A DNA stretch of 63,992 bases, filler included, from Dirinaria sp. TL-2023a (taxonomy: Eukaryota), in the NCBI GenBank assembly GCA_051941275.1. It is 3 parts of 3 records of this genome, joined end to end, with 100 filler letters (N's around TTAATTAATTAA, not from the genome) between each part and the next. Parts side by side here need not be neighbours in the genome. Positions count along the whole stretch, not along the records: positions 1 to 21,320 come from JAVEBF010000261.1; 2 more parts are not named here. The stretch is one strand, 5' to 3'. A model generated the notes under the pieces. That model was given only the letters and a program-made list of their open reading frames with translations. It had not been told where the DNA came from and searched no databases. Made by a program: the position numbers and the translations under genes. Shown piece after piece: positions 1 to 63,992 of this stretch; position 1 is the first letter of the stretch, and the number at the start of each line of letters is the position of its first letter.

Positions 1-1
1 A

Positions 2-71
<70 letters not shown>

Positions 72-85
72 AAGAAAAAAAGAAA
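1..85. repeat. Poly(A)/A-rich run at the window (probable contig) start
   Basis: About 65 consecutive A followed by GAAA-type repeats. Confidence 0.95.
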
Positions 86-1053
86 AGGCGCCAGCAATGC
101 TAAATTATTCCCCCCCTCAATCTCCTGCTCAGACCAGCTGAGATCGTATACAATAATATATAATACGAGTCCCACTCCCACCACACTACCTTCCTCATTA
201 CCCCTCTCTACTACTCATTTCCACCTCGTAAGTAATGCATTCGATCATCGATCCCTCTGATATTAAGTATCCTCATTGTCTCCGCTGCGAGTTTCAAGCA
301 AAGACGATTTAACGAAGTGGCGATGGACTAATTCGTCAACGAAAGTGCGATCGTTACATAAGCAAATCTTCAAGAATTGATAAAGACAGAAATGACGAGG
401 GGAGAGGCATTGATAGATGATGATAAGGAGTGGGGAAGAAGGTGTAGTGGTAGAGTATGTAGGGTGGTGTGGCGGCAGTGCGGACATGATATATTCACGC
501 CCAAGCTTTTAAGCTTAAGGCACCAAAAGCTAAAAAAAAAAAAAAAATAGCTTTAGCGCCAGCTTGGCATTATTGCTGAATGTTGCCGTATCGAGGAACT
601 AATGTAGGTAGTAATGGAACTATGAGCTTCACATTCGCTTTCAAAAAAATCACATCTTCGAAGATTATACGAACATGCATTAAGGAAAATGGTTTCTGAG
701 TGTACCTACTCGGTTTCTAGAACATATGAAGTAAGAGATTCGGGATCGATGCTCTATTCGGACATAGTAATGAACGACGTTCTTAGTACGCAAAGTCCAA
801 GCTTTAAGCCATTGACAAATAGTATAAGAGCATGACACGTATCAGATGCAAAATTAGATTTGTTGTAGAAATGCTTCTCACCTGGGCCATAGCATAAGAT
901 AATTTATTGCTAATTCTCGCTGATGCACAAATTGGTAGAAGCATGAGTCATAAGTCGCATAAGACCAAGTCGCACATCGACCATACCATTGGTGCCAGCA
1001 CCTAGCACTGGGCCAAAGCGCCCATTGTTAGAGGCGACGGTGACAGCAAGGTT

Positions 1054-2123
1054 TCAATAGCGATCATCATCGTACTCACGGCGCTCGTAACGGCCTTCGT
1101 CGTAAGCGTTGTCGATGTCTTGGGGGATGTCCTCGACTTCTTGCACCTATCGATTGCGAGTATAAGCCACCTGATCATCTCTAAGGGAATATAGGTCAAG
1201 GGAGATGAGCTTACCTTTTCGCCAGTCCAGCGTGCAGCGTCATCAGGAAAGTCTTCGACTTCTTGGACCTGAAGCAGAATCCATTTAGCTTTCCAACCCA
1301 GTAGAACAAGGGATCTTGAAAAGGATTAAGCGTACCTTTCGGCCAGTCCATCGAGCAGCATCGTCGACCAGGCTATCATCCTGGTAATCGTCACGGCGGT
1401 AGTCGTCACGGACAACGGTCTCCTGATCATAGCGATCACTACGTCCATAGTTGTCTTCGTTGACGTACGTATTCTCGACGATGGTCTCGTCACCACGGCC
1501 TCCACCGTATCCACCACCATAGCGGTCGTCCTCGTTGACGTAGGTGTTGTTTTCGATGATCGTCTCGCTGGGTCGTCCACCGCCGTATCCGTACTCTTCA
1601 CGACGTTCACCCCCTTCGAAATCATCTTTCCACTTCTCCTCGTCACGCTTCCAGTGCTCTTCTATAATGGCAAGAATGGTCAGAGATTGCTCGCATCCCT
1701 AGAATCCGCTTGCTCTAGCAACACATGACACGTACCAACTTTGTCGCCCTCATGCATGAGGACCGCGCCCGCAAGCAATCCTCCAGCCGCACCAGCAGCT
1801 CCATATGCCATGTTGTGGTTCTTAGGAGCTGGAGCCTGGGCTTGCTGATAGCTGCCCCGAGACTGATCATAGCCGCCGGGTCCATATCCCGATGGAGGAG
1901 CACCTGGGCGATTCCAAGTCCGCTCGCCAGTGTGCGTGTTCACGTAGAACCATCGGTTATCGGGGGCATCCCATTCTGCGACCCATCCTGGTGGGAGGCC
2001 GTAATTAGGGTCTTGAGAGCTTTGAGGTTGCTGCTGTTGGGGAGGGTAGCCTTGACCCTGTTGACCCTGGCCAGACTGGCCATGGTGGAGATAGTTCTGA
2101 GCGGCTTTCTCGATGAAATCCAT
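1054..2123 (-). CDS. WW-domain protein with Gln/Gly/Tyr-rich and acidic repeat regions (4 exons)
   Basis: WW motif LPPGWVAEWDAPDNRWFYVNTHTGERTWNRP. Exons 2123-1736, 1661-1336, 1268-1215 and 1146-1054 join in frame through GT..AG introns. C-terminal repeats DDAARWTG[RE]KVQEVED. Confidence 0.9.
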
Positions 2124-3638
2124 TACGACTAATGATAGAGGAGGGTTTCCGGTTCAGAAGAAGAGCTGTAGGAGGGTGTTTGCGAGTATAAGTTGAGGAA
2201 TGTTTGTATTTTATGCGTTGGCAGAAGCAAGCTGGTGCCAGATATACTGGAGAGCTCTGCGGCATAACCTCGGTCCGAGCTGCATTCTCCATGACGCGGC
2301 CGTGGAGGTGGTTGCGTGGACCCGTGAATTCTTTCTCACTGTGAGGTTGAGCATGTGTGAACTTCATCCACATGACTGACTATCACGCCGTGATTTGATA
2401 AAGCGGAGAGATCGAGATTTCAGCTCTGTCAACTGACTTATACCGAACTTTGAAGCACAAGCTACTATCATTGGTTCATCGCGCGGTATCTACTCAAAGG
2501 TAAATAATACATAAGGTATGATCAGAGGCTGATGGAAGCTCAACGCGTCTGATACTCGCCTCGTCGCTGTCTTGATATGGCCAAGCCACTACGAACAAGA
2601 TCTCTTGGCTGTCCGAGCAGGAATCGATGATTCAAGCTTTTTTGGAAGCAAGGCTAGATTTTAGCGGTTGCATGTCATTTGCACCTCAGAATCCTTGGCT
2701 GCGCACGACTAAGTCTATCTCGAAAATCGAGAAAAATCCATCTCACCTCTCGCACCATCTTGATACTGAAATTGCGGGAGTCTTTTTTAATGCAAGCGCT
2801 CGCTTTTGCGACCGTGTGGCTGCTTACATTACCCAAGTTCCACAACACTTATAACCTAAGCAATCCCAACTGTCTCCATGCTAAACGAGCTACCTCCTGC
2901 AAAGACAGTGCGAATCGCGTATTTGTAGTAGGTATGCCTTGCAAGGTATTTAGAGAAATTTGAGTATTTCAACATAACCAAAAGGGGCCGAAGGGACTAG
3001 AAGCATAAAGTGCGACGCTTGGCGCATGGTGCAGGGAAAATGGCTTCTCTCCCTTTCTGAAGGCACCGTAATTTTCTTTCACAAGATCCTATGGCTCACC
3101 AAGGTATGCGAGCTCATACAACATGAGGGCTCTACTATGATAGGTCATACTCGATTACCCTGTAATCCTAGTAAAAACCTCTATCAGCTATAAAGAAATA
3201 TCATTTCAGAATAGCCAATTCCAGTCGTGTCATTTCCCGTCATCTCGAAGTCTGATGCCGTTTCTCATTTCGAAAACCGAGGTGACATAGAAATGAAGAA
3301 GCTGTATAGATAGCAGCCTTACAACCTTAGAGAGGCTCGGTTAGCGCAAACACAAAGTAAGCGGGTTGAGTATATATTTGTCGAATGTTAAAGATGGAGG
3401 CAAAAATATTATGACTGTGGGACTTGTTGGATTTCAATACAGCATTTTTGTCAAAGATATTTTGCACACTGAATGAATTCTCGGGACGCTTATGTTGGAA
3501 AAAAAAAAAAAAATTTTTACACAGAGTAAATACCCTACTCCAAACAAAATCTCCACCTTGCGAAACGATTGCAACATCCTCTATGCCATCTACCAGTGTC
3601 TACCCTCTTATGCACCCACACACCAAAACCCCATCGGC

Positions 3639-4464
3639 TCAAGATGCCGAACACTCTGGGTTGTAAGTAGCTCCCGGATGAGCGTTCAGATACTCCTGGG
3701 CAGCACATCCGCAAATGGTAGTGCAATCGGCAGCGGTAACGCAGATCTGGGGACAGACGACCGTTCGCGGAGGGTGGTGCGTCTTCTCATAATCTTCCGC
3801 CGCGCATCCGCATACCGTGTCGCCGTCATCGGTGACGATGCAGAATTGAGGGCATACTTTTCTCTTCGTGTTGTGGGTCTTTTCGTAATCAAACGCTGCG
3901 CATCCGCAGAGGAATTGGCCGTCCTCGGTCTCGATACAGTACTGAGGACAGCGTTTTCCCAGTTCCCGACGCTGAACGGGAGCGTCGATTGCGCAGCCGC
4001 AGACTTTGCCACCTGAGTTGGGGCCTTTGATACAGATGTCGCACGAAGGCTTCACTGCTCTTTCTTTCAGTGGACTGCAGACATCAGCATCGGCGCAGGC
4101 TGGCCAGTCGCAGGTATTTTCGTTGCAGGCGGGGCCATGGCCACATTGCATTCCCTCTGGGCAAGGCCATTGGCGCTTTTGGTAGATATCTTGACAAACA
4201 TCGGCATCGACGCAACCTGGGAGATCGCATGTCTCGGCGGTACAGACCGGGCCAGGTCCGCAGTGGAGACCTTCAGGACAGCCGAGTTGGCGCTCTTGTA
4301 GGTCCGAGGCTGACTGTGAAGGGGACGCAAGGGCACCTGCCAAATTCACGATCAGTTAGCCGAAACGTCCAGGAGATTAGGCTGGAGCAGGATTGGAGAG
4401 ATACGGGGAAATTACCGAATGCAGCAGAGAGCACAAGAGCCCAGGAAGTGTAAGTGAAAAGCAT
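3639..4464 (-). CDS. Secreted cysteine-rich repeat polyprotein, 248 aa, 30 Cys, with Kex2-type sites (KEP-like precursor)
   Basis: Exon 1 (4464-4416, MLFTYTSWALVLSAAF signal) splices through a 79-nt GTAATT..CTAAC..CAG intron (4415-4337) into exon 2 (4336-3639). Six Cys modules are separated by ER/KR/RR/PR. Confidence 0.88.
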
Positions 4465-6486
4465 TGTGGGTTATGATCACCGCTATATGAGTCGTAGATC
4501 TAGGAAGCAACGAGTGATATGATGAGCGAATGTGAATCTTTGTAGTGATAGTATATACCATCTTCACAGTGACGAGAGACCTTTCTCTTATACATCCTAT
4601 CCTCCACTTCGCTGGTAAATATCGTTAGATTGCTTTTCAGCTCCGTCCAACGTTGTAGACTCTAGATATCTTGGCAGCCTGCTGCAACCTTGACCCACAA
4701 TGTGGATACAGAACGACGGGAATGTACCTCAAGGCATGACATGGAACGGACCAATAAATTCAGAGACAAAGACAACCTCGGCAGAAAAACGTGGTAATAA
4801 AAATTTACGAGAAGTTCACTCAGCCTCGCTTGACTACGCTTACGCTGACTCCCGTGCATCGTTACACCCATCTGACTGTTTTCTGACTTTATAGGCTTAA
4901 GCGGCTGGAGAGCACCTCACTTCATCACATGAGCTCCGCATACGGTGTCAGCTGAGTCATCTGTTGCCTAAAGAAAATAAATCGACTGACAGCGTATCCT
5001 CGGACTTACCTAAATTGTCACCAATCGCAGATGGAAAGCCCTAGAACTCGCTGGTTGCCTGATTCCTCGATGGCATAGGGTTTCCCCAAGACTCACAGAT
5101 AAGGTGCTTTATACTTCAAAGAGCAAGATCTCGTGCGACGGTCCCTGAGTTATATCGCGAGATCTTACACAACATCCTCATATAAGTTGCTTTAGCAGTA
5201 CAACCATCTCTTGATTGTCGTGCGATTCTGCGATTTAAGCATATTGTTGACCAGATATAGAGAGTTATGCTGAACGATGGTCATGTTCCGATGAGCTAGT
5301 ATATGCTTGAGCCACACGTGACGACCTCGACTCGTCAGACTGATGAATCGAAGCGCAAGTCAGCCGTATTCCCACTTGGCGCCACTCTCATTAAAATGGC
5401 AACTGGATCGGAATAAGGTACTAGATATAGAGGTGTTGGTGGTTAAATATCCCCATGCGAGGCTTGGCTTAAGGCTGACATTGTTCATGCGCTGATTCAT
5501 GAAGGACGGACCTGCCAAGCTACGTTCGGATATAACAATATTGAAGACTGAACTTCTGTCATCATGATGCAGTGCAGGTATATTCATTTCACAGACGAAT
5601 CAACGAGTTCAATGATGTCGCATTTATCTTCAAAAGATTCGACATTCAAAACCCGTTCTCGAATGTGGATGAGAATGCGATTCTTGAGAAAGAGAGAAAG
5701 AAATTACGAGTTTCGATCGTGACTTGCGATGATACTCGATCATCTCGAATACACGAGGATCGCAGAGGGAAAGCGTTCTCGCAAGCAGTGATGTTTTTCG
5801 TTAAAAGATTCGCGCGTGTTCTGCCTTGAGAAATGTCTCTTGGCTTTTGAACAGTACAGTACAGCGACTTACTGTATCCATGTGCGAAACGCCTTTATTT
5901 TATGACTTTGGACGATACTTGGGAATCGAATTCAATCTATGAGCAGAATCCAGATCACATACAGGCGTCTGATGCTTGTGTCAGACAGCAAATATCTTGC
6001 ACATTGCACCACAAGAGGACTCCTCTCTTGGTGAATGATTATTGCTGTATTTGTTGATTTTTTTTGTCCGACAGCTTGTCTAGTCGATTTCCATACTGGC
6101 AAGCATCATTGAAAAAATCCACGAAAATAAATGGAAGAAGTTCATACTACGAGGATAAATCAAATCTTAACACAACAAATGAGTACACGCAGCAAATATT
6201 CCAGCTTCCCCAAACCGGGTCGATTTTCAAAACATATTGAGAAACTCGCACGCGCTCCGCTCTATACCAAAGACGCAGCCAGGCGTACGATCAGAAGCCG
6301 ACGTCATCAAATCCCGGAGAAATCCTCATGACTGACAGTGTCCAGCCATATACGGCACGGTCATACCATCCGAGCAAGTGCAATCGTGAACCGTGCACTT
6401 CGGGTGTGGGCCATCCGTGCACTCGTGCCTATCAAGCGTGCGTCAGCCACTTCAAACCAAACATTCATCGACGAAACAGTACTTAC

Positions 6487-7122
6487 TCAGGATTGCAATG
6501 TCTCGTTTGGTGGAGATGCGTTATCGGGGGGATCGGCGCACAACTGAAAGGAACTCTTGCCTGGGAGATGTTTCATGATGCCGCAGAAGTTGGCCGTGTT
6601 GTGGTCGACGTATTGCAGCACCACGCGGTCGTTGCCCGGTTCACTCTGCCCCTGCCATATGCCGTTGGCGATGATGGGGTATTCGATGAAATTGGTCTTG
6701 GTGATTTCCGGGTCATTGTCCTGAGCGCAGCCTGGAAGCGCGAAATGGCCGAAGCTTAGCAGGTGCTTCGGCGTGTTGCGGTGCGGGTAGCCTCTACCGC
6801 TCTTTGGATGAGCTGGTGGAAAGTTCTCAGCAGATTGAACTTGCAATAAGGGATATATTTGAAGAGGGTACGATGGATTTTGTCCATGTTCCCTGGTGTC
6901 GTGGCTCTGAAGACACGTACGCTTCAGTGTGCATGTCCTCCATGCCTTGTGCGCGAAGGAAATGGCTGCTTTGATGGAGTCTTGGTTGTACGTGCCATCA
7001 GCGCAGACTTTATCATTACCTGGCAGGTTATTGATAACGCCTGGGTTGCGCGCTGCAAGAACTCTTGTCGGCGTGACAGTCACCGTGCCCAGGAGGAGGA
7101 TGATAGCTGAAGCGATGTGCAT
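6487..7122 (-). CDS. Secreted RNase T1/N1/U2-family ribonuclease
   Basis: Signal peptide. Motifs GYPH, IEYPI, PGNDRVV and GIMKH match the His/Glu/Arg/His catalytic set of RNase T1. Likely in-frame 108-nt intron at 6920-6813 (GTACGT..GCTGAG..CAG). The gene may extend to 6326 (see findings). Confidence 0.82.
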   Translation of the reverse strand: MHIASAIILLLGTVTVTPTRVLAARNPGVINNLPGNDKVCADGTYNQDSIKAAISFAHKAWRTCTLKRTCLQSHDTREHGQNPSYPLQIYPLLQVQSAENFPPAHPKSGRGYPHRNTPKHLLSFGHFALPGCAQDNDPEITKTNFIEYPIIANGIWQGQSEPGNDRVVLQYVDHNTANFCGIMKHLPGKSSFQLCADPPDNASPPNETLQS

Positions 7123-8034
7123 GTTGATGGAAGAAGAAGTCTGGAATGTCGAAGATGGCTAATGAGAAAGTATTTGGTAATGATCAGAGGAACGACCAGA
7201 GCATCAGAGTGGGTCTCGAGCATATTATATATACAACTTGGGACCCATGGCCGGAGAGAGGCCTGTCGCAACGAAAACTTTCGCCCCAAATATTTGCCAT
7301 CCAGCATGAGCTGACACGACAAGGTGAGTGATTGTACGGTGCCAGAGTAGCTTGTCAGCATACAACTCACTAATGACCTCAAAGCTGTTGTCGCTATTGC
7401 TGGAGGCCATATACAGATGCGATGCCAGCTCAGGACTGGGGTCAGCTCCGGCCCCGAATGCGACGGTGGTCCTCGTACATCACGTGAGAGACACTTTTGA
7501 TTTTTGAGAACCCTCTCGCAGGAGCTGAGCGACTGCGAAATAGAAGTTGTTGAGCGATGAATTCGATCTGATTCATTTAGTAAATGGACGAGTACCAACT
7601 GCGGCGATGACTGGTCGAGCTGGAGGTACTTCACTTCGGCCGCCTAGTTTGAGTGATGTACTCGTACGGCTGAGTAAGATTCTGCACAAGCTTCACGACT
7701 CGATGCTGACACTTGCAAAAGGTGAAGTCTGTTGTGAAATATGGAACACTCATGCGATATTTCTGAGTGTTTTTTGGCTGCCAACGCGGCTGAGTCCTGC
7801 CTCTGCTGTCATGGGTCACATAGTCTTCAATTCAGGTCTGATCGTTCTGCGTCACTCGAAGTTGTATAAGAGAGGACTTTGCTGCTAAGAGCTTCTTCCT
7901 CCATTTAACTTCATCAAATCGCGAGATCGCAAATTTCCCTTGCTGAAACGGTGATAAATCTGACGAGATAGCCGTTTGTTGCCCCGAATCCAAGAACACA
8001 AGCAACGTCGCCATACCGAGAGCTATTTGTCTTC

Positions 8035-8906
8035 ATGGCTTCCTCATCAGATATACCGGCGAAACTGAGCAAGGCCATCATTACGGACGACGAGAATCAT
8101 CGTTACGGACTCATTCTTGACCGCCTAATCAATGGCGCTATCCCAGCCAGAGTAGCAGCATCGGACATCCTCGACAACCTTGCTTTGGAAGACGACCTCG
8201 GCGACGCAACCTATGCGCTTTCGTGTCACCTTCAGAATTTGGCCCTGGAGTATCCTTTCTTGCTACCCCACTGGAGCTCCCTCATGAGCAGTGTACTCGA
8301 TCTCCCCTCTTCGGCACATCAAAAGAACTTTCTGAATACTTTTAACTGCAATCTTGTCGATCTTTCCGACTACCTCTACGCGACGGTTTTCGGGGATGAT
8401 CGTCCTGACGGAAAGAATGTCCTACACCACGAACACGTCAACGGGCTGCACGCGAGCCTCTTCGCCGTGCAGCAGAAGCACACCGAAGCAGATTCGGTGA
8501 TAGTTTGCGAGACGTCTGCTCTGTTCATCCTCTCCGTGGGTCTCGAGGATCACGTGAACTCTCACCACAATGTGGAACTGGATACTGGGCCTGCGTCCCA
8601 ATGGATATCTCACGCTGGAGAAGCCATCTACGGCCTTTGTAAAGCAGGGTAAGTCTCCTATAGTCAAGCATTAGTGTTCAGCAGATCCGAGCTGACCGTT
8701 AAATTAGTACTGAGCAGCCGGCTACTGCAAGCATGGCTGCCAGGGGAAGCGGCTGGTCGGGTCCATTAGGATACAGTCTCGAGCGATGGGCATTCTGGAG
8801 AGACCGATTTGAATCTATTGGGAACGAACTCTTGGGGACTCGTACTGGAAAAGCTGCAGCAAATGCGGCCAGAGCCATGAAAGCCATTGAGAGTGCGATA
8901 GTCTAG
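8035..8906 (+). CDS. DUF3632-like fungal protein (2 exons)
   Basis: ORF 8035-8648, intron 8649-8707 (GTAAGT..CTGAC..TAG), exon 2 to TAG at 8906. ASQWISHAGEAIY and WSGPLGYSLERWAFWRDRF resemble the DUF3632 signature. Confidence 0.75.
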
Positions 8907-9281
8907 AATAGATCGAGCGACATATGTTGTTGCTGAGCGAGTAGTTCTCGGAATCCTGTGTGCTCTACTGCAGTTCTCTCTTTGTCAAGGTCCTTGCTTT
9001 CCATTCCTTACTTGTTCGAGACTAGGTGACATTGGATGAGCTACCTTGACTGAAGTTTTTCCAGTTTCCGGCGAGCCAGGACCTTTACGTTGACGCCGGG
9101 ACTAACGCATGCCTGTACAGCCTGACTAAGCCATGCTTACGCAACGCTTCAGCTGAATAATCGCGTAACATGATTGAACCCGAGAATCCCGAACGCTTCT
9201 TCGTCGGAGGATATAAAGTAGATTTGCAGCAACACTTTCGTTCCAGTTCCAGGTCGTACAAACCACAACCATCCCTCTACC

Positions 9282-9608
9282 ATGTCTATCAATCGCCGGA
9301 TCGTCTCTTCATTCCCCATCCCGGAGCTTCCGGGCTACGAGCTTCGCTCCGTCCTCCTCTCCTACCCCCCAGGGTGCCGTGCCCCTGTTCATGATCACCC
9401 AACCGCGGCAACGGGTTTCGTTGTCTCCGGAAGATGCATCTCGCAGTGGGAAGGTGGAGAGGTTGAGGAGTATAGTGAAGGGGAAGGGTTTCTCGATCAT
9501 GGGAGTAGAAGGCATTTGAGGTCGGAGAACGCGAGTGCGACGGCGTCGCTGGAAATGTTGGTGTCTTATGTAATCAAGATCGGAGAGCCGAATGTGAGGA
9601 TGCTCTGA
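9282..9608 (+). CDS. Small RmlC-like cupin domain protein
   Basis: YPPGCRAPVHDHP...GFVVSG and YSEGEGFLD....H correspond to cupin motifs 1 and 2. TATAAA lies upstream at ~9212. Confidence 0.85.
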   Translation: MSINRRIVSSFPIPELPGYELRSVLLSYPPGCRAPVHDHPTAATGFVVSGRCISQWEGGEVEEYSEGEGFLDHGSRRHLRSENASATASLEMLVSYVIKIGEPNVRML

Positions 9609-11279
9609 GTCGAGTGATGGGACATTAATACTCGTCATTGTGACGTGCTGGATCCCTTGCGGCCTGGGATCCAGTGGCATCTGATAGGAAGACCGTGCGT
9701 TCTCGCCGTAGATATCGTAGCATGGTTTAAGTCCTCAAATCGAATCACACCTATGCGCGTTCCATGGATTTCTCAACATGCTGTCCATGCCCCTTCTCTT
9801 GATAGTGTTCACCATTTTGTTTCTGAGTAGTTGCTGGATGAGGGCACGTACGCCATGGCGGATCTGCTGACGCGAATAGTGGGGACTAGGTCCGCGAAGC
9901 AGGATTCGTGGCTTTCCTGAGACAGTTTCAGAGCAAGCTCGAGAAGCTTATAAGGTTTGCTAAAAGAACTTTTTGACCTTGCGATGCGGTCAGCATGACG
10001 CCTAGGAGCCATCAATGAGTTGGACTCTTGGTCCATGTTCTAGAGTCAAGGCCGAAGTCCTGAAAGTCTTCATCATTCCATTCAATCACAGGTTTTGACG
10101 CAGACTGGTCCAAGCACAACTTCACGCATGTTGAAGTGAAATTAAGAATCACAAATGAAAGGCATTTCAGATCAGATGTTCCTCACATTAGATCATAAAA
10201 TCTTGAAGATATCGCAAGTACCAGAGCGCAAAAGAAGCACTCGTAAAATCAGATCTAGAAACATTATGCTCTCTTGGCAAAGAGCAAGGAAGTCGGATTT
10301 TTGTGTAAGATGTTATAGCAGTGGCACGCTGTGACCTTCATGAGATCAAGTCAAGCTCTAAAAATTCGAACTCTATAAATTCGAACGAATCCACAATACT
10401 CGTTCTAGAAATCAGTTCCGTGCCGTGCCTGTTTTGATACGAGGGAATCAATCGCAGCTCGTTTCTTGCGACGCATGCATTATTGCGTATTTCGAATCGA
10501 GTATCAAGGCCGAATCAACGAAGCCCCTAAAAGTGACATAAACGTTTGGGAGTACTTCAACATCCAGTGGTGGGAATTGCGCCAGTAATTGTGTTTTCTC
10601 GACATAATCATAAGGGATCATTTGTATGCGCTCAGCACCATGACCGTGCTTGTTGACATAGTGAAAGCGGGCAACAAGAAACCTGAAGGACGACAAACCT
10701 TGCAAAATGCCCTGAGAGGAGGCCACGCTACTGTCAGCGCGACAGCCAGCTAACCCGATTGCGTAGGCGATCAGCTCTCATACTCTCACTATTGCGCCGC
10801 AGAGTAGGAATCCTCCGAAGCACCCGAGCTTCAATGATTGGACGTCTGTGCTCTGAAGCGCAGCAATCAGAGCAGGATCATGAGTTCGTTTTTTTCGCTC
10901 ACATCTTCGGGCCGAACGCAAGTAGAGAGGTACAACGGCACTGCCCATCCCACCACACGCGTATCTCGTTCCGCGGGACAAGCGCGCGCTGAGCCAATGG
11001 CGGTCCCCTTTTTTGCCAGAACCAAGCACGAGAATCCCAGCCATGAGCCGACTTCATGCAGTGCTCTCAATTGAGATGTGATGGGATCGTTTGCGTGATA
11101 GCCTACATGTATGTTAGAAGATACCCGTCCATTCCTTCTCCGTCTAGGCTGCGATGACTTGGCAGGTGTGGGAGGAATTAGGTTATCATGCATGACTGTA
11201 AGCTTTGAATGGTTTAAAAGCAACCATCATCTCACATCTGCTCTTTCATTGATCAGGTTTGCTGCCGCAGACTTTCGCC

Positions 11280-11864
11280 ATGTCCACATCGAAGGTCTTC
11301 TTGACACTGTTGGCTCTGTTTTCTAAAAGACGGAATGATGCAATACCTTCTTTTAATCTAACTGCCATTTCAGCCCTCGACGGCAAATCTACCTTGGAAT
11401 GTTGGCAGTTGCGGGAGCCCTTCACTATCTCGACCACACCAGGCCTGGCTGGCGCACCATACCAACAATTAGGCGATTTGGCCAATGCAAGCTGGTTTAC
11501 CTTACCACCCAATTATGTCGGACCTTCACATCCAGCGCCGAATGTGCAGTAAGTAAGACCATGCTGGTATCAAATCTTCTTCCAGTGCACGTATGCCTGA
11601 TTATAGGATGAAAGATATGTAGTCTTCCTCTCCGGTTCTGCACAGATCACTATTCCGGATTCTCCGCAACGGGCAGAATTTATTGGAGGAAAGCATGGCA
11701 TCATTTTCGCCGGCGACACCCATGAAAAGAGCTCGTTGGGGCATGTCAGTAAAGTCGGACCCACGGAGGTCACGGCTTTGATGATCCCAACCAAAGGCGG
11801 TGTTGTGCCTCCGCATGTGATCCTTTATAGGAGACCGTGTGAACCGGAGGATCTAAATTATTGA
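11280..11864 (+). CDS. Small probably secreted protein, cupin-like fold (2 exons)
   Basis: FNLTAISALDGKSTLECWQL..HPAPNVQ|YVVFLSG..GIIFAGDT..GH pattern of a widespread fungal small secreted family. Intron 11549-11614 restores the frame (the nearer TAG acceptor gives a stop). Confidence 0.78.
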
Positions 11865-13172
11865 GCTGGATTCTCGTGCATTGCGTCAGTCGCTATGCAT
11901 GAGAGCAAGTAGACGCATTGTGACAAGGATGCTTTAGGCGGTCATGTCGTCTGCATGCGTCGTAAGTAGTTGTAGGTTGATATTAGTACTGTGAATATTG
12001 TTCGACAAACCGAATATTTGAGGTCCTTGAATCTAGAGCTTTCATTTAGCTCTTGCTGATGTCCAGGTTTCATCTCATATGCAATGAATGGGGTATGAGC
12101 GTTAAGCAAGCACATCTATTGAAGACACATATTTCCAAATGGTGCCTAGAGGATCATCTAATGCATATCGGGGTCTTAAACCCGCATTGCGCCGACAGAT
12201 ACTCTTGCTTCTTTGGCACTTGTCTGGAACATAGTCCTAGTCAACACCTTCACTGTGAACACGTGCTGATGAGCATTGCTTATCTAAGCGGGATTCTTAG
12301 CAGCTGAATAGTGTGAAGCTATCTTGCTCTACTCGCTGAAAAGCAAAAACAGTATTTAGATCGAAGTCATCATCATGGAATCTCGAGACCAATCAATAGC
12401 CTGGCTGCTAGTCACAATAAAAGAGTCCCACCCCAAAGCCTTACCTCGAGACAGCTGGTTCTTGGTTCTGGTAAGTCGAGTTCGTCTGCTCAAGCAAAAA
12501 TCAACCACAATTGGCAATACACAAGGCGTCAGCATTGGTATCTGGCCCTAGCCCACATCAGCTGAGGCAGCTGTGAAACAGTCTGGTCAAACAGCCCGAA
12601 TTCTTTTCGCAAGACCAGAGGACGGCCTTGAATCGACGATTACGCGAGTTCCTCCTGAAACAGTGGATCATGGTGGGGAGTCCCAAGATCGCCGTTTGCT
12701 CTGACCTCGCTCATGAGCGAAGAAAAGCCAGGCGACGTGGACCTCAACATTCAATCGGTCAGCGGCCCATCTACGTTCTCACGGGAACGCTGCTCGTTCC
12801 CTTAATTTCAGAGCTGACAAAATGGAAAATTAGACAATCCACTGCATTGGATCGCAAGAACCACGAAGCAGGCTCCGACGTTCTGGCTGCACTGTACGGC
12901 ACAGAGACGGGCTGACCAGATGACGAAGAGCTGGGGTAGGATGTTGACGTTTGACAAGCAAATAGGCCTTAATCTATTCTAAGTAACCCGTATCTATTAT
13001 ATAACCCCCTGGTCGTAGAAGTATCGATCATCTGCCTATTAGGTAGCCTATTTGAATACATTATTTCCAAATCTCCCAAGAACGTCCGTCGCTAATATTT
13101 CTTTCAAGTAATCCGAAAAGAGAAAAAAAAAAAAAAAAACAAAAAACTTTTGATTCATCCCACGAACCGCCC

Positions 13173-15827
13173 TTAGTGGAGTACTGGCTGGTACTTGACC
13201 TCTTCGTCATACCCGTGCCCCTGTATCTGAAACCTCGTCTTGGCTTTGATACCATCGTCCCCTGCCGCGTGGTCCAGCTCTCCCGTATACCGGTGCTCAA
13301 TGGCTGCCAGAAGCAGCTCCGTCAAGCTCCTCTCCCGTCGCCGCAAAACGAGTCCCAGCACTGTCGAAACCAGCACGCACACTCCACCTACCACCGTGAC
13401 CGTGATACCCATCTTCGATGTTCGGCTGTCGGTCCCGTACGCCCACACGTGCACCTGCGCGTAAAACCACAGGGTAGGGTGCTTCGGGTCTTTGGTGTCG
13501 GTGTTGTTCTGCGTCAGGTTCGCCTTGGTGAACGTGACCATACTCAGCGCTTGCAGATGGGAGTAGTAAACGAACAATGCCAAGTCATCGAACCGTTTGG
13601 TGTTATCGTTTTCGGAATTCACGAGGTAGAATTCATCGAGATCCGGGCTGCTCTCGTCCGACTCCGGCCTGAGCCCGGTAGTTGTGGCTGTTGGTGCTGA
13701 GCTTGTTGAAACAGTGCCGATGAGTAGGCTAGTGTAGGCCGACGTCGCGGCGCTGAATTCGTAGAGGTCACTGGAGCTTGCCGCACTGGGGGCGGCATCG
13801 GTCGTGGAGGCTTCCTGACGCTTGATGCGCAGCGACTGGGCACCATAACCAGGCCCGGTTTGACTAGTGACCGTCGGCGTGGGCGATGCCGCCGCGTAAG
13901 AGGGCGGTAGTGTGTTGTTCGAAGTATCAGGGAAAAGCGAAGTGGTATTGGACAAGGTTGTGGAATTGAAGTTCTCGTAGTTCCCATTGTCTTCCCGCGT
14001 AACGTTCGCAAATGTCTCGTTGCGAAAAGTGGCCTTGAAGCCTCGAATTAGCGAAGTAGCCGCAGACCTATTAACGATAAGGCCGTTTTGGTTAACTGAC
14101 CAGGCTGCCAGAAACCAGTCCGGATCTACAGGCACAAATGGTAACTTTTCCTTTTGAAAATCAGGCAAATCATCCACTTGAACAAGATATAGGGGATTGG
14201 TTTGTGGTGATGTATCGAGTGTGTAGGTAGAGAAATCCGCGAAGGTGAAGAATTCGAAGACGACTGTGTGACCAGGAAATTCTCGCGGCATGCTTATTTC
14301 GACACTCAGGATGTTGAAAGACACAATCGACGCATTGTCGGGTTTGTTTGAGGAAAAAAAATTGGTCCAGTCGCAATCGTGCTGAGAATTGACGGTACCG
14401 TTAATCAGACACGAAGGGGGTATCAGGCCGTGGTTTAGAGCTTCGTTGGAATAAGCAGATGTGTCAGAGAAAAATACATTCACTGTGGCGCGCTCAGACA
14501 AGCTTTCCGGCGATGTTAGGACTTCAAAATTCGCCTTCTTGTTAAGAGGATTCCAGCCCGTTCCTATGCGAAGACACTTGGTGTAGTTGCCGTTTCCCCA
14601 TTTATAGCCGCCGTAGCAGCGAACTTCCCGTCCATTGCCAACAGTTGTGTTCGTAATATTTGTGGGATGAAATACGTTTTCAAGTGCACCGAAGATAGGA
14701 CCTTTGCGCTTGAGGATGGTGTTCAAAGAACTATTGTAGTCACGGTAGGCAGTATTGTGATTCAGATTTTGGCTGGCGGTCTCAAAGTTGTCAAGGTCCA
14801 ACGATATCTCGCGCAGTGTTTGTCGGTTGGGAGCCCAGGAAGCGTCGTAGAAATTGTTGGTAGTGTTAAAGGTAAAGAAAACGTCACCTTCGGGAGAGAT
14901 GCCGGCAGATTGGGCACTACTGTAGGATGCGATCGGGTTGCTATCAGATGCTACCACAGCGTCATCCCACGAGTCCAAGCTCGCAGCATAGGGTATCGTA
15001 GTGCATGAGTAAAGGCGTTCGGCAAGCTCTAATGTGCTGCAATTTGGGAAAACATCTTGGTCCTGGCCACCAGGAAATGTTCCATTAGGGAATGCTCCTA
15101 TGCCTGAGGTAGTGAAACTGTGCTGTGCTTGCTTGGGAAGATCAATCCACTGCAGAGTCGGTAGCACCAACACGGCGACAGCAGGACCCATCAGATTCAC
15201 CAATATGCACATGAAGGCCAAGAATATGACAAAGAGGTACAGAGCCAGTCTCAGCAGAGCCCGCTCCTTGATTTTCGATTGGGCCGGACTGCGCGACGCT
15301 GCACGGAAGACTTCCAAGAGAGAGCGAGGATCAGCGAACTCAACCGGGCTCGTCAAGAGCCCGATCGGAAGCCCGCCATGCCGTGATGCTAGTATCATGG
15401 CGATGCTGTATACCAGACTGATGGCGACGAAGAGGAACCAGATCTCCAAGGCCTTGGCGACCAGCTGCAAGCCCCCGAGAGTGTTGTGATCATTGCGGTC
15501 GAGTTTATGTGCCCAATTCGAGCCGCCTGAGCCTAGAGGGTCCGCTTTGCATCCTCCGAGACGGCAAGAAGCGCTGGGACCAATCCTGAAGCCGGATAAA
15601 TTCAAGTACAGCAGCACGACAATCGGAGCGAGCCACAGAAATCCCAGTAACAGATGCACCGACGCCCATAATCGAGATCGAGAGGATCGTGGGGTTATTA
15701 TTATTGACTCCTCGGTCTCACGGATCTCTGTGAAAGCCGCTTTCTGCTCGTCCAGTCTCGGTATCGTTTCATACTGGGAGTTCATCGTGACAGGTTTCGC
15801 GAACGGGCGCGTGAATCGGATGGGCAT
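13173..15827 (-). CDS. 884-aa membrane glycoprotein of unknown function
   Basis: Long intronless ORF with about 3 N-terminal hydrophobic helices, a large lumenal region rich in N-x-S/T sequons, a Ser/Thr-rich insert and one C-terminal TM helix. Confidence 0.88.
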   Translation of the reverse strand: MPIRFTRPFAKPVTMNSQYETIPRLDEQKAAFTEIRETEESIIITPRSSRSRLWASVHLLLGFLWLAPIVVLLYLNLSGFRIGPSASCRLGGCKADPLGSGGSNWAHKLDRNDHNTLGGLQLVAKALEIWFLFVAISLVYSIAMILASRHGGLPIGLLTSPVEFADPRSLLEVFRAASRSPAQSKIKERALLRLALYLFVIFLAFMCILVNLMGPAVAVLVLPTLQWIDLPKQAQHSFTTSGIGAFPNGTFPGGQDQDVFPNCSTLELAERLYSCTTIPYAASLDSWDDAVVASDSNPIASYSSAQSAGISPEGDVFFTFNTTNNFYDASWAPNRQTLREISLDLDNFETASQNLNHNTAYRDYNSSLNTILKRKGPIFGALENVFHPTNITNTTVGNGREVRCYGGYKWGNGNYTKCLRIGTGWNPLNKKANFEVLTSPESLSERATVNVFFSDTSAYSNEALNHGLIPPSCLINGTVNSQHDCDWTNFFSSNKPDNASIVSFNILSVEISMPREFPGHTVVFEFFTFADFSTYTLDTSPQTNPLYLVQVDDLPDFQKEKLPFVPVDPDWFLAAWSVNQNGLIVNRSAATSLIRGFKATFRNETFANVTREDNGNYENFNSTTLSNTTSLFPDTSNNTLPPSYAAASPTPTVTSQTGPGYGAQSLRIKRQEASTTDAAPSAASSSDLYEFSAATSAYTSLLIGTVSTSSAPTATTTGLRPESDESSPDLDEFYLVNSENDNTKRFDDLALFVYYSHLQALSMVTFTKANLTQNNTDTKDPKHPTLWFYAQVHVWAYGTDSRTSKMGITVTVVGGVCVLVSTVLGLVLRRRERSLTELLLAAIEHRYTGELDHAAGDDGIKAKTRFQIQGHGYDEEVKYQPVLH

Positions 15828-16953
15828 GCTTTAGGGTTGCTGGTATCAAACCAAGAGCAGGCTCAACGGCAGGATCTCTTCTCCTGGGAGGAGAAAGGCT
15901 CAGGCAAAGTGATACAAGGCGGAAGTAGAGAGTTCCAGAGGCGACAACACGGCGAAACATGGTCTCAGGACATGTGCAGCTTTATCTGCCCCAGGGAGCA
16001 GAGCCGCAGCCATCGGGGAACAGGGGGAGATGGGCGAGATTCGTCTGAGGAATCTCGGCTGAGGATTCAGCATGCTCGGCATGCAGCTTTGAAACCCGGA
16101 TATGCGTCTGCGCCGCAGCCTGGTTGCCTTGTTCAGAAGGTGGAAGAGCAGTGTGATTCAGCACGGCCTCAGTAGAATTGTCTTGAGTGATCTGGAATCC
16201 AAAGCAAGATGCTGCAGAAGAACACAGCTGATCTAATTTTGACCATTCATACTGATCGGGACGAATCGAACGGAATCCTGTGCTACCCATACTCATGCAG
16301 GGGCGCGAGGGGCGGTGATTCGGTTTGCAGGAGTCGGGCGCAGTCGTGTGGTAGTAGTGTGGTCAGGTAGATAACGATAATAATATTCCTTGGGTGGGTG
16401 GGCACATGGCAGGAAGGTGAGGAGGGTAAGATTCCAGTGCTCTACCTCATTGGAGGAAAGGTGCTGGCTGCGGAGCCCAGCGATCGACAGAGCTGAGGAA
16501 TCTCGAAGGTCGATCAGTCATACTGGGTTTCAATAGGAGGAAGAGGAAGACGAGCTGAAACCAAAGTTGCAGTTGCATGCAAGTAAGAGCTTGGCGGAAA
16601 AACCCTTCGGCCGAGAAGGGCCCGATCGGATCCAAGGATTATTAATAATCCGGGAAGTCTGGGCAACAACGGTTTACTACTACTGTAGTCTCGGCCCGCC
16701 ATTTGACCCGTGGTTCTGTTCCAAGCTCAGCCAAGCTCGCCAAGGTATCAAAAGCAAAAGAACCAGGAAAGGTGGACACTACTACCTACAGTAGTAAGGT
16801 AGATGGCGTCCGATCAGCTAGTAGAGACTAGAGGTAGTAGAGCACCTACGGTTCATGCTTCATTACTATTATGTACATGTACTGTACAGTACCATATTAC
16901 TATTATCGTCTGATCACATGTAGGTACCTTGGGAAAGGTACTTAACTTCAGTG

Positions 16954-17976
16954 ATGCCATCATCCAAATCCATTGGTCGACTCCGGTTCCTCTCGAAGGT
17001 GTTCGGCGCAGCCTTGGCGCTTTGCCTTGGATTACGTCAATTCAGCGTATTCTTCCTCCATAAGAATAATAATAATAATAATCCGTCGTCTATCCCTCAA
17101 CTACGTGAAGCACAGACCGCGATTCCTGCCAAGATCTGGCAAACATGGTATACGTCGGCGGTTGGGTTAGGAGAGCAAGAGAAGCACCGGACCCTGAGCT
17201 GGCTGGACAAGAACCCACGGTACCAGTATGAACTCGTCACCGACCAGGCAGCCGAAAGCTTGGTAGAGCGGCATTATTTCCACGGCAATGACTTGCTGCT
17301 GGCGGAGACTTTCTTGGCACTGAACGATACTATCCTGAAAGCCGACTTCCTTCGTTATCTGATTATTTTGGCCGAAGGTGGGCTCTACACCGACATCGAC
17401 GTGGAATGCTATCAGCCAATAGATGAGTGGCTTCCGCTTGATCTCAGAGAGAAAGCCGCCGTCATCGTCGGCATCGAAGCTGATCGACAACCGGTCGAAA
17501 AGGATCTCACCCTATACTATGACCGTCGAAAACACATCTGGGGCATCAACAACTGGACCTTCATGGCCAAACGCGGGCACCCGTTCCTGCGGCGCGTAGC
17601 AGAAACTGTGGCCCGGAACCTCCGAGCTCTCGCTGAACAACAGGGTACTAGTCTGGCAGCAATCGATGTTTCATACAAACAAGTCATTGACACTACTGGG
17701 CCTCGAGCTTTCACAGCTGCCTTTTTGCAACATGCCTCCCAAGCTACGGGCAAAAAGTTTACATCCGCCGATGCCACCATGTTGGATAGACCTATGGTCG
17801 TCGGCGATATCGTCATCCTGCCCATCCGAGCAATGAGCACGGCAGAGGCGGATCGAGCAGATGGCGACGGCGCTCGATCGAACTCCTGGCCTGCTGTCCT
17901 GTTCCATCACTCGGTGGGCTCCTGGAAGAAGACTCATTTCGCCAAACCAGATCCAACTTCAGACAGCCCAGGATAA
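16954..17976 (+). CDS. Glycosyltransferase family 32 (Och1-like alpha-1,6-mannosyltransferase)
   Basis: IPAKIWQTW, KADFLRYLIILAEGGLYTDIDVEC (DXD), VIVGIEAD, NWTFMAKRGHP, TTGP and HHSVGSWK, plus an N-terminal anchor. An (AAT)n repeat encodes poly-Asn. Confidence 0.93.
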   Translation: MPSSKSIGRLRFLSKVFGAALALCLGLRQFSVFFLHKNNNNNNPSSIPQLREAQTAIPAKIWQTWYTSAVGLGEQEKHRTLSWLDKNPRYQYELVTDQAAESLVERHYFHGNDLLLAETFLALNDTILKADFLRYLIILAEGGLYTDIDVECYQPIDEWLPLDLREKAAVIVGIEADRQPVEKDLTLYYDRRKHIWGINNWTFMAKRGHPFLRRVAETVARNLRALAEQQGTSLAAIDVSYKQVIDTTGPRAFTAAFLQHASQATGKKFTSADATMLDRPMVVGDIVILPIRAMSTAEADRADGDGARSNSWPAVLFHHSVGSWKKTHFAKPDPTSDSPG

Positions 17977-18902
17977 TGAACGCTCTTTGAGATACACTAC
18001 CTACTTTTCAGCCTCGGAAACAGAAAAGGTTTAGAAAGGCTGTCCGAGGGGTTAGTCTAATAAAGGTTTAAACTTAATGTCGAACAACGTCAAGATTAGT
18101 CCTGAGTTGGTGCTTTAGCCTTCGGTTGTGCTCTCTGGATTGCCTTTCTGTCCACAAACGAAGAGTCAGTGTTGCATTGACAAATCGTTAAAATGATCGT
18201 TGGTACCGAAGTAAGAGAACCGAAAAGGGATGGCAAACAAGATAAAGATCTGCATTAACACACTCGTCAGAGGCCAATGGACGGGCAAAGATTCTTTCCC
18301 TCGCATGGGATACCGTATTACTGCTCCACGTACAATAGCGATGCGACTGTATGAGACTGAAGAGAGGGCTGGAGGCCTAAAAAAGCAGGTATGGCAGGCG
18401 GAATAGAACCTGATATGGGTGCTTGCGAGGAACGGTAAACCTTGCTCGATGCAATCGTCCAAATTGACCGCACCTTCGGTGTGGTGATGAATCGAACCTG
18501 AATAGGGCGGGAGGGGTGCTCGATATCAAGCCTGTGGCTCACCAAGTTTATGTAGATAGCTACTCTATGCTTTACAAGCTTAGCAGAATCTCTTACAATG
18601 CATTCGTCTTGAGTGCCGAGCCTGTTCGTGGTACTCGCACCGTCCCTTGCGTACTTACCTTGGATACCTTGCAGCGAGAGTGATAGGGTTGTTCTAGGGT
18701 ACGAACACGTAGACACCTACTGTACGGTAATTAAAGATAGAAAGGGGCTGTGTGAATCCCGCAGGAGGCAGTGAAACGGCATAGCTCATGCTTCTTCTAT
18801 GCTCGGACCTTTGACTTGTGATATCGCCTGGAATAGTGACTGGTATTCCGGCCACTGTCGTCGTTAATCACAGATACACCAGAACTTTGCGACGACATCG
18901 AT

Positions 18903-20152
18903 ATGGGCAAGCCAATGCCTTCAAAATCTACTCCACGCGTCTACAGGGACGAGCCAGGAGACGATGCAGCTTCGACATCCTCAGCTGTCTTGATGCAGGA
19001 TATAGATTATCCTGAAGCCGCTTTACCAGCGTATGAAGAAGTTGTAGCCTCAGAAAGCAGCGGCCGAAGCACAACTCATGAGCCCGAACCACAATCGTAT
19101 GCTGCTCCAACCTTGAATACGGCCTCGTCCACGATGCTGACATTGTTACTCATAGATACCTTACCCAACCGCTCATCCCTGCTTCACAGCTCTCTCGGGA
19201 CAAAACTACAACCACTACACACTGGCCGGAGTATAGCGAAGACCCTTCGGCTCTCCAGGAGATGCTGGAGGAGCAAGCCAAATACCCTCCCATCTTCACT
19301 GCTAGAATTACGGGCACTCATTCCGAGACAGTACACAAAAAGGATAAGAAGGAAAAGACTACAGTGACCGATTTCGACATCAGACTAGACATGACGCATC
19401 TTCTGGTCCCTGGTTCAAATACACCTAACAATTTAAAAATACAAGGCTTGCAACACGCGAGTGCAGGGACTAAGGTATATCAAGGTCACCGTATAAAGAG
19501 TATTGTCACTGGAGACTTCGAACCCGGGGTAGGTGCTGCTATCCAGCAGTACACATCCTCTGCGTTCCCTGTCCGTTCTTTCACCCTCCGACGACAGATA
19601 CTCTATTATGACTCTGCTGCTCTTGAGAACCTTCTCACTTCTTTGGTGGGCTCGACCAATTATCGAGGTCATCTCAAAATCACATTCCCGATCACTCATA
19701 ATCGTATCACGGTCTATAGTCCCTGCTGGCAGAACAGACTTCGAGATAAGACATGGCTTCGATGGATCTTTTACTTGACATTTCTGTGGATCTTTGCCTG
19801 GCCGTATCTATGGTTCATGACTCGGCGCTGGGAGGTACTCACGTCCCAGTTCCCGTACAGCTGCTCCCCAGACTGCGGGAACCGCAAATTCGTCACAAAG
19901 AGCGAAAAGGCGTTCTTCGAAGAATGGAGACCAAGCCTCAGACGTGCTATCCTCGGCAAGAAGCAGGGATGGATTGATGAAGAGTACAAGCTCGGTACCG
20001 AAGATGCTTTGCGCCAACCTGGGGCGAACGGCATGGATCGAATTCCTATCACAGGTAACGCAGTGGCCGACGGCGCATTGGGGTTCCTGCACCATGCTGC
20101 TACTATGCGAAGAGAAATTGCTATGGCAGGAGGCTGGGGCGCGGACAGCTAG
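18903..20152 (+). CDS. Conserved-looking fungal hypothetical protein with one TM segment (2 exons)
   Basis: Intron 19097-19155 (GTATGC..CTGAC..TAG) joins the 18903 ORF to the 296-aa ORF. Motifs TVTDFDIRLD, STNYRGHL, WIFYLTFLWIFAWPYL and C-terminal GWGADS. Confidence 0.85.
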
Positions 20153-20329
20153 ATCTCGGCCCCTTCCCTCGAGAGGAGAGCGCTCCAATTCGGTATTCAA
20201 AGTCAAAAAACCGTGTGCTCTCCTGCAGGCCTTGGCTTTATCAGCCAATACTTCCACATTTCTGTACCCAGCACTGAAGTTCTCAGGCCTTGAAAGTACT
20301 GGCCAACTTCAATACCCTCGCGCGGAAGC

Positions 20330-20670
20330 ACTACATCCTTCAAGCGCATGCGAGTGTGAAAAATGCAGCTGCACATTGTTTGATGAATATCTTCTCAAGT
20401 ACGCTCGCGAATCAGTTTACCGTAGGGTTTGTCCGCAGCCGACGTGCTGTGAACAATCTCTGCGGTTTCTGTGTTCCCGTCATCGGTGTGCCCGAGCGTG
20501 TACAAACGATGGCTGCAAGTATCGCCAATACTGCAAAGCGTTTCTGTCAAGTAGGACGATTGAAGCATACATGGGACGCCAACGGGATGAGAATAGACCA
20601 TGTCCTAAAGCTGCAAAAATGCATGCCCTATCGTGCCTGAGAAGAGCAAGGAGGGCCTCTCATCGCCCAA
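20330..20670 (+). pseudogene. Possible decayed RBR (IBR-RING2) ubiquitin ligase fragment
   Basis: YRRVCPQPTC...CTNDGCKYRQYC...DENRPCPK, then after a frameshift CKNACPIVPEKSKEG. No clean start. Confidence 0.35.
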
Positions 20671-21320
20671 AACGGATGGCTTGGAGAGCACTCAAGCAGA
20701 CAGACAAGGTCACTGGATCAGCAGCGATTGCTCATGGTCCCCTTTCGTTATTCCTGATGTGGAGCTAATTCCACTTTGATCTGCCTCTGCCAATTGTGGA
20801 GCCTAGTGTTCTTCAGCTATACATCCTTGAAGTTCTGTTTGGAATTATGAAGGCGCCTACAGCGGTAAACAAGACTATGGTTGAGGAAAATGGATCGAAA
20901 AATCATTATAGACTAAGGTTTGTTAAAGCTAGACATCTGATTCAGACTTCCCTATCTCTATGAACTCTAAGCGGATCTTTGGGCTCAATTCGAGCGGCAA
21001 AATCTATATCTCTACGTACTGCTTCCTCAGAACACACAATCAACAGTCTCAGTTTAGTAGATCCGTGATCGCGTCTGTCGAATGTTAGGAGAAACCCTCC
21101 GTACCAAGGTCTTTTTTTTCAAATGGTGAAATCGACATCACGATAAAACTTATGAAGTTGAATGCTTCCTCAATGATATGTCACTTTCTACAGTACCTTA
21201 ACCTAATATTATTCTCCTTCACACAATTCGACAACGCATGCGTACTGCTAAGCTTAATCAGGTAATCACCTCCGCATCTCCAGATCCCCCCTCCCCCAAC
21301 CCATCCGCACTCATAATCAC

Positions 21321-21420
21321 NNNNNNNNNNNNNNNNNNNNNNNNNNNNNNNNNNNNNNNNNNNNTTAATTAATTAANNNNNNNNNNNNNNNNNNNNNNNN
21401 NNNNNNNNNNNNNNNNNNNN
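21321..21420. other. Artificial contig linker N44-TTAATTAATTAA-N44
   Basis: Six-frame stop linker at 21365-21376 inside Ns; 100 bp in total. Confidence 0.97.
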
Positions 21421-21690
21421 GCAAGATCGTTTGAAACGAGCGTAAAGCGGGAAAAAAAAGGGGGGGAATGTAGATTGATAAGGAACGAGCAAGGAACGAG
21501 GGAAAGAAATGGAACGTAAGAAGAGGGAGAAAGCAACCTCAGACAAGCCACGCGCACGCAGAAGATCTATATCGGCCAATTTCGCGTCCGAGTACGGGAC
21601 CGGAGAGGCGGAGACGAGGGGGAGGAGAATAGGGAGAAGGAGGAGGAGAGTGGTTAGGAGAGGAAAAGAGGGGGAGAGAGGGATCATCAT
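21421..21690 (-). CDS. Small secreted protein, 5' part only (truncated at contig end)
   Basis: MMIPLSPSFPLLTTLLLLLPILLPLVSA-SPVPYSDAKLADIDLLRARGLSE signal peptide plus mature start. TATAAT upstream. Confidence 0.6.
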
Positions 21691-22141
21691 CGTTGCTCAC
21701 GATGAGAACTTCTTGTTGTTGGTTGGGGGGTGATGATGAGTTAAGGGAGTTTGAGGGAGCTTCTCGAGTGTTATTATACTAGGAATTAGACTGTGACATG
21801 AGAGAAGGGGCAGGATGGGACCATTCCCCCCACGTTCCTCACGTTCGGTGACGGCTGGGGAGAAAGATGCAAGGGGGGTTTTTTGGAAGGTCTATCATTA
21901 TCTTTTTTTTCTTTTACATACTAGTGTTGAATTTCTTCTCATGGATAAGCCTGTAAGTCTATGCGAATGTCGGTTTAATGGCCAAAGATAAAGCCTTTCT
22001 AGAGCTGTAAACCATGGAGAGAAGCGACTGTTGTGCTGTGGTATATAACGCCGAGCCATGCATGGATTCAGGGACCGATTCCTGGATCTCCCTTGCGCCA
22101 AGAATACGTTTCCGCGCCTGGATACCTACTACCTTATCTCC

Positions 22142-23380
22142 CTACCGCAATTTACCAAACTCGGCACCGAAATTCATGCTTCTCTTTATCCTGAGCTTCG
22201 GTTCTGGCTCTGAAGATTCGGACGTCTCCTTACTGCTGGCGTTTTTGGCAGTGTTGGGGTCGCTTGAGCTCGTAAGCTCGTCGTTTGACGCTTTAGCAGC
22301 TTCCTGTAGCCTGGAATCCAGAGTTTTAAGAAATTCTTGTGTCTTTTCGGAGCTGCTGTTACTCAAATTAAGAGGTTCAGATAGCGCTGGATCCTCATCT
22401 TGAAGGTCCGTAACACCAGAGAAGTATGAATCAGATCGTTCGTTGGGGGGTCGTACTGCAGAGGGCCTAGGTTCTGATGGAAATCGCTCCGTCTCCGGCA
22501 CAGTCGGCGTGGTGGGACTACTGTCCATAGCACTCGTGGACCCGTCTGTTCTGTACCTTGAACCGCGTGCTAAAGGAGTGTGACCGGCATCTTTGGTATT
22601 CCAGTCTGTGGGTGGGCCAAGCTGGGACGACGTGTGAGGGCCAATTGTTGGCGATGTTGACAGAGGTGACGGAGAATGAGGCGCTAACTCGCTCGCACCA
22701 CTACAGGAAGTATGGCTGGACGAGGAGAAGCTGCTCTGTTTGAATCTGATACCATCAAGCTCCCCCGGAATTTGCACCTGAGCCACACTTGGCCTGGCAG
22801 AGCCATTGATTGACTCTGTTAACAAGGATCTTCGCGGTTGTTGAGGGGATCCTTGCTCGCGTATACTGGGCAGACGCTCACCAATTGCCGCAGAAGAATG
22901 GTGGGACGTCTCCGAAAATGTCCGAGTCGGCTGAGCATCACTTCTCCCACCAGCTCCTCGCCAGAACTCATCACCTGTACTCGTGTGCCTTGAGCTAGAA
23001 GTACCCAAGACACTGGAGACGCTCGCCCCTGGGAGTTGTGTACCAACTGGAGAGGCAAGTTGAGCCTGGCGTAAAGCTTCCCGTAATTTTGATATTTCGT
23101 CCAGCAATTCCGACCTCTCCGTATTCCAGAGTTCTCTCTCTTCCTCGTGAACTTGACGCTGATGTTCTAAGAGGGCACGAAACTGATGCACATAGCGTGA
23201 TGATGCCAGCTGGGACGTTGTTGGCTGTCGGCCTGGAGGGGACGCGATCGAGACTCTAGAATTGGCGGTATGCTGTGACGCTACCTGCCCTTGAACAGAA
23301 TCAATGACGTCCGCGGGTCTCCTAGAGATATCCTGAGCTAAGGATGGTGGGGATGTTGTTAGAGACGAGGCAGAAGCCAT
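22142..23380 (-). CDS. 412-aa Ser/Pro-rich hypothetical protein with N-terminal coiled coil
   Basis: Uninterrupted ORF. Coiled coil LLEHQRQVHEEERELWNTERSELL; C-terminal LRIKRSMNFGAEFG motif. Confidence 0.85.
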   Translation of the reverse strand: MASASSLTTSPPSLAQDISRRPADVIDSVQGQVASQHTANSRVSIASPPGRQPTTSQLASSRYVHQFRALLEHQRQVHEEERELWNTERSELLDEISKLREALRQAQLASPVGTQLPGASVSSVLGTSSSRHTSTGDEFWRGAGGRSDAQPTRTFSETSHHSSAAIGERLPSIREQGSPQQPRRSLLTESINGSARPSVAQVQIPGELDGIRFKQSSFSSSSHTSCSGASELAPHSPSPLSTSPTIGPHTSSQLGPPTDWNTKDAGHTPLARGSRYRTDGSTSAMDSSPTTPTVPETERFPSEPRPSAVRPPNERSDSYFSGVTDLQDEDPALSEPLNLSNSSSEKTQEFLKTLDSRLQEAAKASNDELTSSSDPNTAKNASSKETSESSEPEPKLRIKRSMNFGAEFGKLR

Positions 23381-23871
23381 TGTGGTACGTAACCAGCGCC
23401 TTGCAGCGTGGATGAGATTGCAGAGCAGGGCTTGGAGAATTAGCAGTACCCGTGTGTGTTAAGATGAGTGCTGCCGGAAACGCTGGATCATGGTCAGGAG
23501 GTTGACCTTGATCAGAGGAAGGCATTGAAAGCATCCAACGGTTCCAGGTACTATGACGTGAATTGTGGGTCGCAACTTCAGCAGTGTTGGAGGCGATGAT
23601 GACCATGAGGTAGGGCTAGGAAGTTAGGAACAAATAGGTACCTTACTCAGAGTCTCAGATAGCAGAAATTATGTAAGGTACCTTACGGAAGTAAAGTACC
23701 TTAAGTAGCTTTCACAAGCAGGAAGCTCCGAAGCTCAAGCCGGGCTCACGGGGGACATCCGGCCCGAATCTACCAAGCACGGACCTCGGCAGCCGTGCGA
23801 CGGTGCAAGTCAGGCTAAACTCCCCGACTCTGTGCCATACCTACCTTAGGTAAGGTATTCTGTACCTACCT

Positions 23872-24063
23872 TACCTTAGCGAAAATATACGATTCCCTGG
23901 GACCGAGAAGGTGCGGTGGCTCCTGAAAAACAGTATAGACACCCTTATTAGTCGAAAATTACCGTGTAGATACTGTATAGACACCTTATTAATCGTTACG
24001 ATACTGTTTTTCAGGAGCCACCGCGCCTTCTCGGTCCCAGGGAATCGTATCTTCGCTAAGGTA
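23872..24063. mobile_element. MITE-like element / long inverted repeat (~63-bp arms)
   Basis: 23872-23936 is the near-perfect reverse complement of 24001-24063. Both ends are TA and the interior is non-coding. Confidence 0.75.
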
Positions 24064-24135
24064 CCTAATGGAGGCTCGGAGGGTTTCACTACTCCGTCAA
24101 AGCCATTGGTTGAAGCCTGAAGAACGTCCAGTTTA

Positions 24136-25096
24136 TCAAGTGCCATTGCTCTGCTTCATTACTACTTCTAGCTCTTCTTTCGATAACGGACAGGCGGAAG
24201 ATGCCCACTTATCCTTTTCATTTTCAATCCAACCTGCACAGCTACCGAGCCCCAGGACCAGAAAGCCTAGCTCTTCCCGATCAACGTCAAACACTTCCCA
24301 CCATTCGCTGGTGGGTAGCTTCAGCCCGACTTCCCTTGCGGCCAAGTAAATGGCTGCTACTGCTAGCGATGTTGGTTGATGAGTCAGGTACAGCAACTGA
24401 GGTGAAAACAGGGCGCTGTTGAGATGAGCAATTACACGTGCTGCCAAAGCTTTGGACTTGGCCGTCGCCGGCGTAGGGAGAACTCCCAGAGTTTGCAAGA
24501 ATGTCAACGCAAGATGATGGGGCACTACGACCTTTGTATTGAAAGAAAGGACACGTAATACCAGAGCTTCGGTCTGGTACAGGGTTGTGCGCGCAAGCAT
24601 GTAGTTGCCTTCGGAGAGGTAGTAGGTTTCTGGACTAGTTCTAGCGAGCGTGGGCTGGGAAGATTCCAGACGATGGCCCAAGTTTCCTTGAGAGAGAAGG
24701 AAAGCATAGACATTGAGGACTGAACGAGGCGACTGAGGCAGCGCTGAGCTTTTAGCAATCATGTACAAAGAAGCTGCAGATACATCCTAGGTGGCCACGT
24801 TAGCATCGCAAATCGCGCGTTAGACGAGGCTTATCGTAGCAAGGACCTACCTTAGCTGCGTTGAAAAGGAAGCTTCCTCCTTCCGGACCCGTGTAGAATC
24901 TGGTAAAGATAACGATGGCTTGAGCAATGACCTCTTGCGGCAGTCGAAGTAAGATGCCAGCAGCTTGTGTAAGTTGTGCTCCCGCCAGTCGTACGGAAGC
25001 TTCCAGATCAGTTGACAGGCCGTCAAGCTGCGAACTCGAGTTTGAGAGCTGCTCAACGTTTGCGAGCGGGTTGGATAATGAAGACAAATGCTCCAT
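24136..25096 (-). CDS. Cyclin L-like transcriptional cyclin (2 exons)
   Basis: LSNPLA..QL..SSSQLDGL..DLE, LTQAAGILLRLPQEVIAQAIVIFTRFY, TEALVLRVLSF, LAVAAIYLAARE, WWEVFDVDREELGFL. Intron 24850-24787. Confidence 0.9.
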
Positions 25097-26697
25097 GAGC
25101 ACGGCGTGCAATATCTAAAGCAGGACTGGCTATTATGCCCTGCTGCCAGCAAGGTCGAATCTGGTGGTCGTGGAGGCTTCAGCGCCTAAAAGACGTTGCG
25201 AATCTGCTAGGCCACATGCACATAAGATACTTATGATTGGGCGATTGTGGATTAAGCTGCAATTAGAGTTTGCACCTGATGAGAGCTAAAGTAAGGTAGG
25301 AAGCAACCCCCAATCATCCCCTTGTAGCTCCCGTTCTTGTGGCGTTCCATGTCACTGAATGACTGAATGGTTTTGGGACACCAGCATCATTACAACGGCA
25401 CTGACGAGCAACCAGGAGGCTACGTTACAACCAACCCTGAACAGCGCATCCACTTCGTTCCACTGAAGGTGCATAAGTTCACTTGGAACACCTTCAGGTA
25501 CATAGCGTACATAACTTTACCTTAGGTACTCGGGCTCAAAGGTATTGACGTCGGCCGTGCTATTTTTGGCATCGTCAGATTCAGATCGCAACCCTGGCTA
25601 GCCGGCTCCTAATTCCATGGTCCATGAAAAAGAACCAAATTACTGCAGAAATGACCAGGGCCACTGTACGGTCAACAGTTGCGATACGATAGGCGGCGGG
25701 TACTTTGTTTCTTCATTGGGCCCTTACTGGCTCATGGCAACCGTGTTTCGCATGCAGGGAAGTGTCGGATGCGCTGTTGTCATTGGCACGCCTCACAGTC
25801 ACGTCTCCGCCGCACTGACTTCCTAATCGTGATATGCCACACCCGAGGGCCGTTCAAACCGTACATTGGAAATTAGCTTGGCATGGGCATGGGCATGGCC
25901 ATGAGAAGGAAATGGCAGCTATCTGGGATTCTGGTCATGTACAGTAAATAACTGTAGACACTTGAAGGAATTTTGTTGATGAGAGAGATCCCAGGAACCA
26001 GATGTAATCATGAAGGTACCGAGGGAGATAGAGAGATCGTCGCCCATGTTGCCCTATGTCATCTTAATTTAAACCATCCGAATCAGGTATCGCTCGCCTC
26101 CGCAACTCCTGAAGTCACCCCGCGACCTTCGCTACTACTGACTTGATCTTTTCTCTCTCCAAACATTTCTGTCATATCGGTGCGATGTTGGTTGTCGAAC
26201 TTTGATTTCCTCGACGCTGTCATTCTTTTGCTCATCGACGTCCCGTACTCAATTGGGACTGTCCGATGATTGTTTTACATGGGTCCGCCTGAAGTGGACC
26301 GCCCGTTGGTAATCGCAGAGCTGGATTTTGTCTATAAGAATATTGTGGAAGTCGAGCGATTATTGCAAGATCTTTGTTTTCATCCGTATAGGAATGCCCA
26401 CAGCGACATCATGAATGAGTCCAAACACTAAGCGCCAATTCTTCGCTCGTTTGTTATTCTCGGCGTCCTGACCTGTTCATCTCTGGCGTGTTCTACTTAC
26501 GCAGACACGCTTTACAAGCGAGCCTCCCAATTCCAATCCCCTCAATCCCAGTTTTCGGAGACCAGCGAAACCAAGACTTTGTTACCAGCTGGAGCTTTGC
26601 AACTACCTGCTCTCTTGACATCATCTTTGAAGATATACGAGATTGCCGAAAGGCTGCAATGCCAGACTCGAAGCCGGCCTTCAAGCCAATCAACATC

Positions 26698-28357
26698 ATG
26701 GAATGGCTGATAATACTCCTCTTTTTGGGTGTACACCAAACTGCAGCGCTCACACAAGCGCTGTGCTCTAGTCAGAACACTGGTACGGGCTTTGCTCAAG
26801 GTATGGAGACGGCTGCCACACTTATGCAAGTATCGTTGACCGTGGCTAAAATGTGGCGATTACGCAGTAACTGACCACTACATGACCAACGGCCTATGTC
26901 AAACCACCTGCAAGGCAAATTACGCGTTCGCGGTCGTTCAAGCTACGAATTGCTGGTGCTCCAATTACGCGCCAGCAGATACGGTCCCTGTGAGCTCTTG
27001 CAACGTAAACTGCCCCGGTTACGGCTACGAGCAATGTGGCGACCAGCAAGCAGGGCTCTTCGGATACGTCGCGATGGGTAAGAATCCATCTGGGACCATT
27101 GGCGCCTCCACGAGTAGCTCTTCCACCAGTACCAGCTCGACCCCGGTGCCGGTTCCTATAAGCACTGTCCATGCAGTTAGCGTTAAATCGGTTAGTACTC
27201 TGAGCCCATCTCATAGGATCATGCTCCTATTCTACTCATCATCGAACATGGTGCTATCTCTTGGTACCATCACGGCTAGAGGAACAGCATTCGCCATTAG
27301 AGCCCAAATTTCCCTCTTGCCTTCAAGATGAGCGACATTGAAGACCTATGGCGCATTTTGATACTTACTTTGGCATCTCTCGACAGGCAAGCCCATCCAA
27401 GGTGACAGTTCAGCAGACAGTCACTGCTTCGCCAAATGTGGTGGTTTCTGTAGTCTCTCTTGTACGATCATCCCGCTCCTTGATTTTGTGGCAAATAACA
27501 ATAAGCTCAAATCGACTCCCTTAAGACCTCTGCTGACATACTCATGTTTAGTCGCCTTCACAGAAGCCTACGAGCGCCCCTTCGCCAGCCCCTGTTGTAG
27601 CGACTTCTTCCACGACCTCAGTCAAAACGTCAACAACCTCTGATACAGTAATCTTGCCAGCCATCCGTCAGTCAACAACTTCTGCCACGGATTCGGCGCC
27701 TCCGTCATCAACGACATCATGGTCACCCACGCCCGTCACATCCGTCATGACCGTCACCGGTCGAATTAGAACCTTGACCATCACTCCAACTGCGCCTCCA
27801 GCTGAGACCGCTCTGACGCAGGCCACCAAAAAGTCGGACTTTTTCTCAAATCCTGGCAAGGTCGCAGGCGTATTTGTCGTTGTGGCATTAGCTGTTCTCG
27901 CCATCGCAGGTGCCCTCATCTGGTTCTTCCTTCGGAGGAGAAGGCACGCAGATGCGATCACTGTCGCATCGGTCGCAGGTGGAGAAACTCCGCAGCGTCG
28001 ACCAAGCAGACTCAGCCAGATGGGTCTGCTAGGAAGTGGTAAGCGTAAGAAACCCGAGAATCCAGTACCTCCCATACAGACCAGTGGGTGGGGCCCAAGC
28101 GACAACGCGGAGAAGAGTCCTACGGATACGACGCCAATTGATGTCAGATCCAGCTATCCACGCATTGTTGATCAGCGTCTAGACCCTGTGGCATTATGGA
28201 ATCCAATACACGATAACGGTAGTCACGTCAGCATACGAAGCTTGCAGGACAACCAGGACTATTCGCGCCGCATGCTACGCGTAAGTCTGCATGATCTCCC
28301 AAGCCTTTGGTAAGCACAATTAATTGTTTCCTTCAGGTCGCGAATCCTGATCAATGA
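26698..28357 (+). CDS. WSC-domain cell wall integrity sensor (multi-exon)
   Basis: Signal peptide, Cys-rich WSC domain (CQTTC..FAVVQATNCWCSN..C..CPGYGYEQCG), Ser/Thr stalk, single TM helix and tail SLQDNQDYSRRMLR|VANPDQ. Alternative ATG at 26659; internal intron boundaries in the stalk are uncertain. Confidence 0.9.
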
Positions 28358-30267
28358 GCCCATTCAAACCATTTCGGACTTGTTTTCGAAACTCAGCCAA
28401 TACGCATCCATCCCTTAATAGTAGACTTCCTGCCCGCAGACCGGATAGACGACTCGTACCACACGCCACTGGTGCTACAGTCGTACCACGCCGGTTTCAC
28501 ACGCAATTCTACCATACAATTCATCTCCCCTGCCCTTCCCCGGGTTCTCATATTTCTGCATGGCTCATACCCCTCATACCCATAGCGAAGGTCGCGTCTG
28601 GCGTTCACTTTTTTTCCCCCAGGCCTGTATTAGGCAGCTGCTCCAGGGTCCCACGTTTTACTGTAACATAATTGTCCAGCTGCTGTGTTTGTGCACTCGA
28701 GCATCTTCGGGTGTAGCTCTTGTGCGGCCTATCATGCTTTTACATGACCCAAAAGTCGGCAGGTCAAGGCAGGAAAAGCCTAAGGTGGAATAAGGCTGCA
28801 ATACATAGCACGAGTCAGGGTGGGTAGTAAACCACACTTCATAAAGTCTCAAGTCTACTTTAGCAATAATCGTTTCCAATGGGCGCCAGCCTGCACAACC
28901 ATGCCATGCAATGATCCGGCGAATCAGCCCAAACTAGCCTGGCCGGCCTGCTGATGCTGCAGATGGCTTAACATCTTAATATATCTGATGCTTGGCATCA
29001 ATCTTGGTCTGTGTGAGTTCAGGTAAAGATGTGACTGCCGCTGTCACGTCAAAGCGCCGTGGAGACGGGGAGGTATAGATCAATGGTTCCTGCTGGAGGA
29101 TTGACTCTGTACTCTGTAGGGCTCGAAAGCACGACGTACGACGCCAGCCTGCGGAAAACGCATCGGCCAGTGATGTTCGTTGCCCGAATCCCCAATTCCA
29201 CCAACTTGCTGCAAGATCCTGCACGGAAAGAGGGCGTGGGAGCGAGGTTGGACCTACTTTGAACGGTTTAGCAGTGCCGTGCGCATGATGTGGCAATTGG
29301 CCATATCTTGAGGTAAGATAGGTACGTGAGCGTTACTTATTTCAAGTCGAGTCGTGGGGTTACCTAAGTAGAGGCAAGCAATCGGTAAGGTACCTTAATC
29401 ATGACGACTGCGAATGGAGCGCGGACCGGCGGTAGGTGCTGGGACAGGCCTGCCGTATCCAGCAACTCGCGCATCAGCGTTCAGCCGGAGACTAACCGGA
29501 GAGGGAGAAGGAACCCCCGGCTGACTGCTTGCGCCTGCGAATGACACCATTACTGGCATTCCCACTACCTACCTTACCTTAGTACTGACCTTCCACGGAC
29601 TGTCATTTGTGCAGTCGCAGCACTGCCCTCGCATTAGAGCCTGTACCTACTTTACGTTGCTTTGGAGAAGGGTGGAAAGCTGCCAAGCGTGCGTGGATCG
29701 CAGGATGGCATGATCGAATATAAACTTGGACCCGGTAGCAAGGCTTCAACGGCTGTTGTATCACCTCTCCTACATAATTTCCTTCCACTCGACGATCGCT
29801 CTCGTCTTCTACGAACTTCTCCACCGACTTCTCTTGCATTCCGATACCCGGCAGCACTTAGTAACCCGCTTTGGTGGCTCTCGTGATTTTTCATTGTTTG
29901 TGCCATGTTACGAAACACATAGTAACATAGCCACCTCGGTTTGACGTTTCTCTGTTCGTGGAATTGGGTCAAGGTAGTGTGTGTCGTGCACCATCAGGTC
30001 CATGGATACAGTCCGCTTCGGTTCCCTTGGACGGTAGTCCTCACATGCAAATAATTCAAGCCAGCAACGGCTTCAATGAATCCGTCATACTTTATCTCAC
30101 ATTTATATTCACGTTCGCGGAGCTGGCAGAACATTCCCACGGATTGAATTCCACTTCCATCGTTGCAAGTCATCACTCATCCTTGATCATCCGCAGTCCG
30201 CGAGCATAGATTCGACATTCCAGCGGTCCAGTTGCTGGCAGTATTGAAGCTCCAGAATTACTTAAGC

Positions 30268-31894
30268 ATGGCTTTTTCGGCAATCGTCGTAGCCCTGTGC
30301 GTGGCATTTATTTGCATCTACCTTGCCGTGGCACTGCAGCATCGGCGAGCAGTCTCGGTTAAGCAGCTTTCGTCATGGAAATCCGTGCTACCGCGAGCAC
30401 GCCGCCTTTCAACCTCCAAGACCCCTTCACGGTCGTTGTCGCCTCAAAAGAAAGTCCCAGCTAATGTGCCACCGCCTGTAGAGTATCGAAACATCTTTCC
30501 CCCTTCCCAGCGAGACACGCTGCACCTGGTGGCCGGAAACTATCTGGAGCCGGCGAAGACGAAGCTCTTAGCCTCGGGACTTAGTGAACTCGAACTCAAG
30601 AAGAACATTATACCATTGACTGCAGATTTCAGAGAATGTGGGCCGTCGGTATGCACACCGACAGGTTTCTCGATCGAGGAGATCAAAGCGCTTGGAGATT
30701 TTCCCAATTATGCCGACTTGAGCGGTGTACCATTACCGAAACCTTACACCAACTTCAGGATCGAAACAGCAATTGCCAGGCCATACCGGCCCTTTCGGTG
30801 GGCTTATCATCAGACAATGTGTAAGGTGTCAGCCTCATGATCCAATGTTCTTCGTTGACATTCCCGGCCTAGCACTAACGAAACTCGAGAACAATTGGTG
30901 GTTGGAGCTTGAGAGCACTTACGTTGCTCGCATCTCGCAACGTAAAAACCTCTTTGCTAAACACGGAGGAATGGTGCTCGCCTATCTTCCGGGGAGTGAA
31001 CTCGCCTGCAAGGAGCTAATGGAAATGGCATTGCAATTCCTATGCGCTCGCTATCCTCAATACTTCTTCATGACCAAGGATCCTTCAAGGGGTCATATTC
31101 TTCACAATAGATTATTAAAAAACGAGACCATCATCGACAGCATGCATCCGCTCCACGTGCTCCTGGAAAATGTCCCGGAAGACTTCGCATGCATGCTCCG
31201 AAATCCCGACGACGGCTACTACTACCTACGCGCCGGCGTCATTTGCTCTGCACTTGGCTGGAATCTGGGTACGAAGATCGGTCTACAACTCAGAGACGTC
31301 CATGGGCCGGTCCCAGACTACAAAGAAAAGATGGAATTTTCCATGGATCGGTAGGTCCCCCTCAATCAGCTTCTGCACGCGAAACGTCCAACCCAAACTC
31401 ACTGACCGAGCAGTTACTTCTCGAAACTTCCCGCCTCCAAACCTATCCAACGGGGGTCATGGGGTCTTGAAGTCGACACGCCTCTGTTTATGCCTCCCAA
31501 CGACCCGCACGAAGCCTACCGCCTGTCCCAGGATCCCGATATGCCGCTTTCTCGTGTGCATCTTCGGGTTGACTGGCAGACCTTACGACGCCTCCCGCTC
31601 TCTGGCGCCATTGTCTTCAACTTCAAAGGGCTATTTACGCCGGTGGAAGAACTCAGAGACGAACCGTACGTGCCGGCGCTGTGCTTGAAGGTGCTGAAGG
31701 AAGGGAAGAAGAGCATCATGGAATACAAAAACACATGGCACATCGAACACGTAGTGTGCCCGGCGCTGGAAGAGTGGAGCAAAGAACAGGTGAGACAGGG
31801 AAAGGCGGACCGCGAATGGGAGGTCAAGACTTTGGACGAGAGTCCCTGGTTCCCCGGGTGGGAAGAAAAATGGCATGGGCAGCAAGGATTCTAG
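30268..31894 (+). CDS. DUF3445 / heme-dependent oxidative N-demethylase alpha-like protein (3 exons)
   Basis: RPYRPFRWAYHQTM|SLTKLE.NWWLELE, VPEDFACM and HLRVDWQTLRRLPLSGAIVFNFK. Introns 30821-30872 and 31351-31413. Confidence 0.88.
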
Positions 31895-33026
31895 GGGGGA
31901 GCCAAACCTGTGCGAGGGGGACCTCTGCGATATTAAGGCTTGACTGGAGCAGCTGGTAGGCCGCTTCAGCTCGCGGAAGTCCACCAAGAGGTTTGCACAT
32001 GGCGATTGCTTGTATCTGCAGCACAGACTCATCACTTGCAGACCAAAAGTACCTCATGGCTTCGAGCCGTGATTTGAGCCGGATGATAATATTTCAATTG
32101 ACTACCAACATGTACAACCTTTAATACCTTGCTGTAGATTGAATCATGTGCATGCAAGCAAGACAGCCTGGAACTCTTCATGCACTGCATGCAGTCGAGC
32201 TACCTGACCTTATCCCCTTTAGTTGAGTGATGGGCACCAAGTGGAGGCTGCCTCGGTACCTTACCTAAGGTACGAGACCGTCGAAAAAGCAGGGCAAAAT
32301 ACCGTATCTGCGTCACCTCAAATGCCATTTCCCACTTTTGCATGGCCAGGGCAAAACCCCCCGCCAATCCCAATCGGGCTTTTAATGACATCCGCATCTT
32401 CTCGATCTGCAGCCGAGGAGCCCTAAAGTCCTCGCTTATCTCTGCCAAGGACGGAAGGGTTTCGCGAATTACTTAAGGTAAAGTCTCCCCGCATCAGCTT
32501 CTTGGATGCCAGATCTCACATCTCTGATTGACTTCCGCTAGTCTATGTCAAAAACGTTCAGGGTCAGGATACTTGACTTTGGCTATCATTACCCCGATCC
32601 AAAGCTTCCCAGCCGGATCCAAAAAGACACCTATCACATCGCCTATTGGGACTGTCATGACGCACCGCCAACCGGGCTACTGGACAGTCATATGCAGGAA
32701 CACTGGGGTGACTAACGGTTAGAACCAGCTTTGCAGGGTTCAAAGAAAGAGCTTAGGGATGGAGACGACAAGGCATGCTGGCCATTGGCCGTTTCATGGG
32801 CCGTGTCAATGTCATCATGACGTCTATGTCTGGCTTGGTCCGTGTCGTCAGAGGCAATAGATACCGTACATCATGAAGCTATATAATTCTCCTCACAATA
32901 CCTTCTTTCATTCGGACCCACCATAGACTTTCCAGCTGTTCAACTTTGAAAACAGACCCTTCAAGCCTCCACTCAATCAAGAACCACCATCTCCCTTGCG
33001 TACAAACCATCTTTCCCTAAACCATC

Positions 33027-33415
33027 ATGTCGGCCTCAGCAGACGATCAGTACGAGCAACAGAATGACGTGGTTGGCGGCGATGCTCCAGCCGGCGATGC
33101 CAAGGACAATGACTATGCTTCTCGCACCGGCCAGTCCCAGATCCCTGTGCAGAAGGACGACGCACCTGTCGCGGATCCTATCGATCCTGCCACCGCAGAT
33201 TCGGACCAAACTCTTGGTACGCATCATGTCTTCTCTTGGTGCTCATCGTGCAGTTGTCTAACTCTGTTTTAGAACAAGATGAGAAGGACGCAATCGATCC
33301 GAGCAACACTGTTGAAAGCCGCACCCGCGGTGCGAAGCCGAGCGGTGGATACACAGAACCAGGTGACGAAGAGGGTCTTCCGGGGCCAGATGATGGAACT
33401 AGCAGAATCGCGTAG
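33027..33415 (+). CDS. Small acidic protein (family often labelled CHZ histone-chaperone-domain-like; 2 exons)
   Basis: DNDYASRTGQSQIPVQKDDAPVADPIDPATADSDQTL|EQDEKDAIDPSNTVESRTRGAKP..YTEPGDEEGLP. Intron 33217-33272. TATA at ~32880. Confidence 0.85.
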
Positions 33416-34317
33416 TCGTCATATGGAATGGATAGCTAGATGTGGACGTTATGCTTGCACCTGATTCAGTGCCTCAATGAAGTATCTACGCACACGAGAG
33501 CAATCATGCTATTCTAACCAATGCCATCGCATCACATATTGTTCAGCGCACCAACGATATGACTCTCTCGCCGTGACTGCTCGTAACAATAGCTACTTTT
33601 TAAAATCTTTGCTAACTCAAGTGGCACGACCACAGCACTTTTATGATTAACCTTACTGTCTTAATAGTAAGTTTACCATTATCGTGACTTCGGTGTCATA
33701 CTGTTACCATTTATTATAGTTGAGACCATGCCAAATTTTGCATTAATTTCATACTGTCGATGTCGAGTATCAGACGGAGAATTTCCCGTTGGGGTTGCAG
33801 GAGGGTTACTCGATTCCCTCTCGGTCGCCTCGGTTCTAGAAGTTCGTCAGTGAGCGGCTGATGCCGAGCGTGCCAAGACTTATGAAACCAATCAGCGCAA
33901 TTTCTTCCGGCTTCCCAAAATACGCGCCGTGCTTACTGTCGAACCTGCATAAGCTCGGAAACGATCCTCAATCCATTTCATCCAACATCATCATCATTGG
34001 TGAGCAATATAAATAGCTGGCCTCGAACTCGAACACAGTCGAGCATTTGGCGCCCGGAATCTTCAAGCTTGCATAGGATGACCAAGGGACAGACCAGGAG
34101 CCCCATAGGTACTGTAAATATGTCAGATCGCATAGAGACTTCCCACCTGCTCTCGTTTCTCATGTCTCCCACCAAGTTTTTCTTCGAGGCATTGCATTCA
34201 AGCAATGCCTTCGCTTTCCATCTCTCCTTGATCTAATTTTCTGAGCGTATATACTTTTGACACAGGGTGTTTGGACGGGAGAGGATTTCTCCCATGCAAT
34301 TCTATTTATAAGCCACA

Positions 34318-36193
34318 ATGGCGACGGCGACGCTCTCTCTATTTCCCACGGCGTCGGTCAAGAAGGAAAGACTGGGTCAAAAAGGCGCTTTGCGATATGT
34401 CAGTAGATCAAGAGCGCCGGATTTTGAGATGGTGAAGTTGTCGGGCGATGCGCAAGGCTTTGTCCTAGCCATAGAGGAGACACCAGTACCACCTTCTCCC
34501 GAAGAAGAGCGCGTCACGCTCAGCGGTGCGGACTCCTCCACGAGCAGTTCAGTCATTCCATCCATCACTCTCTCGACCCCTCCAAAAGCTCGGATCGCGA
34601 AGGAGCCGGATACTACTGCGACACGAGCGAGGACGCCCTCCCCAATTCTTACTCAGCCGCGTGTCCAAGTTAGACCACGATCAAGGTCAATCTCGCCTGC
34701 AGCGGTCAAGCTCCCTGAATCACCGCTTCAAGTCGAGCTTTTGACCAAAGATTGCTCTAATTCTCCGCGATTGCTTCGCAAGGGCAGTAGCGCCTCGTTC
34801 AAGACAGCTACACATTCACCGGTAATGCGATCAATGTTCCCTCGCTACGATGCCAATGTGCCGCTTGGCCAGCAACAATATCGTCCAGGTCCTTCATATG
34901 CGCATCAGAGAAAACAAGCATTGAGGCCAGCATTGCCTGCATTAGATATACCTCCGGCTCCAACAGGAGTAGCTCCTATACTGCAGCAAACAAGCTCGAG
35001 CGGCCTGGAAGCCTCTGTGCTCTCTTCAACGGAAGAACTTCTGAACGTGTGGAACATCGCCAACGGTCAATCTGTGGAGAGCACGGTTGCGTCGTTCGAT
35101 GTCGAATTGATCTGGTAGGATGAGTCCAACCAACTAATCTCCCGACCGCTAATTTATATGTCTCAGTGAATCCTTGACGCGAAATGAAGAGATCATCACA
35201 TTTTCCTCCCCGAAACAGACACTCTACACATTATCGTCAGAGCCGGATCAAATCACGATTTCACGAACTCATCCTACAAATCCAACCCCAACCATCCAGA
35301 TCTGTCACACAAGCCTATCGCTCCCAACAGCAACCGCTCCTCTTGTAGCGTTGATTTTCCCCAAACTTTCCGAGCTCATGGCGCTTGATCAGTCTTCCAC
35401 CATCGCTGTCTCTCATGGACTTGACCGCCAAGCTAGCGCAGATTTGCAGGCTGAAGCGCTTGCTCGCGCCCAACAGAATGAAGCATCCAGCCTCATGTGG
35501 GACAGCGATTCTGGTAACTACTTCCTGATCCACCCTACGTTACTCGATAACACCTATACGAGATTTCCTATCAAGACCACACCTAGCAGTTCTAACCCAG
35601 AGCGAATCGTCATCTATGCACCTGAAACTGACAGTGCTACTCCGGTGCTTGAGTTGGCTCTTTCAACGCGCACATTAACCATACACACTACGCCTATAAT
35701 TGCTCTACCTTCGCTCTACACTTTGGACACCGTGATTACAGCACTGCTTATGTTTCTCTTGCATTTGCACCGCTCATCGTCGACCTCCAGTGTCACACAG
35801 CCCCAAAATGACATAATTCTTCCAAGCTTTCCACCGCCCCCAAGTGTCCTTTCCACATCCTCCCGCATGGTGCACAAGAAGAAATGCACCCTTTCTACTT
35901 GGACCAAGTCCGTCTTCTCAGCTTCCACTGGTCACTTGCCGCGGGATGAAGAGAGTGGGCTTGTGCGCTCTGAGCCAAATGGCGTCATGCCGTCACAGAC
36001 GAAAGCATTAGAAAGCGAATGGGGCTTTAAACCGATGATAGATCCCGACGATGAGAAATTGCCGACGGCCACGAGGACGGCGCTGAGAGGACTTTACTGG
36101 ACGTTTGAGGTTATTGTTTGGATTCTTGGTGTGTTTGTGAATTTGATTGCTGCAGGAATAGTAGGAACTGGCCGCGTGATCAAGAAGTTATAG
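34318..36193 (+). CDS. Fungal hypothetical protein with C-terminal membrane anchor (2 exons)
   Basis: The 266-aa and 339-aa ORFs are joined in frame by intron 35115-35166. Motif PVMRSMFPRYD..PL.QQQY.P; hydrophobic C-terminus. Confidence 0.85.
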
Positions 36194-37415
36194 ACGGGAG
36201 GAAAGGCCAATCCGCATGACAGGAAAGCGAGATGGATGAGACTCAGATCCAGTTATGAAGGGTCATGGGCTCTGAAGGCGCGTTGCACAAGGACGGGTGA
36301 CGATGACTGGGACTGTTTTCCCGATAGAGGTTCTCGGAAGGTTCAATGCTACTTTTACTAACGCCCAAAGACTCCATTTCACTGCGATCAATCATGTAAG
36401 TTCTGTATTCTACTCGATGTTGTAATCGTAGCACATTTTTCCCCGTTGGCAGTTTATCTCTTGTATTTACTCTGGGGACTGTCTGTATAACTCACAGAAT
36501 CTACTGCAACATTGGCTTGTCCGAATCTCACGTATCGGCCTACTCAATGGCAATTGCCAACTCACCAGCATGCCGCACAGCCTGGCTAGGGCGGGTATCA
36601 AATCTTCCTTAACTGGCACATGGTCCTTCTTGACTCGAGTTCGTGACCGCTGTTTCGATGCTCATACTGTGGCTTCAACACCTTTCTGGATATCCGATCG
36701 AACATTTAGGGGGGTTTTGCGAGGTTGGGTCACTCAGCAAAAGCAGGATGATCAAGGAAGGAAAGGAAAGGGGGGGGGGCCGCGGTTTGCAAAGCTTTAA
36801 TACCAGGTATGCAGGGAGCCTTGTCCGCGATTGCTCTAAGACCTTTCCTCGATCTAGATCGCGTACCTGTGAGATGATTACGAGGGCACGGTCCAAAAAT
36901 CGGCACCTCGTAGTCGCACCCCAAAGTCGTTTTCCTCCCCTTAGGGGGTGAAGTAGAGAGAGGGTGCGGGAGCTGATTTTACTTTCATCCATGGCCGGGA
37001 ACCTAACTTCTTTGCTGCATATGTATTCGCATATCTAAGGTACCTTGTTATCAGAGCGGTGGATTTAGGATCCTTATCTCCGATGTCCGGACATATCTTT
37101 TCGAGCTCCTTGAGCTAAGAGTCTACCACAACAAAAAGGGTAGTAGGTTAAGGTACCTTGAAGTAGTAGTTACTCGAGCAGGGTAACTTACTGGGTATGT
37201 ATGTAGGTACTTTCCCCAAATCTTTGGGCCTCGCCTTCTACTTGCATGACGCATTACGTCAAGCCGTTTGTAAGCAATGCTGTCGTACCACCTTGGAACC
37301 TCACGGGGAATTTATAATGGTCATTACAAAGCCTACGGTCTCCTTACTCACCCAGGGCTCTCAGGTGGAATAAATATACCTTGGAAACCGGCTTTACCAG
37401 GCCAGAACTTCTACT

Positions 37416-38204
37416 ATGGCTGACGCTGTCAAGTACTCCAACAAACTCTCCGGTGCCCGGGTTTTGATCGTGGGAGGGACGAGCGGTATTGGCTTTGCTG
37501 TTGCTGAAGCCTGCCTTGAGTATGGCTGCACAGTCATAATCTCCTCATCTCAAGCTTCTCGCGTCGAGTCCAGCATACAGCGCCTTCTGAAGTCGTACCC
37601 TTCAGCCAAAGATCGCGTCTCAGGCTATTCTTGTGACTTGGCCTCGCCATCTTCGGAAGACAACGTCAAAGCGCTGTTTGAGAAGGTCGGTACCTTGAAC
37701 CACATCGTGTGCACGGCTGGAGACCAGTTGGCCATCATGCCGCTCGAGGAGGCAACCGTGGAAAAGATACAAAAGGCAGGCATGGTCCGTTTCGTCGGCG
37801 CGCTCCTGGTCGCCAAATACGGGGGTCCACGTCTGGCTCCCGGCCCTGGCTCGTCCATTACTCTCACGACGGGAACGGTGTCTGAGAAGCCCCAAGCGGG
37901 CTGGACGGTGATAGCGTCTTATGCTGGAGGTATGCACAGTATGACGAGGAACCTGGCTCTGGACTTGAAACCTACTCGCGTGAACCTTATATCCCCGGGA
38001 TTTATAGAGACAGAGCTATGGGACGGTATGCCCAAGGAGACTATGACCCAGATGTCTGACTGGATGAAGAAAGTCGGCAACGCGACTGGGGAGCTTGCTC
38101 AGCCCGGAGATATCGCGGAAGCGTATATCTACTGCATGCGTGATCGCAATGTCACTGGCAGCGTTATTGACACCAACAGTGGGGCTCTCTTGACGGGGCA
38201 TTGA
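37416..38204 (+). CDS. Short-chain dehydrogenase/reductase
   Basis: Rossmann motif VLIVGGTSGIGFAVA, plus TAG, RVNLISPGFIETELW and VTGSVIDTNSG. Confidence 0.95.
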   Translation: MADAVKYSNKLSGARVLIVGGTSGIGFAVAEACLEYGCTVIISSSQASRVESSIQRLLKSYPSAKDRVSGYSCDLASPSSEDNVKALFEKVGTLNHIVCTAGDQLAIMPLEEATVEKIQKAGMVRFVGALLVAKYGGPRLAPGPGSSITLTTGTVSEKPQAGWTVIASYAGGMHSMTRNLALDLKPTRVNLISPGFIETELWDGMPKETMTQMSDWMKKVGNATGELAQPGDIAEAYIYCMRDRNVTGSVIDTNSGALLTGH

Positions 38205-39971
38205 ATGGGGGGGAAGTCCGGGTTGCAGAGCAGGAGTGCACGTCCTCCAGTGAAAGAGCTGCACGATTATCATAAATCTTTCAGAGTTCGGTCCACCGAA
38301 AGCCCAGGGACAACTTGTAACAGAATCATAAGAGAGATTAGAGACAAGAGCATTGCCGACTATATATAACATATGAACCTTGTACTCAGTGATGAAGTTG
38401 CTGGCTGTCCGGACCGCAATAATTTGCAACCACGAACTCAGCTACCAGTACTGTAGTAGCCCCAAACCAGATTACTAAGCGAGTCCGGAGCTCAATGCAT
38501 GGAACGAAGCGTACCTACAGTAGCTTCGAAAAGGGTCACCGAAACGGCTTCAGCAAGCGCAACATATGATTTCCCCATAGACCCACTTATGATAAGTTCG
38601 TAGATCGCGAATTTTCGGCATCAAAGAAAAGTTTCGAATGTCTTTTAATTTCCTCCAGACTGTCTCAGCGCGGATACATGCATGACGACGATATCGCTCG
38701 CATGATTCCATTGGCTTGGTGGTCCGGCACCTGTGCGCCACCGAAGAAGCGCGACATGCTCAGCTCTCCGGCCTGTCATAGCTCACTGGCTCGTCTCGAT
38801 CCCATCGATGGCGATCGCTTGGATACTCCACAGATACTGAGATAAGGTGAATAGAGTACAGTAGTGTGTACGTGATGGATGGCACCTCCAGATAGTGCTT
38901 CCCACCAGATTGCCCAGCGCACGACAGCCTATAACTACGCGATCAAGTGCGAGTGGAGGGAGATTAGGACGCAAGTTTCGAACCGTTTGGCGTGCATTGA
39001 GTTCGCCCAGACCGCCACGGCGAAGGATTTGTCTGGAGAATATGAAGGGATTTCCTGGTTGGCCGTGCTTTGACGCGAGCCAGTGGTCGGAAGCGGGGGA
39101 AATTGGCCTCCATGCTAGCTTGATGATGTATCGGCTATGGGAGAATGGGTGGTTGCAGGAGTCTGAGGAGTGGGAGTAGCTGGGGCTGGACTTTGTGGAT
39201 GATCTCCCATAGTCCTGGTAACTGCCAGTCGTAGGTTATGTTACTTATGTAGGACTGAGAGGCTACGGTAGGGGTTGTTTTGGACCCAGCCAGCCAGCTC
39301 GGAGCTGATTGGGTCGAGGCAAGGGCTTACCGAAGGGAACGAACCGTATGGGGCGGAAGTGGAAAAGTAGGCCCGGTAGGCTCGTAGTAGGTTGGGTCGA
39401 CTGTCGAGTGCCTTAGTAGTAACTCCGTAGTAGTAGTAGTAGTGTGTCGAGGGTGTCGAGGCTCCTAAAATGGCCAGGATTCTGCACGGCTTGCACCATT
39501 CGGGCCTGGCATCTGGCATTGGTGGGTAATGGAGTTGGGTAAAGTAATTATTATTCAAGTTGCAGCCAAAAAAACAACTTTCACCTCCTGATTCTCCTCC
39601 ATCATATTTATTATTATCTTCTTCATGCCTTCGTCAGGCCTTTTGCCAGCTGCGTATTGCCTGTTCTTACACTCATAATACATACTCATAGAGGCATTAA
39701 TCTTAATCAGCGATCGACATCAGCCAACCTCACATCAGCCGGTCATCAATTGTGTCCATCAAAATCCTTCGTCTTGATCTCCGTCCCGATCTTCGTCTCC
39801 GATCTCCACCATAGTACTACGCCAGCCCTGCGACCTCAACTTCTCACGCCAACAACTGACTCGAGACGCTGTACAACAAGCCTCGGTATCACGCGTTCCT
39901 CTTGGAACAGATCCACCCTACTGCTGGAGTGAACAATTCCGTACCAGCGCGGCACAAACCACACGGACAGG

Positions 39972-41791
39972 ATGAAGCGGAAATTCTCGCTCTCCTCATT
40001 ACGCTTGGTAGGTCACTGCAATCACCTTTTCCCATATCGACCTCACAAACTTGACGTTTTGCGAAATTTTCCCTAACACTTCCTGTACTCATTGCCTCGC
40101 AGAAAGCACCGACACAAGTCGAACCCAGCCGCGAATCCCCACCATCCGAGTCACCGCCATATAGCCCGACACTATCGGAGTGTGAACGGCCAAGGGTGCC
40201 TTTGAATGTCCTCCTCGAGCTCAAGCAGTCGTGCGCTGTCCTAGTCAATGATACAAACCCGCCTACCGATGAGTACGACGACGTGCCGGATCCACGAGAA
40301 GCGTTGAGGAAATACGAGGAGCAGCAAGCAGCAAAGAAGAGGGCCCAAGCGAAGGCGGAAGCCCGAGCAGCGGCCAAAGCAGGAAAAGCCGAACAGGAAG
40401 CCTCGCTGTCTCGACGCCCGCGAGAAGAGAAGCGTGAACCCAGCCGCCGACCTGCACCCTACAAGCATGTACCCACAAATGCGGCGACAAGCTTCGGACG
40501 GACTGCAGTTCCCAGGCGGCCGTCACAATCGCAAGCCCTTCGGCCAGAAAGTGCCGACCTCGAACCCATTGAACCGTACCATACCAAGACATCCGCAAAG
40601 TCTCGCGCTACGGAGGAAGAAGAGGATGCCCAACTCTACCAAATCCGTGCTGCGTTGGAATCTCGCCCCAAGACATCGGCAGCTGCCTGCATTGATTACA
40701 GTGGCCCATCAAACCAGACCAGCGCCTCGACTTCACGCTCCCAGACTACGGACTACTCGCAAAGAATGTCCACCGGTGTCACATCGATAAATACCCCTGG
40801 CGATGACAAGAGATCTTCCTTCACTAACCAAAATCAAAGAGTGTCGGAGCAGATTCTTCAAGACGGAGCGTCAGCTTCACTAGCAGATGCTACCGCCAAA
40901 GCATGGATGATGCAAGAGCTTGCTAGAAGACGAGCTGAGCACAAATCTGGCCCAGCAAGACCAGCAAGTCGAGCATCCGTCAAGCCCGTTGCTGATCCAT
41001 CCCGAGCTCCGAGCCGTGCAGGAAGCATTGCAGGGAGCGTTATTGATGGTGTTAGGGATTATATTCGACCGCGGGGGAGCATGGACAGCATGCGGTCGAC
41101 AAGGTCCGATACAGACCTTTCACGAAGTCACAGCCGGAGCAGCAGCATCAAAGGCCGGGACTCCAATGGCGGATGGCGAGCGCAGCTGCGTAGGAAAGGA
41201 AGTTTCAGCTCGTGGCGGAACGCTAAACCACAGCATGAAGAGTCAAGAAGCCCCGACCCAGGCGTTGTGAACCTTAACCGTGAATTGCCTGCCCTACCTG
41301 GACTGGACCAGTACAAGGAGAAGAAGCCGAAGCCGGCACATATTTCCCAAATCATGCGTCCACCGCGCCAGAAGAAGACAAAGGACGCCTCCGCAAACCA
41401 GTACGCTCCGCCTCCCGTGGTTCAGCCGTTGAGCGCCGCCGAAGAGCAGCGACGTCGGTATGAGATCCAACGAGCTGTGGAGGAGAAGATGCGGATGACC
41501 AGCACGATGGCAGCGCCTGGGCCTGGACACCGTCCTATGACTGTCGCGCCGCACGTCAGTACCCATCCAGCGCTCAAGGGGCCCAGTTTCCCAGGGCACC
41601 AACCCAGGTCGCACAGTCAGCCGGTCGTGAGGACTGTGCAAGCTCCTTCGGTGACGGTGTTGGAGGTCCCGAAGACGCCTGGACCAGCAGACAAGAAGTC
41701 AAGTTTGCGAAAGCGACTGAGCCGGTTTTGGTCGGCGGGTGGCAGTAAAGATGGCAGTTCAGCGCCCGGCAAGATGGTTGCTGCCAATTGA
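39972..41791 (+). CDS. Low-complexity Ser/Arg/Pro-rich hypothetical protein (2 exons)
   Basis: Exon 1 MKRKFSLSSLRL (39972-40007) and intron 40008-40102 (GTAGGT..CTAAC..CAG) are in frame with the 531-aa ORF. Motif NLNRELPALPGLDQYKE. Confidence 0.82.
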
Positions 41792-42697
41792 AAGCGACGA
41801 ACTTATACTACTACAACAACTTCTAGTTGCTTGAGATACGAACCTCTCTCATGTTTTCCTTTCTAAGTATCAATCAGATCACCGGTTTATACGGAGCTCA
41901 CGGTCCTTTGTCGATAAAGTACGAGTACGCAGGCTAGCTATTCCTAGTAATCTACGACTTCCATTCTTCGGGTCACATGGAGTTCAAAAGAAGGGGGAAA
42001 GGTTGGGGGTTTGGTCTTTTTATTTTATGCCTTTACGGATTCCTTGGTTACGTTATATTATCGGTGGTGGCATTAATCTTGTGTGTGTGTGTTCGATAAA
42101 GTATTGCCTCCTATATCTATCTGCCTGCATCTCTCTAGAAAAAAGAAAGAAAAGAAAGAAAGAATTCCACGCGTTGCACCACACGAGGAAGAGAGAGGGA
42201 GGGGTAGAAAGTAATATATATTTATATACTTATACTTAGTAGTAGTAGTAACTTTGAGGGGAAATAAAGATCCTTTTTATATTTAATAATATTCACCTTT
42301 ACCTGAGTTGCTTTCCTTTATCTGAGCTTTCTGCATTTATTCTTCTACCTACCTACCTGCAAAGGGAAACCATATCTGATATAAGATAGGTAGGTGACTT
42401 CCCTTAATTATTCCTACTATTACTCCTGCTACTAGCATACTATCCCGCCGCCGCAGCAGCAGCAGCAACTAAACAGGAGTTTCTTTAAAACCCGACAGAA
42501 ACCAAGATCCTTCCCCCTTTTCTCGAATCTCGTTTCCTCCTCCCTCTCGAATCTATACAGTTTCCCTAATCCTAAATAATGATTTTGAAGAGTTGGTCGT
42601 AAGAGACGTAGTACGTATAAAGTTCTACATGTAGATAAAATAAAATAAGCATGATAAATCAGACAAAACATAGATCCATACTGGCTAGCTAGGGAGC

Positions 42698-42797
42698 NNN
42701 NNNNNNNNNNNNNNNNNNNNNNNNNNNNNNNNNNNNNNNNNTTAATTAATTAANNNNNNNNNNNNNNNNNNNNNNNNNNNNNNNNNNNNNNNNNNNN
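42698..42797. other. Artificial contig linker N44-TTAATTAATTAA-N44
   Basis: Same 100-bp linker design; stop sequence at 42742-42753. Confidence 0.97.
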
Positions 42798-43276
42798 GGG
42801 GGTGGGAAGCCATCTTCTGTGACTCGGGTGTTAGTTTTCTGCGGGACTGTGTGATTTGGGTCTTTGAGGTGGGGACGGTTGTAGGGTAGTGTGGAGGTGG
42901 GGGGCTTTATGGGATAGGAATTGGGATCACGTACTAGCCTGCGGTGTTTGCCCCGGCGAAGGCGACGGCGCGGTAGTGGTGATCGTAGGGTTCTGAGTCG
43001 TGCTCGTGGATGCGGCTGGTTGCTGCGATGTGGATGCCGTGGACTGAGAGGCCGCGGCTTGTTGGGAACGTTTTTTGCGGTTGAAGAGGCCGCGTAGGCC
43101 GCGCTTGACTTGGGCGAGGGCGTCGGGTGCTGGGTTTGGAGGAATGACATTAGTTAGCTGGAGAAGCTCCTATTCGGGACGTGGAGGATGGTAAGGTAGT
43201 TAAGGGGGGCTTCGAGTAATAGGAGGTGTGCAGTTTAGACAGGGCACATGTAGTGATACTTACGCACTCCTGGCAT
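42798..43276 (-). CDS. Small Ser/Thr/Gln-rich protein, probably 5' part only
   Basis: ATG CCA GGA GTG C|GTAAGT..CTAAC..CAG| gives MPGVPPDALAQVKRGLRGLFNRKKRSQQAAASQST.. A further GTACGT donor at ~42933 may run into the contig end. Confidence 0.5.
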
Positions 43277-45349
43277 GGCGATAACTGTATGTTCGAGGAG
43301 CTCAACAAGACTGAGAGCAGCCAGTGATCGCCCCCACTACTAGGATCTACCAATCCAGATCCATTGAGGAAAACGGAGAAGGTTTCGTCAGGGTATTATT
43401 ATTGAGGTCAAGTAAGGTAAAGGAGGAAACAGTGATGATATATGCCATGACTCCTGTACCTTACTTCACCATTTTAGTCGAGTGGTCACGGAGGCGCGTT
43501 TCAAGAGCGGGCTTACTTGAGTTACTCTATCCAGTGTAGGCGTTGTATCAAAATGAAAGGGGCCAGATGGTGCCAAGCACGTACCTCGTGGTTGGTTGCT
43601 AAGAGTTTCCTTGGCTGAGCTTGGCTTTGGCTTTCGCTTTGTGGAGGTGGCTTGGATTTGGGCGTGTGGGACGGGGCTGTGCTGATATTGCTTGTGTTGC
43701 TTGAATCATTGCTTGAATTGCTTGGCCGCCTGCATTGTCATCTCGATCAGGGGAGGGATGACGAATCCCAGTTCGTCGTGGCTGTGATGCTGGTTTATTT
43801 TCAGTAGCAGACCATCTCATGTCTAGGCCGGGGATGTAAGGGATGTGCAATAATATGCGAGAAGAGCGGCTTCCACGACATGCATCATCGCCCTTCGCAT
43901 CAGTGCAGACATGTCTCGCAACTGTCTCTCGGAAAACTTGCTTTACCCTACTGTATCAGAGCAAATCAAGATCTGCATTGCATCTACCTACAACAGTGAG
44001 GATGTACTTTAGACTGTCGGTACCCAAGTACATCAGTCTAATTTAAGCCATCCATCATATCCCGCTCCCCAGCATCGATCACTCAAACCCAGCTATCTTA
44101 TGTCTTGAGATCATCCTTTAGGAGTCTCACTATGTTAGAAAGTCATCAGTCGGGCTGGCTTTCTGAGTCGAGTCCAAAGCTCCGTCAATCTGCAGAATCC
44201 TTCCCTTGGCAATCTCTGCGAGCTGCTGCTAAGGCCGGTGTCTCTTTTCACTGGCTCTCTTTCTCGGATTTCTGCTTTACTGAGTGATCTTTGCCTGCTA
44301 CAGTAACAGTACAGCACGAAATCCGTATCGGAAGGATCTGGTTCTTTGCGGTTCTGATTGATTGGCAGCTGCACTTTCGCGTCCAATCACGGCTTTGAAA
44401 GAACACAAGTGATCTCCACAGTCTATGAATGTTGAAAGGTGGTGAGTAATGAATGCAGGCGGTTTCTGACTCCTAGGCTGAGCGCGTTGTGCCATACACT
44501 CAAGTACGTAACGCTTAACTAGTACGGCTTGTCGCCGAAGATATGCTCTATTGCTGCTTATTCGACTCTACCATGCTGATATGTTATGTCACTGCTCCTG
44601 ATGTACGGCAAGCAGAGAGCCAATGTATGGGCTCCGTGTTCAAGAAGCAATAGCGGTAAGCTCAGCAGCTCAGTACATCGTCCAGTAGCTCATCGCAGCA
44701 GTAGGTTGTCCAGTAGGAAGTCGTTTTTGCAGGAAATAATCACGAAAGCGATGATCTTAATCCTCCAGTGCTTCTCAAACTCAGTATGCAAATCCCTTAC
44801 TCTAAATCTTCGAATGAACGACTTGATGATTTCGACAATACTGTCAGCTCAGTTCTAGTCCTCGGATTAGACTCAGAAGCCAATGGAGAAGCTGAATTCC
44901 GTTTTGTCGCGATAAAAGTTTCTCAGCATTTTACCAACATCAGGCCACCATACATATGTAAGTATATCAGTGCCATTAACGTCTATAATATCGACTTATT
45001 CCAGAAATGCCTGATCGTTTGGCCTCTTCTTCAAGGTATGTCCTTTCGAGGTCTGGGAGTTCATCCGGTATTTTGATCTCCGATTAAATCTGGCTTTGGC
45101 ACTGTTGAGCGTCCCGGACTCAACGACGCCATAAAAGCTCTGATGAAGTACTGTAAAGATGCGACAACTTCCCAAGATGTGCAAGTCGGCCTAACAAAAC
45201 CGTAGCGGATTAAAAGCCAGATTGCTCCACCACGCCGCGAAATCCGTCAAATCGTACCGGCTTTCAATGTCTGCTTGATAACATTGAACTGACAAAGCAT
45301 AGCTCTCAAACACCGCTTCGTTTTAGTGCCAAGGTAGTCGCGCGGTACG

Positions 45350-46275
45350 TTTATGCAACTATGTACGATGCCTAGCTCATGGTCTCTGTATAAAGAATGC
45401 GGGTTTCCTTGGCCTCCATTGGCCAGCTTTCTCAGGAAATTGGCTGATATTCTATCTGCCACTCTTATGCAGCTCAAGTTCCGGCGTCTGGTCTACTTGT
45501 TGCTCTCAGCCGTCAATGTTGATACGATGCTCAGCTCATGGTCTCTGCGTACAGATCACGAATTTCCTTTGATTCCATTGATCAGCTTTCTCCGGAACTT
45601 GACTGATTCCGTATCGGCCGCTCTTACGCAGCTCAAGTTATGTCCTCCGATCTACTCATTGCTTTTAACCGTCAACGTTAGTGCGATGCCCAGCCCATGG
45701 TTTCTGTGTACAGATCACGGATTTCCTTTTGGTTCCATTGACCAGCTTTCTCCGGAAATTGGCTGATTTCGTATCTGCCACTCTTGTGCAGTTCAACTAA
45801 CTCCGTCTGATCTACTTATTTTTCTCAGCCGTCAATGTTTGTACGATGCCGAGCTCATGATCTCTGCGTACAGATCACGAATCTCCTTTGACTTCATTGA
45901 TCAGCTTTCTTCGAAAATTGACTGATTCAGTATCTGACATTCTTTCCGTACCTGTCACTTTTATGCAGCTCAAGTTCCATGGTCTGATCTACTTGTTGCC
46001 CTCAGCCGTCAACGTTGATACGATGCCCAGCTCATGATCTCTGTGTAAAGGTCACGGATTTTCTTTGGCTCAATTGGCCATCTCTCTCCAGTGATTGGCT
46101 AATTCGGTGTCTGCCGCTCTTATGCAGCTCAAGACCAGCTCATGGTCTCTGTATAGAAATCGCGGATTTCGTTGGGCTCCATTAGCCAGCTTTCTCAAGA
46201 AATTTCCCGATTCCGTACCTGCCACTCTTATGCAGCTCAAGTTACGCCGTCTGGTCTACTCATTGCCCTCAGCCC
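45350..46275 (-). repeat. Tandem array of a ~159-bp unit (about 6 copies), decayed coding repeat
   Basis: An ATGCAGCTCAAG-like anchor recurs at 45467, 45626, 45786, 45963, 46122 and 46230. Confidence 0.92.
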
Positions 46276-46439
46276 AATATTAGTACAGTGTACTGGGCTT
46301 GGGCAAAGGTCTGCAATGTAGCATTGAATCTCTCTCAACCTTGCTTTCATTGCTTCAACTTCGTTTCAGTCTTTTTATCTCTTGCTTCATCTTCTTCTTG
46401 TCTTCGTCTGGAATAACCTTTTTTTCAATTATAGCAAGC

Positions 46440-46735
46440 GATCTTTTTTTCCCTCCTCTAACTTTCTTTAAATAAATTCAGAAGCGCAAAGTAAGTTAAA
46501 TGAGGGTGGTCTATTGCGAAAGCGACACAAATTGACCTCGAGTGGTTTTGTTCGACACAAGGAAACACAAAAAGTTTCAGAGAACTTTCTGGATTCCAAT
46601 AAGCATCCGCTCTTTCCAGGATCTCTTTCATAAATAATCCATCGATGTGACAAACTCCTCAACCCCTGCAGCATGATATCCCCGTCATGCAATTGCAAGC
46701 TATCGACTTCTAATAAATAAACAAGTGTTTGGCGA
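46440..46735 (-). pseudogene. Decayed gene fragment, paralogous to 49540-49845
   Basis: QLHDGDIMLQGLRSLSHRWIIYERDPGKSGC...I*RKLEEGKK aligns with QLHD*NTTLHELRSLLHRWTVYGGDLGEIGC...I*GKLEEGEK. Confidence 0.7.
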
Positions 46736-49539
46736 AAATTGTTGCAATACTTTGTTCGTGACTTTTTGCCTCGTGAAACCGTGGAGATTCACGCAAGTTA
46801 CTCTGTACCACATGTCTGTGTTGTACCAGCTTTAACTCACTGACTTCCTGGAAAAGGTTCCTCTGGGCTGAGAATCTCGTCATGATACTGAAATCGCTCG
46901 TGCGATTCAAGCGTTCAAGGACTCAAAGGTCCAAGTCCAGACCCTGGAGTAGCAGTTGTGTCTACCACCATCCTATTAAAGAAACGCGAAGCCGATATAG
47001 GACAATAACGACCAAACCCGTTTTAGGGACGTGACAAGTTCAGCTTCCGCGGTTTGTAGTAGCTGCTGTCGCCTTTGTACGACATTTGTTCGCTTTCTAG
47101 AACCGCTGAAAAATGCGACAATAACCCAAGGGGGGGTATTCCGTTCGAGACTTGACGCCCTCTGAAGGATTCTCAAGAGGTAAAAGTTCTATAACTTCAA
47201 AGCTGCTTCTCAAGTATTGCTTCGCATTACTCTCTCTTGATTCTCTCTTACGTATTTCATCAGTCGCATCTTTCTCTCTTTTTTCGGTATGTGTTGCGTC
47301 GGTGACGCGAAAAAGGGCGCCGCTCATTTCCTTGAAGTTCTAGTCTGCCATTAAAACAAGCGTCTCAGCAATTTTCCGTGGAACGCGATGAGTTTTGCCT
47401 TAACTTACCACCAAATCAATGTGAACTTCGAAAGGGTTGAATATTTTTGGGCCGTGCCAGCCTGCGGTTTTTGGTCAATTTTTACCATTCGTTCGAGGGG
47501 CGAGGATTCTCCCAATTTGCTGATCGTGAGCATCCTATGTCGAGACGATGGATGCTGTGCTTGGAAAGAGATAATCGATTCATGTCAACGGTGTTCAGCT
47601 GGGATTTGCGATAGTCCTCCGAGCTCACGCAGATCGTGCCGTCTGCATCTGGCTCAAGCTTGTCACAGAGACTCCAAAGAGAGCCCTCGATTCAGGGATC
47701 CTCGTCAGCAGATGCTGAATCACTGAGTCGTCTTCGGCTCTCGGAGCCTATGTTCGGTTCGCTGTGGAACCCTGCAACGGGTGCGGTATCACCTGATATT
47801 GCCGCTTGGGCTTTTCTGGATGCATCTCCTGTCTCGTAACTGACAGCCTCCATCAGCAATACCGCACTCTCCTTGCTGATATAGGCGAATAGGCATACCA
47901 AAAAAAAAAAAAAAAGCTTCTATTGATCCAGTGCTAGATAGGCTCTGGCTTATGTTTAGTCGGTCGACCAAATCTTGACTGAAAGATGGGAAACATTATT
48001 GCATCCAGGTAGAAAGTGGGATCACTAATGAGGTGTAAAGCAACATAGCGTAGCCGAGGCGCTAGAGCTAAGCGAGATTGTCAATAATGATCATCATTGT
48101 TTCTAAGATCTTGCGACATTCTTCAGGGTCTCTAGATAAAATGAGCTTCTTGATTCTGTATTTCTCATGCTAAGAACCTGCGAACTTCATATCTCGCCAT
48201 CATTGAGTCAGATTTGCGCCTTGAGTGAGTCATTATTTGTCTATACACGCATTGAAGGTCGGTGACTTCGATCAGTTCTATCTCTCTCCTAATACTATGT
48301 CTCAATCCTCCCACTGTTCAGAGGTAAATAAATGCTGGTCAATTTAGATGTTGTAGGGGCCCAAATTTCGCTATCCGAATCCAAAACCTTGGGGATCTTG
48401 CCTTTCGGGGCGCGGAAAAAGACGTCTCGTCGACAGAAAGGGGTCGCTTTTTCTCGGGGGATCCCCCTATTTTCTTCGGGGAGTCCGCCGCGGCCTCACT
48501 ACAAACATCACCGAAACACGACTTCGAGTTTGTTGAAGGTTTGCGCTCGGTCAAAGTTCGTTTTCCCGCGGCTTTTCCGCCTGCTCCGACTCGTTGTACG
48601 TTCCCAAACGCGATAACGTAATGGGTGAAACCTTCGGTATCAACCGATTTACATGGAGCACCGTTACCCGATGCCCCTTTGCGAGCCATGCCATGACGAT
48701 TATTAGTATGAAAATAAAATAACATCGCATCAACCAAATGACAATTGCGAGTCTTTCCCAAGCCCTGGAGACGAAGCCAAACTCTCAATTATAATCTTGT
48801 GAATGAAATCGATGAATTGCGGTCCAGCAGAACCGCGCATCAACATTTGAAGTCAATCAAATAAAGAAATGTATTATTCGCTCTAAAAGCTGACTTTAAT
48901 TCTAATCTTTGAATAGTCCAACGGCGGACCGCCAGCAACAATCTTCCTCAAACGAAGTTATAAGCTAGCTGTTATATCTACCCCATCTGCTTCTGTCTTC
49001 AGCGCTTCTCTGTATTTGAAAGTGATAATCCTCATGACTAGCAGGATTTGCAACTAGAACCTGCTCCTAGAAGATGGATTCGACAGCGATTGCAGGTCGT
49101 GTCGGAGTCTGGGTCAGGTTTGGCCTTTGCGGCCTCCGACATATGCGTCTTAGCAACTTGATACGGGCCTTATACAAGCGTACCAACGCTTTTCCGTGAA
49201 CTCGTTGAGGTTTGGAGGATAATGAAAAAAATCCTTTGTGAGGGACGCGGCCTCTTCCAGATGTTTCTCTGCATCTTCGGTGTCATGACGAGCATATCAG
49301 ACTCGCTCCCATTGGGCTTTGTAGACCAACTACCTCAACTGAAATCATCTCAGAAAGGAAACACTAACAGCTGGCAGCATCAATGCTTGTGGGCGATCTT
49401 ATCGACATATCGAGGAATCGTGGTCCACATCCTGCACTTGCTGACGATGTTGGGCTAGAAGTCCTCATTCAGGTTGACGTTTAGAACGAGCTTTTTTTTA
49501 ATCTTGTTTGGAGGGTATTAAAGTGATCTCTATTGCGAA

Positions 49540-49845
49540 GTTCATTCTTCTCTCCCTCCTCTAATTTTCCTTAAATCAATAGAGAAGCGCGAAATCAGTA
49601 AACTGCAGCCCGGTTCTTGCGAAAACCAATACAAAAATAACCTCAAATAATCTCTTCATTCTGCGACACCTCAAAACAAATTCTAAATTCCCGAGAAATT
49701 TTTGGGTTTCAAAAGCATCCGATCTCTCCAAGGTCTCCTCCATAAACAGTCCATCGATGTAACAAACTTCTCAACTCGTGCAGCGTGGTATTTCAGTCAT
49801 GCAATTGCCAGCCATCGAATTGTTGTAAATAAAACAATTTGTTAG
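49540..49845 (-). pseudogene. Decayed gene fragment, paralogous to 46440-46735
   Basis: Shared nucleotide blocks (ccctcctctaa, aagcatccg, tccatcgatgt, gtcatgcaattgc) and several in-frame stops. Confidence 0.7.
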
Positions 49846-52800
49846 AGGGTACATATGAACACAGTGCCGAACTATTTCGCCATGTCCTGATTTGCTTTTG
49901 GATTCGTGTCTCATTTGCGGTCGAGCTAATGAAGCAACCAGTCCGGGGACATTTACTCGATATCCGAGGACATAATCTTGTCTGAGTCTGCTTCAGCCGC
50001 TGAAAACTCTGATATAGACGCAAGGGGCATGAAAACACCTCTTCCTCTGTGCCTGCCACGGCAAAATATACGCAAGAAATCGTAATTCTTGTCGCTTGAA
50101 CGAGTATTTGGACTCGCGCGGCTTTGCGCGGAGTCAGGAAGTAGTAATACTATGTAAATTGGTAGGCTCGAAATTTCCAGAAATGAAAAGCCGTAGGGAA
50201 GGAAGACTGTTGTTTTGGTTGATGCGAGAGCATGAGGAATGAGGTTCTTTGTCTTGATCTTAAGAAGTGCTTTTTTTTTTGGAAAGTACCTTGCCAGAAT
50301 TGCTCGTGAGATTCGTAAATGATGGATGCTGAATGTCTGATCGAAATACACGCGAGAAAGTCGTCCCAAAGCTGAGCATCTCTGGTTTCGACTTGCTCAT
50401 GTTCGGTTGAGTGAAGTTTCAGAAATCAGTATTTCTCTTTTTGCTCGAAATTGAACTGCACTCAGCCAGTTACTCTTTATCATTTCACTCGAATGTCATA
50501 GACTCATAATTGAAACTGTGGAACAAGAAAGAAAGACAGAACTACTCGTGAGTATACTCAATGATCATAGACACGAAGCAAGTACACGACTAAAATACAC
50601 AACTCTCAATAATATCAATCCTAACATCTCGTGTGCACGTGATTAATTTCATCGCAATAGTCGAGCGAACTCCGGAATGTTTTATAGACGGCTCATGCTG
50701 CGGTCGAAAGAGGAAAGATAATAGACGATACAAAGCAATGAGTATCCAGACACAACTCAGACGCACTATGCACACGGAATCGAGTGCTAACGAAGAGACC
50801 ACCAAGGCACGATGATAGACGATCTCAGTCCGAGATTCTGAAAGATCAATAAGCTGAAAGAGATGGTGATAACATACTAGAACCCAGAATCAGGCCGGTC
50901 GTACTCAATCAGATTTTCCGCAGGTTGTTCTATATTTTTCAGTTCCATGAATTGAATCATTACAATGCGATCAAACAAATAGCCCATTAGATTTAGAAGC
51001 GTCGCATTATCGGATCATAATCTTGAATGTTTTAGAACAGTAGTAATTTAGTTTCGTTCAATCAGAAATCGCGGGAGTGTCTCACATATGCTTTGGCTTT
51101 TTTGTTAAAACATTGATATTCGTCATATGTCGACGGCTTTAATCATTTTCGTTAAAGCCTTGAGATACATCGATCATCGATCCGATTCTTCCTTTCTCTT
51201 ACGCGTTGCTTTCTTTTTTTCTTCTCCCTCGAAAAGTCTTTATTGGTTAAATCGGACTAAGGCCTCATTTATCACCAAGCACGAATTGTCGAAGTCATGC
51301 ATATGAAGAATCTTGTAGCTTCGAGCAAATGGTTACCGAGTTTCGTTTAAGACTGATCAAGAGGACATTGGGGTTCCATCGTGCCGTCTTTCTGCTGACA
51401 TGCAAATCTTCTATATCGCATCGTTATTGAACTGCGTGTCGTTCTTAAGTTGATAGTCCTTCTCAACGAAATATGGTATGTTGCTACAGAGACGAAGTAT
51501 CCTCGCAGCGTCGATGATTTTAATCTTAGTAGTAGGTATTTTCGTACTAAAGCATAAGTTTTAGAGAATATCAAAAGCACATGACATATTATACAGATTG
51601 GTTGTTATGTTCCCAGAAACACTTTAAGTGGCTGCGCAAAAGTGTTTTATTGAGGATGTCATCAGAGACAACATCCGTCAGCTTGATGATATTGGATCAT
51701 TGAAAATATCATCGTTTCTCTCTGAATGTAGTATCCTTGTCTGCGTTCAAGGTGTAATTGAGATAGTCCATTTTCGAGCACTGTGAAGGCCAAGCGAACT
51801 GCTGTAAGAAGTATCAATACATGTGATCCTGTTCAGGCTTGCTGCCTGTGTTGATCAATTTATCAGAGATCAAGAAGCTGGAATTGTCTATTGAAATCAA
51901 TTTCACGCCAAAGTCCATTGGAGAAGAGGTAAATTCATGATGAAAGCCTCACAGTGAAACTACGGGCGCGGCGAGACAAACTTCAAGAAGGCTTTAAGTT
52001 GTAAAACGCGAGAAAGAGAAAATCTTCCATGAGCACAGATCGAACTAAAGAGAATGTATCTAGAGACTTAATCTTAGCCGAGAATTGAGAAATTGAAAGT
52101 CCTGCAGGACCTTAAAAACAAGGGATCTCGACTCGTCTTTGAATAAGAGTGGATTGGGCAGTGCTGATACTGCTTATGCAAGTTGCTTCACAACAAAGGT
52201 TCCGCTGATGTGTGGTGAAATTTCAGAGCTGTTTGAGAATAAAGTGCTTAGAAGTTGAAGAGATTTGCAAGTTCCAGATGGTGGGAATGCATTTTTCAAA
52301 AAAAAAAAAAAAAAAAAAAAAAAGGCACAATGTTTGTTTCGTAGATCGAGAACAATGTGAAATAAAGCTTAGTACACTCCTTGATTTCGGCGAGGAAATT
52401 GTGTGAGAGTGAAAAATTGAAGACTAAGATTCAGCAGCTTCCGGAAAAATCTTTTAACATGTTCACTCCGTCAAATCCTTGGTTGATTGTCGTGATACAT
52501 TTTGTTCGAGTCGTTGGAACAGAGCTTCGACTATTTGAGCTGTTCTCTGAGTCCACTTCAATGACCAGTGCCGGTGCTTTCTAAGCTCGAAAAAGAACAT
52601 TCTCAGCTGGTTTGAAACGAATAATTCCTTGATTTGAAGACCTATGTTAGACCTTGTCAGATGATTGAAACAGTATTCTGCTCTTTCTGAAGCAATTTAC
52701 GGTTGAATATACTATGTAATATAGTTTCCATATCCAATTTGGGTTTAATGATAGTTGTGTTCGTAGTCGCCATTAAATCTCGCTCTAGGAAATTTTCATA

Positions 52801-53480
52801 GACTGCACAATTTCGTTGGCAAGGAATATCAGGCCCCATCCCTGATCGAATTCCTGGACATAGACGGCGTTGCCCAATTCATCGGAAAGAACAAATTCAG
52901 GAGACGGTGAGCACTGCCATACATAGGCTCAACATATGCAGAGCGTGGACCTGATATATGATTTTTGCCAAGAAAAAGCCGGTTGCTGGGAACTTTCGAA
53001 GCAGATCCAGGGTTGGCCGCTATTGATGCTCAGTGAATGCTCAGAGCGCGCTAAACAGAGGCTCAGTATTTACCTGCACCTGTTTGAAAAGTCCTTATAG
53101 AGCGCAGCCGTAGTTCAGCCTTTCATTTTCCTCGAGGACATGAATCCGATATACTACCAGCGGCCAGGCTCTTACTAGAGGCTTGCTAGCTTCGACGATA
53201 CAAAAGTTCTGAATTCAGTAAGCTGCCAGCTGATGATTTCGACCTTCACACTTCTCGTGTGCGCGCTGCGGATCAATTTTTTGTTGATGCAGGAAGTAAT
53301 CAGTAAATGTATACTCTGAACATATACTGAACACAAGCAGTGCATCCCCTGACCGAGGTGCTTATAGATAATACTAACTGATCATGCTTTTGATCGTCAT
53401 TGATGATCATGTCGCTCCTGTGCATGCTCAGCATGTGTCCCATAAGACAATCACCTTGAGGTTCGCTCACATTGCAGGGT

Positions 53481-54316
53481 TTAACGAGAAAAGAACAGCG
53501 TCTGTATGAGGTGCTTCTGTATACAGTCAGCATATGTCGAATCGACGTTGTACCGCCGCCACCGGTATACAGCCCGGCAAAGCCGGGCAACACGGTGACA
53601 GAAGCTCGTCAACTGGGCGCCATCCAGAGACCCTTGATCGGCAACCGCCAGCAGACGGTTGATACGGTTGTTGAAGTGGGGCGGGATCGCCTCGCACTGC
53701 GAAAAATTAGCGAAATCAAAACACAGCAAGCAACTAACCTTCTTGCGCAATGAAGCGCAACGGGGACATCTGAGGTCCCTTCTCTTCATACATTAGAAAA
53801 GTTAGCAACCTCTCACCAATAGCGGTCCTCTTACCTTATGCGACGGATTCGTCGCCAAGTGGCTCAAACAACGCATGCAGCAGACTCTTGTCAGCTGCTC
53901 AGACACCCTCGAGCGTCGGGTCAACCCCGCCTCCAAATCCGCCGCGACCTCAATGGCGCGAGAACTCGTAGAGCAGCGACGGCAGCTCGAGACGCCAGGG
54001 AAGAGCGACGGAGGAGGCGGGCTCGGGGAGAGAGAGAGAGCGTCGTCCATATCGTCGTCTTCATCCCCCTTCGAGGACGGGCTGTTGGTGGGCGAAGGGG
54101 GGACGATCTTCTCGAAACGCTGCCAAATTCAGCACCGATTTGAGTCAGAATCGTCTTCAACTTACGCCCGAAGGCCCACGCTTGACTATCCAAGAGTCAG
54201 CGACGACAACAAACTCATACAGAGAATACATACGAAGTGATTTGATGCTATACGGCGTCATCATCGTCAACAAGACCATAACAGACGGCGCAGTGCCATC
54301 GTACTTACCGTGCCAT
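53481..54316 (-). CDS. ~198-aa Cys6 zinc-finger-like protein, 6 exons including 3 microexons; one acceptor is non-canonical (possible pseudogene)
   Basis: Exons 54316-54309, 54247-54234, 54185-54166, 54119-53835, 53792-53739 and 53696-53481 give MARIKSLLKRGPSGRFEK...CMRCLSHLATNPSHK|CMKRRDLRCPRCASLRKK|CEAIP. Intron 4 ends in AA rather than AG. Confidence 0.72.
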
Positions 54317-57070
54317 ATCGTCCAGATACATGTGGATGAGGAAAGAACTGAGTGTGAGAGGAACCTATCTATATGCCACTACGAGGCGCTAACCCAATTG
54401 GGGGGCATGTCGAATCCAGGTTGAGAATATGACGGAAAGCGGCAATCTTGACTCTTCGCTGCACTGATCGCGAGCTCTAATTAAACTCAGCACGAGTGCT
54501 AAACGACGCGGAAAGAATGAGATTACCCACATGCAGTACCACAAAGGTCTCAGCTATCTAATTGTCAACTGTTAATTCATGACATCAAAGTTTCTGCAGC
54601 ACAGAACTTCTCATCATTCAATTGTCGATTACTCATCCTTTTCATTACCACTATCTTCGTCACTGTTTTTTGACTCGAAGTCTTGCGACTTCGATGAAAA
54701 AGATAATAAATCCTCACCACTTGGGCTCCTCATCTTGTAAATAAGCCAACGCCCCAGGAGAAAATTCGTGGTGGAGACGGAGGTATTCTGAACACTGTAA
54801 ATAGAACCCCACTCTCCTAGGTATGTTAGCAGTGTTGTTAATGCTGCTGAAATGATAACTTTGAACGCTAAGTCAAGCTTCTGGTAAATTCCGTCGGACT
54901 GACAAATATCAGTTCAGTTCTGAAGTAAAGATGGACGAAAGGAAGGTCGAGCTTTTCAGCTGTTGCCTATCAAGAGGTGGTACGTTTTTTGGTAAAGAAT
55001 TTTGGGTTTTCAGTCCGAGGTGGACTTCTTAGGCTCTGCTAGCGATGGAGTCAGCACATGAAGTAATCCACGAGCAGCAAGCGTTGTAACTTCTTGCTGC
55101 AAAAAGTGCTTCCAGGCTTCTATAAAGAGAATCTCCGTCTCCTAGCTGCGCTGACATCAATGGTACTTCTTGGATGTTCTTGCGTTCTTCCCAACGACTT
55201 GCAGATCTGGTGCCTTCTAGATCGGTAGTAGTTATTAAGTAAAAAAGAATGTAAGAGAACGTATATGAGGTCTATTGATTTAGTATATCGAAATTCTGGG
55301 ATCATTCGTCATGGATGTATACTTTCTTCGCCGACGGGAGATTAGGATCATGATCTACCTAAGTAAAAGTCAGGTTCAAAATGAAATCTACTCTATACAG
55401 AGTGTAGTGGAAGTATCACTGACAAGTAGATACAACTCTTGCATGTGAGTTATGATGTTTCATTCAATCATACCGTGCATCTTCTTTCGTGGCTGTTGAT
55501 CTTGTCACGTCGCACGGAGTTCAAGTAGCATCTCGCTATCACGATCTTGCATCAGGGCCCTGAAGAAGTGTGGCCCTCTCAGCGACTTCTGTTGTAAGTC
55601 GTCCGATCTTACGTCTCTTCGGCAATTTGCTCTTTGATCTTGGAAAGAGTATTATGAACTCCAACAGTCCCAAGAACAGCGCAGTCATTGGATTTTAATG
55701 AAAATCTAAGTCCTTTCATCGCCCAATCTAGGTTCTTCTTTGAAACGTGGAAGAACTTTGAATTTCTTGACAATGTTCACATGCGAGTAAGAAATCAAGA
55801 TATACTTTTGCTATCGAGAGTGATTGTCGACAAAGAACTCTCTGATTTTATTCTATATTGGCGGGCTTCGATGGTTTCATTCAATGCTCGATGGAACGCT
55901 GGATTCCGATCAGCATAGACGTTTATGATCTTACACATAGCCTGAAAGTTAACAGTCGTGGAACTCATAAGCCACAATGACATACGTCACTTTATCAGAA
56001 TTGAAAGAACAAAGAGACTCTAGTTTCTTGAGACTCAACTGACTGGAAAATTTTTGAGTAATAGCTTCATCAGAATTTTGCTGATTAGATAATAGATCGA
56101 TACTCAGATACTTAAGTGCTTTATAATGCGGTGTACTGGTTATGTAATCGATTAGCGGCTATTCATGAGCTGATTGATCAATCCCTATCGTTCAAATAAA
56201 TATGTTCCAAGAAATCTGTTAGTCGTCATCGATAATCAAATATTCAGATCGACAGTACGCAGCACGCTCCATAGCAATAAACTACCACTGAGTTTTTCTT
56301 CTAATAATTGATTAATTATCAATGCGGTGAGCGTAGTCTCGACTAAAAGCTTATTTAATTCACAAAACACTCATCAAAGTGGTAATAACCTATTAAGGGT
56401 CATTTAGACGGGTTTCTTCACCGTCGAAGCGAAAAATACTTGAAAGAGTTTCGATTTCAAGGCCACCAAAGTGTTTCAAACCCTATAAGACAAGGATACA
56501 TTCTTCAAGCAGGGGCGCTGCCATGCTTTGTGACCGCAGAAACCAAGTTCAATTTGTATGGATTACTTGCCTGATTTTCTCTGCTCGTTGAAGTCGTATC
56601 GGAGTATGCAGGCCAATATGCTGTATTAAATTATTGATGGTTTGATAATAATTCGAGGCGTCTTATGACTGATGCTTTTGATTTTTATTTGAAGTCAGCA
56701 GGGGCTTCAACTCCTGAATTACGAAAACGATTCTTGAAAACCCGTCATAACTGTGCAAGAGAAGTTACATTCATGAATATTTAGGAATGAAGAAGTGAGA
56801 AAAAAAAAATAGGAATAAATCTCCTCGAAAAATTATGTGATAATTTACGAATGTTTATATGAATAATGCTTCGGTGAATAAGACTAGCAAGCAGAATTTT
56901 CTTGAAATTTTCTTGTTGGAATGGGTACCACTTCGTTTCCACCCGCAGTGACTCCCCTTTCCATCCCTCGATCATTCCGATTGTCAACCCGCAACATTTC
57001 AACTCCTTCACCTTTGTCGAGCTAGGTCCTCCTTCAATCGTTTCCACTTCTTGATGTTCTCTAACGATGG

Positions 57071-59404
57071 CTAAGACCCTTTGGTAGGCTTCCACGTCCC
57101 ATCTTCCGCGCTCGCATCCCGCTTAGAATTCCTCCGGTACCATCCCCGGGGCTGTGCGTAGTATTGTTGGTGGTTGGCTCGATGGGCGCGCTGCTGCTGC
57201 TGTTGTTGCTGACGGTGGTACTCTGCTGAATGCTGCAAGTTAGGATTGGTCTGCGCTTGAGGCGCAGATGAGCCTTCGACTGTTGGAGGCTTGGCAGTAC
57301 GAGATTGACTTCGGGCTGCTCGTGGGTCCCTTAGGACGGAGGTGTCGCTTGCTTGGGCCCTATCGCTGCGCAGCTGAGTCGACGATATACTTGGACTCGT
57401 GGCCATGTTGCGGTCATGCTGAGAAAGCCCATGGGAGCTTGGCGCTGAAAGCCCGTAGCTACTGCTAGTGCGGGTGCGTTGGATTGTCCGGACTTCTATG
57501 ATCTGGCAGTCACCGTCATCTTCCACTCGTTTGCTTTGGACCTCCCTCGTACTAGTGTAGTACTTTTCAATGCTGGAGTTCGATCTCCATACTTCATTGC
57601 GCGCTTGCAAGATTCTGGACCGCTCCTGGTTAGCTGTGAACGAGTCTCCTCTGCTCTGCGATCCTCGGGTATGTCCGGTAGTCTGCACGGGAGCTGGATC
57701 ATAGTATTCCACACCACTCATCGACGAGGAGGCAGATCCTGGTCTTCGCTGCTCATTCCTGGATCCCAAGCTTGACTTGTACATACCACCGGGTTTGAGA
57801 GGGGAATCCGGTATATACGAGCTATGGCGTCTATTCCCCTGATCAGGCGCAGCAACCTTGGATGGGCGCTGACCATCATCCGTGGTAAGTTTGGGTCCTG
57901 AGTTGGAGCTTTCTTGTAAATTAGGCCCTGTACCGACAATATGCGTTGAATGTCGGCGAACCTGTCCCTGCGTTTCAGCGTGACGAGGACGAGATGTTGG
58001 TGGGGGCATGAGTTTAGAGTCGCCGTTTGGCCCAAGCATGTCTGACCAATTCCTCCCACGTTGAGCCGTAGCAGGTCGGGTTCTTTGGCCGTCGGCAGGA
58101 CGAGCTTCAGATGCTTTTGATGTTGAGGATGTTGAAGCTATGTTATCAGGCGCCGTTACTGGAGCAGCTTCGTCGGAACTTGGAGCAGTAGGGCCAGCGT
58201 GAGGGGTAGTTGCAGGAGCAGCTTGTGATACAGTGGGGCTGGACGGGCGCTGTCGACGATCAATCAACTTTTGTCGTACTTCTACTATTTTTCCAATACG
58301 ATGCTGCGCCTTGAATCCCGGCTCTCCCGGCACAAGATCTCTCTCATACCAAGGATACTGATGAGCCTGGCTGGCCAGATAGCGGATGTCCTCTGGGTGT
58401 CTCCGCAGTCTTTGGAGCACCTTCTGAACATTGACATCCAAGTGCTGAGAAGGAAATCGAGCCAAAAAGCTGTTCACGACAGACTGTATGCCCGTTGACC
58501 GGAGTCCGAGCCAAGCAAGATAGACTCGATGCTCCATTGACCATTTCTGCGCAGACACAGACTTAGACTTGTAGGCTGCAGACTTTGATGGTAAGGCGAC
58601 TTTTGGATCGGCGGCGCCATGCCGTGATAAGCAAGGGTTTTGATCCTTCTTTGGACCTGTATCTGGCTCAGGCAGGTACTTCTCGTGCCACTCGGAGCGT
58701 TGAGCAATTTCCATCCACGCATTGCTCTGCGAAGAATCGTTACCCTCAAGTTCTAGGACAATGAACAGGTTACTGAGTCTAGCGAAAGTGACAGCTCTTG
58801 AGAAATGTTCGTTAAAAAGCTCAACGACCCGAAGAGGCTGGAGACGTTTCCTAGCATAATGATAGAAGAGGAACGACTTTTGCTCCTCGGTACAATCACC
58901 TAAGACCATAGGCTGTTCTGGCTCGTGATGGTCGTCTGGTACTACAAGTTTATACCAGTGGTAGGTTGTAGCGGCGTTAAGCAAATAAAGCTCCTTCTTA
59001 TCATGACGGAGGCGTGTGCGAAGACTCTTGGCCTTTGCCTCGTCCATAGGTCGTCCGGGAAACAGCACACGGAAAGCGGAGGCAACTTCAGCATACTTGC
59101 ACTGTCGGCTCTTATATAGCACGAATGCCTTTTGCTCCTCTGTAAAGTGGGCACGCGCGCCCGAGGGCGGGTCCTTGGAGATTTGTTTTTGAGCAGGAGG
59201 CGTGGTAGCCGGAGAAGCTTCTTCGGAGCATAGATCCACCACTTGTTCAGGTGAAGGCACTATTGCCTGTTGTTCGCTTTTGCATGCAGGAGAGCCTTCT
59301 GTGTTATTCCGACGTTCATCCTTTCCCAAGGGACTTGTTGATGAAGCAGCCGAATCGTTATTGGCTTCATCAGGTTGGGTTTTGTCGACAGTGATGATAG
59401 CCAT
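57071..59404 (-). CDS. 777-aa protein with three degenerate HTH/Myb-like repeats and a long disordered tail
   Basis: Uninterrupted ORF. Repeats FTEEQKAFV..VASAFRVLFP, CTEEQKSFL..VVELFNEHFS and WSMEHRVYL..VVNSFLARFP. Poly-Gln near the C-terminus. Confidence 0.8.
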   Translation of the reverse strand: MAIITVDKTQPDEANNDSAASSTSPLGKDERRNNTEGSPACKSEQQAIVPSPEQVVDLCSEEASPATTPPAQKQISKDPPSGARAHFTEEQKAFVLYKSRQCKYAEVASAFRVLFPGRPMDEAKAKSLRTRLRHDKKELYLLNAATTYHWYKLVVPDDHHEPEQPMVLGDCTEEQKSFLFYHYARKRLQPLRVVELFNEHFSRAVTFARLSNLFIVLELEGNDSSQSNAWMEIAQRSEWHEKYLPEPDTGPKKDQNPCLSRHGAADPKVALPSKSAAYKSKSVSAQKWSMEHRVYLAWLGLRSTGIQSVVNSFLARFPSQHLDVNVQKVLQRLRRHPEDIRYLASQAHQYPWYERDLVPGEPGFKAQHRIGKIVEVRQKLIDRRQRPSSPTVSQAAPATTPHAGPTAPSSDEAAPVTAPDNIASTSSTSKASEARPADGQRTRPATAQRGRNWSDMLGPNGDSKLMPPPTSRPRHAETQGQVRRHSTHIVGTGPNLQESSNSGPKLTTDDGQRPSKVAAPDQGNRRHSSYIPDSPLKPGGMYKSSLGSRNEQRRPGSASSSMSGVEYYDPAPVQTTGHTRGSQSRGDSFTANQERSRILQARNEVWRSNSSIEKYYTSTREVQSKRVEDDGDCQIIEVRTIQRTRTSSSYGLSAPSSHGLSQHDRNMATSPSISSTQLRSDRAQASDTSVLRDPRAARSQSRTAKPPTVEGSSAPQAQTNPNLQHSAEYHRQQQQQQQRAHRANHQQYYAQPRGWYRRNSKRDASAEDGTWKPTKGS

Positions 59405-59975
59405 GATCAGACAAGGACTAGTCTTCGAAGATCATTGAGGCTGAATGGCTTGGTAGTTAGAGAATCAAGTTCTGGGACAAGATACTGTTTAAATACTGAC
59501 AAAAGAAATTTCATGTGTCCGTGAATAGCTGTAGGAGTGATATTCACATCAACACTCACATAGACATATTCACTTTACCAACGCCTAGAATCAGCACATG
59601 TGACTGGCTTTTCACGATGTCATATCTTCCGCATCATCATCATCACCTAAAGGTTAGACCAGAGAATCTCACAGGTGGTAAGTTAGATAGCTTGGCTGAT
59701 GTGGCTGAGATCAGACAGCAGCGGAGTGAGCTGGAACACCAGAAAGCACTACCCGAGCTTGATCATAAGGCTAAACCTTGCGATCACTACCTTGACCTCT
59801 ATTACACCTTGAGTTGGGCAAGTAATGTAGATCCTATACAAAGACTAGAAAACCCTCGGTAGAAGAGAGGGATAAGAACGAGCGAATAGATCGATTACGG
59901 ATCTTCAAGTTGCTGCGAAGCTCCTTCATATCTCGTTCACTTTGAAATTGTGGCAAAATGCGTCTGGAGTAATGC

Positions 59976-61953
59976 CTATCGACTCTCGTCTCGAACTTCT
60001 TCGACCACACTTGGAGGAATGCCCTTGTCGGCAATAGCTTGCAAGTCGTCCTCACCCATTTCTCCATTCCATCCACGACTTACCAAGAATGCTCTGAACT
60101 GCTCGTCTTCATTTGCAAGATCATCACCTCTGACATCTTTCACAAAGATCCAAGTAATGAGCACGCCAACAACACCTTTCCATTTCAAGCAAAGTCAGAT
60201 ATTATCTGAGAGAGTTGGTATTAAGGATAAATTCTCACCGCATATGGCCGCAATGATGAAAGTCCACTTCTTGCCAAGATGATCCTGAATAGGAGTAAAA
60301 ACCTCAGTGCCCTTCAAAGTCCTACCGTCAGTACTCAGTACCTGGAGATATTGACGCGCGGTGAAAATTGGCTGAAGAAGTCTGCTAAAGCTGGGGAGAC
60401 ATCCAATATTTGGTCGAAATTGCTAGGGCGAACCAAAATTTCAAAGGAGAACTATTACTCACTATGGCAGCACCTGTCTTACCAATTGCTGCTGAGATGC
60501 CGTAGCACGTACCTCGTACAGCTGTTGCATAGCTTTCGGAGGATAGCAGTCCCAGCATATCACCAGGCCCAAGGTTTCCGGAGGATTGCATTAAGCCATA
60601 GAAGATTACGAAGAGAGGAATGATCCTCGTAATCTTATCGTAAGCACAACCAATTATCAGCCCAAATATCACTGGTCGACATTAGCCTGGGCCCGATACT
60701 GATCACTTGTACCGCTACCCACAGTAGCCACTAAAACCGAGCATCATGGTATTCTTACGGTCCAATATGTCACAAAGATAAGCTCCTAGGAACACACCTG
60801 GCAAAGCGATTGAGCTGAGTAGGAGCTGATACTCTGCTGTCTTTAGTAGACTACCATCCTTCACGGTCGAACTGATTATGGAAGCACTAAACACCCCGTT
60901 TGGGAAGGTAACCTACTTGCTTTAGTGACCTGGAGACAAAAGTTGATCATATGGCATGGATCCATACAAAGTCATATAAAAACCAGGCTCCACATGTTCC
61001 AATTAGCGATCGCCAGTAGTACCTGAGCACTAACAAGTATGGGACGCGCCTTTTGATGGCCCCTCTACGGTAAAGCTTAGAATTCAACATCTTGACACGG
61101 AAATAGAAAACCGTCAGGGGAAGCAAGCATCCGAAGGCGAACGTTACCCGCCACACAGTAGATAGATGCTTCGTAGTGACTGCCGAGAGAACTATCAGAA
61201 ATACAATGGCGGCAAGTGGGTTTCCGAATGAAAGAGGCAAATTGGTGACTAGGATAAAAATTGGCCCTCGGCGCTTCAAGGTATGCTCGTTCGCAGCTTC
61301 AGAAGCAGAGGTTGACGAAGCGGGATATTCGCCTCCAGTGCCAAAGCCTACGATGCCTCTGGAAATGGTCATCATCCAAAACATGCCGTCAATAGTCTTG
61401 CCATGAGAAGCAGTAGCGAGTATACCACCGATGACGATCAGAGCAGTAGTTGTTACAATGGCGACTTTCCTTCCCAGATAATCGCAGGTTAAGCCGATAG
61501 CAATCTGGCCAAGAATCTCCCCTACAAGTAGAGCATTTGAAACACGGGTGCTGACTGCGGAGGTATACTCCTTCTTGTACTCCTTCTTCAGTAGCACGTT
61601 GGTCATGGTCCTGGTTTTCTTTCAGTTTCGGCTTGTATTGCATTTCTTCAAATGAGCCTACCTACATCAGGTTGTTTTGGTATCCATCACTGATCAGCGC
61701 AAAACCGGAGCAGAACTTGGGGGACATTTGTCAGCCAAATATTCCAGTGCTTAGCCTCCCCTAGAGCCCTTTCTGGGAGTCAAATCCGAGGACATACAAT
61801 AGTGAACAGATCCGACAGTCTTTGCTTCTTGGATGAGACCTCTGGCGAGGGTGCAGCAGGGTCTTCGGCCACGACCACAGCACCGGGAGCGCCTGGCACC
61901 TTGAAATTTGGCTCATTGCCGACCGGTTCAGCAAGTGGTTTTATGTCTCCCAT
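59976..61953 (-). CDS. GIT1: MFS glycerophosphodiester (glycerophosphoinositol) transporter, Git1-like, multi-exon
   Basis: SGFALISDGYQNNLM, CDYLGRK, GTGGEYPASSTSASEAANE, GAWFLYDFV, GNLGPGDMLGLLSSESYATAVRGTCYGISAAIGK and DLANEDEQFRAFLVSRGWNG. Several GT..AG introns. Confidence 0.88.
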
Positions 61954-63539
61954 TGCCACACCATCAGCTGCCGAGTGAGAGACAGTTGGTTATGCTTGGT
62001 GAAGTTCAAAGGAACAGAACAGATACCCGTTCCCAAGAGAGTTATAAACTCAATCTGGAGCCATGAATTGACAAATGAAAAGATGTATTGAAGTGAAAAG
62101 CTTGTATGCGGTGGCGGGTATCAATAGCGCTGTGTACATTGGTCAAGTACCGTAGATACCTTGCCATAGTAACATTATATCAGACCTAGCGGACTTCTAC
62201 CCCGCAGCCACGTGCCGTTATAGAGGCCATTCTAGGGACAGAACTGTACAAAGTAGATACGCACTAGGCACCTACACCATGGAAATTGATCAATCAAGTA
62301 ACCTGTATGTACCTTACTTACCAGACAACCTCGGTTCCAGGGTAAAGCAAGGAACACTTATCTCGTATGCTGGATAGTATAAGCTAGCGTCTCGGCGCGG
62401 TTGTATGTGTATCTGAAGGCCGAGGGGGACATATCTTAGTCCGCCTAGCAGTTACATGTTTCCAATAGTTGATGAACCTGAGTTTCGCGTTACATACTTG
62501 GAGTATAGAACACCCTCACGTGTAGCAGCTGTTAACATGTGGCAACGGAAGCTTTGTGTTGAGCAGGGATAGTTAGGAAAAGGCAGCGATTTCGAAAGCC
62601 CTGCACCGGGCAAACTATTTCATGTACAAATCATGAAGGACAAGTATCAGGCAAAACAGGAAGATCAAACGTGGGTATGATGGACAGTAAGCCTGTTGCC
62701 CGACATCTATGAACACATGTTTAATCACGTGATTAAGGGCAATCACTGTAGGTATGTAGTCTTCCCAATCTGATCTAGTGTCCTACTCCTCTTGGCGTGT
62801 TTGACACAAACCAGACCTTTACTATTACGGAGGTACTCCGTGCTCACACCCCATCGAAATGGGGCAATTATTGCCTCGTGTGTTTCATCGGGTTTTCTAG
62901 CCTTTTTGTCTTTACCTTGCGTATCTGCGGTAAAGCCTGTGACCTGCACCAGGCACAACCAATCGCCCCATTAAACCCTCCAACAACGGCCCGTGTGCCT
63001 GCAGCGGCCCAAGCTCAGCTCTGCGCCATCAAGAGACATCTGTTTCAGACCCTCAACCGCCCCTCACACCTTCCTCCTCCCCACTCCAACTCTCCGCCGA
63101 CGGACAATTCCAACATGAAGAATCAAGCTTATCAGACACTCTTATAAGGAAGCCCGGGAACGCTACGCGCGGCTTCGTCCGAGAGGATGCACATGGTTTG
63201 TCGCTTCCAAGCGGTGGACAGCGAGCTGAAATATTAATATGGACCGATGTCACACATGACGGTGGGCTTGTCAGCAAGGGCAACGCAGGCAAACGTCAAA
63301 CGGCAAATTCCTTAGGGCAAATGGTGGTCTCTAGCAAAAGGGGTGGCCCCCAAACACGTCGCTACCCGAACAGTATATAAGAGGCACATACCTTACTATC
63401 CGTGGCAGACGGTACCCTGCTTCTCATTATTATTGCCTGGCGCGAGTTCCCGATACTAGTTTGATCCTACCTTACACAAGGTACTCCCTTCATAGGTAGA
63501 AAGCGCAGTCTTCAAGACTGCATCTCCAGCAAATAAACC

Positions 63540-63992
63540 ATGCACCTACCCCTACTCCTCCCCCTCCTCCTCTCAACCCTCACCACAACATCGTAAGTCC
63601 CTTCCCGATCCCTCGCTTTCCTGCACCAACCACTAAAATTCTACTTCAAAGCGCCCTTGTAGTCGCCCCGATAGAATGCACCAAAACCGTCACCCTGCCG
63701 CCCCACCTGCTCGATCTCTCCCGCACAACCACCGTGTACGCGACCACGGTGACCAAACCCCACGGCATCGACTGCCACTGGTGCAAACTGGCCACCGTAA
63801 CGCCGCATTATTTCGGTGTGGGCCCGGAACGGGTTATTACCGCCACGGTGACGAGGAACGCGACCACGGTGAGGGAGACGGTTTGTAAGAAGAGTCCGGT
63901 GCCGACGGGTACGGACATAGGCACGGGTACGCGGACGGGGACAGGAACGGGGAACCAGGGGTATGGGTATTATAATGGGGGTGGAGGTGGGC
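63540..63992 (+). CDS. Secreted Thr/Gly-rich protein, 5' part (runs off the window)
   Basis: MHLPLLLPLLLSTLTTTS|ALVVAPIECTKTVTL..TTTVYATTVT..IDCHWCKL..FGVGP..TATVT..VC. Intron 63593-63651. TATATAA at ~63374. Confidence 0.75.

Follow-up and report, generated by a model that had tools for sequence, protein, structure and literature searches.

We have identified a gene in Dirinaria sp. TL-2023a, a lichen-forming Lecanoromycete (ascomycete), which encodes a putative Kex2-type precursor that is annotated only as a hypothetical protein. The gene occupies positions 3639 to 4464 on the minus strand of the window, the 63,992-nt stretch of DNA analyzed here, in which it is present as a single copy. Its product consists of six Cys modules of two types, A and B. 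Judged from the sequence, the precursor is probably cleaved and disulfide-bonded, and we lean towards a reading in which it releases separate disulfide mini-proteins that bind targets outside the cell. It belongs to a conserved and apparently undescribed family, through which the KEP concept, so far one of short peptides that are linear or cyclised, comes to include modules predicted to fold around several disulfides.

Polyketide chemistry is what lichen fungi are best known for, and it is unclear what their small secreted proteins do (PMC9232553, in part). The family offers defined peptides of 3-4 kDa, amenable to synthesis or expression, through which a part played by peptides in lichen defence or symbiosis can be put to a direct test. 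Its two small, acidic disulfide frameworks, which tolerate variation in loops and copy number, could also serve as scaffolds.

Gene structure and encoded product

Exon 1 (4416..4464, minus strand; 49 nt) begins with the ATG at 4464 and carries the start codon and most of the signal peptide. It is separated by a predicted 79-nt, phase-1 GT-AG intron (4337..4415, minus strand) from exon 2 (3639..4336, minus strand; 698 nt), which has its stop codon at 3639. The intron reads GT...CAG from 4415 to 4337 and contains branch-point-like CTAAC/CTGAT. Translation of the spliced minus strand gives 248 residues with 30 Cys, and this product matches NCBI KAL8828455.1, an equally long hypothetical protein from Dirinaria sp., at 100% identity. 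The splice is that of the NCBI model, and relatives have a 77-nt phase-1 intron in the same place; the intron and the 248-residue protein of the original prediction are thereby borne out. Three alternative introns also keep the frame open but shorten the signal peptide or pro-region, and were set aside in favor of 4415-4337 on the strength of the NCBI model and the relatives.

The exon-2 frame holds 30 Cys in 238 codons, while the runner-up among 124 window frames is 8.7% Cys and no frame reached more than 16 Cys in any of 30 shuffles, so the Cys richness is far beyond chance. A hydrophobic stretch at about residues 6-20 constitutes the predicted signal peptide, with cleavage inferred at about residue 20. 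The signal peptide claimed earlier is thus upheld by hydropathy judgement and by the retention of its own exon at four related loci (L001-L004).

The first part of exon 2 encodes the last residues of the signal peptide and then a short, Ser-rich pro-region (4290..4336; this and all following features lie on the minus strand), which terminates in LQER, an LxxR-type site. Module A1 (4173..4289, residues 33-71) has six Cys, a Gln start, a KR end and a net charge of about -6. Module A2 (4059..4172, residues 72-109) also has six Cys and a Gln start, ends in LKER and is 53% identical to A1. Module B1 (3966..4058, residues 110-140) has four Cys in a CxxC-hairpin-CGC arrangement and an RR end, and is followed by a five-residue spacer (3951..3965) ending in LGKR. 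Modules B2 (3861..3950, residues 146-175) and B3 (3765..3860, residues 176-207) each have four Cys and a predicted hairpin and helix, and share 72% DNA identity over 89 nt; B2 ends in KR and B3 in a weak single-Arg HPPR. Module B4 (3639..3764, residues 208-248 plus the stop codon) carries an extra Cys pair, placed in the hairpin loop and at the C-terminus.

On re-count, all of the Cys spacings given in the original prediction were as it had them: 5-5-4-4-5 in both A1 and A2, 2-10-1 in B1 and 3-9-1 in B2 and B3. The Gln starts of both A copies and the two Cys gained by B4 (spacing 3-5-3-1-17) were likewise recovered. The extra pair of B4 recurs in one repeat of the homologue P0040, which sits on a long branch that makes the independence of the two occurrences uncertain. 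The description of the modules as separated by basic sites held for A2, B2 and B3, the only three of the six that are preceded by dibasic KR; A1 and B1 instead follow single-Arg LxxR sites (LQER and LKER), and B4 follows the weak HPPR, which lacks an aliphatic P4.

The protein family

Three successive searches yielded 25, then a further 22, then a further 16 proteins, giving a family of 63 non-redundant members; members of 90% clusters and the exon-2 translation were excluded from all family counts, and two of the 63 proteins yielded no module by the patterns used. The usual plan is a signal peptide followed by A modules, from one to four in number, a single B1 and at least one B2. Profiles of A and B do not score one another, which agrees with the earlier claim of two unrelated Cys frameworks, and those of B1 and B2 cross-score at about 20 bits. 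The N-termini of many homologues look mis-called, since the signal exon is separate. Source names accompany three of the 63 proteins, namely the query and two B-only Auriculariales proteins; all are named "hypothetical", which shows why such genes get overlooked.

The two Auriculariales proteins, P0058 and P0077 (Auricularia subglabra and Exidia glandulosa), are 83-85 residues long and secreted-looking, with two B-like modules and no A. They match at E 1e-7 and 3e-5. The B module may be older than the lichen fungi, or convergent. In P0018 and P0043 an A-type four-Cys core lies within or directly after a B-type unit, an arrangement that suggests module shuffling. No fused forms were found among proteins of 579-2000 residues, which is weak evidence.

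Probable cleavage of the precursor

KR or RR occurs in 156 of 198 inter-module linkers, compared with a mean of 43.8 and a maximum of 62 in 1000 shuffles, although these counts come from related sequences and their independence is overstated. Within the modules themselves, KR or RR was found in 0 of 259. The A modules have a further signature, with Arg just upstream of 85 of 93 six-Cys copies. Leu occupies P4 in 63 of these 85, while 60 have Gln and 16 have Gly at P1', so that the Gln start noted in the Dirinaria gene extends to most A modules of the family. The extended Kex2 motif of PMC8528282 (in part) consists of P1 Arg and an aliphatic P4, with a P2 tolerant of Glu and Pro; the P4 Leu and P1 Arg before A modules fit this motif. 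On this refined reading, A modules would usually be released at LxxR rather than at KR. Between a KR/RR site and the Arg that precedes an A module, 49 short, Cys-free spacers were found, and KR is followed by X-Ala or X-Pro in 55 of 102 cases. Pyroglutamate has been detected on other fungal KEP peptides (PMC9769878, in part).

The remaining 42 of 198 linkers are without KR/RR, and 28 of these belong to one subclade of six proteins, many of whose linkers are devoid of Arg, so modules there can persist as tandems. The expectation that homologues would conserve the KR/RR linkers held across most of the family and failed in this subclade, where many sites were lost. It could be argued from such linkers that secretion leaves the protein mostly intact, with one or two cuts at most, and that it serves as a multivalent, beads-on-a-string surface or matrix protein. 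Many of the 28 linkers lack basic residues; strict dibasic cutting in silico leaves A2 and B1 of the Dirinaria precursor joined, its B3/B4 site is weak, and crustacean pacifastin precursors show that strings of this type can stay uncut (PMC2689174, in part). We nevertheless regard an uncut protein as quite unlikely, given that 13 of the 14 linkers without KR/RR outside the subclade have a single Arg and that doubly flanked, throw-away spacers and Gln starts make little sense without cutting.

Predicted disulfide frameworks and folds

Even Cys counts, which the original prediction had remarked on for each module, proved to be a family trait. When 55 main-group proteins were cut in silico and first fragments were dropped, 192 of 196 Cys-bearing fragments had an even number of Cys, namely four in 95 fragments and six in 90 for the most part. 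Of 98 anchored A cores, 90 keep both Cys1 and Cys2 and eight lack the pair; what looked like the loss of a single Cys in two further cases proved, when inspected, to be a variant of the spacing. Three clades account for the losses in a tree computed from an alignment that the repeats had blurred. As Cys1 and Cys2 are lost only together, we infer that A is a two-disulfide core (Cys3-6) bearing a separately dispensable Cys1-Cys2 loop. For B4, a bond from the hairpin loop to the tail is predicted.

AlphaFold2 modeled the whole chain at a mean pLDDT of 70.8 and a pTM of 0.27, with locally confident modules and no overall packing, although the low pTM may equally reflect a shallow alignment. As core blocks, B2-B4 reached pLDDT 84-89 as a hairpin plus helix and A reached 66-81; B3 folded alone had a mean pLDDT of 83.3. 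The B modules would thus be refined, in these models, to a hairpin with a C-terminal helix. The earlier description of three-disulfide mini-proteins and two-disulfide hairpins stands as to the two frameworks and the hairpin in B, and is modified by the added helix in B and by the core-and-loop reading of A.

Fold searches gave no match at E <= 0.001 or Z >= 2.5, but such small models make poor queries and none of them was of A by itself; these blanks do not show new folds. Sequence searches of the PDB gave no match below E 1 (LRP6 at E 1.2-9), no Pfam domain was common to the 40 members examined, an inhibitor family was found in 0 of those 40, and NCBIfam returned nothing meaningful for seven proteins. 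These results, with the weakness of small-model searches in mind, accord with the statement in the original prediction that neither Cys framework was recognised. The Pfam family DUF4609 (E 0.0045; 17.3 bits against a cut-off of 27) was rejected. The ESM Atlas gave one match of 0.77 to an Ascomycota cluster and none for residues 142-206.

The EGF-like domain is a six-Cys module with C-x3-C-x9-C-x-C at its centre. Module B has the central four Cys only, and FXa_inhibition matched at E 0.0012 in one of 40 members, alongside the LRP6 values given above; an EGF-like assignment was rejected.

Proposed function

In the proposed mechanism the precursor would enter the ER, where disulfides would form inside each module. 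Kex2 in the late Golgi would then cut after KR/RR and LxxR, Kex1 would trim basic residues from the C-termini, and pyroglutamate would form from the N-terminal Gln. The expected products are two three-disulfide A peptides of ~3.8 kDa and three or four B peptides of ~2.8-4.3 kDa, as B3 and B4 may remain joined. With its Cys oxidised, A1 should have a mass near 3.80 kDa and A2 one near 3.83 kDa, each ~17 Da less in pyroglutamyl form, compared with ~24 kDa for the uncut protein. Such peptides would be acidic, compact and probably protease-resistant, and would most likely bind proteins of other organisms in or on the thallus. None of 42 within-protein A pairs is identical (mean identity 68%), and copies that are never identical within a gene suit a diversified cocktail.

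B modules might act as substrate-like protease inhibitors through their C-P-x-x-C segment; enzyme inhibition by B is a tentative proposal to which we would give less than even credence. In 28 short-loop B modules the residue after C-P has an entropy of 2.4 (D, M, Q, L, E, F) amid near-invariant neighbors, and it differs between copies of one precursor. In 46 long-loop B modules its entropy is 1.9, no higher than that of hairpin surface positions (up to 2.7). The C-P-x-x-C segment is likened here to canonical protease inhibitor loops, a resemblance that we assume; a paper search found no literature link between the two. Fold searches with a 34-residue model gave no significant match to the Kazal, TIL or potato II families, and follistatin came up only at E 0.3-6.

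A broader possibility, which we hold to be doubtful, is that lichen fungi carry expanded, unannotated, venom-gland-like polyproteins. These would be Kex2-released libraries of pyroglutamate-capped disulfide mini-proteins, with two undescribed folds and a variable number of modules, which inhibit enzymes or trigger receptors of the alga, the microbiota or grazers. If true, they would be a fungal counterpart of the multi-domain pacifastin precursors and a source of peptide scaffolds.

Charge bears on two further alternatives. The mean charges of A, B2 and B1 are -3.9, -4.5 and -2.1, respectively, and B1 has CxxC and CGC; modules could therefore be imagined to bind metals in the service of thallus metal handling, either Zn or Cu through CxxC...CxC thiols or Ca through acidic residues. 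GATA zinc fingers and LDL-receptor class A domains were also among the weak Foldseek rows (E 0.45 and higher). Metal binding is improbable in our estimation: the secretory route favors disulfides, Cys are gained and lost pairwise, no acidic position of A is invariant (the two best have Asp in 43 and 62 of 86 modules), and there is no significant fold match.

The same acidity speaks against defensin- or AFP-like, membrane-active antimicrobials or toxins, which small, Cys-rich, secreted peptides might otherwise be, the more so as maturation at LxxR is shared by the AFP and bubble-protein families (PMC13525654, in part). A net positive charge was found in 0 of 86 A, one of 46 B2 and 0 of 32 B1 modules; B1 of the Dirinaria gene, at about +1, is alone in this among the six modules of that gene. 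Three gamma-core patterns were absent from all six Dirinaria modules, whereas the known fungal families described in the same source are basic and have a gamma-core. Near-universal acidity argues against cationic, membrane-lytic peptides, so the cationic form of the toxin option in the original prediction loses ground, and we consider an antimicrobial of this kind very improbable. Membership of AFP, BP or NFAP2 was rejected on the same two features. Extracellular binders are our preferred reading.

Relation to known precursors

The KEP survey of PMC6339444 (in part) set its thresholds at three or more repeats that together account for 15% or more of the protein. In the Dirinaria gene, four related B modules make up more than half of the protein, and A is present twice here and up to four times in relatives. 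A signal peptide is predicted by hydropathy, with its separate exon conserved in L001-L004. As for flanking Kex2 sites, defined as KR, RR or KK, in the Dirinaria gene three of six sites are dibasic, two are LxxR and one is PR, and the family count is the 156 of 198 linkers given above. By its predicted architecture, the gene is a KEP. It shares with KEPs (PMC6339444, PMC7329392 and PMC9769878, each in part) the signal peptide, units between Kex2 sites, X-Ala/X-Pro dipeptides and Gln starts able to form pyroglutamate. The characterised KEP products in those sources are linear, DUF3328-cyclised or two-Cys pheromones, whereas the modules here are predicted to be folded, are 30-41 residues long, with two or three predicted disulfides, and occur as two unrelated designs in fixed order with many LxxR sites. 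DUF3328/UstY was absent from the frames scanned, which were 33 of 102 in the window at 1-20 kb and 18 of 38 in L004, a scan that could miss intron-split genes and in which the window ends 3.6 kb from the gene; on this incomplete frame scan, a dikaritin pathway is not indicated.

The resemblance to pheromone precursors raises the alternative that the released peptides are signals, either pheromone-like or symbiosis ligands for a receptor, with A descended from, or akin to, ascomycete alpha-pheromones. Alpha-pheromone precursors have this same plan and likewise carry X-Ala/X-Pro behind KR (STE13-type dipeptides), and the two-Cys Xylona pheromone motif printed in PMC6339444 (in part) contains CHLPG, a five-residue match to a motif that occurs 15 times in 10 of the 63 proteins; CDLPG occurs 28 times. 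Lichen small secreted proteins are, moreover, induced in early symbiosis (PMC9232553, in part). The alpha-pheromones of PMC6339444 are 9-24 residues long, however, and the units here are three times longer at 30-41 residues, with four to six Cys. The Cys around the common motif are spaced x4 here and x6 in the pheromone as printed, 0 of 63 proteins have a short unit of the two-Cys pheromone type, copies are never identical within a gene, and two unrelated module types share one gene. Membership among alpha-pheromone precursors thus fails on size, Cys number and copy divergence, and we regard a signaling role as unlikely.

Insect pacifastin-related precursors (PMC2689174, in part) are similar in having a signal peptide, small three-disulfide domains, dibasic separators, a variable number of domains and some uncut lineages. 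The six-Cys consensus printed there was found in 0 of 63 proteins, which led us to reject membership; the kingdom and predicted fold also differ and inhibition belongs to pacifastin, so the likeness is an analogy only. K2PP effectors and the AFP/bubble-protein antifungals (PMC8528282 and PMC13525654, each in part) are likewise Cys-rich, secreted fungal proteins matured at LxxR or KR. Each of their genes yields a single mature domain, and the AFP/BP proteins are basic and possess a gamma-core, in contrast to the up to six acidic modules without a gamma-core here.

Topic searches of the literature returned no description of the family, and its motifs and two accessions were absent from a full-text search whose scope leaves out most subscription papers and bioRxiv supplements. 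The available parts of the KEP surveys and of the lichen RiPP survey PMC12048977 report no multi-disulfide cores comparable to these. The supplementary files of PMC7329392 and PMC6339444 gave no match to family motifs, but positive controls failed in them as well, as they are without searchable peptide sequences, and they could list a member unseen; the two Auriculariales accessions are absent from the tables of PMC7329392.

Related loci and neighboring genes

The four loci L001-L004 (at about 5800-7100) have the same gene plan, with a 46-nt signal exon and the 77-nt phase-1 intron. Their pN/pS values of 0.17-0.31, from six non-independent pairs, indicate purifying selection. Two of the four have one added B unit of exactly 30 residues, bounded by KR, and in a B unit of L002 a single Cys is replaced by Ser. 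These loci form a divergent subclade with P0046, P0050, P0066, P0069, P0072 and P0073, in which B is short-looped, many linkers are without Arg, and A cores have four Cys and are preceded by a PGKLP linker. No neighboring genes common to the window and L001-L004 were found.

Around the precursor gene, the window contains a WW-domain protein (1680-2123, minus strand), a cupin (9282-9608, plus strand), a DXD glycosyltransferase (16924-17976, plus strand) and an 885-codon frame (13173-15830, minus strand) that appears to encode hydrophobic segments and matched nothing in Pfam at E <= 0.001. A secreted RNase T1-like gene (6487-7122, minus strand) lies 2 kb upstream of the precursor gene and matches Pfam Ribonuclease at E 3e-4, below the cut-off, and PDB 7w05 at E 0.004. 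Its loop between the YPH and EYP motifs is longer than in the matched structure, and the gene may hold an in-frame intron.
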